This document shows positions 1-64,000 of a stretch of DNA of 64,000 bases, one piece after another. Under the pieces are notes generated by a model. It was given only the letters and a program-made list of their open reading frames with translations. It had not been told where the DNA came from and made no database searches. How positions within the stretch are numbered: position 1 is the stretch's first letter; every line of letters starts with the position of its first letter. This DNA comes from an uncultured Muribaculaceae bacterium. Lineage in GTDB: Bacteria; Bacillota_I; Bacilli_A; RF39; UBA660. Both the position numbers and the translations under genes were made by a program. The stretch covers positions 51,086 to 115,085 of the forward strand of contig CAYYQX010000001.1 in NCBI GenBank assembly GCA_964473455.1. Reading direction: 5' to 3'.

Positions 1-554
1 AACTTTTTATAAACATTGTCCATAATGTTTTTTGTTTCTAATTCGGCTTCTTTGGCAGTTTCATGAACAGTATGTCCTTCTTGCCATAAAAACTCTCTAC
101 TTCTTAAAAAAGGACGTGTTTCTTTTTCCCATCTTAAGATATTACACCACTGATTATATTTAATAGGTAAATCTCTATAAGATTTTACTTTTCCACTGTA
201 GTAATCACTAAATAACGTTTCACTAGTTGGCCTAATGCATAATCTTTCTTCTAGCTTTTTTTGTCCTCCCATTGTTACCCAAGCAACTTCAGGAGCAAAT
301 CCTTGAACTAATTCACTTTCTTTTTTCAGTAAGTTTTCAGGTATTAAAAGAGGCATATAGACATTTTGATGATTAGTTTTTTGTAACATTTCATCTACGA
401 CACTTTTCATTTTTTCCCAAAGGGCATAACCATTTGGTTCAAGTATTATACAGCCTTTAACCTTAGAATAGTCCGCTAGTTTAGCAGCTGACACAACATC
501 TGTATACCACTTTGCAAAATCTATACTTCTTTTTGTAATTTTTTCGTTTGTCAT
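1..554 (-). CDS. proS: prolyl-tRNA synthetase, N-terminal part (gene continues beyond the left window edge)
   Basis: Own translation of the reverse strand from ATG 552-554 (GGAGG 5 nt upstream): [47 protein letters not shown]...[10 protein letters not shown]...[22 protein letters not shown]. This is an archaeal/eukaryote-like class II ProRS N-terminus. It is absent from the ORF track because it is truncated. Confidence 0.85.
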
Positions 555-563
555 AACTTCCTC

Positions 564-2297
564 CTAAATAAGTGTTTCAAAACCACTTCTTTTAAATAAT
601 TTTTCTAAATCATAATTTGAAAAAAATATAATTGTTGGTCTTCCGTGTGGGCAATTAAATGGATTATCACATTTTCTTAAATCATCAATTAAATGTTCCA
701 TTTCTTTTATAGTAATATTTTCATTTGCTTTTATTGCCTTTTTGCACGACATCATAATTGATGCTTTTTCATTAAATTTTTCAATAGAAAAATCTGTTTT
801 TTGTTCAATTATTATTTCTATTATTTTTCTAATTTGATCTTCTACATATTCTGTTATCCATGTTGGATGAGATTTTATTATTATTGAATTTATACCAAAC
901 TCTTCTATTTCAAAGTTTAAATTTCTTAATAAATTTAATTTTTCTTTTAAAATAATAAATTCATTGTTTGAAAATTCCATAGTAATTGGAATTAATAATT
1001 CAACAGAAGATGAGGAAGGATTTCCTAAACTCTTTTTAAACATTTCATAATTTATTCGTTCTTTTGCCGCGTGTTGGTCAACTAAATACATTCCCTTATC
1101 ATTTTGACATATAATATATGTACCATGAATAAGACCAATTGGCAACAATTCAGGAAGTCTTTCTATTTCTTTTAAGCTTCTTTCTTCTTCAATTACTTCT
1201 TCTTTTACACTTGCTTCATATAAAACTTCTTGTTCTTCAGTTCTGCTTAAATCAAATTGTATATATTCCGTTTTTACTTCAACTTTTTCAATTTGTTCTA
1301 CTTCTGGAATTAAATTAATTTGTCTAATTTTTTTACTTATTAAAGTTTCTATTAATTGCTTTAGTTCTTCAATTTTAGAAAACTTAATATCCATTTTTGT
1401 TGGATGAATGTTTACATCAATTATACTTGGATCGCAAGAAATGTTTATAACTACGATAGGATATCTTGTATCCGGTTTGAATGTGTGATAACTATCATTG
1501 ATTACTCTTGCAAGTTCGGCATTTCTTATTATTCTTGAATTTACAAGCGTAACAATGTGATTTCTTGTCGATCTATTTATTTCTGGCAAAGAGATATAAC
1601 CATCCACTTTATAATCGTCGTTTTCTCCTTCGATATAAAGCATTTTTTTAGCAACATTTATTCCGTATATTTCTTTTATTACTTTTAGTAAGTTTTCTTT
1701 CCCATCTGTCTTCACAATAGTACTACCATTATTCGTCAATGTAAAACTAATATTTGGATGTGAGAGAGCTAACTTATCAATATAGTCTGTAATGTTTGCA
1801 AGTTCGGCATATAAACTACGAAGGTGTTTTAGTCTGGCTGGTGTATTAAAAAATAAGTTTTTTACCGCTATAATTGTGCCTTTTCTTAATTCAGCATTAT
1901 TAACAGCAATAATTTTGCCACCATTTATTTCAACTTTTGTTCCAATTTCACCATTTGATGTTATAAGGTCTATTTGGCTAACTGATGAAATAGCAGCTAA
2001 AGCTTCTCCTCTAAATCCTAGTGTATTAATATTATATAAATCTTTTTCTGTTTTTAATTTACTAGTAGCATGTCTGTTAAAAGCCAAAATGGCATCTTCT
2101 TTGTCCATTCCATAACCATTATCTGTTATTTTTATCTCTTTAGTTCCTGCTTCTATTAAATCTACTCTAATATCTGTGCTTTCAGCATCTATACTATTTT
2201 CAACAAGTTCTTTTACAACAGAAGCACACTTTTCAACTACTTCTCCAGCGGCTATTTTATTAGCAAGATGTTCATCCATTATTTGAATTTTACTCAT
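564..2297 (-). CDS. mutL: DNA mismatch repair protein MutL
   Basis: N-terminal GHKL ATPase motifs (IAAGEVVEKCASVVKELVENSIDA, DNGYGM, LGFRGEAL). C-terminal MutL dimerisation/endonuclease region (QHAAKERINYE, CPHGRP). Confidence 0.95.
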   Translation of the reverse strand: MSKIQIMDEHLANKIAAGEVVEKCASVVKELVENSIDAESTDIRVDLIEAGTKEIKITDNGYGMDKEDAILAFNRHATSKLKTEKDLYNINTLGFRGEALAAISSVSQIDLITSNGEIGTKVEINGGKIIAVNNAELRKGTIIAVKNLFFNTPARLKHLRSLYAELANITDYIDKLALSHPNISFTLTNNGSTIVKTDGKENLLKVIKEIYGINVAKKMLYIEGENDDYKVDGYISLPEINRSTRNHIVTLVNSRIIRNAELARVINDSYHTFKPDTRYPIVVINISCDPSIIDVNIHPTKMDIKFSKIEELKQLIETLISKKIRQINLIPEVEQIEKVEVKTEYIQFDLSRTEEQEVLYEASVKEEVIEEERSLKEIERLPELLPIGLIHGTYIICQNDKGMYLVDQHAAKERINYEMFKKSLGNPSSSSVELLIPITMEFSNNEFIILKEKLNLLRNLNFEIEEFGINSIIIKSHPTWITEYVEDQIRKIIEIIIEQKTDFSIEKFNEKASIMMSCKKAIKANENITIKEMEHLIDDLRKCDNPFNCPHGRPTIIFFSNYDLEKLFKRSGFETLI

Positions 2298-3049
2298 CTT
2301 GTTCTCCCATCGATTGTGGTTCCACTGCTTGAAGGATATACTGTCCCAGAATAAGGATTATCACGAGTTATGGTAACTACTTGTCTTCTTAGGCCAAATG
2401 TTGGCGCCTTATCTGAAGGGTAAGAAGTTCTTATGTCTACTTGTCGAAATGGGTCTCTATCAAGAGGTGGTTGCATCATTTCTGTTGGGGTTTGGGGGTG
2501 TAAACCAAAATATATTTCTTTGTCTATTTCATCAAGAGTTCCTTGACCATAGTGAGTTATTATCTCTTTTCTTAATGCCTCTATGTTCATTTCATATTTA
2601 TACAAATCACTGTATAATTTTTTTCTGGCTTCTTTTTGACTCTCCTGCTTATTTCTGTTTTCATCAAGTAAAAGAAGTTCTACTTCACTTACTCTATTTC
2701 TTTTTCTAGTTTTTTCTTGTTCAATCATGTCACGGATAATTTTAGTTACAGTAACTGCTCCGCCTGCACCTAGACACATCGCTATTGCGGTTGGAACGAT
2801 AGTAGGAGTCATCCATGTACCAGCTACTACAGTGATTGCAATAGTGCCAAGTAGAGTTACTCCTCCATAATTAATTATTGTTTTTTTATAATCAACTTTT
2901 GGATCTTCTTTTTTCAATTGTGAATTCGTTGTACTTATTGCCATTTGAGTATTTGCTTCTTCTTTTTTCACATTGCTTAAATCTTGTTCTGCTTGGTTAT
3001 GTAAACGGATATATTTTAACAATTCATTTTTTAATTCTTCTATATTCAT
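2294..3049 (-). CDS. hypothetical membrane protein (coiled-coil N-terminus, two central Gly/Ala-rich TM helices, Pro-rich tail)
   Basis: 251-aa ORF with RBS AGAGG upstream. Hydrophobic stretch GGVTLLGTIAITVVAGTWMTPTIVPTAIAMCLGAGGAVTV. Its stop overlaps the mutL start (ATGA). No family recognised. Confidence 0.6.
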   Translation of the reverse strand: MNIEELKNELLKYIRLHNQAEQDLSNVKKEEANTQMAISTTNSQLKKEDPKVDYKKTIINYGGVTLLGTIAITVVAGTWMTPTIVPTAIAMCLGAGGAVTVTKIIRDMIEQEKTRKRNRVSEVELLLLDENRNKQESQKEARKKLYSDLYKYEMNIEALRKEIITHYGQGTLDEIDKEIYFGLHPQTPTEMMQPPLDRDPFRQVDIRTSYPSDKAPTFGLRRQVVTITRDNPYSGTVYPSSSGTTIDGRTR

Positions 3050-3084
3050 AACTCAAAACCTCTTCTATAAGAATAACACATTAA

Positions 3085-4857
3085 CTACTTTTTATCAATT
3101 GTCCTATTTAGATTTTCCTTTAAATTGATTGCGGTTTTTTCTGATAATATTTTTTTTAATTCCTCTATATCTGCTGCTTTTATTTTTTCAATACTTTTAT
3201 ATTTTTTTAATAATATTTCTTTTTTCTTATCACCAATTCCTTGGATATTATCAAGAATACTAGCTATTGCCCCTTTACTTCTTATCTGTCTGTGATAATG
3301 AATAGTAAAATTATGTACTTCGTCTTGCATTCTTTCTAATAAGAAAAATAGGTTACTTCTTTTATCTATCTGCATTTCAACAATTGGATCAAAAGCTAAA
3401 AGAGAACTGGTATTGTGTTTATCGTTCTTTTTTAATCCTACTACCATTATCTTTAAATTAAGACTATTTATAACTTCTCTTGCTACATTTATTTGGCCAA
3501 CTCCTCCATCTACTATGATTAAATCAGGCAAAGTTAAGTTGTCTTTTATAACTCTAACATATCTTCGATATATTACTTCTTCTAAGGTGTTATAATCATC
3601 GTTTTTATCAATAGATATTTTGAATTTTCGATATTCTTTTTTTTCTGGTTTGCCATTTATAAATACAATCATGCCAGAAACATTAAAACTGCCAAATATA
3701 TTTGAATTATCAAATATTTCTATTCGATCTAGTTTATTTAATTTAAGCTTTTCTTTTAACTCTTCGTTTGCAGCAATTGTTCTTTCTTCGTCTTTTTTTA
3801 CCAATTCATATTTTTCGTTTAGTTTTATTTTGGCATTGTTATTAGCCATTTCAACTAAGCTTTTTTTTACTCCTTTTTGAGGAATAAAACATTTTACATT
3901 TAAAAATTCACTTATAAGGTTGTTGTCAACAATATTTGGTACAAATATCTCTTTAGGTAACAAAACATCCTTACTATAAAAGTTAACAATATACCTTGTT
4001 AATTCTTCTTTAATTTCATCTATTAAAGGTATTATTTTAGAATGAACGCTTGCAATCTTACTATTTCTAATGAAAAAAACTTGGATGCTTAAATAGCCTT
4101 TGTCAGAATAATAACCAAAGACATCTCTATCAATAACACTTTTTAACTCTACCTCTTGTTTGGCTAAAACAATTTTAATATAATTAAGCATTTCTTTTAA
4201 CTCGTTTGCTTTTTCAAAGTCTAATATACTCGCTGATCTTTTCATTTCAGCATTTATTTTGTCTACAATAACTTGATCATTGCCCTTTAAAAAATCAATA
4301 ATTTCTTTTTTCATATTATTTAATTTTGCACTATCTACTTCTTTTAAACAATATCCTAAACATTCATTAATGTGATAGTAAAGACAGGGTTTATCTTTCA
4401 TGTTTTGACATTTTCTTAAAGGATATAATCTATTTAATAACATAACAATTTGTTTTGCGGCTTTCGCATTAGGATATGGTCCATATAAATTGGTATTTTT
4501 TCTTCTCTTATTAATGTTTCTAACAACTAGTAATCTTGGTGAGGTTGTATCAATAAATTCTATATAAGGGTAACTTTTATCATCTCGTAAAAGAATATTA
4601 TATTTTGGATTATATTTTTTTATCAAATTCATTTCTAATATTAATGATTCTATTTCACTATTTGTTACTATATATTCAAAATCATATATTTCAGATACAA
4701 GTAAAGCGGTTTTGCCAAAGTTAGTTTTATTAAAATATGAAGAAAGTCTTTTCTTTAAATCTTTTGCTTTCCCTACATATATAATATTCCCATCTTTGTT
4801 TTTCATAAGATAGCAACCTGGTTTATTCAAAACTAGTTTTAGTTTTTCTTTGATCAC
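3085..4857 (-). CDS. uvrC: excinuclease ABC subunit C
   Basis: GIY-YIG N-terminus (GCYLMKNKDGNIIYVGKAKDLKKRLSSYF), UvrBC and RNase H-like endonuclease regions, C-terminal (HhH)2. GTG start preceded by AGAGGTGA. Confidence 0.95.
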   Translation of the reverse strand: MIKEKLKLVLNKPGCYLMKNKDGNIIYVGKAKDLKKRLSSYFNKTNFGKTALLVSEIYDFEYIVTNSEIESLILEMNLIKKYNPKYNILLRDDKSYPYIEFIDTTSPRLLVVRNINKRRKNTNLYGPYPNAKAAKQIVMLLNRLYPLRKCQNMKDKPCLYYHINECLGYCLKEVDSAKLNNMKKEIIDFLKGNDQVIVDKINAEMKRSASILDFEKANELKEMLNYIKIVLAKQEVELKSVIDRDVFGYYSDKGYLSIQVFFIRNSKIASVHSKIIPLIDEIKEELTRYIVNFYSKDVLLPKEIFVPNIVDNNLISEFLNVKCFIPQKGVKKSLVEMANNNAKIKLNEKYELVKKDEERTIAANEELKEKLKLNKLDRIEIFDNSNIFGSFNVSGMIVFINGKPEKKEYRKFKISIDKNDDYNTLEEVIYRRYVRVIKDNLTLPDLIIVDGGVGQINVAREVINSLNLKIMVVGLKKNDKHNTSSLLAFDPIVEMQIDKRSNLFFLLERMQDEVHNFTIHYHRQIRSKGAIASILDNIQGIGDKKKEILLKKYKSIEKIKAADIEELKKILSEKTAINLKENLNRTIDKK

Positions 4858-4867
4858 AATTCACCTC

Positions 4868-5566
4868 TTACTTAGCTATTTTAAAATACTCTCCCGAGTC
4901 TAAAAACAGTGTTCCTTTTGCGCCGTTAAAATTTTTTATTATTTCCATATAATTATTAATACTAGTTAGTTTATATAAAGTTAAATATACATAGTTTCCA
5001 TCATTCATTGTAAATAAAAATCTTTTGTCATCAACTTCATTTGCCACATATTCAATTTCTGATATTCTATTTATTATATCAACACTCAACTCACTCATTT
5101 TTTCTACAAATACTTCATATATACTAGTTGGAATAGTTGTTAATACTGTTGGCGCAGTTAGTTTCATATTCACTTCTGTTTGATCTTGCATTATTGTTTT
5201 AAAATTAATACTGTCATAAAAAAGTGGAATGTTCTCTTGAATTTCAATATAAACTTCCGTTAAGTTTTTTTTATATACCTTAGCTGATTTTATATATATG
5301 CTTTTTTCTAATTTATTTTTTATTTTGTTAGCTGAATTTAAAAGAGTGGAAGGATAATTTTTAATACCTGCTTCTTCTATTATTTCTATATCAGATAAAT
5401 AAGAATTATTTAATATGAATATATTAGATATTTTTATATTAAAAAAACAAATAATAATAAATGTTATTATAGCAACTATAGTTAATAAAATAAAAACGTT
5501 TTTGTATTTTATTTTATATTTTTTTTTTGCTTCTTTAATTTTTTTCATAAAAATTCCTTTATTCAA
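4868..5566 (-). CDS. divIB: cell division protein DivIB/FtsQ-like (N-terminal TM plus POTRA)
   Basis: Basic N-terminus, one TM helix (VFILLTIVAIITFIIICFF), then a POTRA-like segment (ISNIFILNNSYLSDIEIIEEAGI). Sits directly downstream of murG-murB as in dcw clusters. Confidence 0.6.
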   Translation of the reverse strand: MNKGIFMKKIKEAKKKYKIKYKNVFILLTIVAIITFIIICFFNIKISNIFILNNSYLSDIEIIEEAGIKNYPSTLLNSANKIKNKLEKSIYIKSAKVYKKNLTEVYIEIQENIPLFYDSINFKTIMQDQTEVNMKLTAPTVLTTIPTSIYEVFVEKMSELSVDIINRISEIEYVANEVDDKRFLFTMNDGNYVYLTLYKLTSINNYMEIIKNFNGAKGTLFLDSGEYFKIAK

Positions 5567-6452
5567 TAAACTCTTGTTCTATTTTTAAATCAAGTCCATA
5601 TTCTTTTTTTACTTTTTCATGAATCTCTAATATCAAGTCTTTTATATCTTGCCCTTTAGCATTACCATTATTAATAATAAAATTGGCATGTTTTTTACTT
5701 ACCATGGCACCTTTTTTTTCTTTTCCTTTGTAACCTAAAGATTCAATAATTCTCCAAGCTGAATCATTAGTTGGGTTTCTAAAAACACTTCCTGCGCAAG
5801 GTTTGTCAATTGGCTGTGTTTCCATTCTTCTTTTTTGACGATCAAGCATTAGCTCTAAAATTTCTTTTTTATCTCCATGTTTTAACTTCAATTTTGCTTC
5901 AAGACAAATATAGTCTTTGTTTTTTAATAAAAATGATGTTCGATAATGAAAATCTAGCTCTTTATTTTGCATAGTAATTATGTTTAAATTAGGATCTAAA
6001 AGTTTTGCTTCCTTAACAATATAACCCATATCGCTTTTATAAGCGCCAGCGTTCATATAAACAGCGCCACCGACAGTTCCAGGGATACCAGCAGCAAATT
6101 CAAGTCCAGATAGTGCTTCTTTAGCAACTTCTGCTGCCAATTTAGCTAAACTATATCCAGCTTCAGCAGTCACTTCATTACCATCTATAACCATTTTTTT
6201 TAGATTATTTAACTTTATTAAAACACCATCATAATATTTTGTGAATATAACATTTGAACCATTCCCAATAACGCGGTGTTTGATGTTTTTTGCTTTTAAG
6301 TATTCTAATAACTTTTTTAACTTATCTATGTCAGTTGGAAAAGCAATCGCAAAAGCTTTTTCATTTAATTTATATGATGTATACTTTTTTAAATCTACTT
6401 CTGTTTCAATTTCTCCGATATTTAAAGCTTTTAAATCTGTTATTGTATTCAT
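5559..6452 (-). CDS. murB: UDP-N-acetylenolpyruvoylglucosamine reductase
   Basis: FAD-binding and MurB C-terminal motifs (GNGSNV, GIPGTVGGAVYMNAGAY, AGSVFRNP). Start moved to the ATG at 6450-6452, which has GAGGA upstream. The track start 6464 would overlap murG. Confidence 0.9.
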   Translation of the reverse strand: MNTITDLKALNIGEIETEVDLKKYTSYKLNEKAFAIAFPTDIDKLKKLLEYLKAKNIKHRVIGNGSNVIFTKYYDGVLIKLNNLKKMVIDGNEVTAEAGYSLAKLAAEVAKEALSGLEFAAGIPGTVGGAVYMNAGAYKSDMGYIVKEAKLLDPNLNIITMQNKELDFHYRTSFLLKNKDYICLEAKLKLKHGDKKEILELMLDRQKRRMETQPIDKPCAGSVFRNPTNDSAWRIIESLGYKGKEKKGAMVSKKHANFIINNGNAKGQDIKDLILEIHEKVKKEYGLDLKIEQEFIE

Positions 6453-6453
6453 C

Positions 6454-7521
6454 TTATTCCTCACTTATTATTTTTTTAATTTCTTTATATGCCTTTGTAG
6501 CGCTTTTTTCTATATCAAGTTTTTTCAAATTGTTTTTTATCAGTTGTAATTTTGCTTCATCATTAATACATTTGTCTATTTCAGCTACTAATTTCTCTTT
6601 TGTCAAATCTTTTTCTTCTATTAAAATCCCTGCTTCGTTATTAATTAGTTCTAAAGCATTTTTATATTGATGATTATTGGCAACATATGGGCTTGGAATT
6701 AATATTGAAGGAATATTTAAACTAATTATCTCACTAAGCGTTGTAGCACCACTTCTAGTAACCATTAAATCAACTTTTTTTAATATTCTTGTTTGGTTAT
6801 CAATGTATGGCAATATAACAACGTTATCGTATTTTTTGTTTTGAAACTCAGGATAATACTTTTCTCCTGTCACAAATAAAACTTCATAATTCTTTGTTTT
6901 AAATAAGTCTAAGGTCTCCTTTAAAATACTGTTTACTTTTTTAGAGCCCAAAGAACCCATTACTATATATACAAGTTTTTTATTTGTTAAACCAAATTCT
7001 TCTTTGCTTGCTTCTTTTATGTTTTTAGCGCTCTCACTACACGGATTTCCTGTAAACTTAATTTTTAATTTTGAATCAGTTGAAGTCGAAGAAAAAGACG
7101 TTAATATTAAACTTACTTTTTTGGCTAAAATTTTGTTTGCTTTTCCTAACATACTATTTTGTTCATGAATAACTGTTTTATATTTTTTATAAGAGGCTAA
7201 AATAACTGGAAGAGTTACATATCCACCAGTTCCTATTACAACATCTGGATTAAAGTCTTTTATTACTTTACGACATTTCATGACAGCATTAAAAAGTAAA
7301 AATATATTTTTTAAATTTTTAAGTATATTTTTATTAAACCCATATATTTTTATAGCTACATATTTGATGTTTCTTCTTGGAATAATGTCCTTTTCCATTC
7401 TGTTATGAGTTCCAATATATAAAAACTCACTATTTGGTTCTTTTTCTTTTATTTTCTCCAAGATTGCTAGAGCAGGATAAATATGTCCGCCTGTTCCACC
7501 AGCACTAATTACTACTCTCAT
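6454..7521 (-). CDS. murG: UDP-N-acetylglucosamine--N-acetylmuramyl-(pentapeptide) pyrophosphoryl-undecaprenol GlcNAc transferase
   Basis: MRVVISAGGTGGHIYPALA N-terminus. The C-terminal GT28 motif region (VTRSGATTLSEI) is typical of MurG. Confidence 0.92.
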   Translation of the reverse strand: MRVVISAGGTGGHIYPALAILEKIKEKEPNSEFLYIGTHNRMEKDIIPRRNIKYVAIKIYGFNKNILKNLKNIFLLFNAVMKCRKVIKDFNPDVVIGTGGYVTLPVILASYKKYKTVIHEQNSMLGKANKILAKKVSLILTSFSSTSTDSKLKIKFTGNPCSESAKNIKEASKEEFGLTNKKLVYIVMGSLGSKKVNSILKETLDLFKTKNYEVLFVTGEKYYPEFQNKKYDNVVILPYIDNQTRILKKVDLMVTRSGATTLSEIISLNIPSILIPSPYVANNHQYKNALELINNEAGILIEEKDLTKEKLVAEIDKCINDEAKLQLIKNNLKKLDIEKSATKAYKEIKKIISEE

Positions 7522-7599
7522 AACTTCACCTATAGTAATTATAGCATTTATTATTGTTATTTAAAACAAATCTGTACTTAGTTTACGTAAAAAAAGAGT

Positions 7600-8490
7600 T
7601 TAGACTGTTCTCATTCTAAACACTTTTTGTTTTTCTTTTATCATTGGCACTTTTATAACTAAAAGAGTTCTTTCTTTTCCCTCTACCTTCGGATAACTTC
7701 CTTGAAGAATGTTCTTTCTGTTTTCATTATCACTTAATATAGTAATATTACCATTAGTATAAACGTAAATTGCCGCCACTCCTTCTCTTTGTAATTCTTC
7801 TAAAGAATAGTGTTGAATAGTGGTAAAATCTAATGCTTTATTACTACCATCTAGAACCCCAAAGCTTCCAAGAGCGTTTCCGTTTGGAAAAGTTTTTCTA
7901 AATAAACACCTACACTCCTTATCATTCCAGTCGTCTTTTATTCCTTCAAATTCAGACGTTAGTTTCATGTGAATTGATCTTATTTTCATTCCACTTGTAT
8001 ATAAATCAGGCAAAGGTTCAAACAAGGTCATTCCATTTTCTTTTACAAATAAAACATTAGCGTCTCCTATATTAAATATAGAAACATCATCGCCGACAAT
8101 ACTTACTCCAGAAGCTGTGGCTGAATAAAAGTTTTTTCCTAAATAATCCACTTCAAACTGATTAGCTTCTCCCCACACACAGTTCATATTATATATTTTC
8201 CCTTGGATAGTATTTTCTTTGCTTAATACAAAAGTTGCGGCTGATGCAAGAGCAAATCTTCTAAGTTTTCTTAATTCTTTATAGTACGGAAAAGCTAAAT
8301 CTGGATTTTTTTTAATTTTGTCAACTGAAAATATTTCACCATTTGGTAAGTCTCTTGTAACTCCATCTACAACACATGCGTGATAAATATCGCCATATCC
8401 ACATGCATAACTTACATCTGTTCCAAGTAGCCTACTAAATGGAATCTTTTTTATTAAACTATCTCCTTGATAATACTTTTTTGCTTTCAT
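7600..8490 (-). CDS. hypothetical protein (possible degenerate PP2C-like fold)
   Basis: 296-aa ORF with strong RBS AAGGGGGA. HACVVDGVT, SGVSIVGDDVSIFNIGDANVLFVKENG and AAIYVYTNGNITIL occur in the same order as the three PP2C motifs of the bona fide phosphatase at 12967-13698, with the last Asp replaced by Asn. Weak resemblance only. Confidence 0.4.
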   Translation of the reverse strand: MKAKKYYQGDSLIKKIPFSRLLGTDVSYACGYGDIYHACVVDGVTRDLPNGEIFSVDKIKKNPDLAFPYYKELRKLRRFALASAATFVLSKENTIQGKIYNMNCVWGEANQFEVDYLGKNFYSATASGVSIVGDDVSIFNIGDANVLFVKENGMTLFEPLPDLYTSGMKIRSIHMKLTSEFEGIKDDWNDKECRCLFRKTFPNGNALGSFGVLDGSNKALDFTTIQHYSLEELQREGVAAIYVYTNGNITILSDNENRKNILQGSYPKVEGKERTLLVIKVPMIKEKQKVFRMRTV

Positions 8491-8510
8491 TGTTCCCCCT
8501 TAAAGCTTTA

Positions 8511-9833
8511 TTATAATTTTAGCCTTTCCATTAGTTTTTCAACATATAAGTTTTCAAGTATATATACTTCCTTACAACTCATAAAAATAATTACCGCGTC
8601 ATCATATTTTAACAATTTATCAACAGTTTCCATACTAATATGTTCGCCATTATTTAATTTGTCAATTATGTTATATGAAGTAATGTTTGGGTAGTCTTCC
8701 TTATTTTCTCTGTCATCAGTAATATCCATAACATAAGCTACATCAGCTATATTTAAGCTTTCTGCAAAGTCTTTATCAAAATCTCTAACTCTAGAATATG
8801 TGTTAGGTAAAAATACCGCTACCACTTTTTTATCAGGATACTTTTGTTTAGCAGCCTTAATTGTTACTTTAATTTCCGTTGGATGATGCGCATAGTCACC
8901 TATTATGACATTATTTCCAACAAATCTTTCTTGAAATCTTCTAGAAGCCCCTTTAAAAGTTTTTAAGTGTTTGGCTACTTCTTTAGCATCTAATCTTTCA
9001 TAATAACAAACTCCAATTACCGCTAATGCGTTTAAAAGCATGTGTTTGCCAAAAACTTCTAATTCAAAATGGCCATAGTAGTTTCCTTCAATAAAAACAT
9101 CAAAGTTTGTTCCACTACTCTTATATTCTACTTCTTTAGCGACAATGTCATTGTCATCATCCAAGCCATAGAAGAAAATTGGCTTATCAACATTTAAATA
9201 TCTAATATATGGGTCACTTCCACAAGCAATAATCATCTTTTCAGCATTATTTGCGAACTCTTGGTAAGCATCTACCATATCACTCATGTCTTTATAATAA
9301 TCAGTGTGCTCTAGTTCTATATTCGTAATAATGGCATATTCTATCTTATAATTTAAAAAATGTCTTTTGTACTCACAAGATTCTAGAATCAATTTTTTGT
9401 TTTCTTTTCTGGCATAACCGTGTCCGTCACCAATAATATAATTACAGCCTTTAATATTGTTATAAATTAGAGACAGCATCGATGTTGTCGTTGTTTTACC
9501 GTGTGTTCCAGCAATACCTACTGTTTCAAACTTTTCTGTTAGTTTGCCTAACATTTCTTGATACTCATAAGTTTTAAGGTTCAATTGAGCCGCTCTTTGC
9601 ATTTCAATATGTTCATCTCTAATAGCCGGGCTTCTAACAACTATCGTGTCAGAATCCATTGGAAATTCATTTGGAGTTGTATAAATCTTTATGTTTCTTT
9701 CAACTAAGTTGTCCTCAGTAAATCTATGATCCTTTGCGTCATCATAGCCAATAACTGTATACTCCAAATCATCTAAAAATAAGGCTAGCGCACTCATTCC
9801 AGCACCTTTTATCCCTATTAAATAATATTTCAT
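8511..9833 (-). CDS. murC: UDP-N-acetylmuramate--L-alanine ligase
   Basis: MKYYLIGIKGAGMSALALFL and GIAGTHGKTTTTSM Mur ligase motifs. Start set at the ATG 9831-9833 preceded by GGAGG. The longer track ORF start lacks an RBS. Confidence 0.92.
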   Translation of the reverse strand: MKYYLIGIKGAGMSALALFLDDLEYTVIGYDDAKDHRFTEDNLVERNIKIYTTPNEFPMDSDTIVVRSPAIRDEHIEMQRAAQLNLKTYEYQEMLGKLTEKFETVGIAGTHGKTTTTSMLSLIYNNIKGCNYIIGDGHGYARKENKKLILESCEYKRHFLNYKIEYAIITNIELEHTDYYKDMSDMVDAYQEFANNAEKMIIACGSDPYIRYLNVDKPIFFYGLDDDNDIVAKEVEYKSSGTNFDVFIEGNYYGHFELEVFGKHMLLNALAVIGVCYYERLDAKEVAKHLKTFKGASRRFQERFVGNNVIIGDYAHHPTEIKVTIKAAKQKYPDKKVVAVFLPNTYSRVRDFDKDFAESLNIADVAYVMDITDDRENKEDYPNITSYNIIDKLNNGEHISMETVDKLLKYDDAVIIFMSCKEVYILENLYVEKLMERLKL

Positions 9834-9858
9834 GTTTCCTCCACCATCTAAAATAAGT

Positions 9859-10500
9859 TTAAACGTTCGCTTGTTTAAAGTCAATGCTTTTCAATTTGTC
9901 TATTTGCCTTTTATATTCGTTATTTGTTATAAAAGTTCCTACCACAAAAATATCTGCTTTAATTTTTTTTATATTAATATCATTTATTCCGCCATCTACT
10001 GATATAAGAAAAGAGTATTCTTTTTTTAATTCATTTAATTTATCTATTTTTTCATAAACATCATCAATAAATAATTGTCCACCATATCCTGGATTAACAG
10101 ACATAACAAGAACTAAATCAATATGTTCTAAAAGATGGATTATATCTTCTATCGGAGTGGAAGGATTAATTGATATTCCAGCTTTAATATTGTTTTGTTT
10201 AATATAATTTATTACTTCCAAGTGATCTTTTGTTGCTTCATAGTGAAAGGTTATAAAAGCTGGTTTTAATTTTTTGTATTCATCAATATACTTAAAAATG
10301 TCTTTTACCATCAAGTGAACATCAAGAGGTTTTTTGATTCTTTTTAAAAATTTTATTTTTTGAATGTCATAAGTTTTATTATCTACAAATTCTCCGTCCA
10401 TTACATCTACGTGTATATAATCTACTTCGTTTTTAGACAGTTTTATTATTTCTTTTTTTAAGTTTTCTTTTATTCCTAAATATGTCACCGATAGTTTCAC
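9859..10500 (-). CDS. rpe: ribulose-phosphate 3-epimerase
   Basis: IHVDVMDGEFV, LDVHLMV, MSVNPGYGGQLFI and VDGGIN motifs. Conserved position after rsgA. Confidence 0.9.
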   Translation of the reverse strand: MKLSVTYLGIKENLKKEIIKLSKNEVDYIHVDVMDGEFVDNKTYDIQKIKFLKRIKKPLDVHLMVKDIFKYIDEYKKLKPAFITFHYEATKDHLEVINYIKQNNIKAGISINPSTPIEDIIHLLEHIDLVLVMSVNPGYGGQLFIDDVYEKIDKLNELKKEYSFLISVDGGINDINIKKIKADIFVVGTFITNNEYKRQIDKLKSIDFKQANV

Positions 10501-11321
10501 TTGTCCACCTCTTCTACAAATTTTAAATAGTTATTGTATCTTGATTCTAGTATTTTAGAATTTCCTTTGACTTTACACCCTGCTTCTTTGATATGCATAC
10601 AATCTCTATATTCACAGTTAAACTGACTAAATTCTATAAAATTATCTCTAATATTTTCTTTTGTCATATTGTTAAAATCAAGGCTAGAAAAACCCGGAGT
10701 ATCTATGACAAATCCTTTAAGAATACTAATTAAAGATGTATATCTTGTTGTGTTTTTTCCTTGTTTAAGTCTTTCTGAAAGATTTCCTATTTCCATTTGC
10801 AGTTTACTATCTAACCTGTTTATTAAACTTGATTTCCCAGAACCACTTTGTCCAGTAAAAACAACTATTTTATTTTTGAATATTTTTTTTAATTTATTTA
10901 TCTCTGTACTTTTGTAAACTTCATAACCAATTGTTTTATAATACTTGATTATTTCTTCAATGGCTTTTTCTTCTTTTTCCTTTAATAAATCCATTTTGGA
11001 AAAATAAATAACAGGTTTTATATTACTAAATTGAATATTTACTAAAAGCTTATCTAATAAATTTGAAGAAAATTCCGGTTCTTTGACACTAGTTACAATA
11101 ATCGCCAAATCTACATTTGCAACTTTTGGTCTTATTAAATAATTTTTTCTTTTTTTTATATCTAAAATATAATTTTGCTTAGCATCAAAAACAACATAAT
11201 CTCCTACAAGAGGCGTTATATTTAAATTTCTAAATTTCCCTCTAGCTTTACAAATATACTCCTTTTTATTTGCTAAAACTGTATAATCATTACTAAGAAT
11301 TTTTATTATTATTCCTTCCAT
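10497..11321 (-). CDS. rsgA: ribosome small subunit-dependent GTPase A
   Basis: Circularly permuted GTPase (FSKMDL ... GQSGSGKSSLINRL) and a C-terminal zinc motif (CEYRDCMHIKEAGC). Confidence 0.9.
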   Translation of the reverse strand: MEGIIIKILSNDYTVLANKKEYICKARGKFRNLNITPLVGDYVVFDAKQNYILDIKKRKNYLIRPKVANVDLAIIVTSVKEPEFSSNLLDKLLVNIQFSNIKPVIYFSKMDLLKEKEEKAIEEIIKYYKTIGYEVYKSTEINKLKKIFKNKIVVFTGQSGSGKSSLINRLDSKLQMEIGNLSERLKQGKNTTRYTSLISILKGFVIDTPGFSSLDFNNMTKENIRDNFIEFSQFNCEYRDCMHIKEAGCKVKGNSKILESRYNNYLKFVEEVDK

Positions 11322-11328
11322 AATTTTC

Positions 11329-12966
11329 CTAATTCTTCACTACAACTATTTTTAAACTAGCTGTTGCGGTTACTTTTGTACCTTCTGTTCTACTTTGACT
11401 AAGAATTTTACCATCTGGGTCTTCAACTGACTGTTGATAGTCAATAGTTAGTTTTAAATTATATGTGTCACAAAACTTTTGTACTTCAGCAGTTGTCCAT
11501 GTTCCATCAGTAAAATTTGGGTATTTTGTTATAACATCTGGTATTGTTAAAGTTACAGTATCTCCTTCAACTATTCTAACCCCTGCCTCTGGTTGCTGAC
11601 TTATAATTATATTTTCTTGATATGTATCAGCATTTTCCACTGTTTTTCTTTCAGGAATTACATACATTCCAACAGATTTCAAGAAAGCTTCTGCTTCATA
11701 ATAATTCTTCCCTACATAGCTTTCCAAAGTCAGTCCATTTTCCCCGGTTGAAATAATTAAAGTTACCATTGTACCTGTTTTTATAGTTCTTCCAGCTATT
11801 GGGCTGGTACCAACAACGTTTCCTTCTTCTATTTCATTACTTGATTTTTCTTCTACTTCTGTATTTACAACAAAGCCCAGTTCTTTAAGTTTGTTTTCAG
11901 CATCAACTACAGAATATCCACTTAAGTCTGGAAGTTTTGCTTCCTTAACAGTAGTAAATTTTGGATATAGTATAATCGCAAAAATTAGTGTAAGCGCTAA
12001 CAAGAAAAATGTGATGCCACTAATTATTACAATTTTTGTTAACTTACTTTTTTTCTTTTTAATTGGTTTTTCTTCTACTTCCTGTTCTGTTTTTTTTGAC
12101 TCTATTTTTTCTGGAAATTGATATTTAACTTTAGGGACATCAATCATCTTAGGCTCTAGGCACTCTTCTAAATCATTGTACATTTCATCTACACTGTTAT
12201 AACGATTAAGAGGATTTTTTGCAGTAGATTTTAAAACAATATTTTCAATACTTTGAGGAATGCTTTCCTTGATTTTTCTGACACTTGGCATTGGTTCTTT
12301 CATATGTTTTAAAGCGACTTCAATGGCGTTATCTCCTTTAAAAGGAACTTTTCCAATTAACAATTCATACATAACTATTCCAAGAGAATAGATGTCACTT
12401 TTTATCGTTGCCACGTTTCCTCTTGCTTGTTCAGGAGGTAAATAATGAACTGAACCCATTACAGAATTTGTTTGAGTCATACTTTGTTCATTTAGAGCTA
12501 CAGCTATCCCAAAGTCTGTTATTTTTACTTTTCCCATTTCTGTTATAAGGACATTTTGAGGTTTAATATCTCTGTGTATTATGTAATTAGAATGAGCACA
12601 AGCAACAGCTGAGGTTAGTTGTTTCATTACATCCAAAACTTCTGGAACAGAAAGAAAATCTCTTTTTTTTATTAAGTTTTTAAGAGTTGTTCCTTCTACA
12701 TATTCCATTACTATATAGTATTTACCTTCATCTTCCCCAACATCATATATTTCTACAATATTTGGATGATTTAATGAACTAGCAGACAGTGCTTCTCGTT
12801 GAAATTTTTTTACAAACTTTTCATCTGTTGCAAGGTCCCCTCTAAGAATTTTAATGGCAACTTGTCTATCTAATATAGTATCTAGCGCTAGATAAACATT
12901 AGCCATTCCGCCCTCACCTATAAGTTTTAATATTTCATAACGTTCATTTATTCTTTTATTTAGCAC
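11329..12966 (-). CDS. prkC: Ser/Thr protein kinase with three extracellular PASTA domains (PrkC/PknB type)
   Basis: Hanks kinase motifs (GEGGMANVY, HRDIKPQN, DFGIA). One TM helix (IVIISGITFFLLALTLIFAIILY). Three PASTA-like repeats in the C-terminal half. Confidence 0.92.
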   Translation of the reverse strand: MLNKRINERYEILKLIGEGGMANVYLALDTILDRQVAIKILRGDLATDEKFVKKFQREALSASSLNHPNIVEIYDVGEDEGKYYIVMEYVEGTTLKNLIKKRDFLSVPEVLDVMKQLTSAVACAHSNYIIHRDIKPQNVLITEMGKVKITDFGIAVALNEQSMTQTNSVMGSVHYLPPEQARGNVATIKSDIYSLGIVMYELLIGKVPFKGDNAIEVALKHMKEPMPSVRKIKESIPQSIENIVLKSTAKNPLNRYNSVDEMYNDLEECLEPKMIDVPKVKYQFPEKIESKKTEQEVEEKPIKKKKSKLTKIVIISGITFFLLALTLIFAIILYPKFTTVKEAKLPDLSGYSVVDAENKLKELGFVVNTEVEEKSSNEIEEGNVVGTSPIAGRTIKTGTMVTLIISTGENGLTLESYVGKNYYEAEAFLKSVGMYVIPERKTVENADTYQENIIISQQPEAGVRIVEGDTVTLTIPDVITKYPNFTDGTWTTAEVQKFCDTYNLKLTIDYQQSVEDPDGKILSQSRTEGTKVTATASLKIVVVKN

Positions 12967-13698
12967 TTAAACTTCACCTCTAATATCTAAATATGCGATA
13001 GCGATATTATCCAGTCCTCCACGATTGTTGGCTTTTTGAACAAGTTTATTTAGTTTACTTTCAATGTCTATTTTTTCATTGATTACTTTTTCTATTTGCT
13101 CATCATTTAACATATTAGTTAAACCGTCGCTACAAAGAAAAACGCCCTCTACTTCTTCATCTATTGTATATATATCCATTTCTACTGTTTCACTTGCTCC
13201 AAGAGCACGCATTAAAACATTTTTTCTCGGATGATCTTTGGCTTCTTCTTCTGTTAGTTTCCCTGACTTAACAAGCAGGTTAACAAGAGTATGATCAGTA
13301 GTCATTTTATATAGTTTTGATGTCTTAACTACATAGCCTCTTGAATCACCAATATTACCAATAATTAAAAGATTTTTGGTTTTAATAGCAAGCACTATAG
13401 TTGTTCCCATTCCTTCACTTTCTGGGTGTTCCCTAGTATATTTATAAATCAATAGATTTGCTTCACTAACAATTCTTTTGATAAATTCTATTAATTCTTC
13501 TTTTTCTAATATAGGTTTTTTTAAAAATTCTTCTTCAAGATGTTTAACTGCAATACTAGACGCTATCTCCCCACCGTGATGGCCACCCATACCGTCTGCT
13601 ACAACTAGTAAATACTCATCATCTTTATTTACTATCGTTACACTATCTTCATTTTGTTCTCTAACTTTTCCAGAGTCTGTTATATAAAAACTGTTCAT
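12967..13698 (-). CDS. prpC: PP2C-family Ser/Thr phosphatase (PrpC/Stp)
   Basis: NEDS, VVADGMGGHHGGEIAS, GNIGDSRGY, CSDGL and DNIAI motifs. Start set at ATG 13696-13698 (GAGGAGG upstream), forming an ATGA overlap with the rlmN TGA stop. Confidence 0.9.
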   Translation of the reverse strand: MNSFYITDSGKVREQNEDSVTIVNKDDEYLLVVADGMGGHHGGEIASSIAVKHLEEEFLKKPILEKEELIEFIKRIVSEANLLIYKYTREHPESEGMGTTIVLAIKTKNLLIIGNIGDSRGYVVKTSKLYKMTTDHTLVNLLVKSGKLTEEEAKDHPRKNVLMRALGASETVEMDIYTIDEEVEGVFLCSDGLTNMLNDEQIEKVINEKIDIESKLNKLVQKANNRGGLDNIAIAYLDIRGEV

Positions 13699-14771
13699 TT
13701 GTCCTCCTCGTATTGAGATTTTAACTGTCCACAAGCGGCTTTTACTTTATTCCCAAATTCTTTTCTTATTGTTACGTTAATTTTATTTTTTTTCAAAATA
13801 TCATAAAAAGCTAAAATAGTCTCTTTATCACTTTTTTGATAGTTTATATAACTAGTTTCATTATAAGGAATTAAATTAACATAGCAGTTAATTCCTCTTA
13901 GCAATTTACTAAGTTCAAGGGCATTTTCTTTTCTATCATTAATACCTTTAATTAGTACATATTCAAAAGTTACTCTTCTATTTGTTTTATTGATGTATTT
14001 TTTTATTATTTCTATTAATTTTTCAATATTGTAAACTTTATTGATAGGCATTAGCTTATTTCTTAGTTCATCATTTGAAGCATGAAGGCTGATTGCAAGA
14101 TTAACTTGATTTTCATCTTGAAGAAATAATTCTATTTTAGGAGTTATTCCACAAGTAGATACTGTAATATGTCTTGCCCCAATACTAATGCCTTTATTTT
14201 CTTTTATAATATCAATAAATGTTATAACATTGTCATAGTTGTCAAAAGGTTCGCCAATGCCCATTAATACAACATGACTAATTCTTTGTTGAATTTCTTT
14301 TTCAATAGTAAGAATTTGTAAAACCATTTCACTGGGCATTAAATTTCTTACTTTTTTTAATCTTCCACTTTCACAGAAAACACATCCCATATTACAACCA
14401 ACCTGGGAAGAAATACACAAGCTTATTCCATAATTATGGTTCATTAAAACGGCTTCTATTTTGTTTCCATCGTCAAGAGCAAACAAGTATTTTATAACAT
14501 CTGTATCCTCTTCTTTTTTCAATATTTTAAGATCATTAATACAAAATTCTTTATTTAGTATTTCGATTAAAGATTTTTTTAAATTAGTCATTTCTTCAAA
14601 CTTAGTTACTCTTTTTTTATATAGCCAGTCAAATACTTGAGCTGCTTTAAATTTTGTTTCACCAATAGAAATAAAAAACTCTTCTAAGTCTTTTAATGTA
14701 TAGTCATATATGTTTTTCATATTCATCATCTCTTTATAATTATACATTAAATTATACTTATTAGCAATCAA
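13695..14771 (-). CDS. rlmN: 23S rRNA/tRNA adenine-C2 methyltransferase RlmN (radical SAM)
   Basis: Radical SAM CNMGCVFCESG motif, MGIGEP, and a conserved C-terminal Cys (AACGQL). The true start may be an internal Met (about 14720-14726). Ends with TGA. Confidence 0.9.
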   Translation of the reverse strand: MIANKYNLMYNYKEMMNMKNIYDYTLKDLEEFFISIGETKFKAAQVFDWLYKKRVTKFEEMTNLKKSLIEILNKEFCINDLKILKKEEDTDVIKYLFALDDGNKIEAVLMNHNYGISLCISSQVGCNMGCVFCESGRLKKVRNLMPSEMVLQILTIEKEIQQRISHVVLMGIGEPFDNYDNVITFIDIIKENKGISIGARHITVSTCGITPKIELFLQDENQVNLAISLHASNDELRNKLMPINKVYNIEKLIEIIKKYINKTNRRVTFEYVLIKGINDRKENALELSKLLRGINCYVNLIPYNETSYINYQKSDKETILAFYDILKKNKINVTIRKEFGNKVKAACGQLKSQYEEDK

Positions 14772-14793
14772 AAAAGCACACTTAAAATGTGCT

Positions 14794-16179
14794 TCATCTT
14801 ATAAAATAAGTAGTTCCTTCTTTTGTATCTTTTATATAAATTCCTTTTTTTTCTAATTCTTTTCTGATTTCATCAGCTAAAACGTAATTGTTTTCTTGTT
14901 TAGCTTTTTTTCTTTCATCTAGCTTTTCTTCTATGTAGTTTTTTAATTCTTCATCTATATTATTATTTTGAATTAAGTTTAAACCTAATACTTTGTCAAA
15001 TTCTTTTATTAAGTGCAATTTTTCACTGTCTGCTATGTTAGAGTTAACTACTTCGTATAGGACTGTTAGAGCTTTAGAGGTGTTTAAATCGTCATTTAAG
15101 GCTTCTTTAAACTTATTGTTAAATTCTTCTATGATTTTTTGATTAACAGTTGTTTTGTCTGTTAACAATTTTATTTTATTTATTAGCTTATCATAAGTAT
15201 TTTGGGCAACATCTAAACTTTCATAAGTAAAAACTAATTGTTTTCTATAGTGTGATCCTAAGCAGAACAACCTATAAGCAAGTGGATTATACCCTTTTTC
15301 TTCGAGAAGAGATAAAATTAAGAACTCACCTTTACTCTTACTCATCTTTCCTGTAGCATCATTTAAATATTCTGAGTGAAACCAAAAGTTGCACCATTTA
15401 TGTCCTAAGTAACTTTCAGATTGAGCAATTTCATTTGTATGATGTGGGAAAATATTATCTACCCCACCACAATGAATATCTAAGTATTCACCTAAATATT
15501 TTATTGCGATCACTGAACACTCTATATGCCAACCAGGATATCCTATTCCCCAAGGGCTATTCCATTTTAATTCTTGATTTTCAAACTTTGACTTTGTAAA
15601 CCAAAGAACAAAGTCTGTTTTATTTTTTTTAGCAGCATCTTCCAATACATCTTCTCTTGCTCCAACAAGCATTTCATTATTGTCTTGGCTTGTTAATGTA
15701 TAATAACTATTTACTTTAGAAGTATCAAAATAAACGTTTCCGTCTGAAATATAAGCATATCCTTTGGTTATTAATTCTTCAATCATTTTAATGTAATCTT
15801 CAACACAAGATGTTGCAGGAACTATTATTTCTGGCTTTTTAATATTTAATTTTTCTAAATCTTTGAAAAAAGCATCCGTATACATTTTAGCAATTTCCAT
15901 TACTGTTTTGTGTTCTCTACTAGCTCCTTCAAGCATTTTATCTTTTCCAGTGTCAGCATCTCCAACAATATGACCAACATCAGTAATATTCATACATCTT
16001 TTAGTTTTATAACCTACATAGTTTAAGCTCTTTTCCAATACATCTTCCATAATGTAAGTTCTTAAATTTCCAATATGCGCAAAATGATAAACTGTTGGAC
16101 CACAAGTATATATTTTAACCTCATCGCCATTTGGGATAAACTCTTCTACTTTTTTAGTTTTTGTATTATATAAGTTCAT
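14794..16179 (-). CDS. cysS: cysteinyl-tRNA synthetase
   Basis: Class I HIGH-type motif (CGPTVYHFAHIGNLR) and KMSKS. WHIEC zinc/cysteine-binding motif. Confidence 0.95.
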   Translation of the reverse strand: MNLYNTKTKKVEEFIPNGDEVKIYTCGPTVYHFAHIGNLRTYIMEDVLEKSLNYVGYKTKRCMNITDVGHIVGDADTGKDKMLEGASREHKTVMEIAKMYTDAFFKDLEKLNIKKPEIIVPATSCVEDYIKMIEELITKGYAYISDGNVYFDTSKVNSYYTLTSQDNNEMLVGAREDVLEDAAKKNKTDFVLWFTKSKFENQELKWNSPWGIGYPGWHIECSVIAIKYLGEYLDIHCGGVDNIFPHHTNEIAQSESYLGHKWCNFWFHSEYLNDATGKMSKSKGEFLILSLLEEKGYNPLAYRLFCLGSHYRKQLVFTYESLDVAQNTYDKLINKIKLLTDKTTVNQKIIEEFNNKFKEALNDDLNTSKALTVLYEVVNSNIADSEKLHLIKEFDKVLGLNLIQNNNIDEELKNYIEEKLDERKKAKQENNYVLADEIRKELEKKGIYIKDTKEGTTYFIR

Positions 16180-16254
16180 TTTTTTCCTTCTTTCAGTGTT
16201 AGATTTATCTTAACATAAACAAGTGTTTTTTTCAATTTTTTTTGTTTTTATTAC

Positions 16255-16283
16255 TTGCATTAATATACTCTTTATGTTATTAT
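16255..16283 (+). promoter_or_regulatory. sigma-A type promoter for the tRNA pair
   Basis: TTGCAT (16255-16260), 17-nt spacer, TATTAT (16278-16283) preceded by TGT. Lies about 15 nt upstream of the first tRNA. Confidence 0.55.
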
Positions 16284-16297
16284 TATCTACGTGTGAT

Positions 16298-16374
16298 GGA
16301 CCTTTAGCTCAGTTGGTTAGAGCATCCGGCTCATAACCGGGCGGTCGAAGGTTCGAGTCCTTCAAGGTCCACCA
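16298..16374 (+). tRNA. tRNA with CAU anticodon, most likely tRNA-Ile2 (lysidine-modified); elongator Met not excluded
   Basis: 77-nt cloverleaf GGACCTTTAGCTCAGTTGGTTAGAGC...CTCATAA...GGTTCGAGTCC...CCA. The acceptor and D arms resemble tRNA-Ile. The anticodon stem lacks the initiator GGG/CCC signature. CCA is encoded. Confidence 0.8.
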
Positions 16375-16379
16375 TAAAC

Positions 16380-16463
16380 GCGAGTGTGGCGAAATTGGCA
16401 GACGCGCTAGACTTAGGATCTAGTGTCTATGACATGGGGGTTCAAGTCCCTTCACTCGCACCA
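16380..16463 (+). tRNA. tRNA-Leu (anticodon UAG), class II with long variable arm
   Basis: 84-nt GCGAGTGTGGCGAAATTGGCAGACGC...CTTAGGA...long variable arm...GGTTCAAGTCCC...CCA. Confidence 0.9.
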
Positions 16464-16472
16464 ATTGTAATT

Positions 16473-16502
16473 AAAAACCACTATTAATTTAGTGGTTTTT
16501 TT
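16473..16502 (+). terminator. intrinsic terminator after the tRNA pair
   Basis: Hairpin AAAAACCACT / ATTAATTT / AGTGGTTTTT followed by a T-run. Confidence 0.8.
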
Positions 16503-16521
16503 ATAAAAAAAACTTGCTTTA

Positions 16522-16530
16522 TGTTATAAT
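16522..16530 (+). promoter_or_regulatory. extended -10 promoter element upstream of the 275-aa ORF
   Basis: TGTTATAAT (TGnTATAAT) about 27 nt upstream of ATG 16557. RBS AAGGGGAGG follows it. Confidence 0.5.
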
Positions 16531-16556
16531 ATTTTTAAGGGGAGGTTTAAAGCTAT

Positions 16557-17384
16557 ATGAATGATCAAAAAATAATAACTATTGACTTAAAAAATGGTTT
16601 GTCTGTCATATTTGGGAAAGTAACTGGCACCACAGATGCATATGCAATTTTATGTATTTCAAGTGGTTCAGAAAAGTTAAAAGAAACAAACGATATGCTT
16701 GGTATTTTAAATTTAAAACAATGTCGATTTGATACTGTTGGACCAGCAATAAGAATTGAGCAAATGGAAAACTGTAAAGTGCTTAATTCTCTTGTTATGC
16801 CATACAAAAATAAATTTGGCGAGATAAAATATGGTGTTTTATTGGATAAAGAAAACAAAATTTCAAATATTTCTTATATTACTAGTTGCCCTGTAAAATA
16901 CAGTGAGACAGGTGAAATATTAGGCTCAGAACACTTTTTTTCAATACAGCATGATTATTATGACTATAAAGGAAATAAACAGTTTTATTATACAGGTCTT
17001 ATTGCTGATGATAAAGGTGTTGTTATTAGAGAAACTGAGCACTATGATTCTTTTGCGTATAACGAAACAATGGGAGTTGTTTTCGGAATATTTCCAACAA
17101 CATCACATATTCTTTCCAAAAATGGTGTTGTGCAGTTAAAGTTCATATCTGATATTCGTCCTGTAATAAAAGTAAAAACTTTCGATAATACCGTTGAAAC
17201 CGCCACACTTTTTTGCGCGGGAGTTAAGGGTTTTACCAAAATTTACTTCGGCATACAAACATGCAATGGCCAAATCCAATCATTATCTCCAGAAGCAATT
17301 GAATCACTAAAAAGAGTGCAGATTTTTTTAGAAGATTTCGAAAAAGATAAAACGCTAACAAAAAAACAAAACAATTCTCAATGA
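16557..17384 (+). CDS. hypothetical protein (275 aa, no recognisable family)
   Basis: Long ORF with its own extended -10 and a strong RBS. It is one of only four plus-strand CDS. No signal peptide or TM helix seen. Confidence 0.6.
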   Translation: MNDQKIITIDLKNGLSVIFGKVTGTTDAYAILCISSGSEKLKETNDMLGILNLKQCRFDTVGPAIRIEQMENCKVLNSLVMPYKNKFGEIKYGVLLDKENKISNISYITSCPVKYSETGEILGSEHFFSIQHDYYDYKGNKQFYYTGLIADDKGVVIRETEHYDSFAYNETMGVVFGIFPTTSHILSKNGVVQLKFISDIRPVIKVKTFDNTVETATLFCAGVKGFTKIYFGIQTCNGQIQSLSPEAIESLKRVQIFLEDFEKDKTLTKKQNNSQ

Positions 17385-17400
17385 ATTGTTTTTTATATAT

Positions 17401-17820
17401 TTACTTATTTAACATATTTAATAAATTAATCTTAAACATGTCTTTATCTGCGTGATCTTTAGAAACCATAACACCTTTGTAAGCAACCAATTCTGATTGG
17501 TGTCCTTCTGATAAGATATCTGTTGGAGTAAATTTATCTAACATAATCGTATTTGTTTTTCTATATAAAATATAGTGTAAGGTCATAACGCCATGTACTC
17601 TGCAAAACATAATATCTGTTGGAAGCTTTAATTCATAATACTCTGAATCAGTTTCATTATTTTCTTTTACTTTTTCTCCTAACAAGTTTCCTTCTTTAAG
17701 AGAGGGATAATATTCAAAGCAAAGCTTTTTATAAGCAAGCATATTATATTTTTTTACTGCTCTTTCAAGTTTCTTAAATTCATTTTCATTTATATAGTCA
17801 AATAAATAAACTTGTTTCAT
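17401..17820 (-). CDS. hypothetical protein (139 aa from the RBS-supported start)
   Basis: Start moved to ATG 17818-17820, preceded by AAAGGTGGA at 5-nt spacing (track start 17883 lacks an RBS). The segment CRVHGVMTLHYILYRKTNTIMLDKF is faintly reminiscent of the RelE/ParE-type core, which is speculative. Confidence 0.55.
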   Translation of the reverse strand: MKQVYLFDYINENEFKKLERAVKKYNMLAYKKLCFEYYPSLKEGNLLGEKVKENNETDSEYYELKLPTDIMFCRVHGVMTLHYILYRKTNTIMLDKFTPTDILSEGHQSELVAYKGVMVSKDHADKDMFKINLLNMLNK

Positions 17821-17854
17821 AACTTCCACCTTTTGAGTCTTCTCTACTATAAAC

Positions 17855-17883
17855 ATTTTATCATTAAGGTTTAATGAAGTCAA
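17855..17883 (-). promoter_or_regulatory. sigma-A promoter for the 139-aa ORF
   Basis: On the minus strand: TTGACT (17883-17878), 17-nt spacer, TAAAAT (17860-17855). Confidence 0.6.
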
Positions 17884-17892
17884 TTATTGTAT

Positions 17893-17920
17893 ATAAAAAA
17901 AACAGTGTTAATTCACTGTT
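17893..17920 (-). terminator. intrinsic terminator of the Cys-rich/secreted protein operon
   Basis: Minus strand AACAGTG-AATTAA-CACTGTT followed by TTTTTTTT. The stem touches the TAA stop of the 358-aa gene. Confidence 0.8.
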
Positions 17921-18996
17921 TATTTTGTTTTAGTTTTTTGATCTAAAACGGACATATCGCCATTCATGTAAGCCTTATAGTCTTCTCTTGATAAAAGAAC
18001 ACATCCATCAGCAATATAATCTGTTTCTATTTCAGTTGTTGTATTTTCAGCATTTGCTAAATAAGTAATATAAGCTACTAACTCAGGTAATAACGTTACA
18101 TCACAATTTTCAATTGCTCTATCTGCTTTTACTAATGTCATATCATCTGGATATAAGTCTGTATAATGTTCTGAAAAATAAAATTTAACTTCATCTGCAG
18201 TAAACTTATCTTCCATTTCATTAGCTGTTATTCTTCTAAGCATTGCTCCACCAACTGTTCTTGCTGCAAGATCTCCACCAGGTGTCATTGGTTGCAAATT
18301 AGATGTTGCTTCTGAACCACTAGACATATGTGCATAGAAGTAATAAGATTCTTTAAATGCGCCATTTTCTGACATATCATCAAATCCTTGTTCAGCTAAA
18401 CGATAAATTGTGTCTTCACCATATTGTGTGTTTATTCTATTAACTGAATTATGATCCAATGGATAAGTATCCAATATTAATTTTCTATCTAAAGGTGTAT
18501 GTTCACAGCTGTCATCTAACATCATATTTCTATATGCTTCTTGATTATAAATTCTAATAGCACTAGCTGCCATACAAAAGTTGTTTAATAAAGTATTAAG
18601 AACTTTATTTGGCATTAATTCTGCTTCGAGATTTGCTCTTAGGTTTTCATCTAACAACTCTTTGTTTTTTACATAATATAATACTCTTGCATAAAAATCA
18701 ATATTATCAATTTTTAATACTGGAAAGTTTTCGTCTTTTTTGTTAGCTTCAATAGATCTTGCTTGTACTTCTTCATAATATTTTAAATATTCTTGAATGT
18801 CTTTTGCAGCTTGTTCACAAGAAATTACTGTTTCGCTAACATAGCTCTCGTATACATCACAATCAGTTGTTACTGTTGTAACTATAGCTTTTGATTGTCC
18901 TGTTACTGGATCAGTTAAACTAATATTTCCAGCAACAACATGTGACATGGTTGCTAATTGAATAACAAGCAATAATCCTGCTATTTTCTTTTTCAT
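17920..18996 (-). CDS. secreted hypothetical protein (Sec signal peptide, 8 Cys in the ORF)
   Basis: MKKKIAGLLLVIQLATMSHVVAG signal peptide. RBS AGGGGGA. Starts 14 nt after the stop of the upstream Cys-rich gene. No family recognised. Confidence 0.7.
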   Translation of the reverse strand: MKKKIAGLLLVIQLATMSHVVAGNISLTDPVTGQSKAIVTTVTTDCDVYESYVSETVISCEQAAKDIQEYLKYYEEVQARSIEANKKDENFPVLKIDNIDFYARVLYYVKNKELLDENLRANLEAELMPNKVLNTLLNNFCMAASAIRIYNQEAYRNMMLDDSCEHTPLDRKLILDTYPLDHNSVNRINTQYGEDTIYRLAEQGFDDMSENGAFKESYYFYAHMSSGSEATSNLQPMTPGGDLAARTVGGAMLRRITANEMEDKFTADEVKFYFSEHYTDLYPDDMTLVKADRAIENCDVTLLPELVAYITYLANAENTTTEIETDYIADGCVLLSREDYKAYMNGDMSVLDQKTKTK

Positions 18997-19010
18997 TTTT
19001 ATTCCCCCTA

Positions 19011-20561
19011 TTATTTACTTTCTTCCTTGACTTCTTCTTTTTTACCTGTTAATACATATCCGTTGTTTAACAAATCTTCATCCTTATCACTTAAACTCCA
19101 CTTATAATCTGTTGAACCACCTGTACAATATTTATCAGCATATCTATAATATGTTATTTGTTTTGTACATGTTGTTCCATTTAATGCATATCCTGTTGGA
19201 CAAGTTTTGTTTTCAGTTGGATTCTCTGTTTCAACTTCGTTAATTATTTTTTTACATTTTGTTTGATCTAATAAGTAATCGCTTCCATATTTATCACAAT
19301 TATATGTGATATTTTTATTGATTGATTTATTATCAGAAGTTGTACATGTTGTTCCACTTAAGCTTCCACCAGCTAAACAATAGTAACTATCATTACCTGA
19401 TGCACTATTTGTTATTGTACATGTTGTTCCATTTAAACTTCCGCCTTTTGGACAACTATATCCTGAAACATAAGCTACATCTTTTGTACATGTTGTATTT
19501 TTGTATGTACAACTTGTTTCGTATACTATTCCAACACCAGGTTCATAAACTGCGATATCAGAACAAACTTTAATTTTACAAGCGTATGTTTCTTTTCTAA
19601 CTGAGTATTCTGATGAACTTTGATAAGAATATATACAAGCTGTTCCAACTAATGTAAATACCTTGCCGTCAACATTATATTGATTACAGTTATATGTTGT
19701 TACTTTTTCTGCTGGTACTGTTGTAGTTGCTTTACAAGCATAACTAGTGTCGTTTTCATCTGAAACAACAACAGTTTGAACTTTTTGATTATTAACTAAA
19801 ACATATGCACCATCTTTTAATACATAATAATTACTTCCATAATTACTACAATTATATGTAACAACTTTTGTTGCGTCTTTTGCTTCTTCACCATTTACTG
19901 TTTTATTACATAATTTTGTTGTTTGGTTATATGAATATCCTTCTGGACAAGTATAACTTATTGTTGCATCTTGTGTTGAAGTACCTGTTTTTGTTTCAAC
20001 TTTTCTTGTACTAGTTGGAGCTACATAAGATGTTTGCCAATTTGACCAAGCACCAAAGTCAGTCCATGTACAAGGTGTTTCTTTCTTATATTCATATTTA
20101 AATACTTCTTTTATCTCACAAACATCGTTCTCACAATAATCATAACAACCTAAATGAACTAATATGTAATCTTCATCATCTGTACAAGACAAATAAATTT
20201 TCAAAACATATTCATCGCTGTTTTCTTTTGTTATTTGAACATAAGAAGTATTTATATTACACTTCTCGCCATTACTATCGTATAACTCTAGTAATAGTTT
20301 TTCGTCAATCATTTCACTTAAAGTCATTTTTTCACTTTTACCAATCACTTGTGGTAATCTTGGGTTTGTAAAATAACTCACTGCTGCTTCTTTCATTACT
20401 GTTAAATTGTCATTAAACAATTGTTTTGAATTAGCAATTTCCTTATCTTTCAAAAATGATTTTGATGGAAATAACCACAAAAGTATAAAGACAAATAACA
20501 TAATAAATAATAAATTAAATATTACGTCTTTAAGTGTGAATGATTCGTTTCTTCTTTCCAT
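19011..20561 (-). CDS. surface protein: degenerate prepilin-like N-terminus, pilin-head-like domain and Cys-rich mini-repeats
   Basis: N-terminus MERRNES|FTLKDVIFNLLFIMLFVFILLWLF (Ser at -1, Asp at +5). The head segment KMTLSEMIDEKLLLELYDSNGEKCNINTSYVQITKENSDEYVLKIYLSC parallels VLTLGELKDLGYIEDVINPMTNLSFPDTTFINISYENNDYVYEV of the 790-aa prepilin. C-x(10-11)-C units follow: CPEGYSYNQTTKLC, CPKGGSLNGTTC, CLAGGSLSGTTC, CPTGYALNGTTC. TYNC(S/N/D)xYG units are also present. Confidence 0.65.
   Translation of the reverse strand: MERRNESFTLKDVIFNLLFIMLFVFILLWLFPSKSFLKDKEIANSKQLFNDNLTVMKEAAVSYFTNPRLPQVIGKSEKMTLSEMIDEKLLLELYDSNGEKCNINTSYVQITKENSDEYVLKIYLSCTDDEDYILVHLGCYDYCENDVCEIKEVFKYEYKKETPCTWTDFGAWSNWQTSYVAPTSTRKVETKTGTSTQDATISYTCPEGYSYNQTTKLCNKTVNGEEAKDATKVVTYNCSNYGSNYYVLKDGAYVLVNNQKVQTVVVSDENDTSYACKATTTVPAEKVTTYNCNQYNVDGKVFTLVGTACIYSYQSSSEYSVRKETYACKIKVCSDIAVYEPGVGIVYETSCTYKNTTCTKDVAYVSGYSCPKGGSLNGTTCTITNSASGNDSYYCLAGGSLSGTTCTTSDNKSINKNITYNCDKYGSDYLLDQTKCKKIINEVETENPTENKTCPTGYALNGTTCTKQITYYRYADKYCTGGSTDYKWSLSDKDEDLLNNGYVLTGKKEEVKEESK
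19164..19455 (-). repeat. three dispersed copies of a ~40-nt coding repeat inside the Cys-rich gene
   Basis: The copies start at 19164, 19341 and 19416 and share the 21-nt core TGTACATGTTGTTCCA(T/C)TTAA. The first and third cores are identical; the second has one mismatch. They encode (L)(N/S)GTTCT at the end of the CxxGxxLxGTTC units. A shorter fourth copy, TGTACATGTTGT, lies at 19466. Confidence 0.85.
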
Positions 20562-20592
20562 AAATAGTTTCCCCCTTTTTCAATGCGCTTTT

Positions 20593-20620
20593 ATTATATC
20601 TTTTTTTTTGCTTTTGTCAA
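20593..20620 (-). promoter_or_regulatory. consensus sigma-A promoter of the Cys-rich/secreted operon
   Basis: Minus strand TTGACA (20620-20615), 16-nt spacer, TATAAT (20598-20593). RBS AAAGGGGGAAA follows, before ATG 20561. Confidence 0.7.
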
Positions 20621-20688
20621 GTTTTTGCTTTATTTCTATAATAATTCCCATTGATTGACACCTATACTAACATAAAAAAGGTATACTG

Positions 20689-20958
20689 TCAAATTGCTAT
20701 TTTAACGATAGTACACCCTGTATTATAATAGCTTTGCTTGAATTCCAAGACTTTTTTATTTTTTGTTAAAGTTTCCCTAGTAGCTTCTCTAAGAATTCCC
20801 CTACCATTGCCATGAATAATAGAGAATACTTCCTGTTTTAACTTAACTTTATCTTCTATATAGTCATTTATCGCAACCTTTGCCGAAATTCTATCATATC
20901 CATGAATATCTAAAGATGGTAAACTATCAACAAAAATTATATTATTCAAACTTGTCAT
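20689..20958 (-). CDS. stand-alone Smr (small MutS-related) domain protein
   Basis: LDIHGYDRISAKVAINDYI...IIHGNGRGILREATRETL matches the Smr LDLHG...HGxG pattern. Overlaps the 3-prime end of the kinase gene by 17 nt. Confidence 0.7.
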   Translation of the reverse strand: MTSLNNIIFVDSLPSLDIHGYDRISAKVAINDYIEDKVKLKQEVFSIIHGNGRGILREATRETLTKNKKVLEFKQSYYNTGCTIVKIAI

Positions 20959-21841
20959 AGAACTTTTTCACTTCTTCTTTTAGTGGGACAGAGTTTTTAC
21001 TGCCAACTTTTGTCACAGAAAGTGCTCCTACTATATTGGAAAGCTTAAGTGCTTCTTCAAACTTATATCCTTTAATTAAGGAATATACAAACGCACCGTG
21101 AAAAAAATCTCCGGCTCCAGTTGTATCAAGTGGTTTAACTTTTAATGATGGCATAATTTTTATAAATTCTTCTTCCATATATAAGCAGCCATTCTCTTCT
21201 AATGTAATGACAATTGTATTATTAAAAATTTCTTTCATCTTTTTATATATGTTAACAAGTGTTTCTTTATTGTTAAAGTCTATTATCATATTAGTAACTT
21301 TTTCAGCAAACTCTTTTGAGCAAATTAAATACTTTACTTCCTTTGAGAGTTCAACAATTTCAGGAGTTGCTCTGCCAGCATCTATTACAGATATGGCATT
21401 GTTAAATTGCCTAATTAACTTTCTTGAAATTTCTATTTCTTGGCCATCTACTAAAATTATATCAGGAGTAAAGTCTATTTCTACTAAAGGATAAGCAATA
21501 TCATTATTTCGATAAGTAAGAATTGTTCTGCTTCCATTACTCTTATTAGCTACTATTGTACTAACTGTTGTTTCATAATTGTCTTTTTTTATTAAATATT
21601 TAGTATTAACATTTACTTCTTTTAATTCTTTTTCTATCTTATTTCCATAAAAGTCATTGCCAACAAGTCCCATAAAATATGTTTCAATACCATACTTGCC
21701 AAGAAGATATGCTGCATTATTAGCTGGACCGCCACCACACTCAACTTTTTGATTTACTCTAGTTTTTGTATTTTCTTTTAAAAACGTATCTAGTAAAAAA
21801 GTAACATCGTATGCGGCATGTCCAATACACAAAGCCTTCAT
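20942..21841 (-). CDS. PfkB-family carbohydrate/nucleoside kinase (ribokinase-like)
   Basis: N-terminal GGGPANNAA and C-terminal DTTGAGDFFHGAF PfkB signatures. Substrate not determinable by eye. Confidence 0.8.
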   Translation of the reverse strand: MKALCIGHAAYDVTFLLDTFLKENTKTRVNQKVECGGGPANNAAYLLGKYGIETYFMGLVGNDFYGNKIEKELKEVNVNTKYLIKKDNYETTVSTIVANKSNGSRTILTYRNNDIAYPLVEIDFTPDIILVDGQEIEISRKLIRQFNNAISVIDAGRATPEIVELSKEVKYLICSKEFAEKVTNMIIDFNNKETLVNIYKKMKEIFNNTIVITLEENGCLYMEEEFIKIMPSLKVKPLDTTGAGDFFHGAFVYSLIKGYKFEEALKLSNIVGALSVTKVGSKNSVPLKEEVKKFYDKFE

Positions 21842-21929
21842 AATTCCTCCTATTATATTGTTATTATATCATAAAATTATATTTACTACCATGTGTTTTG
21901 TGTGTATAATTATTAGTAGTGAGGTAAAA

Positions 21930-22163
21930 ATGGATAAAATTACAAGAATCAAAGAAATAATAAATGAAATAAAGCCATTCATTGAAAACGATGGAGGTAG
22001 CATTGAATTTGTAAAATATGAAGACAATATTGTTTATGTTTCCTTAAGTGGGGCGTGCAAAGGGTGCCCTATGGCAGAAGTCACTTTAAAAGAAGGCGTT
22101 GAATCATTAATTATAAATGAACTACCAGAAGTAAAAGCCGTTGTTAATATAGAAAAGAACTGA
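21930..22163 (+). CDS. NifU C-terminal domain (Nfu-type) Fe-S cluster scaffold/carrier
   Basis: IKPFIENDGGSIEFVKYEDNIVYVSLSGACKGCPMAEVTLK with a CxxC motif. Start set at ATG 21930 with GTGAGG upstream; the track ORF is extended upstream. Confidence 0.75.
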   Translation: MDKITRIKEIINEIKPFIENDGGSIEFVKYEDNIVYVSLSGACKGCPMAEVTLKEGVESLIINELPEVKAVVNIEKN

Positions 22164-22165
22164 AA

Positions 22166-22825
22166 TCAGTTCTTTTCTTCTAATATTTCTTGTATTTTTC
22201 TTAGTTTTTCTAATAATTCATCATTTTCTTTAATCAATTTTTCATTTGTATCTAACAACTGTTTATTTGATTCTAACATTTTATCATATAAATTTTCATA
22301 AGAAGTTGTTAAATCTTCTTCTGTAGCAACTTCAGATGAAACTTCTTTTTTGATTTCTTTCTCTGAATCGTTCTTTGAAATATATTCTGTTGTTTCTGTT
22401 GGAATTGGAATTGCTGTATTTCTTTCTTCTCTTAGTCTTTGAACTATCTCAAAGCTTTTTTTGTTTGCACTAAATAATTCTACAAAGTTATCCTGTAGTT
22501 TAAATGCCTTACTACCATTTACTTTAACATCACTTACTTCTATTGGATCAGCATCGTTAATAGAAACCGGTTTATTTTCTTTATTTTCACTTATCGTCTT
22601 TTCTAAAAACTTTTTGATCAAAGACCACTCGTTTTTATCTATTACTTCTCTACCAACTTTTATACCGTTGTCACTTTCGATTTTGGTTAGATATAAAGTA
22701 ATAAAATTACTAGCATCCTTTTCGTTTTTGGAATATATTAAGTATTTATCATTAACATTAGTAAAATACCTTATTAATTCCGCTTCAAATTTATTGTTTT
22801 TTTCGTCTATTAAACTTATTTTCAT
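22166..22825 (-). CDS. hypothetical protein, DUF1292-like N-terminus and acidic coiled-coil tail
   Basis: MKISLIDEKNNKFEAELIRYFTNVNDKYLIYS resembles the DUF1292 pattern (xDExGxExxFEvl...Y). The remainder is low-complexity and coiled coil. Confidence 0.45.
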   Translation of the reverse strand: MKISLIDEKNNKFEAELIRYFTNVNDKYLIYSKNEKDASNFITLYLTKIESDNGIKVGREVIDKNEWSLIKKFLEKTISENKENKPVSINDADPIEVSDVKVNGSKAFKLQDNFVELFSANKKSFEIVQRLREERNTAIPIPTETTEYISKNDSEKEIKKEVSSEVATEEDLTTSYENLYDKMLESNKQLLDTNEKLIKENDELLEKLRKIQEILEEKN

Positions 22826-22875
22826 TTTTTACTCCTTTTTATTCTCTTCTTATATTATAGCAATTATTTTTATAA

Positions 22876-23631
22876 TTACAACAAATTGTTTGTTTTCTTT
22901 TTATATTTATAACTTGTCTTTAATTGAAATTTGGAAGTTAAAAATCTAGCGAAGAAAACTCCTATTTTTGTTTTAAATCCAGGCATAATAACAACTTTTT
23001 TACTAAACATTTTTTTTAATGCATAATTAGCTGCATCATAACTTTCTAACTGATGATTAAATTTTACATTGGCAACTTTACTAAATTCCGTTTTTACTGG
23101 TCCTGGGCAAAAAGCTCCTATATAAACATTACTTCTCTTTTCTTTTAATTCTTCACTAATAGCTAGCGTAAGTTTTAAAACATAGGCTTTTGTAGCGTAA
23201 TATGTAGCCATTAAAGGGCCTTCAAGAAAAGCGGCAGCTGAAGATACATTTAACACAAAACCTTTATCATTTTTGATAAAATCTCTTAAAAATAGTTTTG
23301 TCAAAGTGTGAAGAGACTTTATATTTAAATCAATCATATCAAGTTCTTTTTCTAACTTTATCTTATTAAATTCACCAAAAAAGCCAAAACCAGCATTATT
23401 TATTAATATATCTATGTTTTCTTTTTTAACTTGGTTATATAACTTCATACAGTTATATGTCGAAGATATATCCATTGTAATAATAGTGACTTCTCCTTTT
23501 AGTTCTTCTTTTAGTTTTTCTAGTTTTTGTGTTCTTCGTGCGACTAATATCAAGTTAAAGCCTTTTTCACTCAATATTCTTGCCATATCGGCACCCATTC
23601 CTGAACTTGCTCCTGTAATTAGCGCTGTCAT
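22876..23631 (-). CDS. short-chain dehydrogenase/reductase (classical SDR)
   Basis: TGASSGMG cofactor motif, NNAG, and the catalytic YxxxK (YYATKAY). Confidence 0.85.
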   Translation of the reverse strand: MTALITGASSGMGADMARILSEKGFNLILVARRTQKLEKLKEELKGEVTIITMDISSTYNCMKLYNQVKKENIDILINNAGFGFFGEFNKIKLEKELDMIDLNIKSLHTLTKLFLRDFIKNDKGFVLNVSSAAAFLEGPLMATYYATKAYVLKLTLAISEELKEKRSNVYIGAFCPGPVKTEFSKVANVKFNHQLESYDAANYALKKMFSKKVVIMPGFKTKIGVFFARFLTSKFQLKTSYKYKKKTNNLL

Positions 23632-23639
23632 GTTACCTC

Positions 23640-24602
23640 CTAATAATTATTTATTTTTAATAATAATTCCTCTTTCTCTTTATTGCTTATAAAGCTAGCT
23701 TTAATTGCATTTATATTAAATATAGTAAACTCTTTTTTACTAAATTTAAAGCATTTTTTTAGTTTTTTATATTCTTTTGATAAAGTAATACTAGAAACAG
23801 TATTATTATCTGTGTTTATAGTAACTAATATCCCTTTTTCATATATTGTTTTTATTGGATGATCCTTGTATTTTTTTACTACTTTAGTATCAATATTACT
23901 TGTTGGACATATTTCTAATACTATATTTTCATTCTTTATTTTTTCTATCACACTCTCGTCATCTAAACATCTTATACCATGGCCAAGTCTTTTGGTACCA
24001 AAGTTTATAGCGCTTGTTATACTTTCAATACCAGAAGCTTCTCCAGCATGAATTGTGTATGGAATACCAAATGTATTAGCTAGTTCAAATAGCTTTTGAT
24101 AGTTTTTTGTTGGATAAGTAGCTTCATCCCCTGCTAAATCTATGCCCACAACTCCTTTGTTTAAGTAGCTCTTAGCTAGATATATTATTTTTTCATTATC
24201 TTCGTAACTTAAACCTCTCATCATACATAATATTAGATTTGTTTTTATATCAACTTGTTTTAATCCTTCTAAAACACTTTCTATAACTTCTTCTAGTGTT
24301 AAACCCTCTTTAGTATGAAAAATTGGTGCGAATCTAATTTCAGAATATATTACATTATCTTTTTTTAAGTCTTTGGCTAGTTCTTTTGCCACTCTAGTTA
24401 GGTTTTCTTTTGTCTGCATTATACTAATTGGTATTTCAAATTTAGTTAAATATGACTTTAAATCTTCGTTTCTTTTATTTATTATCATATCTTTTTTGAC
24501 GTTTCTTTTTAAAAGTTGGTTAGCTGTCTTTATTCTAACTGATCCATCTAAATGTATATGAAGTAATACTTTAGGCATTTTTCTTATATTCATAAACTTC
24601 AC
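23640..24602 (-). CDS. add: adenosine deaminase
   Basis: LHIHLDGS metal-binding motif, HAGE, and a TINTDN C-terminal motif. Size is typical of housekeeping Add. Confidence 0.88.
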   Translation of the reverse strand: MKFMNIRKMPKVLLHIHLDGSVRIKTANQLLKRNVKKDMIINKRNEDLKSYLTKFEIPISIMQTKENLTRVAKELAKDLKKDNVIYSEIRFAPIFHTKEGLTLEEVIESVLEGLKQVDIKTNLILCMMRGLSYEDNEKIIYLAKSYLNKGVVGIDLAGDEATYPTKNYQKLFELANTFGIPYTIHAGEASGIESITSAINFGTKRLGHGIRCLDDESVIEKIKNENIVLEICPTSNIDTKVVKKYKDHPIKTIYEKGILVTINTDNNTVSSITLSKEYKKLKKCFKFSKKEFTIFNINAIKASFISNKEKEELLLKINNY

Positions 24603-24639
24603 ATCCTAACTTTATTTTATCATAAAAAAATAACTATTT

Positions 24640-25014
24640 CTAGTTATTTTGGCTAGCTTTCCATTTTGCATTAATAACATCATAATGTTGCCTTGCTTCT
24701 TTCATTGCTTGTCTTCTACTAAATGTTTTTCTTTTATGCGTAGCGCTTACTTCATAATAATTACTTAGTGGTTCCATATAACTAATAGTATAGCTTGTTT
24801 TGCTAGAATCATGGTCTGTAGCAATTAATATTTTTGGATATTGTAAATCAATAAAGTTGCCTTCTTCTGTTTTTCTTAAAATTGTCCAATAACCGTATCC
24901 TGATGTACCAATTAATAACAGACCACCCAGGTCTTCTTCAAACTCATGATCTTTAGAATAAATCACATCAATAGCTGCCAGATATAATTCATCTAAATTG
25001 TATTGTTCAAACAT
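24640..25014 (-). CDS. hypothetical protein (124 aa from the RBS-supported start)
   Basis: Start set at ATG 25012-25014, preceded by AAAGGAGG. No family recognised. Confidence 0.55.
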   Translation of the reverse strand: MFEQYNLDELYLAAIDVIYSKDHEFEEDLGGLLLIGTSGYGYWTILRKTEEGNFIDLQYPKILIATDHDSSKTSYTISYMEPLSNYYEVSATHKRKTFSRRQAMKEARQHYDVINAKWKASQNN

Positions 25015-25070
25015 ATTTGCCTCCTTTGTTTTCAACTATTATACTATAATAAAATTAAATATCAAGTATT

Positions 25071-25097
25071 TTTATAAAAACCGTTGAAATTCAACGG
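25071..25097 (-). terminator. intrinsic terminator downstream of ssrA
   Basis: Minus strand CCGTTGA-ATT-TCAACGG followed by TTTTTATAAA, 13 nt after the tmRNA CCA end. Confidence 0.75.
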
Positions 25098-25110
25098 TTA
25101 ACATTTATAA

Positions 25111-25450
25111 TGGTGGAGCTGAGGAGAATCGAACTCCTGTCCAAAAACACATCCTAAGTTACATCTACAAGTTTAGCTAGTTAAAAATTTCCTAATAAAG
25201 TCTGGTAACCAACAAACCAAACTAATAGTAGTCTATTAAATTCATAATTACCTCTAGACTAAATAATTATATATCCTATTTTTATGAGCCAAAATATTTC
25301 CAATAGGAGAAAAAATAAGTTGGCCTCTCACTAATTTCTTAAGCGAAAGCTAATTGATTTCTGTTTCCAGATATTTTTTTTTGCATTTATGGTATGCCTA
25401 CCACTTGCCGTAAAATCCTCAGTTATTCTTGTCGAAACCTGTGCAGCCCC
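25111..25450 (-). ncRNA. ssrA: tmRNA (SsrA)
   Basis: The reverse strand starts GGGGCTGCACAGGTTTCGACAAG and ends GGACAGGAGTTCGATTCTCCTCAGCTCCACCA (tRNA-Ala-like acceptor/T-arm). An internal tag frame ends ...GGA AAC AGA AAT CAA TTA GCT TTC GCT TAA (GNRNQLAFA*). Adjacent to smpB. Confidence 0.92.
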
Positions 25451-25480
25451 ACAAGAATTATACCAAACAATCAAAAAAAG

Positions 25481-25918
25481 TCAATTTTTAAATTGCCTTT
25501 GATTTTCTCTTTCAATATCTTTCTTCTTAATAGCTTCTCTTTTGTCATAACTTTTCTTACCTTTTGCGATACCAATTAATAATTTTGCTTTGTTTTTAAC
25601 AAAATATAATTTCAAAGGAATTAAAGTATAACCTTCCATACCAACTTTATCTCTTATTTTTAAGATTTCTCTTTTATTTAAAAGCAGTTTTCTTGTTCTT
25701 GTTTCATTATGGTTAAAAATACTGCCTTCATTATAAAGACTTATATGCATATTTAAAACATATATTTCATCATTTCTAACCATAGCGTAACTATCTTTTA
25801 AATTGGCTTTACCAAGTTTAATTGATTTTATTTCTGTGCCTTTTAAAGCAATCCCCGCTTCATATGTTTCAAATATTTGAAAATCAAAATAAGCTTTTCT
25901 ATTATTTATCTCTATCAT
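25481..25918 (-). CDS. smpB: SsrA-binding protein
   Basis: NRKAYFDFQIFETYEAGIALKGTEIKSI and the TRTRKLLLNKREI motif, with a basic C-terminal tail. Confidence 0.95.
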   Translation of the reverse strand: MIEINNRKAYFDFQIFETYEAGIALKGTEIKSIKLGKANLKDSYAMVRNDEIYVLNMHISLYNEGSIFNHNETRTRKLLLNKREILKIRDKVGMEGYTLIPLKLYFVKNKAKLLIGIAKGKKSYDKREAIKKKDIERENQRQFKN

Positions 25919-25927
25919 AAAAACCTC

Positions 25928-27211
25928 TTAATCAAACATATTTACATTAATATCATCACCATATTTGGTAATAACACTATTATATTTAGTTCTAATAGAT
26001 TCAAAATTACTTAATATACTATTATTTAAAGTACTAAATGGATATATCTCAAAGTCTCTACTGTACCATTTCCCATTAGAAGAATAGAAAGTGTGATAAT
26101 TATATAAAAGTTCTGTACCAACATTTTCTAAAGTTATTTTTGTTCCTTCTTTACTCACTGTTTTTACTATATCAACAGAAGCAAAGAGTTCTATTAGCTT
26201 CATTTCATCATTTTGGGAAGATAAGAAGTTACCTAAAGAATATATAACTAAAGTATCTCCTATAAAAGTAATTGGTTGTATTACGTGTGGATGAGCTCCT
26301 ATTATTATGTCTACTCCTAAACTTGCCAAATAATTAGCAACTTCTTTTTGATAGGCACTTGGTGTATGAGTATACTCTTCGCCCCAGTGAATAGCAACCA
26401 TAACAACATCTACTTTGTCTCTTACTTTTTCAATATCGTTTTTTGCTTTTTCAGCATCATACACATTTACTAAATAATCTTTACCACTTGGAATAGTTAA
26501 CCCATTAGTTGAAGTGGTATAACTTAAAAATGAATACGTAATATTATTTTTTTCTTTAATAATTACTTCATCTCTTGCTTCTTGAGAAGTATAAGATCCA
26601 GCTACATAAACATCGGTTTTTTCTTCCCAATAGTTTACTGAATTAGTAATAGCTGTTTCTCCTCTATCTAAAGTATGATTATTAGCAAGAGAAACTAAGT
26701 TAAATCCTAAATCAATCATAGCGTCTCCCACTTCAAAAGGAGAATTAAATCTTGGATAAGTAGATAAACCCATTTCTACTCCACCTAATATACTCTCTTG
26801 GTTATAATAAGCAAGGTCATAATCTTCTAATAAAGGCTTTACTAAATCAATCATGTTAGAAAAATCGTAACCGTTACTTGTTTTTGCATCTATATATACT
26901 GATTCATGAATAAGCATATCGCCAACCATAGCAAGCTTTAAAGTATAAACATCACTAATTCCTTTTGAAATAACGATGTTTAAATTTGTTTCTTTTTTTG
27001 TTTTTGTTTCTGGTAAAATATCTTGGCTGATAACCGTTCCCTTTGTACTCTCGTCATATTCATAAGTAATATTTAAATTAAGTTCTTTTTTTTCAGCATA
27101 ATTTTTTACTTCTTCTTCTGTCTTACCAACTAAATTTTCCATTTTAAAAGAACATCCTGTTAAGATAAAACAAACAAATAAAAAAGTTATTATATATATT
27201 ATTTTTTTCAT
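25928..27211 (-). CDS. lipoprotein with an N-terminal PASTA domain fused to a CapA/PGA_cap-type metallophosphatase domain
   Basis: Lipobox FILTGC. PASTA-like ENLVGKTEEEVKNYAEKKELNLNITYEYDESTKGTVISQDILPETKTKKETNLNIVISKG. CapA-type MVGDMLIHE, LANNHTLD, IHWGEEY and GAHPHV. Confidence 0.7.
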   Translation of the reverse strand: MKKIIYIITFLFVCFILTGCSFKMENLVGKTEEEVKNYAEKKELNLNITYEYDESTKGTVISQDILPETKTKKETNLNIVISKGISDVYTLKLAMVGDMLIHESVYIDAKTSNGYDFSNMIDLVKPLLEDYDLAYYNQESILGGVEMGLSTYPRFNSPFEVGDAMIDLGFNLVSLANNHTLDRGETAITNSVNYWEEKTDVYVAGSYTSQEARDEVIIKEKNNITYSFLSYTTSTNGLTIPSGKDYLVNVYDAEKAKNDIEKVRDKVDVVMVAIHWGEEYTHTPSAYQKEVANYLASLGVDIIIGAHPHVIQPITFIGDTLVIYSLGNFLSSQNDEMKLIELFASVDIVKTVSKEGTKITLENVGTELLYNYHTFYSSNGKWYSRDFEIYPFSTLNNSILSNFESIRTKYNSVITKYGDDINVNMFD

Positions 27212-27280
27212 ACTTTCGCCCTCATTGCATCCTTTTATATTGTAGCATATTTTTTATTATTTAAACAACACTATAATTTT

Positions 27281-27306
27281 AAAGAAAAAAGACAATTATT
27301 TTGTCT

Positions 27307-27307
<1 letters not shown>
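27281..27307 (-). terminator. intrinsic terminator of purA
   Basis: Minus strand AAGACAA-AATAA-TTGTCTT followed by TTTTCTTT. The stem abuts the purA TAA. Confidence 0.75.
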
Positions 27308-29344
<2,037 letters not shown>

Positions 29345-29396
29345 ATTATCACCTAATATCATATTAGCACAGTTTGTTTTTTTTTTAAACCTGTAC

Positions 29397-29425
29397 TTGC
29401 AAATTAAGCTTTTTTTTTTTATAAT
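29397..29425 (+). promoter_or_regulatory. candidate promoter of the ferredoxin gene containing a T12 tract in the spacer
   Basis: TTGCAA (29397-29402), 17-nt spacer that includes the T-run 29409-29420, TATAAT (29420-29425). The RBS GGAGG at 29432 would lie at the very 5-prime end of the transcript, so the assignment is uncertain. Confidence 0.4.
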
Positions 29426-29441
29426 TGTTATGGAGGAAATT

Positions 29442-29636
29442 ATGAATATAAAAATTAATAAAGACAAATGTTTAACTTGTGGTATGTGTATAAGTACTTA
29501 TGATAATGTTTTCGAATGGGCTGACGATGGTTCTGTTAAGGTAAAAGATAACGTTGATTTAGCTTTTGTTAAAGAAAATAAAGATGAAATACTTGATGTT
29601 TGTCCTGCAGAAGCAATTGAAATTACTGAAAATTAA
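29442..29636 (+). CDS. small single-cluster ferredoxin
   Basis: MNIKINKDKCLTCGMC...VCPAEAI gives the CxxCxxC...CP cluster motif. GGAGG lies 5 nt upstream of ATG 29442; the track start is a TTG further upstream. Confidence 0.75.
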   Translation: MNIKINKDKCLTCGMCISTYDNVFEWADDGSVKVKDNVDLAFVKENKDEILDVCPAEAIEITEN

Positions 29637-29650
29637 AAAGAGTTAAAATT

Positions 29651-30610
29651 TTAACTCTTTTGTTTTGATTTTAAGTTTTCTAATCTGTCATTTAAATATT
29701 CATAAGCTTCTTCAAATTCACCAGTTTTTACTCTTTCACTTTGGCTAAAATATTGCCCGCCTGTTTTTACAAAGTTCTCTTTTAATGCCATCATTTGCTC
29801 TGGGCTTAATGGCGGATTGTTTTTTAAAACCATTAAATCAACTAATTTTTTATATATTTCTGGCAATGTGGTTGTTGGTGAGGCTTGGTACATATTATAT
29901 TGTAATGCATGATTTAATTCGTTTATAATTTTTCCATATTCTGTTTTTGCTTCACCAACATAACTTTCAGCTAAGCTGCTATAAAAGCTGCCGACAAACC
30001 CTCCAAATACCGCTTCTTCTAGCGGAATAAATTCTTTAATATTTGAGGCAGCTATTTTTGACAATAAATCTATTACGTGAAATTCATCATTCATATTTTG
30101 AAGTTTAAATAAAACATTAACAATTTGTTGAACTGCTCCTTCATATAAAGCTGCGTAAAAGCTATCTTTATTTGGAAATAATGTCTTCAACAAATTTTCT
30201 AAAACTTCTCCGTTTAGTTTTTCTGTTAATTCTTTTTTTCTTGCTTGATCTGTTTCTTGTTGTATTTCTAATATTGTTCTATTAAATCTATTTTGATTAT
30301 ACAAAACTTTGTTTTCTTTTGCTCCAAGTGTTTTGCCTTTAAATGATGTTACTTCTTCTGCATAGCTCATTTTTGAAACCGAAAGTTTTTTTAACTTGGT
30401 TTCTAATACAGCCATATTATCATCAAAATAAGGAAAAGCACGAAGAAAAACTTTTAAAACCAATCTTATGTGTGATTTTAAATTTTCATCACATTTCATT
30501 TGGTTAATAATATCATCAGTTCTACTAGAAACAGTAGCCTCCTTGTCTTGTAATGCAGGATTTTCCATTGCTCCTATTATTCTATCATTTATTTGTCCCA
30601 TAAATTTCAC
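29651..30610 (-). CDS. hypothetical protein (319 aa, apparently all-helical, cytoplasmic)
   Basis: Long ORF in the co-oriented gene array with no recognisable motifs. Confidence 0.55.
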   Translation of the reverse strand: MKFMGQINDRIIGAMENPALQDKEATVSSRTDDIINQMKCDENLKSHIRLVLKVFLRAFPYFDDNMAVLETKLKKLSVSKMSYAEEVTSFKGKTLGAKENKVLYNQNRFNRTILEIQQETDQARKKELTEKLNGEVLENLLKTLFPNKDSFYAALYEGAVQQIVNVLFKLQNMNDEFHVIDLLSKIAASNIKEFIPLEEAVFGGFVGSFYSSLAESYVGEAKTEYGKIINELNHALQYNMYQASPTTTLPEIYKKLVDLMVLKNNPPLSPEQMMALKENFVKTGGQYFSQSERVKTGEFEEAYEYLNDRLENLKSKQKS

Positions 30611-30669
30611 CTACCAATAATATAACACATTTATCCAAAATAAAAAAGTATCAATAGATACTTTTCTTA

Positions 30670-31854
30670 TTATTTTATAATTTCTGAAATGTTTCCAGAA
30701 CCAACTGTTCTTCCACCCTCACGAATAGAGAACTTAGTTCCGTTTTCAATCGCAATTGGCGCGATTAATTCTACTGTCATGTCAACATTATCTCCTGGCA
30801 TAACCATTTCAACTCCAGCAGGAAGTTCAATAACTCCTGTTACATCTGTAGTTCTGAAATAAAATTGTGGACGGTAGTTTGTGAAGAATGGAGTATGTCT
30901 TCCGCCTTCTTCTTTTGATAAAACATATACTTGTGCTTTAAATTTTGTATGAGGTGTAACTGTTCCTGGTTTTGCAAGAACTTGTCCTCTTTCAACATCT
31001 TCTCTGTTTATACCACGAAGAAGAACTCCAGCATTATCTCCACTTTCTGCAAAATCAAGTTGTTTTCTAAACATTTCTATTCCAGTAACAACTGCTTTTA
31101 CAGTAGGTTTGATACCAACTACTGCTACTTCATCATTAAGTTTTAATTGTCCTCTTTCAACACGGCCTGTAACAACTGTCCCACGACCTGTTATAGTAAA
31201 TACATCTTCGATTGGCATTAAGAATGGTTTATCATTGTCTCTTACTGGTGTTTCGATCCAAGTATCAACTGCATCCATAAGTTCATCGATTTTTTTAGAC
31301 CAAGTTGCATCTCCTTCAAGAGCTTTTAGAGCTGAACCTCTAATAACTGGTGTATTTGCTCCATCAAATTTATATGTAGTTAATAATTCACGAATTTCCA
31401 TTTCAACTAAATCAAGTAATTCTTCATCATCAACCATATCGCATTTGTTCATAAATACAACCATACGAGGTACTCCTACTTGTCTTGAAAGTAAGATGTG
31501 TTCTCTTGTTTGAGCCATTGGGCCATCTGTTGCAGCAATAACTAGTATTGCTCCATCCATTTGAGCTGCTCCTGTAATCATATTTTTTACATAGTCAGCG
31601 TGTCCTGGACAGTCAACGTGAGCATAATGTCTCTTGTCTGTTGAATATTCGATATGTGCGGTATTAATTGTAATACCACGTTCTCTTTCTTCTGGGGCTT
31701 TATCAATGTTATTGAAATCTACTTTTTCATTGCCGTTTTTTCCAGCTAAATGAGCTGAAATAGCAGCTGTTAATGTTGTTTTTCCATGATCTACGTGTCC
31801 AATTGTACCAATGTTAACATGTGGTTTTGAACGATCAAATTTTTGTTTTGCCAT
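30670..31854 (-). CDS. tuf: elongation factor Tu
   Basis: [18 protein letters not shown] and NKCD GTPase motifs; full-length EF-Tu. Confidence 0.98.
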
Positions 31855-31925
31855 ATTTATTCCTCCTTTATTTCGTTACATAATCCATTTTATAACAACT
31901 AATCAAAAATGGCAAGTATTTTTAA

Positions 31926-33995
31926 CTAGTTAGCGCTATTTTTCTTGATAATATCTTCTGCTATATTTTTTGGAACTTCTTCATAGTGATCAAATTCCAT
32001 TACAAATGTTCCTCGACCTTGAGTATTACTTCTTAAGCTAGTAGCATACCCAAACATTTCCGCAAGAGGTACCATTGCATCAATTGCAAGAGCATTTCCG
32101 CGTGATTCTTGTCCAAGAGGTCTGCCTCTTCTTGATGTTACATCTCCCATAACATTTCCTAAATATTCATCAGGAACAACAATTTGTACTTTCATTATTG
32201 GTTCTTTTAGAACTGGTTTACATTTGCTTCTTGCTTCTTTTAAAGCTAATGATGCGGCTATTTTAAATGCCATTTCAGATGAGTCAACATCGTGGTAAGA
32301 ACCATCATATAATGTTGCTTTAACATCTATCATAGGGTAGCCTGCAACTATTCCTGACTTCATTGCTTCTTGGAGTCCTTTATCTACTACTGGAATATAT
32401 TCCCTTGGAACAATTCCACCAACTACTTTATCAACAAATTCATATCCTTTGTCTGGATTTGGTTCAAATTTTACCCAAACATGTCCATATTGTCCACGTC
32501 CTCCAGATTGTTTGATATATCTACCTTCGCAGTCTCCTGCTACTGTTAGTGTTTCACGATATGATACTTGAGGTTTACCAACATTTGCTTCAACATTAAA
32601 CTCACGTCTCATTCTGTCTACAATAATGTCAAGATGAAGTTCTCCCATTCCGGCAATTATTGTTTGTCCTGTTTCATGATTTGTACTTGCTTTAAATGTT
32701 GGATCTTCTTCGCTTAATTTTTGAAGTGCAACTCCCATTTTGTCTTGATCTGCTTTTGATTTTGGTTCAACAGCAAGTTCAATAACTGGTTCTGGAAATT
32801 TCATACTCTCTAATATTACAGCTTTTTTTTCATCGCATAGAGTATCACCTGTTGTTGTGTCTTTTAGACCAACGGCTGCAGCTATATCTCCTGCAAAAAC
32901 TTCTGCTGTTTCTGTTCGGTTATTTGCATGCATTAATAATATTCTTCCAATTCTTTCTTTACCATTTTTTGTAGCATTTAATACATATGAACCACTACTT
33001 AAATGTCCTGAATAAACTCTAAAGAAAGTTAATCTTCCAACATAAGGGTCAGTCATTACTTTAAATGCTAAAGCACTAAAAGGTTCTGAATCTGATGGAT
33101 GTCTTACTACTTCATTGCCGTCTAAATCAACACCTTTAATTGATTCTACATCAAGTGGTGATGGTAAATAGTCAATTACAGAATCTAATAAAAATTTAAC
33201 ACCTTTATTTCCTAAGGCTGTTCCACATAATATTGGGAAAAATTTTACTTCTAGCGTTCCTTTACGAATAGCTTTTTTGATTAGCTCAATAGGCATCTCT
33301 TCATCAGCTAAATATTTTTCCATTAATTCATCGTCAAATTCAGCTACAGCTTCAATTAAATCTTTACGTTTTGTTGTAACTATTTCTACTAAATCTGATG
33401 GAATTGCAATTTCCTCTAAGTTTTCTTCTTCATCTAGAAAACGATAAGCTTTTTGAGTTAATATATCAACAAATCCATTAAATTCGTTTTCTGCTCCGAT
33501 TGGCCATTCAATTGGTTGAGCACTAACTCCTAAACGGTCTTTTATTGATTTTAAACAAAATTCAATACTTGCTCCAACTTTATCCATTTTATTAATGAAT
33601 ATTAAGCGTGGAACTTTAAATTCTGTTGCTTGACGCCAAACTGTTTCTGTTTGTGGTTGAACACCATCACTGGCGCTAAGTAGAGCTACTGCTCCATCTA
33701 AAACACGAAGTGATCTTGATACTTCAACTGTAAAATCAACATGCCCTGGAGTATCTATTATATTTAAACGGTGTCCCTTCCAAAAAGCTGTAGTTGCGGC
33801 TGAAGTAATTGTTATACCACGTTCTTGTTCTTGTTCCATCCAGTCCATTGTTGCAGTACCTTCATGTACTTCACCAATTTTATGAATTCTTCCGGTATAA
33901 TATAGGATTCTCTCTGTACAAGTAGTTTTACCTGCATCAATATGAGCCATTATACCAAAATTTCTGGTTTTTTCTAATGTATATTCACGAGCCAT
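31926..33995 (-). CDS. fusA: elongation factor G
   Basis: [17 protein letters not shown] and NKMD motifs. Full EF-G domain set, in str operon order. Confidence 0.98.
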
Positions 33996-34010
33996 AAAAT
34001 TCCTTCCTAA

Positions 34011-34478
34011 CTACCAACGATAATGAGCAAATGCTTTGTTTGCTTCTGCCATCCTGTGTGTATCTTCTCTTTTTTTAACTGATCCACCTATTCCGTTTGC
34101 TGCATCTATTATTTCATTTGCTAAGTTTTCAGCCATACTGTGGCCTCCTCTTAGTCTAGCGTATTGTATTAACCATCTTAGTGCAAGGGATTGTTTTCTA
34201 TCTCCTCTAACTTCTATTGGAACTTGATAGTTTGCTCCTCCTACACGGCGGCTCTTTACTTCTAAAGATGGTGAAATATTTTCTAATGCTTTTTCAAAAA
34301 CTTCAATTGGATCTTTACTTGTTTTTTCTTTGATAGCATCAAAGGCATCGTAAAGAATTGCACTTGCTGTTCCTTTTTTTCCACCAATCATCATACGATT
34401 AATTAATTTTGTAACAACTTTTGATTTATATATTGGATCTATTAAAACATCTCTTTTTTCAGCACGTTTTTTACGCAT
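34011..34478 (-). CDS. rpsG: 30S ribosomal protein S7
   Basis: Typical S7 sequence ([18 protein letters not shown]..., ends AFAHYRW). Confidence 0.97.
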
Positions 34479-34492
34479 AATATTTCTCCCTT

Positions 34493-34909
34493 CTACTTAC
34501 TCTTTGGTCTTTTCGAACCATATTTACTACGGCCTTGACGACGAGCATCAATTCCGGCTGTATCTAATGTTCCACGAACAATATGATAACGAACTCCAAT
34601 TAAGTCTTGTACACGTCCTCCACGGATTAAAACAACGCTGTGTTCTTGAAGGTTATGACCTTCTCCGGGAATGTACGCTGTAACTTCCATCCCATTTGAA
34701 AGTCTAACACGCGCATATTTTCTTAACGCTGAGTTTGGCTTCTTTGGGGTTCTTGTTCCAACACGCACACACACTCCACGTTTTTGTGGTGAATTTAGCT
34801 TTGTAGTTACTTTATCTTTACTATTAAAGCCTTTTTCTAGTGCTGGTGACTTACTCTTTCTTGTTTTACTTACTCTTCTTTTTCTTACTAATTGGTTTAT
34901 TGTAGGCAT
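34493..34909 (-). CDS. rpsL: 30S ribosomal protein S12
   Basis: [12 protein letters not shown]...[10 protein letters not shown]. Start set at ATG 34907-34909 (AAGGAG upstream); the track ORF is extended by 8 codons. Confidence 0.97.
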
Positions 34910-34998
34910 AAGATCTCCTTTCTTTACACACATCCAGGTGTTTCATATGACTTTTAAATTTAAGATTTACCTGAGTAAACCTTAATAAAATCTATCTA

Positions 34999-35027
34999 AT
35001 AATAGCATCAAAATTTATACTAGTCAA
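34999..35027 (-). promoter_or_regulatory. sigma-A promoter of the str operon (rpsL-rpsG-fusA-tuf)
   Basis: Minus strand TTGACT (35027-35022), 17-nt spacer, TATTAT (35004-34999). Leader of about 80 nt before rpsL. Confidence 0.6.
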
Positions 35028-35034
35028 TAGTTTT

Positions 35035-35688
35035 TTAAAATTTTTGACTTTCACTTATATTTTCTTTAAATTTATAGAGTTTCGCTGGTCTCCCTAAGCT
35101 TCTCTCCCTTTTATGTCCTGTGTTTTCTATAATATTTAAATCGAAAAGCTTTTTCCTAAAATTTCTTCTGTCTAACTGTGTGAATGCTAAATTTTCATAT
35201 GTTTTTTGTAAATCCGGAATAGTAAATTCACTTGGAAAAAACGCTTTCATTATTTCTAAATGTTTTACTTTTTGTTTAATAACATTAATCATGTATTCTA
35301 ATATTTCATTATGGTCAAAACCCATTTTGGGTAAGTTCTTCATATTGAACCAAGCCAGCTCTAGGTTTGTATTAATCGTCTTTAATTTTACAGTAACATT
35401 GTCTACTAGTCCAATAAAAGTTACTGCGATTTGTCTTTTTTCTGGATTTCTTGCTAAACTACTAAATACTCGGCATTGCTCATCATTAATGTTTGGCAAT
35501 CCTGCTTGGTTGACAATAACACTTTTTACATTATCTTCTAGTGTTTCAAGTTCATCTAAGTCTTTCCCCAGCAATATCCAATGTCCTTTATAAGGTTCTT
35601 GATTTTGCTTTGTTAGAAGAATTTTAATCTCGCCATCTTCTACTGTAAATATACCTATTAAACTTTCAATACTTATGTTGTTTTTCAT
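35035..35688 (-). CDS. NrtR-like regulator: degenerate Nudix domain fused to a C-terminal winged helix
   Basis: C-terminal LDRRNFRKKLFDLNIIENTG...GRPAKLYKF matches the NrtR-family wHTH pattern. The N-terminal Nudix-fold region lacks a canonical Nudix box (GKDLDELETLEDNVKSVIVNQAG). Start set at ATG 35686-35688 with AAGGAG upstream. Confidence 0.55.
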   Translation of the reverse strand: MKNNISIESLIGIFTVEDGEIKILLTKQNQEPYKGHWILLGKDLDELETLEDNVKSVIVNQAGLPNINDEQCRVFSSLARNPEKRQIAVTFIGLVDNVTVKLKTINTNLELAWFNMKNLPKMGFDHNEILEYMINVIKQKVKHLEIMKAFFPSEFTIPDLQKTYENLAFTQLDRRNFRKKLFDLNIIENTGHKRERSLGRPAKLYKFKENISESQKF

Positions 35689-35700
35689 AAGACTCCTTTT

Positions 35701-35750
35701 GTGTTTAAAAAACACTATATTAGTTTATAGTGTTTAGTGTGATTTGTCAA
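35701..35750 (-). promoter_or_regulatory. overlapping secG terminator hairpin and candidate promoter/operator of the NrtR-like gene
   Basis: Minus strand CACTATA-AACTAA-TATAGTG (35732-35713) followed by TTTTTT. TTGACA (35750-45), 17 nt, TAAACT (35727-22) overlaps the hairpin. A second palindrome GTGTTT-N3-AAACAC is at 35701-35715, and a further GTGTTT half-site is at 35730. Confidence 0.5.
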
Positions 35751-35754
35751 TTTT

Positions 35755-35967
35755 TTAGAATCCTTGTACAAAACAAAGCGCTAAAAATACAACCCCCGTT
35801 ACATAGGTAAGCCTTGTCATAAACAATTCTCCGCCTCTTTCTTTTCTGTTAGCAAAAGTCGAATCAACAGCTCCTGTAAATATTCCACTGTTTCCTTCGG
35901 CCTTACCACTTTGAAGTAAAACTAAAGAAACAAGTACAATTGCCACTATTATTAATAAAATACTCAT
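35755..35967 (-). CDS. secG: preprotein translocase subunit SecG
   Basis: 70-aa two-TM protein with the LLQSGKAEG motif typical of SecG. Confidence 0.8.
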   Translation of the reverse strand: MSILLIIVAIVLVSLVLLQSGKAEGNSGIFTGAVDSTFANRKERGGELFMTRLTYVTGVVFLALCFVQGF

Positions 35968-36016
35968 ACATTGTCCTCCAAATCAAATCTTATTTTAGCA
36001 AACTTTTCTAATTAAA

Positions 36017-36709
36017 TCAATGTTTTAAAGTGCTTTCAAGAGCAATTAAGATCATTTTATTAAATTGTGTTTCTCTTTCTTCTGCGCTTGCTTTTTCTTT
36101 TGTAACTAAATTATCAGATACGGTAAGAATACTGGTTGCTTTTTTATTAAAAGATTTAGCAATATAAAACAAGGCAAAACTTTCCATTTCTGAACCCATT
36201 GCTTTGTATTCATTATATATTTGTTCTGGAGATTCACAACCATAAAAAACATCTGCTGTATATATTCTCCCTACTCGAATATTTTGGTCAACTTCTAATA
36301 TTTTTTTGTTTAACTCTTCACTTGCTTCAACTATTTTTACATCTTTTCCGTTGTAGTTATTCGCAAACGTAGAAGAAGTTACTGCTTCACTTGCCAAAAC
36401 AACGTCATATAAATTTAAATCTTTTGTGGCTGAACCAATTGTTCCTACTCTAATAATTGTATCAACATCATAAAAATTAAATAACTCATAGGCATATATG
36501 CCAATACTTGGCATACCCATTCCTGATGCCATTACTGTAATTCTTTTTTCTTTGTAAAATCCAGTATAAGCAAACATGTTTCTAACTTTATTAACTAGTT
36601 TATAGTCTTTCAAATAAGTTTCTGCAATATATTTTGCTCTTAACGGATCTCCTGGCATTAATACAATTTGAGCAATATCTTCTTTTTTTGCTTCAATATG
36701 TGGTGTCAT
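36017..36709 (-). CDS. deoD: purine nucleoside phosphorylase, DeoD type
   Basis: MTPHIEAKKEDIAQIVLMPGDPLRAKYIAE, SGMGMPS and EMESFALF motifs. Confidence 0.92.
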   Translation of the reverse strand: MTPHIEAKKEDIAQIVLMPGDPLRAKYIAETYLKDYKLVNKVRNMFAYTGFYKEKRITVMASGMGMPSIGIYAYELFNFYDVDTIIRVGTIGSATKDLNLYDVVLASEAVTSSTFANNYNGKDVKIVEASEELNKKILEVDQNIRVGRIYTADVFYGCESPEQIYNEYKAMGSEMESFALFYIAKSFNKKATSILTVSDNLVTKEKASAEERETQFNKMILIALESTLKH

Positions 36710-36732
36710 AAAATACCTCCATTATTTTTTGC

Positions 36733-38040
36733 TTAAGGATTTAATCTTGTTGGCCCTCTATAAATAAATGTTGCTTCTCTAATATTATCAATTTCAAATA
36801 TGCGCATTAATATTCTTCCCATCCCTGTTCCGAATCCACCATGAGGTGGGCAACCATATCTGAAAAAATTTATGTAAAAATCTAAGTCTTTTGGATTAAT
36901 TCCTTTTTCTTCTATTTGTTTAGTAAGAATTTCTGGTCTGTGTTCTCTTTGTGCTCCGCTAGTTATTTCTAATCCTTTGAAAAGTAGATCAAAAGTTTCT
37001 GTTTTTTCACCATTTTTCATTACATAAAAGCTTCTTGTCGAATATGGAAAATTAGTTATAAAAACAAAATCTGAATTATGTTTTTCTTTAGCATATTTTC
37101 CAATTAGTTCTTCTTCTTTTCTGTCAAAATCTTCACTGTTCTCACCCGTATAATTATAAGTTGTTTTAATAATTTCTTTAGCATCTTTAAATTCTATTCT
37201 TGGAAAAGGTTTTGTAACATCACTTACTTCAACATTAAATGTTTGTTTTATTTCCTCACCATGTTTTTCTTTAAGTTTTGTCATAAAATAGCGAACCCAA
37301 TTTTCTTCTTCATTCATAACATCTTCTACTGAGTCAATATAAGCTATTTCAACATCTAACATTTCTATTTCTGCTGCGTGATAGCTTGTATGTGAATTCT
37401 CTGCTCGATATACCAATCCTATTTCAAATACTTTTTCAAAGCCAGAAGCTAGTGCCATTTGTTTATAAAACTGCGGTGATTGGCTTAAGCAAGCAGCTTT
37501 CCCAAAGTAGTCTATTTTAAACATCTCTGCTCCGCTTTCAGCAGCTGAAGCTGATATTTTTGGTGTATGAATTTCTGTATAATTATTATTTATCCAGTAT
37601 TCTCTCATCATACTTTCAATATAGCTTTGACATCTAAATAAAAGTTGATTTTCGCTTCTTCTAAGATCTAAAAATCTGTTATCTAGTCTTGTTTCTCTAG
37701 AACTGTTCTCTTTGTTTTTTATATCTATTGGTAATTCAGGAAGAGATACACTTGTAACTTCTACATTACTCGGAATAAATTCTATTCCTCCTAATTTTAC
37801 TTTTTCATTTTGATTTAATACTCCCCTTACCTTAATAGTACTTTCTAAAGTGATGTTTGAACACATTTCAGCTATTTCTTTATTGCTTTCTTTTTCAACT
37901 GTTATTTGTACTTTCCCTGTTCCATCTCTTAAAACAATAAAAAGAACCCATTGTAAATTTCTAATATTATCTATGAAACCATCAATAGTTATTTCTTTTC
38001 CAATATAATTATTTAAGTCCTTCATTAAAATTTTTCTCAT
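36733..38040 (-). CDS. aspS: aspartyl-tRNA synthetase, archaeal-like type 2
   Basis: 435 aa. N-terminal OB fold. Class IIb motifs FRCQSYIE, EITSGAQREH and GCPPHGGFGTGMGRILM. The C-terminal ...RGPTRLNP is characteristic of short AspRS rather than AsnRS. Confidence 0.75.
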   Translation of the reverse strand: MRKILMKDLNNYIGKEITIDGFIDNIRNLQWVLFIVLRDGTGKVQITVEKESNKEIAEMCSNITLESTIKVRGVLNQNEKVKLGGIEFIPSNVEVTSVSLPELPIDIKNKENSSRETRLDNRFLDLRRSENQLLFRCQSYIESMMREYWINNNYTEIHTPKISASAAESGAEMFKIDYFGKAACLSQSPQFYKQMALASGFEKVFEIGLVYRAENSHTSYHAAEIEMLDVEIAYIDSVEDVMNEEENWVRYFMTKLKEKHGEEIKQTFNVEVSDVTKPFPRIEFKDAKEIIKTTYNYTGENSEDFDRKEEELIGKYAKEKHNSDFVFITNFPYSTRSFYVMKNGEKTETFDLLFKGLEITSGAQREHRPEILTKQIEEKGINPKDLDFYINFFRYGCPPHGGFGTGMGRILMRIFEIDNIREATFIYRGPTRLNP

Positions 38041-38125
38041 GAATCTTTCCCTTCTATATAAAAAACCCTAAGATATAAGGATTAATTATTGTGTTTATCC
38101 CTTAACTTGCAGGGTTTATATCAAC

Positions 38126-38602
38126 TTATAAATTATTTCTAAATTCTTTTAGATTTTTTAAAAATTGTTCATTTTTTTCTTTTTCTAAATCTTCTTGTCT
38201 TCCATATATTGGCGAGATAAAGACACTGTTTTTAAATTTTTTCTCTTCTGTTCCAATGACTTCTGGTTTTAGTTCTTCCTGAGAAACTAAACTAGGTGTT
38301 GAAACACTTTTTACTTTGACAAGTTCATCATAACTAATGATCGCCGTTTGTTCTTGTTCATCCTCATAGCCATACGTTTTGTCGACGTTTTCTTCTAATG
38401 TCTTTTGCATTTTATCAATGACTTCATCTAGTTCTACAGCTTTGCTTGGAACTTCTTTTTCCACTTTTATTTGTTTTTTTTGCTTTTTATTGATTATTAT
38501 TGTTGTAAGTAAATAGCTAAGTAGAATTAAACCTATTATAAATACAATAATAGCTAATATTAATATTTTGTTGTCATCAAAAACCTTTATAAATTCTTGC
38601 AT
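38126..38602 (-). CDS. hypothetical membrane-anchored protein
   Basis: N-terminal TM helix (ILILAIIVFIIGLILLSYLLTTIII) and an acidic cytoplasmic or extracellular tail. Starts 3 nt after rsmE. Confidence 0.55.
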   Translation of the reverse strand: MQEFIKVFDDNKILILAIIVFIIGLILLSYLLTTIIINKKQKKQIKVEKEVPSKAVELDEVIDKMQKTLEENVDKTYGYEDEQEQTAIISYDELVKVKSVSTPSLVSQEELKPEVIGTEEKKFKNSVFISPIYGRQEDLEKEKNEQFLKNLKEFRNNL

Positions 38603-38605
38603 ATC

Positions 38606-39331
38606 TCATCTCTCCATATAAATATAGTTTAAAATACTTAAAACAAATATTGGAACTGTTTCTACTCTAAGTATTCTGTTACCTAGAGAAACACTTTTAA
38701 ATCCTTTTTCGTTAAGTATTTTTTCTTCTATACTAGTTAACCCACCTTCGGGTCCAATTACTACACATATACTATCACATTTTAACGAATTTGAAAATAT
38801 TTTTGCTAAATTTGTACTTTTTTCTTTTGTACTACAAACTATCTTAAGTTCATCAACCACATCTATTTCTATTAATTTTTTTATATCTAAAATTGTTGGA
38901 ACTGTATTTCTTTTGGCTTGTTCACTAGCTTCTTTGACAATTTTTTCCCATCTGGTTATTTTTTTTACATAATCTTTTTCATTTAATTTGACAAGTGTCC
39001 GGTCAGTAAAAACCGGGATAATTTTATTTACGCCTAGCTCTGTGCTCTTTTGAAGAATAAGATCCATTTTTTGTTCTTTAACAATTGGAACTACTAAAGT
39101 AATTGGCAAAATTTTTTGAAGTTCTTGTTTTTCTTCTTCTATTTTTATAAAAATATTTTCTTTTATAAAGTCTATATAACAAATATATAGTTTTTCTTCA
39201 TAAATAACTTCTATTTTATCTTTTGCTTTCATTCGCATAACTTTTGTTATGTGCCTTATATCTTTTTCATCTAAAATAAACTCGTTATTTTTTTTTGAAA
39301 TAGCAAAGTATCTTTGTAGATTATTCTTCAT
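38606..39331 (-). CDS. rsmE: 16S rRNA (uracil1498-N3)-methyltransferase
   Basis: QRYFA N-terminus, HITKVMRMK, QKSTELGV, GPEGGL and LGNRILRVETV motifs of RsmE. Confidence 0.88.
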   Translation of the reverse strand: MKNNLQRYFAISKKNNEFILDEKDIRHITKVMRMKAKDKIEVIYEEKLYICYIDFIKENIFIKIEEEKQELQKILPITLVVPIVKEQKMDLILQKSTELGVNKIIPVFTDRTLVKLNEKDYVKKITRWEKIVKEASEQAKRNTVPTILDIKKLIEIDVVDELKIVCSTKEKSTNLAKIFSNSLKCDSICVVIGPEGGLTSIEEKILNEKGFKSVSLGNRILRVETVPIFVLSILNYIYMER

Positions 39332-40787
39332 AAGCGTTTACTCTTTTCCCTTGTGAATTTTCGGCTGTATTTACTGATATTACACTAGTCCAGTTTGAAT
39401 TATCAATAGAAGCATATGTTACGTTACTGTTATAGGTTCTAGAATCTCCATAATAGTGCCAAACAGCAATTTCATCAAGATCATATATTGCGCCTAAATC
39501 AAGTATAACGCATTGTAAACCAGTAGATAAAAATGTATAGTTTGTTGTTGTTATATCTCCATCAGTTATATAAGTTGCTCCGTTTACAGTAGATGTTCCT
39601 GTTACTGTTTTTCCCTTAGCTAAATTGACACCATTTTTAATGGCTTGTAATTCTACCCAGTGATTATCAGAATCAGATGAACTGCCGTTTATACAGTCTT
39701 TGATATATCTAACATTGTTTAAATTTTCGTTAGTTACTACTGGATCGGTATCTGAAAAATAAGATATTTTTGCCATACCGTTTCCTTCATTTACTCCTGC
39801 TTCCATATAACCATCTAGAAAATAAAGACTCGAATAATGTAAGGTGCTTCCTGTTGGAGTTGTACTTGAAGAAGATGTTATACCATTTACTCCAGCATAA
39901 CCTGATATAAAAGATGAACCACCGGCTCCAGAGGATACACCACTCGATATATATCCGGAACCGCCACCTCCATAATAGCCTGATCCACCACCACTACCAT
40001 GGCTAACGTTACTAGCACCGCCGGCACCAAATACTCCTGGCATACCAACTCCTGCTGATCCACCAGCTGTTCCACCTGATTTTTGTGTTCCTCCTGTTGC
40101 TAAGGTGTGCGCTACAGAACTAACATTTAACTGCCCATTTAGTCCTATAAGGCACCCTCCAGCTCCACCCGAAACAGCATTTACCCAATTGGATGCACCA
40201 GCACCGCCTGAAGCAACCATTATTCTAGAAGCTAATGATTCAGCACTATTCCAAGCACCAGAAGTTATTCTGATATCTGTTGACCCACCGCCCCCACCAG
40301 AATTTTGTTCAGAAGTGCCGCCAACTAGTCCGGCTCCTCCTCCGTTATAACCACCCAAAGCTTGGGTGCCAATTAAAGTACCTCCATCTTGCCCTTTACC
40401 ACCAATATATATATATAGTGTTTGATTTGCAGTTAGAAAAATTTTCCCATTAATGTATGACCCCTTGCCACCAAGAACAATACTGCCTGTCCCATTAGCA
40501 TTATATCTTGTATTTCCTCCTTGAGCTCCCCAAAGCTCAATTTCATACCACCCAGAATAAGGTGCGGTAAAAGTTTGGCTACTTCCAGTATACGAAAAAA
40601 ATCTTTCATAAACTCCATCATTTGTGTTTTCTTCATCCAAAGATGTTTTAACATCGTTCTTTATTTTGTTTAAAATTAATTTACTATTAATCATAGCTAT
40701 CATAAGCATAGACAAAATAACTATAAAAATAACTAAAATAGAATATAAAAAACCTGTTATCACAAAACCCTTATTGTTTTTTTTCAT
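39321..40787 (-). CDS. membrane-anchored (degenerate prepilin-like) glycine-rich-module protein with a discoidin-like C-terminal domain
   Basis: Start ATG 40785-40787 with AGGTGG upstream. N-terminus MKKNNKG|FVITGFLYSILVIFIVIL (no Glu at +5). Gly-rich module FSYTGSSQTFTAPYSGWYEIELWGAQGG...GGYNGGGAG...GGGGGSTDIR...VASGGAGA...GGGSGYYGGGGSG...GNGMAKISY. C-terminus NVRYIKDCINGS...NHWVELQAI...LQCVILDLGAIYDLDEIAVWHY...SNWTSV. Paralog of 59711-62083. Confidence 0.75.
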   Translation of the reverse strand: MKKNNKGFVITGFLYSILVIFIVILSMLMIAMINSKLILNKIKNDVKTSLDEENTNDGVYERFFSYTGSSQTFTAPYSGWYEIELWGAQGGNTRYNANGTGSIVLGGKGSYINGKIFLTANQTLYIYIGGKGQDGGTLIGTQALGGYNGGGAGLVGGTSEQNSGGGGGSTDIRITSGAWNSAESLASRIMVASGGAGASNWVNAVSGGAGGCLIGLNGQLNVSSVAHTLATGGTQKSGGTAGGSAGVGMPGVFGAGGASNVSHGSGGGSGYYGGGGSGYISSGVSSGAGGSSFISGYAGVNGITSSSSTTPTGSTLHYSSLYFLDGYMEAGVNEGNGMAKISYFSDTDPVVTNENLNNVRYIKDCINGSSSDSDNHWVELQAIKNGVNLAKGKTVTGTSTVNGATYITDGDITTTNYTFLSTGLQCVILDLGAIYDLDEIAVWHYYGDSRTYNSNVTYASIDNSNWTSVISVNTAENSQGKRVNAYEE

Positions 40788-40807
40788 ATATACCACCTAT
40801 TTTAATA

Positions 40808-40836
40808 ATTATATAATAAGATTAAATCAATGTAAA
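40808..40836 (-). promoter_or_regulatory. sigma-A promoter of the glycine-rich gene / rsmE unit
   Basis: Minus strand TTTACA (40836-31), 17-nt spacer, TATAAT (40813-08). Confidence 0.6.
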
Positions 40837-40837
40837 T

Positions 40838-40859
40838 AAAAAGACAGATTTTATCTGCC
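40838..40859 (-). terminator. intrinsic terminator after the 271-aa ORF
   Basis: Minus strand GGCAGAT-AAA-ATCTGTC (one G-U pair) followed by TTTTTATTT. Overlaps the stop of the 271-aa gene. Confidence 0.55.
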
Positions 40860-41666
40860 TAATGTTTTTTGACGACCTTTACCTATAACTGCATTATCTT
40901 CAATAATCTGTTTCAATCTTCTATCAGGTTGTACCAAACCTTGTAGTTTTTCTACTAAAGTTAATGGCTGAATATACGGATGAAATAAAGGGTCGTTTCC
41001 CAATTCCTTACATACATTCCTCATTCCAAGATTATTTAATTGTTCAAACACAATTCTTAATATTTCTTTTAAGTGATCAGTATTTAATATTTCTTTGACA
41101 TATCGATCAAAGTGTTTTTCATCTGTTTCAAAAAATTCTTGATTCTCACCAGAAATATAACCAATGCCTATTCCTTCTTGAAGTGTAGTTAATTTTATTC
41201 TAAATATTTTATCGCCAATCTGTTCAAAATATTGAAAATGATTTCTTTCTTCTTCGCTCTTGTCTATTTGTATAATTATTCTACAGTTGTCAGCAAGCGC
41301 GATATCTAATTCCATTAATGTTTCTTTTAATCTCAAACAAAGAAGTATTTTATCTCCTAAACCAGTACATGTAATAGACTTCCTAGGATGTCCATTTTCT
41401 GGGTGGAAACTAATTCTTTTTGAAAGACCTTTGTCATTCATTTCAATAGCAGCTTGATTATTATTGTATATTTGAATATGTATATTTTGCTTTCCCCAAG
41501 TACTTCTTAATTCTACTTTTCCTTCTTCTTCTGTTTTATCAGTTAAATGCACTACTGGATTTAGACTGTCAAAAGTAATGTTTGTAATATTAAATGTACC
41601 ATTAATTAGTCTTAGATTAAAAAGCTCTAGGAGCTGATTAATTGTTTCATATTGTTTTTGATTCAT
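40851..41666 (-). CDS. hypothetical protein (271 aa)
   Basis: Long ORF starting 8 nt after the RNase J stop. No recognisable motif. Confidence 0.55.
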   Translation of the reverse strand: MNQKQYETINQLLELFNLRLINGTFNITNITFDSLNPVVHLTDKTEEEGKVELRSTWGKQNIHIQIYNNNQAAIEMNDKGLSKRISFHPENGHPRKSITCTGLGDKILLCLRLKETLMELDIALADNCRIIIQIDKSEEERNHFQYFEQIGDKIFRIKLTTLQEGIGIGYISGENQEFFETDEKHFDRYVKEILNTDHLKEILRIVFEQLNNLGMRNVCKELGNDPLFHPYIQPLTLVEKLQGLVQPDRRLKQIIEDNAVIGKGRQKTLGR

Positions 41667-41674
41667 TTATCCCC

Positions 41675-43318
41675 CTAAATTTCTGTAATCAACAATAAAA
41701 TCATTGGATTACATTCTGTTTCTTTATAAAAAAGTTTACTAAGTTCTTTTCTGATTTCTAATTTTAATTTATTAAATTCAACATAATTACTCTTTATATT
41801 ATTATTTAATACTTTGATCGTTTCTTCTTTTGTTTTTTCTAATAATTTTTCATCTTTTTCAATATATATAAAGCCTTTGGTATAAACTTCTGGTTTAATA
41901 AGCAGTTTTTTAGTATTTCTATCTAAAGTGATACTTACTATTACAACCCCATTATCACCTAATATTTCTCGATCTTTTATAACTGCTTCACCAATGTCGC
42001 CAACAGTTTTACCGTCTATTAATATCTCATCTGTTAGAACTACTTCATCTGTGTTTTTTAAGTTCTTATTTTCAATTTTAACAACACTACCATTTAATTT
42101 TAAAAGAATATTCTCTTCTTTCATCCCGGCTTTGATAGCGCAGTTTCTATTTTCTACTTGTTCTTTATATTCACCAATGACAGGAAAATAATACCTTGGA
42201 TTAAGTAAATTTATCATAAGCATTAAATCTTCTGATGAAGCGTGAAGAGAAAGATGTTTGTTGGTTGGAATAATCATTATTTCTGAGCCTATTCTAGCAA
42301 TAGCGTCATATACTCTTGAAGCTGATTTTTCCATCCCTGGATATACTGGAGATGTGAATACTATTAAATCATCTTCTCTAAGTTTAATAAACTTGTCATA
42401 ACCATTTATTATTCTATTAATGTTTGAAAAGCTATTTTCTCTTTCATCAGCTATTATAATTACAACATTATCTATATTACAGTTATTGATGTCTTCAAAT
42501 CTTGATTTATCAAAGTTAATATATTTCTCATCTATGGCTTTTTTTATAGTTGACTCCAATGTTTTACCCATAATTATTACTTTTTTATCAGTCAACATAA
42601 CTTGATCTAACAATTCTTGAATGTGATAGATTTGTCCTTTAAAAATATTAAACATTATCCTTTTGTTTGATTTTGAAAATATTTCTTGAACTATTTTACT
42701 TATACGATGATTTGGAGAAGTAAATCCTATTTTTGAAGCAGCAAGGCTTTCTGCCAAAAGACAAAGCACTCCTTGTTTACCAACATATGCGATTTTACCA
42801 ATATCCATTTTATATGAATCCATCATCATAGGGTCAAACATAAAGTTACCCGTATATACAATAGCGCCATCTTCTGTATTTAAAACATACATTACAGAGT
42901 TCGGAATAGAATGATTTACTCTTATTGGAAAAATACTATTCTTTCCAAATTCTATTTTTACATGTGGCGTTATAGTAATTAGATTAGCTTTTACGCTTTC
43001 TTTTTCTAACTCTTCTTTTATTATATCTATATTGAATGGGGTTGCAAAAACCGGCACATTTTCAAGCTCTAATAAAATATCAGTAAGAGCTCCTATATGC
43101 GCTTCATGAGCATGAGTTATAAAAATACCTTTTATTCTTTCTTTATTTTCTTTTAAATAATCAAAATTAGGTATTATATAATCTATTCCAAGTTGACCAC
43201 CTTCTGGGTGTTTTAGTCCGGCATCAAAAACAAATATATCTTCATCTACTTCAACAATATACATGTTTTTACCGTTTTCGTTTAATCCTCCTAAACTAAA
43301 TATTTTTATTTTATTCAT
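41675..43318 (-). CDS. rnj: ribonuclease J
   Basis: Metallo-beta-lactamase/beta-CASP: IFSLGGLNENGKNMY, ITHAHEAHIGAL, and a C-terminal RNase J domain. Start set at ATG 43316-43318 (MNKIKIF...). Confidence 0.9.
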   Translation of the reverse strand: MNKIKIFSLGGLNENGKNMYIVEVDEDIFVFDAGLKHPEGGQLGIDYIIPNFDYLKENKERIKGIFITHAHEAHIGALTDILLELENVPVFATPFNIDIIKEELEKESVKANLITITPHVKIEFGKNSIFPIRVNHSIPNSVMYVLNTEDGAIVYTGNFMFDPMMMDSYKMDIGKIAYVGKQGVLCLLAESLAASKIGFTSPNHRISKIVQEIFSKSNKRIMFNIFKGQIYHIQELLDQVMLTDKKVIIMGKTLESTIKKAIDEKYINFDKSRFEDINNCNIDNVVIIIADERENSFSNINRIINGYDKFIKLREDDLIVFTSPVYPGMEKSASRVYDAIARIGSEIMIIPTNKHLSLHASSEDLMLMINLLNPRYYFPVIGEYKEQVENRNCAIKAGMKEENILLKLNGSVVKIENKNLKNTDEVVLTDEILIDGKTVGDIGEAVIKDREILGDNGVVIVSITLDRNTKKLLIKPEVYTKGFIYIEKDEKLLEKTKEETIKVLNNNIKSNYVEFNKLKLEIRKELSKLFYKETECNPMILLLITEI

Positions 43319-43376
43319 AAGTTTCCTTTCTTTAAGTCTTCCCATTATAGCAAATACAAGAATGCAATGTCAAAAA

Positions 43377-44213
43377 TTAATTTATTTCAATAACCCCAAT
43401 GTCCATTTTATATAAAAAGTTGAAATGCTTAAATATCTTTGCAGAATAACTAAGTTTTATAATACCATATGACACTATAAAAAGCACGCTATTTATTTTC
43501 ATCAGTCCACGAACATTTTTAGGGAAAAGAGTTTTTTCCGGTGAGATTAAACCGTTATTCCCTTTCCATTTAGGCATCAAGCCTCCATGAGTATGACCAG
43601 ATAATACCAAATCAATCTTTTCAAAATTTTTGATTTCTTTACTCATTAAATCCTTTGAACTGTGAGTAAGTAAAATATTATAGTTGTCCTTTATTACAAA
43701 TTTTTGCTTATTAAATTCTTCAACAAACATATCATTATTTTTACATTTATCTTTATAGTAATTACTTGATACAGTATACCCTATAAAATTAATATTATTT
43801 TCTAAATATGTTTCGTTATCTAAAACAATGATGTTTTTTACTTCTTTTATACATTTTATTGTCTTTTCTTTGTCTTCTTTTTTATAGTCATCATATTCTT
43901 TTTTGGTTGTGTTTCTCATTTCGTGATTTCCAAAAATGATTATGACCTTTGAGATAACAGATAAATCTTTTAAAAATTTGTGAAAAGCTTTTCTTTCTTT
44001 TATATTATCTAAAACATACTTGTCATCAATTAAATCTCCTGTTATACATATATAATTTGGACTTATTTTTTTTACTAATTTTAGTATAACTTCAAATCTT
44101 TCTACTTTAAAAGATTTGTGAAAATGAATATCTGATATGTGGACTATCTTTGTCTTAATTCTTTTTTTTGTCTGTATTTTGTATTCTAACACATTGCATT
44201 CTTTTTTATTCAT
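43377..44213 (-). CDS. calcineurin-like metallophosphoesterase
   Basis: HISDIHF, ITGDLID, FGNHE and SGHTHGG motifs. Confidence 0.75.
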   Translation of the reverse strand: MNKKECNVLEYKIQTKKRIKTKIVHISDIHFHKSFKVERFEVILKLVKKISPNYICITGDLIDDKYVLDNIKERKAFHKFLKDLSVISKVIIIFGNHEMRNTTKKEYDDYKKEDKEKTIKCIKEVKNIIVLDNETYLENNINFIGYTVSSNYYKDKCKNNDMFVEEFNKQKFVIKDNYNILLTHSSKDLMSKEIKNFEKIDLVLSGHTHGGLMPKWKGNNGLISPEKTLFPKNVRGLMKINSVLFIVSYGIIKLSYSAKIFKHFNFLYKMDIGVIEIN

Positions 44214-44252
44214 AAATTATTTTACCATTTAACTCTAACTTTTTTTGATTTC

Positions 44253-46379
44253 TCATTTCATACTTCTTTCAACTTCAATCACATTGTTTAAACTCTTTAA
44301 ATCTTCAATATATTTTTCTAGTTCTTTAACGTCTCTTACTAAAACAGTTATTTCATACAAAAAATTATCACTGTTGTTAATGAAATTAGTACTTTGAACT
44401 ACAATATCATTATTGGAAGTTTTAGCAATTACATCTAATAAAACATTTTTATTATCAAGTGTGTGAATAAGAATATTTGTAGGATATTTTTTTGTGATTT
44501 TATCATTCCACTCAACATTAATTATTCTATCTGTTGTATTTAAGATGTTTGGACATTCTGCTTTATGAACAGAAATTCCATTTCCTTTTGTTATATAGCC
44601 TATTATTTTGTCTCCGGGAATTGGCATACAACAAGCCGCAATATTTACTTTTATCTTATCAATTCCTTTAACAATAATATCGTCTTTTATTATAACCTTA
44701 GGAGCTTCTTTGTTTTCTGTTTTTTTAAGAATTATTTCTTCTTTTGATAGGTTCTTATTATAAACAGTATTTATAATACTATTAACTGGTATTTTGTTAG
44801 ACGCAATTGCGATATACAATTCATCTAATTTCTCCAGCTTAAATTCTGTTAAAACTTTAGAAATATTTTGTTCCACTAAAAAATCATTTGAACTTATTTT
44901 TTTCTTTCTAAGTTCTTTTGCAAGCATTTCTGTTCCTATTTTTAGATAATCTTTTTTTTCTATTTTACTAAAGTACGCTCTTATTTTATTTTTTGCTTGA
45001 TTTGTTTTGGCAATATTTATCCATTCTTTAGATGGCGTACTTGTATTATTTGTGTTTATCTTAACAATATCATTATCTTGCAATTCATAGTCTAAAGAAA
45101 CAATTGTATTATTTACTATTGCTCCAACCATTTTATTACCAACTTGTGTATGAACTTTATAAGCAAAATCTATGGGTGTTGATCCAATTGGAAGTTCAAC
45201 CGCATCTCCATTTGGAGTAAAAACATAGACACTATCTTTAAACATTTCTTCATCAGCATTTTTTGTCTCTTCTTCGTCACTAAGATTCATAAGAGATTTA
45301 AAAAACTGTAGTTTTTGTTCCATAGCACTTTGAAGACTAACTTTGCCGCCTTCTTTATATGACCAGTGCGATGCGATTCCATTTTCGGCAATACGGTCCA
45401 TTTCTTCAGTTCTTATTTGAATTTCAAAGCAATTGCCTTTTGGTCCGAAAACTGTAGTGTGAAGAGACTGATACATATTTGATTTTGGCATTGCGATATA
45501 GTCTTTAAATCTTTTTGGAACAGGTTTGTATTTGGCATGAATAAGACCTAGCGCTTGATAGCATTCGTTTTCTGTATCAACAAAAACCCTAAGAGCTAAC
45601 AGGTCATATATATCATCAAAAGTTCTTCCTTTATTTAACTTAGTATAAATACTGTATATGGCTTTTGCTCTACCTTTAATTTTGTGTTTAATGCCATTTG
45701 CCGTAAGTATATCCGATACTTCTTTGATCATTTTTTCAACCAAAGCTTCTCTTTCAACTTTTGTTTGATTTAATTTTTCTGAAATTGAATAATATGCTTC
45801 TGGTTTTAAATATCTTAGAGATAAATCCTCTAATTCACTTTTTATATTGTTCATTCCTAATCTATGAGCAATTGGAACCAATATATCTAGCGTTTCTTTA
45901 GCTTTTAATTTTCTTTGATCTTCCGTAAGAGCCCAAATAGTTCTCATATTATCTAATCTATCAACAAGTTTAATAATTATTACTCGAACGTCTTTACTTA
46001 ATCCAACAAGTATTTTTTTATGATTTTCAATAACTACTTCGCTGTCACCAAAAAAATTTAGCTTGTTTATTTTTACAACTCCTGTTACTAATTCATATAT
46101 TTCATTACTAAATTCCTTTTTTAATTCTTCATTTAGTTCTGGATGTTTATCTAAGGTATCGTGAAGTAAAGCTGAGCTTATTGTTTGATAATCAGCTTTA
46201 ATGTCAGATAAAATATATGCCACGTTTAAAGGATGAATAATATAATTATCCCCATTAATTCGTTTTTCGTTTTCATGCGCTTGAGAAGCAAAAAAATAAG
46301 CTGATTCAATTACTTTTAAATCTTCTTTTTTTATATAATCAAGTTTATCTATTAAGTCTTTTAATGTTGTTATTTTCAT
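44253..46379 (-). CDS. relA: bifunctional (p)ppGpp synthetase/hydrolase (long RSH)
   Basis: HD hydrolase region (HPLNVAYIL, HDTLD), synthetase region (RAKAIYSIYTKL, YQSLHT), TGS (VFTPNGDAVELPIGSTPIDFAY) and a C-terminal ACT-like domain. Confidence 0.93.
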   Translation of the reverse strand: MKITTLKDLIDKLDYIKKEDLKVIESAYFFASQAHENEKRINGDNYIIHPLNVAYILSDIKADYQTISSALLHDTLDKHPELNEELKKEFSNEIYELVTGVVKINKLNFFGDSEVVIENHKKILVGLSKDVRVIIIKLVDRLDNMRTIWALTEDQRKLKAKETLDILVPIAHRLGMNNIKSELEDLSLRYLKPEAYYSISEKLNQTKVEREALVEKMIKEVSDILTANGIKHKIKGRAKAIYSIYTKLNKGRTFDDIYDLLALRVFVDTENECYQALGLIHAKYKPVPKRFKDYIAMPKSNMYQSLHTTVFGPKGNCFEIQIRTEEMDRIAENGIASHWSYKEGGKVSLQSAMEQKLQFFKSLMNLSDEEETKNADEEMFKDSVYVFTPNGDAVELPIGSTPIDFAYKVHTQVGNKMVGAIVNNTIVSLDYELQDNDIVKINTNNTSTPSKEWINIAKTNQAKNKIRAYFSKIEKKDYLKIGTEMLAKELRKKKISSNDFLVEQNISKVLTEFKLEKLDELYIAIASNKIPVNSIINTVYNKNLSKEEIILKKTENKEAPKVIIKDDIIVKGIDKIKVNIAACCMPIPGDKIIGYITKGNGISVHKAECPNILNTTDRIINVEWNDKITKKYPTNILIHTLDNKNVLLDVIAKTSNNDIVVQSTNFINNSDNFLYEITVLVRDVKELEKYIEDLKSLNNVIEVERSMK

Positions 46380-46433
46380 GCTTTCACTTCCTAAAATAAG
46401 TTTATCATTTACATAGTTTTAAATCAAGAAAAT

Positions 46434-46455
46434 AAAAAAGTTAGGAATTCCTAAC
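46434..46455 (-). terminator. intrinsic terminator of the 200-aa ORF
   Basis: Minus strand GTTAGG-AATT-CCTAAC followed by TTTTTTATT. The stem contains the TAG stop. Confidence 0.7.
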
Positions 46456-47053
46456 CATAGTTAACCATCGATAAAATTTCTCTTGTTTGTTTGCATAGTC
46501 TTTTTTCTCTTTCGGGAATAATTTGGCCGTTCAAAAATTTAACAGCTAGTTCCTCTGACCCATTTTTTGCATTCGCAATAGTGTCAGCTATAACTTCTAA
46601 AATTACGTCTGGTAAATCATATATTTCATTACTCCATGTGGTTAAATCACAATAGGTTCTAGTAATTAAGGCTCCTATTATTTTGGGATGTGTATAAGTA
46701 GCAACTAAGGAATCAAAATCTAAAATATATTTCATTAGTTTTAACTTATCGCCTATCTCATCTTTAAATAAAGCTCTTTTTTCAGTCTCAGTTACACATT
46801 TTTCTAAATTAATAATTTGTTCAACTGCAAAGCCACTTCTAAAATGCTTTAATAAATCCAAGTCTAGTTTCCCAGAACATATTAGCATCCTTATATGCAT
46901 AAAAAAAGCTCTTGTTAAATCTACGCTATTTCTTCCTGAAATAATTTGTTTTAATTTTTCTTTACTGTTTAGTATTTCTTCAACAGTTCCAATTTGCTTA
47001 ATTATATTGTTACACAAGTCATCACTATAGTTTAGTTTTACTCCTTGGTGCAT
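46451..47053 (-). CDS. hypothetical protein (200 aa, apparently all-helical)
   Basis: ORF flanked by hairpin terminators on both sides, so apparently monocistronic. No family recognised. Confidence 0.55.
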   Translation of the reverse strand: MHQGVKLNYSDDLCNNIIKQIGTVEEILNSKEKLKQIISGRNSVDLTRAFFMHIRMLICSGKLDLDLLKHFRSGFAVEQIINLEKCVTETEKRALFKDEIGDKLKLMKYILDFDSLVATYTHPKIIGALITRTYCDLTTWSNEIYDLPDVILEVIADTIANAKNGSEELAVKFLNGQIIPEREKRLCKQTREILSMVNYG

Positions 47054-47106
47054 AAAAACCCCTCTTCCGGCTTTATATAATAATAGTTATTCTTCTTTTT
47101 GTCAAG

Positions 47107-47132
47107 AAAAAAGTTAGAAATTCTAACTTTTT
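47107..47132 (-). terminator. bidirectional-looking intrinsic terminator after secDF
   Basis: AAAAAAGTTAGA-AAT-TCTAACTTTTT: a stem flanked by an A-run and a T-run. The stem sequence is nearly the same as that of the terminator at 46434-46455. Confidence 0.7.
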
Positions 47133-47146
47133 AATTAAAACTTATT

Positions 47147-49342
47147 CTATTCTTCATACCACTTCTTTTTATTTATCTTGCCAATATTTTTTTTCTCCAT
47201 GTAATACCATATTTGACTAGCAATCAATATACTAGACATTGTTCCAAAAATCAAACCTATAAATAAAGCTATATTGAAATTTAATATTTCATATGAACCA
47301 AATATAATTAAAGCAATTACAGGAAAAAGAGTTGTTAGAGTTGTTATGATGCTTCTGTTTAATGTTTTTTTAATAGAAACATTAACTACGTCTTTTAAGT
47401 CTTCTTCTTTAAACTGTAAGCCAAGCTCATTTCTTTTTTCTCTAATTCTATCAAAAGTTACGATACTGTCATTTATTGAATAACCTATTATAGAAAGAAT
47501 AGCTGCAATAAACAAACCTGAAACTTCTAAATTAAATAAACTAAATATTACAACAACAAGTAAAACATCATGCACTAAAGCAATTATTCCACCTACTGCA
47601 TAATTAAACTTAAATCGCATTGAAATATAGATAATAATTCCAATTGAAGCAAATATTAAAGCTTTTATTGCATTAAAGATTAAATCTTTTTTAACAACAT
47701 TAGAAATAACACCTATTTCAGTATAAGCACTATACTTATCATAAAAATATGTGTTTACTTCATTTACTTTTTCTCCGTCTATTACATCACTGATTGTTAA
47801 AATATAATTTGTTTCACTTATTTTATCAATGTCTACAAGTTCATAATTCAAACCTTTTATATCATTGATTATTTCTTCCTGAGTAATATTAGAAGCTTTT
47901 ATATTGACGCTTGTTCCACCTCTAAAATCAAGGCCTAAATTCAATCCTTTAAAAATTAATGAACCTATTCCTATTAATATAAAAAATCCGATAAAAATAA
48001 TATATTTCTTGCCTAGTTTTACAAATTCTAGTTTTTTAAATCGTTCTTTTTTTTCTTTCACATATCCAACAAATAGTTTTTCTTTATTATCAAAAAATCC
48101 AGTTTGAACGAAAAACTTCAAAAGATATCTTATAAAGTAAACCATTATTATGAAAGTTACAAAAATACTTAACATTAACATCGTTGCAAAACCTTTAACA
48201 CTACTTTCTCCAAATATAAATAATACTAAAGCAACTATAAATGTTGTTATGTTAGCGTCCATTATCGTTAAAAACGAATTTTTGTTACCATTCTTAAAAG
48301 CAGTTTGAAGGCTTTTTCCTTCTTTAAGTTCATCTTTTATTCTGGCAAAATTGATAACTGCCGCATCGATGCTCATTCCAATACCTATCACTAAAGCTGC
48401 GATCCCAGGTAATGTTAAGACACCACCTATTAAATAAAAAAGTAGAAAAGCTAAATATGTATAAACAAGAATTCCAAGACATGAGATTAATCCGGCAAAG
48501 CGATAAATTAAAGTCATAGCAGCCATAATTAAAACTATGCCAATGATTCCGGCAAATAAACTCTTATTTAATGTATCACTACCAAATTCAGCTGTTATTG
48601 TTCTTGAAGAAATTTCTTTTAAATTGGTAGGCATAGAACCAGAGTTTATTAAATTAACTAAGTTCTCAACCTTTTCTTGAGTAAATTTATTTTCTCCTTT
48701 TGGGCCACTTATAATAACATCTCCTGAAAATCCTTGAGAAACCGTTGCAGCACTTAAACAGTTAGAAGAATCATTTCCACAAACTTTTCCTTCAACACTA
48801 AAAGAATCACCTTCTTCATAATCTAACCAAATAACAATAGTTTTATCTTCACTTTCACTAATTGCTTTTGTTACTTGATAAAACGTGTCTTTATCTTTTA
48901 TTGCAAGTGAAACTGCTGGGTTTAAGGACTCATCTGTTGTAACTTTTGCCCCACCACTTTTTAAAACTTCACTAGTCATAAGTAAAGTGTCCGCTGTATC
49001 TCTAAAAGTTAATACTGCTTGTTTACCCAAAATCACTCTTGCTTCATCAGGGTCTTCAATACCAGCAAGACCTACTCTTATCCTATTGTCACCTTCAATG
49101 GTTATGGATGGTTCTGAAACACCCAATACATCGATTCTTTTTAAAAGTGTTTTATATGTATTAGATACCATGTCTGTTGTTAGTTCTTCCCCTATTGGTT
49201 CTACTTGATATAACACTTCAAAACCACCTTGTAAATCTAAACCATAATTTAAGTTTTTAAATAAAAGGTTAAATGTTAATCCTATTGCCAGTACAATTCC
49301 TATTATTAATAAACTAATCCCTGTTTTCTTCATTTTCTTCAC
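47147..49342 (-). CDS. secDF: fused protein translocase subunit SecDF
   Basis: 731 aa, about 12 TM segments. SecD-type periplasmic loop and GLDLQGG / GLDFRGG motifs opening the SecD and SecF halves. Confidence 0.92.
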   Translation of the reverse strand: MKKMKKTGISLLIIGIVLAIGLTFNLLFKNLNYGLDLQGGFEVLYQVEPIGEELTTDMVSNTYKTLLKRIDVLGVSEPSITIEGDNRIRVGLAGIEDPDEARVILGKQAVLTFRDTADTLLMTSEVLKSGGAKVTTDESLNPAVSLAIKDKDTFYQVTKAISESEDKTIVIWLDYEEGDSFSVEGKVCGNDSSNCLSAATVSQGFSGDVIISGPKGENKFTQEKVENLVNLINSGSMPTNLKEISSRTITAEFGSDTLNKSLFAGIIGIVLIMAAMTLIYRFAGLISCLGILVYTYLAFLLFYLIGGVLTLPGIAALVIGIGMSIDAAVINFARIKDELKEGKSLQTAFKNGNKNSFLTIMDANITTFIVALVLFIFGESSVKGFATMLMLSIFVTFIIMVYFIRYLLKFFVQTGFFDNKEKLFVGYVKEKKERFKKLEFVKLGKKYIIFIGFFILIGIGSLIFKGLNLGLDFRGGTSVNIKASNITQEEIINDIKGLNYELVDIDKISETNYILTISDVIDGEKVNEVNTYFYDKYSAYTEIGVISNVVKKDLIFNAIKALIFASIGIIIYISMRFKFNYAVGGIIALVHDVLLVVVIFSLFNLEVSGLFIAAILSIIGYSINDSIVTFDRIREKRNELGLQFKEEDLKDVVNVSIKKTLNRSIITTLTTLFPVIALIIFGSYEILNFNIALFIGLIFGTMSSILIASQIWYYMEKKNIGKINKKKWYEE

Positions 49343-49610
49343 CTTCTAAATATAGTATTCTTTTACTATCTTTTACTTTTTCTTTAAAATATTGGTCTAT
49401 TAATAACACATTAGCATTTAATATGTCGCTTACCATTTCCGATATAGATAAATCAATGGCATTTTTCCATTTGATTTCTTTTAAATAATTCCAAATATCT
49501 TCTTCACAAATGTATTCATAACCAGTTGTTTTTAATTCTGATATTTTTGTGTTTAAGGCGGGTTTTATATACTCATAAAGATCTTTAATTGTTTTAAATT
49601 CTACTTTCAT
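49314..49610 (-). CDS. ComN-like post-transcriptional regulator family protein
   Basis: 98 aa immediately upstream of, and overlapping, secDF, which is the position of comN (yrzD) in Bacillus subtilis. The segment EEDIWNYLKEIKWKNAIDLSISEMVSDILN fits that family pattern. Confidence 0.55.
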   Translation of the reverse strand: MKVEFKTIKDLYEYIKPALNTKISELKTTGYEYICEEDIWNYLKEIKWKNAIDLSISEMVSDILNANVLLIDQYFKEKVKDSKRILYLEGEENEENRD

Positions 49611-49686
49611 TCTTAACTCCTATATAATTTCAAGTTAAATTTTAAATCTAATATTTATTATACAACGTACTAGTAGATAATTGCAA

Positions 49687-49711
49687 GAAAAAAGCTAGGT
49701 TTTGCCTAGTT
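49687..49711 (-). terminator. intrinsic terminator of the 651-aa prepilin-like gene
   Basis: Minus strand AACTAGG-CAAAA-CCTAGCT followed by TTTTTC, about 25 nt after the stop. Confidence 0.65.
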
Positions 49712-49737
49712 TATACTTCTGAAAAACAATATTTTTA

Positions 49738-51693
49738 TTACCAGCCAAGTACATATGGATTAGTCATTGTTCCGCTTCCAGATTCTATCTTCATTGTAGA
49801 TATTAAATTAAATGTCGGGCGAACATTAGCATACGTAACAGAAGCAACCGCACCATAAATATGACCATAATTACTCATTAAAGATATATTTCTGTTTGAA
49901 GCGTTTTCTCTATTTATTAATAAAACATTAGTATTTAAATCGTTCCCGCTAAACATATCTCCCCATATTGGCATTCCAATTTTTGCACTAACTACACCGT
50001 CACTTATTCTTGTTGGATATGTCCCAGAAGTATCCGTATTAAACAAACTTCTAACATAATCTAGTCCGTTTGCATATACATTCAAGTTCCAGTTTGCATT
50101 TACTATTTTAGTCTGAACACTACTACTAAGCCACGTATAAAAACCATTGGTCGTATTGTTTAGAAAATACCCTACGTTTTCTCCATCAGCATACGCATAG
50201 GCACCACTTCCTTGAGTTGGTTTAAAGTAATTATTATCATTACATCCTGTATACACAGCCACAGCTGAATCACAAGAATTAGCTAAGTAGAAATACGGAA
50301 CATTTATACCAGAACTCATTGCTACTGTGCTTGATAGCCCTCTTAAAATATCCGCTCTTTGAATCATTATTGTTCCATCACTATTTACTCCAATTACCCT
50401 GTATCTTACTTTTGTTTTATCGTAGGTATAACTTATTCTGCTTGTTGTTCTTTCTAGTGTATTAACAGATGTATTCCCACTACCTTCTTCACTTATATAG
50501 ATATATGATCCTACAGTTACTGTATTTAAATAATCACCACTGTCTTTTTCTTCATTGACCGTTAAAATATATGGATTTTTTGCCATTCCATATTTATCAT
50601 CAGCGTTTATGCCATCCTCTTTGGATTCTATTAATAAATCAGCACTCAAATAAATTACTGGTCTTACTCCTTGGGCATTTGTATTTGTAGCGGCAACTAG
50701 CGCTGTATCATATGTTACGTATGAACTATTATCATTATGAGTTGACCACAGTTGAGTTGTTGTTCCGTGTTTTGTTATTGTAAAACTTCTTTCGTCTTCA
50801 TCTAGAAAGCTTCCACCTAGACTTCCACTTACTGTTCCATCTAAAGCATAAACATAATCTTCAAATGTTAATAGTCCTACTTTATCTGTAGATACACTTG
50901 AACAGTTTGATATTGAAGTAAAACTTGTTACTTTGCCACTTGTCAATGTTATCCCACTTGGTTCATCTAAACAGAAATTTCCTGTTAATAAAAGGTCTGT
51001 TCTACTTAGATTATTATAATATATTCCATCTTGTTCTGAATTACTGTCTATTTCATTTAACCACTTTCTTACCCATGAACTACTCCATGTATTAGTATCT
51101 CCATAAGAAATAGCTGTTACTGAATTTGCAGTTACTAGTTTAACATAATTAGATGTTGTTTCTAATACTTGCCATAATTGACCTGAATACCATACCCAAT
51201 TTTTGATAGTTGCCTTATCTGTTTTATTTCCAATGACTTTCGTTACACTTGTTCCATTAACACTTTTACTTGTTAAGTGAGTAGCTCCTATATTAGTCTC
51301 TACAACCGTTTTTAACGTTCCAGCGCTTGTTGCTTTTTTACAATATGCCAAAATATTTTCACTATTACATATATATCCATTTATTACTAAATCTGTTGCA
51401 TTATATGTTCCATCAGCATTTAGTGTTACACTTCCACTAGTTGGATTCTCGCCACTTAAAATTATATCTTCATTTGGGAATGTTATTGTTAGCGGCAGCG
51501 TTTCTTCTGTACCCAATTGACTCTCTGCATAATAATTTTGAACGGCTTTTACTACACTTAAAGTTGAATTTTCTTTTGCTTCTCTTCTGGTATCTTCAAT
51601 TATATTTAAAATTATAGGGGTTGCAATAACAGCAATAACGGCAATTATCACTATTACTGCTAAAAGCTCTATTAAGGTGAATCCTTTTTTCAT
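49738..51693 (-). CDS. modular prepilin-type protein (class III signal peptide, pilin head, two large repeated C-terminal modules)
   Basis: MKKG|FTLIELLAVIVIIAVIAVIATPIILNII is a canonical prepilin cleavage/methylation motif with Glu+5. Two modules follow with DUF6273-like landmarks: LWQVLETTSNYVKLV...NTWSSSWVRKWLNE...VGLLTFEDY...GVRPVIYL, and a second copy ending ANVRPTFNL. RBS AGGAG. Confidence 0.75.
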   Translation of the reverse strand: MKKGFTLIELLAVIVIIAVIAVIATPIILNIIEDTRREAKENSTLSVVKAVQNYYAESQLGTEETLPLTITFPNEDIILSGENPTSGSVTLNADGTYNATDLVINGYICNSENILAYCKKATSAGTLKTVVETNIGATHLTSKSVNGTSVTKVIGNKTDKATIKNWVWYSGQLWQVLETTSNYVKLVTANSVTAISYGDTNTWSSSWVRKWLNEIDSNSEQDGIYYNNLSRTDLLLTGNFCLDEPSGITLTSGKVTSFTSISNCSSVSTDKVGLLTFEDYVYALDGTVSGSLGGSFLDEDERSFTITKHGTTTQLWSTHNDNSSYVTYDTALVAATNTNAQGVRPVIYLSADLLIESKEDGINADDKYGMAKNPYILTVNEEKDSGDYLNTVTVGSYIYISEEGSGNTSVNTLERTTSRISYTYDKTKVRYRVIGVNSDGTIMIQRADILRGLSSTVAMSSGINVPYFYLANSCDSAVAVYTGCNDNNYFKPTQGSGAYAYADGENVGYFLNNTTNGFYTWLSSSVQTKIVNANWNLNVYANGLDYVRSLFNTDTSGTYPTRISDGVVSAKIGMPIWGDMFSGNDLNTNVLLINRENASNRNISLMSNYGHIYGAVASVTYANVRPTFNLISTMKIESGSGTMTNPYVLGW

Positions 51694-51724
51694 ACTGATT
51701 GCTCCTACTTTTATTTTCTTATAT

Positions 51725-51754
51725 ATTATATCATATTTTCTTGCTTGTTAACAA
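51725..51754 (-). promoter_or_regulatory. extended -10 promoter of the 651-aa prepilin-like gene
   Basis: Minus strand TTGTTA (51754-49), 18-nt spacer, TGATATAAT (51733-25). Confidence 0.55.
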
Positions 51755-51780
51755 AAAAAATCACTATTTAATTAGTGATT
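51753..51780 (-). terminator. intrinsic terminator of rpoZ
   Basis: Minus strand AATCACTA-ATTAAA-TAGTGATT followed by TTTTTTTT, 5 nt after the rpoZ stop. Confidence 0.8.
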
Positions 51781-51784
51781 TAAA

Positions 51785-51991
51785 TTATTCTTTGTTTTCA
51801 GTAATATGAATCAAACCTTTATCTATTTCTTCAAGAACTCTTCCTATATTTTTTTTAGCTGTGTATTCTTCTTCTTTCATTTGATAAAACTTTGTTTTCT
51901 CTATTTCTCTTACTCTTTCCGAAACTATATTAACAAGTAAGTATTTCGAACCTACCACTTTTAACAATTTGTCTATCGATGGATATATCAT
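51785..51991 (-). CDS. rpoZ: DNA-directed RNA polymerase subunit omega
   Basis: 68 aa. MIYPSIDKLLKVVGSKYLLVNIVSERVREI is the typical omega N-terminus. Confidence 0.85.
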   Translation of the reverse strand: MIYPSIDKLLKVVGSKYLLVNIVSERVREIEKTKFYQMKEEEYTAKKNIGRVLEEIDKGLIHITENKE

Positions 51992-52067
51992 AGTTGTACC
52001 TCCTCTTATTTAGCATATAATAAAAAAAATGAACTTTCAATTGATTTGTCTTTTTATTTACATTTTT

Positions 52068-54197
52068 TTACATTGGTAAAAGTGTCAATCCAACCTTTTG
52101 TTTTTCTAAACTGATGTCGTCTACATAACAAGTAACAATGTCTCCTACATTTAATACATCTAAGGGATGTTTAATATATTCTTTGCTTATTTTAGATATG
52201 TGAACAAGACCATCGTTTTTCAATCCAATATCAATAAAGGCACCAAAATCTACTACATTTCTAACTGTTCCTTCTAATTTGTCACCTCTTTTTAAATCTT
52301 CTAAGTGTAAAATATCGCTTTTTAATATTGGTTTTGGCATATCTTCTCTAAGATCTCTCATTGGCTCCTTAAGGGCTTTTTCAATATCTTGTAAAGTGTA
52401 TTCATCAACTTTTAGTTCTCTTGATAATTCTGGAATATCAAATTTTGTGTCTTTTATGTTTAAACTTCCAATATCTTTAATAGTAAAGCCTAATTTATTC
52501 AAAAGCTTTAAAGTCAAATCATAGCTTTCTGGATGAATAGGCGTTGCATCCAGAGTATTTTCTCCTTCTGGTATTCTAAGAAAGCCTATTGCTTGTGTGT
52601 ATAAAGTACTGGAAAGGATTTTTTTTAACTCACTTCTTGAATATATCTTTCCTTTATCTTTTTTATATTTTTGTATTTTTTCTATACTTGTTTTATTTAA
52701 TCCGGATACATAACTCAGTAATTTCACACTTGCTGTATTGATGTTTACTCCAACTTGATTAACTACTTTTGAAACCACAAAATCAAGAGAAGAACTAAGT
52801 TCTTTTACTGGAATATCGTGTTGGTAAAGTCCAACCCCAATACTTTCTGGATCTATTTTTACAAGTTCCGCCAAAGGGTCTTGCAACCTTCTTCCAATAC
52901 TTATAGCGCTGCGCTCTTCAACGTGTAAATCTGGAAATTCTTCAATTGCAAGTTTGCTAGCCGAATAAACACTAGCCCCTGCTTCACTAACAATTATATA
53001 TTTAACACTTTTTTTAAGTTCCTTTATCACATCAACAATAAACGCTTCACTTTCTCTTGATGCGGTTCCATTCCCTATAGCAACAATATCTATATCGTAC
53101 TTATTTATTAAATCAATTGTTATTTGTTTTGCCTCCTCATATTTTTTAACTGGCTCATGAGGATATATTTTTTCTATAAATATTTTCTGCCCCGTTTTAT
53201 CTATAACCGCTAACTTACACCCTGTTCGATAAGCTGGATCTAATCCTAGGACCATCTTTTCTTTCATAGGTGGGGTCATAAGTAATCTTTCTAGATTTTT
53301 AGAAAAATTATTGATGGCAGAGATGTTGGCTAATTCAGTTAAATCAGATCTTATTTCTCTTTCTATAGAAGGTTTAATAAGTCTTTTATAACTATCTCTA
53401 ATTGCTTCTTTTATCAAAACTGTTGCTTCATTACTAACAGATTGTAAAAGTTTTTGTTCTAAATAATCAAATATTTTATTGTCATCTATTTCAAGACTTA
53501 TGTTTAATACTTTTTCTGATTCTCCTCTATTTATAGCAAGTATTCGATGAGGCTTAATTCTTTTTATTTGTTCCGTATAATCATAATACATTTCATATAA
53601 TTTTTTTTCATCTATGGCTTCTTTTTTTATCTTTGAAACAATAGTACCAAATATATAAGTATTTGTTCTAATCCACTTTCTATATATAGCATTATCACTA
53701 ATATATTCAGAAATAATGTATTTTGCTCCCATAAGTGCTTCTGAAACTGTCTTTACTTTCTCATTTAAATATTCTTGAGCAACTTTTTCAATATTTGTCC
53801 CATTAAACGAAAGGATTATTTTAGCAAGTGGCTCTAATCCGTTTTTAACAGCTTCACTTGCTTTTGTTTTTTTCTTTTCCTTAAATGGTCTATATATGTC
53901 TTCTAATTCAACTAGTTTTGTTGCTTCATTTATCTCTTTTTTTAGTTCTTCAGTCATTAATTCTTTTTCTTCTATTAAACGTATTATATCTTCTTTTCTT
54001 TTATTAAAACTTACTTGATAGTTGTATACTTCACTTATTTTTCTTAACTGTTCTTCATCTAAAGCCCCTGTTGCTTCTTTTCTATATCTAGAAATAAAAG
54101 GGATGGTGTTTCCGCCATCCAACAAATTTAAAGCCGCAGTTATTTGACTTTCTTTAATATTTAAATCTAGGCTCATTTGTTTTATTGTGTTATTCAC
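52068..54197 (-). CDS. tex: Tex-like transcription accessory protein (YqgF/RNase H-like, HhH and S1 domains)
   Basis: N-terminal IPFISRYRKEATG, central YqgF-like VLGLDPAYRTGCKLAV, and a C-terminal S1 domain (GDKLEGTVRNVVDFGAFIDIG...DGLVHIS). Confidence 0.92.
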   Translation of the reverse strand: MNNTIKQMSLDLNIKESQITAALNLLDGGNTIPFISRYRKEATGALDEEQLRKISEVYNYQVSFNKRKEDIIRLIEEKELMTEELKKEINEATKLVELEDIYRPFKEKKKTKASEAVKNGLEPLAKIILSFNGTNIEKVAQEYLNEKVKTVSEALMGAKYIISEYISDNAIYRKWIRTNTYIFGTIVSKIKKEAIDEKKLYEMYYDYTEQIKRIKPHRILAINRGESEKVLNISLEIDDNKIFDYLEQKLLQSVSNEATVLIKEAIRDSYKRLIKPSIEREIRSDLTELANISAINNFSKNLERLLMTPPMKEKMVLGLDPAYRTGCKLAVIDKTGQKIFIEKIYPHEPVKKYEEAKQITIDLINKYDIDIVAIGNGTASRESEAFIVDVIKELKKSVKYIIVSEAGASVYSASKLAIEEFPDLHVEERSAISIGRRLQDPLAELVKIDPESIGVGLYQHDIPVKELSSSLDFVVSKVVNQVGVNINTASVKLLSYVSGLNKTSIEKIQKYKKDKGKIYSRSELKKILSSTLYTQAIGFLRIPEGENTLDATPIHPESYDLTLKLLNKLGFTIKDIGSLNIKDTKFDIPELSRELKVDEYTLQDIEKALKEPMRDLREDMPKPILKSDILHLEDLKRGDKLEGTVRNVVDFGAFIDIGLKNDGLVHISKISKEYIKHPLDVLNVGDIVTCYVDDISLEKQKVGLTLLPM

Positions 54198-54654
54198 TTA
54201 ACACTCCGTATTCAATTGCCAAACTTTTTAAAGTAGCAGCATCCATTGCTCCTGCTTCACCATATAATTGGTTTTGATTTTGATATATAGTCACAAAAGG
54301 GATATAACTAAAATCTACTAAGCTATAAAGTTCTGTTTGTTCAGCACTTGATAGATTATCTATAAGATAAAAGTAAACCATAGTTTCGTTTTCTTTGGCA
54401 AATTGTTTAGCATAAGGTTTAAAAGATAAACAAGCAGAACAAGATTCACTACCAAAATATATAATAACAGGGGTACTGCTTTTATATATCTCTTTAAATT
54501 CATCTATACCTATTATTTGATAATAAGCACTGTCATATTCTGTTTCTTCGGTTTCTTCAACCTCACCGTTATTTAGTTTTGTATTTTCGCATCCTGTAAA
54601 AGCAAAAAGACATAATAACATTAAAAATAAATATATTACCTTTGTTTTTTTCAT
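54190..54654 (-). CDS. thioredoxin-fold lipoprotein
   Basis: Lipobox FAFTGC. CxxC motif in thioredoxin context (IIYFGSESCSACLSFKP). Its stop overlaps the tex start by 8 nt. Confidence 0.65.
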   Translation of the reverse strand: MKKTKVIYLFLMLLCLFAFTGCENTKLNNGEVEETEETEYDSAYYQIIGIDEFKEIYKSSTPVIIYFGSESCSACLSFKPYAKQFAKENETMVYFYLIDNLSSAEQTELYSLVDFSYIPFVTIYQNQNQLYGEAGAMDAATLKSLAIEYGVLSE

Positions 54655-54692
54655 AATTTGTTTCCTTTCTTTACTCCAACAAAAAAATTATA

Positions 54693-55868
54693 TCATATTT
54701 TTTTTATTGATGCACTATTTATTATATAATCACCATATTTTTTTTGTAAACTATCTACTGTAGTATCTATGCTTTTTGGTAATTTGATTTCTTCAAAAAG
54801 CGATAGTTGACAAACAATATTCCTTGTTAGATTATCAACTCTAACTCCTATTAATCTAACAGGAGTGTTTAAATTAATTTCTTTTAATAACTTTTTCGCT
54901 TGATAAAATATTTCAAGTGTATTTGAAGTAGAATTGTCCATTTTTCTTTGATGAGATTTTAATTTGAAGTCTTTTGTTTTAATAAAAACTGTGACAATAT
55001 TTGCGTATTTTTCTTCAGATCTTAATTGCTTACAAACAAGACTAGTTAAATAAAATAAAACATCATTTAGTTTTTCTAAATTTGTTGTATCGTTATCTAA
55101 GGTTGTTGAATGACTTATTCCCTTAACTTCTATTTTTTCTGAAACAACACTACTACCATCTATTCCTTTTGCTATATTAATCATATTTATAGATTGATTT
55201 TTAAAATGGTTTTTTAATTTAGATTCATCAGCTTCAGCCAAGTCGCCTACTGTTTCTATTCCTAGACTTCTTAATTTTGGAGTTGTTGCTTTACCAATAC
55301 CATATAAATTTTCAATTGGCAAAGGATACATTTTTATTTTGATTTCATCATCAAAAATAGTATTTATTTTAAATGGTTTTATTAAGTCTGATGCCATTTT
55401 AGCACATAACTTGTTGTTAGCTATTCCAATATTTACACCAAACCCTAATGTATCTAATATTTCTTTTTGAATTCTTTTAGCAAATTGCATATAATCACCA
55501 TGTAAAGTAGATACCTTTGTATAATCTATAAAGCATTCATCTACAGAAGTTATTTCTATATCAGGAGTATAACTTTTTATTAGTTCCATCATTTGATTGC
55601 TTTTTTGATAATAGTACTGAAAATGGGGTTTATATGCTTTTAAAACTCGACACTTTTTCATAGCTTGAAAAATAGGCTCTCCTGTTTTTATTCCTAGTTT
55701 TTTTGCAGAGTTGCTTTTAGCTAAAACAATTCCTTTTCTTTTTGTTTCTGCGTCGCCAATTATCGCATAACTGTTTCTAATATCATACTTGTAGCCATTT
55801 TCCATCAGATATAAAGCTTCCCAAGATAAAAAAGCATTATTTACGTCTATATGCATGATAATATTCAT
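54693..55868 (-). CDS. dinB: DNA polymerase IV (Y-family)
   Basis: IMHIDVNNAFLSWE, SVDECFID and a little-finger domain. Start set at ATG 55866-55868. Confidence 0.9.
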   Translation of the reverse strand: MNIIMHIDVNNAFLSWEALYLMENGYKYDIRNSYAIIGDAETKRKGIVLAKSNSAKKLGIKTGEPIFQAMKKCRVLKAYKPHFQYYYQKSNQMMELIKSYTPDIEITSVDECFIDYTKVSTLHGDYMQFAKRIQKEILDTLGFGVNIGIANNKLCAKMASDLIKPFKINTIFDDEIKIKMYPLPIENLYGIGKATTPKLRSLGIETVGDLAEADESKLKNHFKNQSINMINIAKGIDGSSVVSEKIEVKGISHSTTLDNDTTNLEKLNDVLFYLTSLVCKQLRSEEKYANIVTVFIKTKDFKLKSHQRKMDNSTSNTLEIFYQAKKLLKEINLNTPVRLIGVRVDNLTRNIVCQLSLFEEIKLPKSIDTTVDSLQKKYGDYIINSASIKKI

Positions 55869-55939
55869 AAAGATCACCAAACAAATTATATTATACCAAA
55901 CTAATGTTTGTCAACGCTTATTAAAAAAAGTAGTTTTTA

Positions 55940-57208
55940 CTACTCTTTATATTCAAAATCAAAATCAAGTATTTTTATTGTGTCTCCACTTACGGCCCCT
56001 AATTTTCTAAGCTCGTCATCGATTCCTAACCTTCTTAGTTTGTTAGCAAATCTTTTTGCTGACTCTTCTGTTGAAAACTTAGTCATTTTAAGCACTTTTT
56101 CTACTTCTTGTCCTTTTACTAACCATATGTTTTTATCTCTTATAATAGTAAACGGCTTTTCTTGTTTGAATTTGTATAAAACGTGTCTTTCTTGTTTTTC
56201 TTCTTCATACAAAGGCTCTTTTTCTATTTTGCTTAACATTGTTGCAAGAGCTTCAATAACATCTGCTAGACCACTTCCGTTTATAGCCGATATTTCATAA
56301 ACAGGTAATTTAACTTTCTTTTTAAATTCTTTTAAATTATCCTTAAATGCTTCTATATCCATCTTGTTAGCTATTATTATTTGTGGTTTTTCGATTAATT
56401 TTTTATTAAAATTTTCTAATTCAGAATTAATAATTAAATAATCTTTGTAAGGATCTCTTCCTTCAACACCACTCATATCTATTACATGCGCAATTACTCT
56501 TGTTCTTTCAATGTGTTTTAAGAAACGGTCTCCAAGACCAGCTCCAAGAGAAGCGCCTTCAATAAGACCTGGTAAATCTGCCACAACAAAAGAAGAACTT
56601 TTAGATTTTACAACTCCTAAATTAGGAGAAAGTGTCGTAAAGTGATATTCAGCTATTTTAGGTTTAGCAGCAGATATCTTAGATATTATTGTAGATTTTC
56701 CAACACTTGGGAAACCTACTAGTCCAACATCTGCAAGTAGCTTTAATTCAACTTTTATTTTTCTTTCTTCTCCAGGTTCTCCTCTTTCACAAAAAGAAGG
56801 AGCTGGATTGGCTCTTGTTGCTAGAGCAACATTACCTCTGCCACCTTTACCGCCATAAGCAACTATTACTTCTTCACCTATTTTTGTTAAATCAGCTATT
56901 ACTTCTTGGGTTTCAAAGTCTTTAACAACTGTTCCCAAAGGAACTTTTACTGTTATGTCTTCGGCATTTCTTCCATCTTTTGATTTTCCTTCGCCGTTGT
57001 TACCTTTATCACCTTTGATATGCCTTTTGTATCTTAAATCTAATAATGTATTTAAGCCAGCATCAGTTTTAAAAATTATATCGGAGCCTTTACCGCCATT
57101 GCCACCAAATGGGCCACCCATTGGTACATACTTTTCTCTTCTAAAAGCCATACAGCCGTCTCCGCCTGCTCCACCAGCAATTTCTACTGTAACCTCATCT
57201 ATAAACAC
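55940..57208 (-). CDS. obg: GTPase Obg/CgtA
   Basis: Obg-fold glycine-rich N-terminus (MFIDEVTVEIAGGAGGDGCMAFRREKYVPMGGPFGGNGGKGSDI), G domain (GFPSVGKST, DLPGLIEGA, NKMD) and a C-terminal OCT/TGS-like domain. Confidence 0.95.
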   Translation of the reverse strand: MFIDEVTVEIAGGAGGDGCMAFRREKYVPMGGPFGGNGGKGSDIIFKTDAGLNTLLDLRYKRHIKGDKGNNGEGKSKDGRNAEDITVKVPLGTVVKDFETQEVIADLTKIGEEVIVAYGGKGGRGNVALATRANPAPSFCERGEPGEERKIKVELKLLADVGLVGFPSVGKSTIISKISAAKPKIAEYHFTTLSPNLGVVKSKSSSFVVADLPGLIEGASLGAGLGDRFLKHIERTRVIAHVIDMSGVEGRDPYKDYLIINSELENFNKKLIEKPQIIIANKMDIEAFKDNLKEFKKKVKLPVYEISAINGSGLADVIEALATMLSKIEKEPLYEEEKQERHVLYKFKQEKPFTIIRDKNIWLVKGQEVEKVLKMTKFSTEESAKRFANKLRRLGIDDELRKLGAVSGDTIKILDFDFEYKE

Positions 57209-57335
57209 ATTATCACTTCCTTAAAAAACTTATTTTTTATTGTAAAAACAAAGTATTCCTACTCCTGCTATTATACACACAATTAGAGTTATAAACAAAC
57301 TATTTCTTGAAATGCTTTTTCACTAAGCAGCGTTT

Positions 57336-57773
57336 TTATCTAGATCTTCTATTTTCAGTTTCTTTTTCTTCTTCTACTTCAAAAGTTTTTTTATAGACTA
57401 TTCGTGCTGATAATTCTTCTTCAAGCATTTCTATCTTTTTCATTAATAATGCAAAATATTTTTTTTCTAAATATATACGATAGTTATTCTTAACAATACT
57501 TTTATATCTAGCTAAATCATTTAACACTATTTTTAGTTCTTCACCAGTTCCTTCTTCTTCCAACAGACTCATTAAATATTCAAGATAAATTTCTAACTTT
57601 TTCTTTGTTTTTTTCTTCAATATTTTATCAATAAAAGAAGGATTGATGATAATCATTTCATCTACCTTTATCCCACCATAATTTATACTGTTTTTTGGCG
57701 TTGTTTTATATCCTTTAGGCTCAAATACTTCAGCTGTTTTTTTTGTTTTTTCTTTTACTATAACATACTTCAT
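57336..57773 (-). CDS. hypothetical Lys/Glu-rich protein (145 aa)
   Basis: The ORF start overlaps the trmD stop by 4 nt (translational coupling). No family recognised. It occupies the slot where rplS usually follows trmD. Confidence 0.5.
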   Translation of the reverse strand: MKYVIVKEKTKKTAEVFEPKGYKTTPKNSINYGGIKVDEMIIINPSFIDKILKKKTKKKLEIYLEYLMSLLEEEGTGEELKIVLNDLARYKSIVKNNYRIYLEKKYFALLMKKIEMLEEELSARIVYKKTFEVEEEKETENRRSR

Positions 57774-58444
57774 TTTTGCCTCTTCTCTAATAAATCAGGA
57801 CGATTTTTTTTTGTTTTAGAAATAGCTTCTTCAAGTCTCCACTCTTTAATCTTTTTATGATCACCTGAGAGTAATACTTCAGGAACCTTCATTCCTCTAA
57901 AGTCCACTGGTTTAGTATAAACTGGGTAATCAAGAAGGTTATCATTAAAACTTTCTTTTTCATGTGATTCTTTTTCTATCACACCATCAATTAACCTAAC
58001 TACACTATCTACTACAACTTGGCTGGCAATTTCTCCTCCAGTTAATATATAGTCTCCTATACTAAGTTCTATATCAGCAAGAGTTCTTATTCTTTCATCA
58101 AAGCCTTCATAATGGCCACAAATAATGATTAAATGTTTTTCTTTTGATAAATCATAAGCCATTTCTTGGTTATAGGTTTTTCCTTGTGGGGTTAATAAAA
58201 TTATTTTTGAATTTTTTGTTCTTATTTCATCTATACAATCAAATATTGGTTGTGGGGTTAAAACCATTCCACATCCACCACCAAAGGCATAATCATCTAC
58301 TTTTTTATGTTTATCTTTTGAGTAATCTCTAAAATTAATGGTGTTGATTTCAACTAGTTGCTTTTCTATAGCTCTTTTAATAATTGATGTTTTTAAAAAG
58401 TTTTCAAATATCTCCGGGAAAATAGTTAATATATCAATCTTCAT
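57770..58444 (-). CDS. trmD: tRNA (guanine37-N1)-methyltransferase
   Basis: MKIDILTIFPEIFENF..., GGGCGMVL and GHYEGFDERI motifs. Confidence 0.95.
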   Translation of the reverse strand: MKIDILTIFPEIFENFLKTSIIKRAIEKQLVEINTINFRDYSKDKHKKVDDYAFGGGCGMVLTPQPIFDCIDEIRTKNSKIILLTPQGKTYNQEMAYDLSKEKHLIIICGHYEGFDERIRTLADIELSIGDYILTGGEIASQVVVDSVVRLIDGVIEKESHEKESFNDNLLDYPVYTKPVDFRGMKVPEVLLSGDHKKIKEWRLEEAISKTKKNRPDLLEKRQK

Positions 58445-58913
58445 CTATTAAGCCCTCCCAGTTGTGTATATAAATTTTTTTATTAACAACATCTATCTTC
58501 TTAATAAATTCTTTTATATTTGGTATTAAATTTTTCCCAACCACCAAATAATCATATTTTTTTCCTTTTCTAATTTCTTCTACTGTTCCTATTTTATTAG
58601 TTAAATATAAATCAAATCCAACTAATTCCTCATCAAAATATTCAATGTTTTCAAAATCACTTCTGTTTATATAAATATTTGTTCCTTTATACTTTAAGCT
58701 TTCCTCGATACTGTTTATTCCTTCGAATGTTAGTAAAATATATTGTTGGTGAGGTCTACTACTATTAATAGTTAATTTTTGTTTGTTTTTTTCTACATAC
58801 AAAATAGTTCCTTTTTTTAGCACTTCATTTTTTTTATTAAAATCAGATAAAATTTTCATCTCACCTTTTAATCCATGTGTATTAACTAATTTACCTACAT
58901 AAATGTATTCCAT
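58434..58913 (-). CDS. rimM: 16S rRNA processing protein RimM
   Basis: VGKLVNTHGLKGEMKI N-terminus and a PRC-barrel C-terminus, upstream of trmD. Confidence 0.9.
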   Translation of the reverse strand: MEYIYVGKLVNTHGLKGEMKILSDFNKKNEVLKKGTILYVEKNKQKLTINSSRPHQQYILLTFEGINSIEESLKYKGTNIYINRSDFENIEYFDEELVGFDLYLTNKIGTVEEIRKGKKYDYLVVGKNLIPNIKEFIKKIDVVNKKIYIHNWEGLIDED

Positions 58914-58920
58914 AAAACCT

Positions 58921-64000: not shown

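What the first reader, a model, noticed from the sequence alone, without database searches (positions are those of the whole stretch)
39321..40836. Shorter paralog of the glycine-rich/discoidin protein with a degenerate prepilin N-terminus, overlapping rsmE
The 488-aa product repeats the glycine-rich module of the 790-aa protein (FSYTGSSQTFTAPYSGWYEIELWGAQGG ... GNGMAKISY). It also repeats the C-terminal domain. Compare NVRYIKDCINGSSSDSDNHWVELQAIKNG...LQCVILDLGAIYDLDEIAVWHY with NVRYVKDCINGSTVNAGNHWVELKAIKDG...LQCITIDLGQIYDLNQITVWHY. The N-terminus is MKKNNKG|FVITGFLYSIL, with Gly rather than Glu at +5. There is no pilin head and there are no Ig-like repeats. The gene has its own TTTACA-17-TATAAT promoter. 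Its last 11 nt overlap the start of the rRNA methyltransferase gene rsmE. A surface-protein gene is therefore embedded in a housekeeping transcription unit. Pilins lacking Glu5 are typically minor or tip-located subunits, which would fit an adhesin role.
Basis: partly seen in the sequence, partly recalled or inferred. Interest (0 to 1): 0.7.

Follow-up and report, generated by a model that had tools for sequence, protein, structure and literature searches.

The report
Glu5-less pilin-like adhesin with ALK-type domain
This is a real gene in an uncultured gut bacterium for a surface protein that joins a pilin-like anchoring helix lacking the usual glutamate to a glycine-rich domain of the kind found in the human ALK receptor and in phage tail fibres; it is one member of a large, uncharacterised family rather than a one-off oddity.

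Summary
A 488-aa ORF lies on the minus strand (39321-40787). It has a TTTACA-17-TATAAT box and an AGGTGG ribosome-binding site, and it overlaps rsmE by 11 nt. It shares two modules with the 790-aa protein at 59711-62083.

The glycine-rich module is a definite PF12810 ALK/LTK glycine-rich domain (137 bits; the fold search returns only ALK/LTK at the top). The C-terminal beta-sandwich resembles CBM32/F5-8 type C only weakly by sequence, and the fold search did not confirm it. Both modules also occur in phage tail proteins.

The N-terminus is not a decayed prepilin signal. It belongs to a conserved subclass: a K/N-rich leader, invariant Gly-1, Ser/Thr at +4, Thr/Gly at +5 and invariant Tyr at +8. 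Relatives carrying it range from about 57-aa helix-only proteins to 650-aa lectin fusions.

Relatives with canonical Glu5 signals plus this glycine-rich domain sit beside pilB, pilC and pilD, so the family is linked to type IV pili. The Glu5-less subclass is rarely encoded there (2 ORFs in 80 PilB loci). Pilus incorporation of this protein is therefore inferred, not shown.

The position upstream of rsmE is conserved in one other species. Verdict: a new variant of the known modular-pilin kind, of moderate interest.

The parts
39321..40787 (-). CDS of the 488-aa glycine-rich-domain protein (ATG at 40787, TAA stop at 39323-39321)
   Evidence: ORF list and sequence. Identical protein P0001 on a Logan contig from sample SRR8925806. 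More than 3000 homologs.
40808..40836 (-). Sigma-70-like promoter motif: TTTACA, 17-nt spacer, TATAAT
   Evidence: An 11/12 match. Chance expectation is about 6.5 such sites per 64 kb on both strands.
40842..40860 (-). Terminator-like hairpin with T-run at the end of the upstream 271-aa gene; the T-run runs into the -35 box
   Evidence: 8-bp stem, 3-nt loop, TTTTATTT tail.
40793..40798 (-). Shine-Dalgarno sequence AGGTGG, 5 nt before the ATG
   Evidence: Read from the sequence.
40767..40787 (-). Leader MKKNNKG (residues 1-7), ending in the invariant Gly (putative prepilin-peptidase site G|F)
   Evidence: Gly is invariant in 25 aligned N-termini. Leaders have the same form as those of Glu5 pilins in the same family. 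hhalign places the two classes in register.
40635..40766 (-). Long N-terminal helix (residues 8-51). The first ~26 residues are hydrophobic, with Gly at +5 and Tyr at +8. No globular pilin head follows.
   Evidence: AlphaFold model: helix 6-51, pLDDT 90-92 over residues 11-30 and about 52 over 41-60. Position statistics.
39753..40607 (-). ALK/LTK-type TNF-like plus glycine-rich (TG) domain, residues 61-345
   Evidence: PF12810 at 137 bits. Profile hits to ALK, LTK and SCD-2 structures at E=1.8e-11 to 1e-7. The top 21 Foldseek PDB hits are all ALK/LTK. PHROGs 7388, 1589 and 5811 at E about 1e-32.
39324..39725 (-). C-terminal beta-sandwich, residues 355-488, with two invariant Cys (C365, C426); a distant CBM32/F5-8 type C-like module
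   Evidence: 56% identity to the 790-aa paralog. Model pLDDT 95. All 25 family members hit PF22633 at E<=0.01. PDB profile hits are all CBM32 modules at E=0.001-0.12. PHROG 21973 'tail protein' at E=1.7e-17. Foldseek PDB gave no hit at E<=1e-3.
39321..39331 (-). 11-nt overlap ATGAAGAATAA between the end of the CDS and the rsmE start
38606..39331 (-). rsmE (16S rRNA U1498 methyltransferase), the downstream gene and probably co-transcribed
   Evidence: TIGR00046 at 190 bits; PF04452 and PF20260. No terminator-like site lies between the genes.
59711..62083 (-). 790-aa paralog: canonical prepilin signal (KKG|FTLIE), HYR/Ig-like region, PF12810 domain and the same C-terminal module
49738..51693 (-). 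Another canonical prepilin-type protein (651 aa, MKKG|FTLIE) in the same window
   Evidence: PF07963 at 27 bits; sequence.

Best explanation
**What it is.** The gene encodes a three-part extracytoplasmic protein.
1. A short Lys/Asn-rich leader ends in Gly. It is followed by a ~45-residue helix whose first ~26 residues are hydrophobic. This is a prepilin-like N-terminus of a distinct conserved subclass, with Thr/Gly instead of Glu at +5 and an invariant Tyr at +8.
2. An ALK/LTK-type TNF-like plus polyglycine (TG) domain.
3. A small beta-sandwich distantly related to CBM32/F5-8 type C lectin modules.

**Most likely mechanism.** It is a head-less modular pilin-like adhesin. The prepilin peptidase removes the leader after Gly7. 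The helix holds the protein in the membrane and then in the core of a type IV filament built from Glu5-bearing pilins, such as the 651-aa and 790-aa proteins of this window. Lacking Glu5, it would be the first subunit added and so sit at the tip, as GspK, ComGG and S. sanguinis PilA do. From there the glycine-rich and lectin-like modules bind a glycan or protein ligand on host mucus or on other cells. The gene is transcribed from its own promoter, and transcription reads through into rsmE.

**Shown here:** the domain identities, the conservation of the N-terminal subclass, linkage of the wider family to pilB/pilC/pilD, and the gene arrangement.

**Inferred:** cleavage, pilus incorporation, tip location, the ligand, and co-transcription.
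For: **Domain identities.** PF12810 scores 137 bits. The family profile matches ALK, LTK and SCD-2 structures, and the fold search finds the same.

**N-terminal subclass.** Among the top 120 homologs, about 22 share the Glu5-less N-terminus. About 28 have the canonical GFxxxE form, with the same kind of 4-8-residue K/N-rich leader. Gly-1 and Tyr+8 are invariant in 25 sequences that otherwise share only 20-40% identity. hhalign aligns the two classes in register, with G|F on G|F and T/G opposite E5 (probability 88%).

**Family link to type IV pili.** PilB lies within 4 kb of the glycine-rich-domain gene in 8 of 40 related loci. L025 reads PilC, PilD, PilB (opposite strand), then a glycine-rich-domain pilin, then an N_methyl pilin.

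**Glu5-less members in pilin operons.**
- L019 and L035: PilB (opposite strand), then a Glu5 glycine-rich-domain pilin, a 176-aa pilin, and a Glu5-less protein with Ig, glycine-rich and F5/8C domains.
- L038: a Glu5-less 301-aa protein followed by three Glu5 pilin-like proteins.
- L013: a Glu5-less protein with glycine-rich, F5/8C and Ricin domains followed by an N_methyl pilin.

**A portable carrier.** At the rsmD-to-hrcA site the same N-terminal unit appears alone in 57-59-aa proteins that end in a Cys pair. At the same site it also appears fused to glycine-rich and lectin domains.

**Structure.** The model has a helix at 6-51 followed by a flexible linker.

**Precedents in the literature.** Modular pilins are described in PMC8179133, whose Dataset S1 already lists the architecture IPR012902-PF12810. 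Glu5-less subunits at the tip or as the priming subunit are described in PMC9934059 and PMC8727766.

**Binding role.** Both modules occur in phage tail proteins.
Against: - No pilin HMM (PF07963, TIGR02532, ComG or Gsp models) matches the N-terminus, even at permissive thresholds.
- There is no globular pilin head.
- No pilB or pilD was found in the 64-kb window; pilC was not probed. The rest of the genome could not be read.
- In 80 PilB-centred loci of relatives (1.07 Mb) there are 64 canonical prepilin ORFs but only 2 Glu5-less ones. Only 3 of the 80 carry a glycine-rich-domain gene.
- Most Glu5-less genes are solitary among housekeeping genes.
- About 49 of the top 120 homologs carry a third kind of N-terminus (a TM helix followed by SYALF[ST]D). 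The glycine-rich module is therefore not tied to pili.
- L019 and L035 are close relatives (PilB 91% identical), so they count as a single observation.
Confidence: 0.5

Rival explanations
1. It is a membrane-anchored surface protein. The N-terminal segment acts simply as a signal-anchor (N-in, C-out) transmembrane helix, cleaved or not. The protein stays at the cell membrane and works independently of any type IV filament.
For: - No pilin HMM hit, no Glu5 and no pilin head.
- The gene is solitary among housekeeping genes here and in L002.
- Glu5-less ORFs are not enriched near PilB.
- Tiny proteins with the same N-terminus are also solitary.
- Paralogs with a different TM-type N-terminus carry the same modules.
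Against: - An invariant Gly directly before the hydrophobic stretch, and a leader of the same form as bona fide prepilins of the same lineage, are not needed for a plain anchor.
- Only about 10-20 linker residues separate the helix from the glycine-rich domain. The organism makes peptidoglycan, judged by eye from the N-terminal sequences of ORFs that look like murB, murC and murG. The binding modules would therefore sit under the wall.
- Some Glu5-less members lie inside pilin operons next to PilB.
Confidence: 0.33
2. It is a phage-derived receptor-binding protein, either a prophage remnant or a tailocin fibre, fortuitously lying next to rsmE.
For: - The glycine-rich domain matches PHROGs 7388, 1589 and 5811, and the C-terminal domain matches PHROG 21973 'tail protein'.
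- 114 viral structure hits, including tail fibres of Bacillus phages JL and CP-51.
- Bxb1 tail tip and Pam3 fibre appear in the PDB search.
Against: - No phage genes flank it. Its neighbours are RNase J, rsmE, an Asn/Asp-tRNA synthetase and a purine-nucleoside phosphorylase.
- The same position is kept in another species whose flanking proteins are only 42-66% identical.
- It has an N-terminal leader and a hydrophobic helix, which tail fibres lack.
- The family runs to thousands of chromosomal copies, often in tandem arrays.
Confidence: 0.05
3. The ORF is not expressed or is decaying. The promoter motif and the overlap with rsmE are chance features.
For: An 11/12 promoter match is expected about 6 times per window by chance. 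No expression data are available.
Against: - The 1467-nt ORF is intact, with a good ribosome-binding site.
- A full-length ortholog at 49% identity lies at the same site.
- Family-invariant residues are kept.
- AlphaFold gives pLDDT 90 and pTM 0.85.
Confidence: 0.03

Closest known systems
Modular type IV pilins (Streptococcus sanguinis PilB with a vWA module and PilC with a lectin module; the catalogue of 'IPR012902 + extra domain' architectures in PMC8179133)
   Same: An N-terminal pilin-type helix is joined by a short flexible linker to a bulky binding module. They are predicted to sit at the tip and to act as adhesins. The architecture IPR012902-PF12810 is already listed in that paper's Dataset S1 (3 proteins), and the window's 790-aa paralog fits it.
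   Different: The 488-aa protein has no IPR012902/N_methyl match, no Glu5 and no pilin head at all. S. sanguinis PilB and PilC keep Glu5 and a small pilin fold. The gene is not in a pil operon.
Glu5-less minor pilins: GspK/PilX (the K subunit of the HIJK tip complex), ComGG of competence pili, and S. sanguinis PilA
   Same: They lack Glu5 while keeping the Gly-1 cleavage context. Those proteins prime or cap the filament (PMC9934059, PMC8727766). In L019 and L035 the Glu5-less member is the last and largest gene of a three-pilin operon, as K is.
   Different: There is no sequence match to T2SSK, ComGG or any pilin model. The signature differs (Ser/Thr+4, Thr/Gly+5, Tyr+8). It is usually encoded away from other pilins.
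Extracellular TG (TNF-like + glycine-rich) domain of the metazoan receptor kinases ALK, LTK and SCD-2 (PF12810; PDB 7LIR, 7LS0, 7N00, 7NWZ, 7NX0)
   Same: The same Pfam family at 137 bits. Shared motifs include GYY.IE.WGA.GG, GGGGATD.R, AAGGGG, GGGGGYYGG and GSSFIS. The predicted fold retrieves only these structures at the top.
   Different: This is a bacterial protein with no kinase, no EGF-like module and no ALKAL-type ligand. Identity is 14-20% and TM-scores are 0.33-0.48. Its function in bacteria is unknown.
Phage tail-fibre and tail-tip proteins with glycine-rich domains (Bxb1 tail tip 9D93 chain Q, cyanophage Pam3 fibre 7YPX, PHROGs 7388, 1589, 5811 and 21973, tail fibres of Bacillus phages JL and CP-51)
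   Same: Both modules of the 488-aa protein have phage counterparts. This points to a receptor-binding role.
   Different: The phage proteins lack the leader and hydrophobic helix, and they are encoded in tail gene clusters.
CBM32 / F5-8 type C (discoidin) carbohydrate-binding modules (Clostridium perfringens GH89, GH31 and GH84; Paenibacillus chitosanase DD domains)
   Same: All profile hits of the C-terminal domain in the PDB are CBM32 modules. All 25 family members hit PF22633. Orthologous domains in L013 and L019 pass Pfam's cut-off.
   Different: This copy is below the Pfam cut-off (19-22 bits against 27.8). The high-confidence model found no discoidin or CBM32 structure with Foldseek (best E=0.03, TM 0.35-0.39).

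Membership tests
PF12810 ALK/LTK glycine-rich domain | HMM score above Pfam's gathering cut-off over most of the model | tested here: met
   137.1 bits against 24.5; model positions 7-242 of 243; residues 78-343.
PF12810 ALK/LTK glycine-rich domain | Sequence-profile relationship to the solved ALK, LTK and SCD-2 TG domains | tested here: met
   The family profile hits 7LIR at E=1.8e-11, and ALK and LTK at 1e-8 to 1e-7, with motif-by-motif alignment.
PF12810 ALK/LTK glycine-rich domain | Predicted fold matches the TNF-like/glycine-rich supradomain | tested here: met
   The top 21 Foldseek PDB hits are all ALK/LTK, at E=1e-8 to 1e-5 and probability 1.0. TM-scores are only 0.33-0.48.
PF12810 ALK/LTK glycine-rich domain | Lattice of polyglycine-II helices | not testable with these tools
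Type IV pilin (class III signal peptide; IPR012902, PF07963, TIGR02532) | Short charged leader ending in Gly, followed directly by about 20 hydrophobic residues | tested here: met
   MKKNNKG|FVITGFLYSILVIFIVILSMLMIAMI. Gly is invariant in the subclass.
Type IV pilin (class III signal peptide; IPR012902, PF07963, TIGR02532) | Match to the N-terminal methylation-motif HMMs | tested here: not met
   No PF07963 or TIGR02532 hit at E<=0.1. The 790-aa paralog hits both.
Type IV pilin (class III signal peptide; IPR012902, PF07963, TIGR02532) | Glu at position +5 of the mature protein | tested here: not met
   Gly at +5. The subclass has Thr or Gly in 17 of 21 sequences; canonical relatives have Glu in 24 of 24.
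Type IV pilin (class III signal peptide; IPR012902, PF07963, TIGR02532) | Extended alpha-1 helix of about 50 residues | tested here: met
   AlphaFold helix at 6-51.
Type IV pilin (class III signal peptide; IPR012902, PF07963, TIGR02532) | Globular alpha-beta head packed on alpha-1C | tested here: not met
   The helix is followed by a disordered linker (residues 46-57, pLDDT below 50) and then the glycine-rich domain.
Type IV pilin (class III signal peptide; IPR012902, PF07963, TIGR02532) | Genetic linkage to pilB, pilC and pilD | tested here: inconclusive
   No pilB or pilD was found in the window; pilC was not probed. The family is linked in 8 of 40 loci. Glu5-less ORFs are found in only 2 of 80 PilB loci.
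Type IV pilin (class III signal peptide; IPR012902, PF07963, TIGR02532) | Cleavage and N-methylation by the prepilin peptidase; presence in filaments | not testable with these tools
   This needs biochemistry.
Glu5-less tip or priming minor pilins (GspK/PilX, ComGG) | Sequence membership (T2SSK Pfam model, NCBIfam ComGG model) | tested here: not met
   No hits for this protein or for five other Glu5-less relatives at E<=1.
Glu5-less tip or priming minor pilins (GspK/PilX, ComGG) | Encoded in an operon with Glu5-bearing minor pilins | tested here: inconclusive
   Not so in the window or in L002. It is so in L019/L035, L038 and L013.
F5/8 type C (discoidin) / CBM32 | Pfam score above the gathering cut-off | tested here: not met
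   PF22633 at 19.2-22.4 bits against 27.8; PF00754 at 13.3 against 28.2. Orthologous domains in L013 (37.0) and L019 (32.1) pass.
F5/8 type C (discoidin) / CBM32 | Predicted fold matches solved discoidin or CBM32 structures | tested here: not met
   The domain model has pLDDT 95, yet Foldseek PDB gives no hit at E<=1e-3. The best hit is a DUF4425 structure at E=0.03.
F5/8 type C (discoidin) / CBM32 | Consistent remote sequence similarity to CBM32 modules | tested here: inconclusive
   All 8 PDB profile hits are CBM32 modules, but at E=0.001-0.12. phmmer gives E=0.0015.

The most novel reading that the evidence does not exclude
The Glu5-less N-terminus (K/N-rich leader, Gly | Phe-x-x-Ser/Thr-Thr/Gly-x-x-Tyr) may define a class of head-less type IV pilin-like proteins in RF39-type gut Bacilli that current HMMs cannot see. 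The class would run from roughly 57-aa 'mini-pilins' made of a helix plus a Cys loop up to 650-aa modular adhesins. On this reading, the 488-aa protein is the tip subunit that presents an ALK-type TNF-like/polyglycine domain and a lectin-like module. The same two modules are exchanged with phage tail fibres, which may bear on where the metazoan ALK/LTK ligand-binding domain came from.
Probability: 0.3. Interest if true: 0.6.

Novelty: new variant of a known kind. Interest (0 to 1): 0.4.

Why it matters
If the Glu5-less N-terminus is a true prepilin signal, surveys of modular pilins that rely on the N_methyl/IPR012902 signature miss a whole subclass in abundant, uncultured gut Bacilli. These organisms would then display ALK-type glycine-rich domains and lectin modules on pili, which gives candidate adhesins for host or inter-bacterial attachment. 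The family also offers many bacterial and phage homologs of the ALK/LTK ligand-binding fold, useful for studying how that unusual polyglycine architecture evolved and what it binds. If the N-terminus is only a membrane anchor, the gene is simply one more copy of a large uncharacterised surface-protein family.

Tried and rejected
**Searches that led nowhere**
- A protein search with the N-terminal 50 aa alone found nothing, because of the tool's shared-word requirement. A profile of 25 N-termini worked but appears biased towards short proteins, since P0001 and P0004 were not listed.
- Literature searches for bacterial PF12810 proteins and for the Bxb1 tail-tip glycine-rich protein gave nothing usable.
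- The genome of the window itself is not in the genome collection (best hit 53% identity). The presence of pilB, pilC and pilD in this organism could therefore not be checked.
It was repeated without them.

**Ideas tested and not supported**
- I expected Glu5-less or glycine-rich-domain genes to be common next to PilB. In 80 PilB-centred loci, only 3 carry a glycine-rich-domain gene and 2 a Glu5-less ORF.
- I suspected the third N-terminal class (TM helix followed by SYALF[ST]D) to be a SipW/TasA-type signal. That was a recollection; NCBIfam gave no such hit at E<=1, so it remains untested.
- A prophage origin was considered because of the PHROG and viral hits. I rejected it on gene context and conserved synteny.
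- The GTG start at 40796 was rejected because it lies inside the Shine-Dalgarno sequence.


Full report
**1. The observation**

The ORF is on the minus strand at 39321-40787 (ATG start, 488 aa). The ORF lister's GTG start at 40796 falls inside the AGGTGG Shine-Dalgarno sequence, so the ATG is the real start.

Upstream lie TTTACA (40836-40831), a 17-nt spacer and TATAAT (40813-40808). This is an 11/12 match and the second-best site in the 8.6 kb scanned. Sites that good occur 13 times in the window against 6.5 +/- 2.7 in shuffles. The motif is plausible because of where it sits, not because it is rare. A terminator-like hairpin (40860-40842) ends the upstream 271-aa gene. No terminator-like site lies between the ORF and rsmE.

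The stop codon sits inside ATGAAGAATAA, giving an 11-nt overlap with rsmE. rsmE identity is confirmed (TIGR00046, 190 bits).

The 790-aa protein at 59711-62083 shares the C-terminal 152 aa at 56% identity (E=7e-50) and the start of the glycine-rich module at 64% over 25 aa.

**2. The three parts of the protein**

An AlphaFold model built on 41 homologs is confident (pLDDT 90.4, pTM 0.85). It shows a helix at 6-51, a disordered linker, a mostly non-helical domain at 61-345 and a beta-sandwich at 355-488.

*The middle domain.* It is PF12810, the ALK/LTK glycine-rich domain, at 137 bits against a cut-off of 24.5.
- The family profile hits the solved TG domains of C. elegans SCD-2 (E=1.8e-11), human ALK and LTK (E about 1e-8). 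The glycine motifs line up.
- The top 21 Foldseek PDB hits are all ALK or LTK. TM-scores are modest, at 0.33-0.48.
- The next hits are phage proteins: the Bxb1 tail tip and the cyanophage Pam3 fibre.

*The C-terminal domain.* This is less clear.
- This copy is below Pfam's cut-off for F5_F8_type_C_2 (19-22 bits against 27.8).
- All 25 family copies tested hit that model at E<=0.01, and 19 hit PF00754.
- The same domain in L013 (37 bits) and L019 (32 bits) passes the cut-off.
- Every PDB hit of a domain profile is a CBM32 module, but only at E=0.001-0.12.
- Against that, a pLDDT-95 model of the domain found no PDB structure at E<=1e-3 with Foldseek.

I therefore call it a lectin-like beta-sandwich distantly related to CBM32, not a demonstrated discoidin domain. 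Two cysteines (C365, C426) are invariant in it, which fits an extracytoplasmic location.

*Phage counterparts.* Both modules have them.
- The glycine-rich domain matches PHROGs 7388, 1589 and 5811 at E about 1e-32.
- The C-terminal domain matches PHROG 36443 (E=2e-20) and PHROG 21973 'tail protein' (E=1.7e-17).
- Tail fibres of Bacillus phages JL and CP-51 match over 135 columns at rmsd 1.7 A. I infer, but could not check, that this is the C-terminal domain.

**3. The family**

More than 3000 proteins match at E<=1e-5 among the 8000 candidates scored. The few that carry names are called 'glycine-rich protein' or 'glycine rich domain-containing protein', from 'Bacilli bacterium' MAGs.

Related loci come from uncultured Bacilli, Mollicutes and Tenericutes MAGs. 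A scan for PilB relatives in the same lineages also returned Mycoplasma sp. CAG:611. From my own knowledge this is the RF39-type lineage; I did not test that.

Genomes carry several copies, often in tandem, with at least 10 in L027. The window's two paralogs are no closer to each other than to proteins of other species. They are old paralogs, not a recent duplication.

**4. The N-terminus**

Among the top 120 homologs I see three kinds of N-terminus.
- About 28 have a canonical prepilin signal (K/R-G|F-x-x-x-E).
- About 22 have the form of this protein.
- About 49 have a TM helix followed by SYALF[ST]D.

In the second class, position +1 is Phe in 15 of 21 sequences. Position +4 is Ser/Thr in 19 of 21, +5 is Thr/Gly in 17 of 21, and +8 is Tyr in 20 of 21. 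The canonical class has Glu at +5 in 24 of 24.

In 25 aligned sequences that share only 20-40% identity, Gly-1 and Tyr+8 are invariant. Leaders have the same length and composition in both classes. hhalign puts the two classes in register, with G|F on G|F (probability 88%).

This is therefore a conserved subclass, not a degenerate signal. No pilin HMM recognises it.

**5. Is it a pilin? Evidence for**

- The family is tied to type IV pili. PilB lies within 4 kb of the glycine-rich-domain gene in 8 of 40 related loci.
- L025 reads PilC (T2SSF), PilD (peptidase A24), PilB (T2SSE, opposite strand), then a glycine-rich-domain pilin and an N_methyl pilin.
- Glu5-less members occur inside pilin operons in L019/L035, L038 and L013.
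- The N-terminal unit behaves as a portable carrier. Directly downstream of rsmD, and upstream of hrcA-grpE-dnaK, relatives have one of two things. Some have a 57-59-aa protein that is only this helix plus a C-terminal Cys pair. Others have the same helix fused to glycine-rich, F5/8C and Ricin domains.
- The literature gives precedents. Modular pilins are widespread, and the architecture IPR012902-PF12810 is already listed in Dataset S1 of PMC8179133. The Glu5-less subunits GspK, S. sanguinis PilA and ComGG prime or cap filaments (PMC9934059, PMC8727766).

**6. Is it a pilin? Evidence against**

- No pilB or pilD was found in the window by a tblastn probe; pilC was not probed. The rest of this genome was not available.
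- A scan for PilB found more than 591 relatives, so the machinery is common in this lineage.
- In the 80 PilB-centred loci fetched (1.07 Mb) there are 64 canonical prepilin ORFs and only 2 Glu5-less ones. Only 3 loci carry a glycine-rich-domain gene.
- Most Glu5-less genes, including the tiny ones, are solitary among housekeeping genes.
- L019 and L035 are close relatives and count as one observation.
- The protein has no pilin head.
- The third N-terminal class shows that the modules are also exported by another route.

I put the pilus-tip reading at about 0.5 and a plain membrane anchor at about 0.33.

**7. Gene context**

The neighbours are housekeeping genes. In transcription order they are:
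1. a metallophosphoesterase;
2. RNase J;
3. a 271-aa protein with no family match;
4. this gene;
5. rsmE;
6. a 158-aa TM protein;
7. an Asn/Asp-tRNA synthetase;
8. a purine-nucleoside phosphorylase.

In the MAG Bacilli bacterium STD2_232 (L002) the order is metallophosphoesterase, RNase J, a 448-aa ortholog (49% identical, same N-terminus), rsmE, the TM protein and the phosphorylase. The 271-aa gene is missing there, and an 8-nt gap replaces the overlap. Flanking proteins are 42-66% identical, so the placement is old while the overlap is not conserved.

In L095, rsmE follows dnaJ as in other Firmicutes, with no such gene before it. Co-transcription with rsmE is likely from the layout but untested.

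**8. Comparison with known systems, and verdict**

It works most like a modular pilin adhesin. It fails three defining pilin tests (HMM match, Glu5, head), so I do not file it as a type IV pilin. It is a secure member of PF12810.

The novelty lies in the conserved Glu5-less, head-less carrier helix and its combination with an ALK-type domain. The wider family and the pilin-plus-PF12810 architecture were already in databases.

I rate it a new variant of a known kind, with moderate interest (0.4).

Noticed in passing
window 59711-62083 (-): The 790-aa paralog is a canonical modular pilin: an N_methyl signal KKG|FTLIE, an HYR/Ig-like region, PF12810 and the same C-terminal module. It overlaps the upstream alpha/beta-hydrolase gene (62067-62777) by 17 nt. 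A SpoU/TrmH-type RNA methyltransferase gene, rimM and trmD follow it.
   Followed up: partly
window 49738-51693 (-): A third pilin-like gene: 651 aa, MKKG|FTLIE, with PF07963 as its only Pfam hit. It also sits alone among housekeeping genes (a SecDF-like gene downstream and a Tex-like gene upstream, judged by eye).
   Followed up: partly
window 19011-20561 (-) and 17920-18996 (-): A 516-aa protein starts MERRNES|FTLKDVIFNLLFIMLFVF, a pilin-like layout with Ser at -1 and Asp at +5. It has no family hit apart from a sub-threshold Colicin_E5 match. A 358-aa protein with a hydrophobic N-terminus and no family hit follows it.
   Followed up: no
homologs P0006-P0120: About 49 of the top 120 homologs carry a third N-terminus: a TM helix followed by a conserved (G/T)(T/S)(Y/F)A(L/I/V)(F/L)(T/S)(D) motif. 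From memory this resembles SipW/TasA-camelysin-type signal peptides, but NCBIfam gave no such hit. The same glycine-rich and lectin modules therefore appear to be exported by at least two, perhaps three, routes.
   Followed up: partly
P0121-P0240; L122-L130: There are many complete proteins of 50-90 aa with the Glu5-less N-terminus. They consist of MNNKG|FAISTILYG..., a hydrophobic helix, an amphipathic stretch (...IEEELN) and a C-terminal Cys pair or Cys-rich tail. They lie on long contigs, for example between a polysaccharide deacetylase gene and tgt (L122-L124), or directly after rsmD (L125, L128). They look like helix-only mini-pilins.
   Followed up: partly
window 38606-39331 and 58921-59646; L013, L028, L029, L125, L128: Pilin-like genes of this family sit next to RNA methyltransferase genes in three different ways. 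This gene lies before rsmE (here and in L002). The 790-aa paralog lies before a SpoU/TrmH-type gene. Glu5-less genes lie directly after rsmD in five loci. This may only reflect small, housekeeping-dense genomes.
   Followed up: partly
L027 (CAMNEE010000002.1, uncultured Bacillales bacterium): A tandem array of at least 10 PF12810-type genes lies within 18 kb.
   Followed up: no
L044, L050, L064, L085, L095: In relatives, the PilB locus lies within a few kb of orthologs of genes that flank the pilin-like genes in this window: RNase J, rsmE, the Asn/Asp-tRNA synthetase, SpoU with RimM, and the alpha/beta hydrolase. The scattered pilin genes here may be remnants of, or dispersed from, such a locus.
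   Followed up: partly
window 40851-41666 (-): A 271-aa ORF between RNase J and this gene has no Pfam or NCBIfam family (best E=0.002, far below cut-off). It is absent from the syntenic locus L002.
   Followed up: partly
L122-L124: Relatives that carry the tiny Glu5-less proteins also encode SpoVAC, SpoVAD, SpoVAEB and a CotZ-like protein. At least some of these reduced-genome Bacilli therefore keep sporulation genes.
   Followed up: no
PMC8179133 Dataset S2: One PilY1-type protein (IPR008707) in that catalogue also carries PF12810. The ALK-type glycine-rich domain has thus been recruited to pilus-tip proteins in diderm bacteria by a second route.
   Followed up: no
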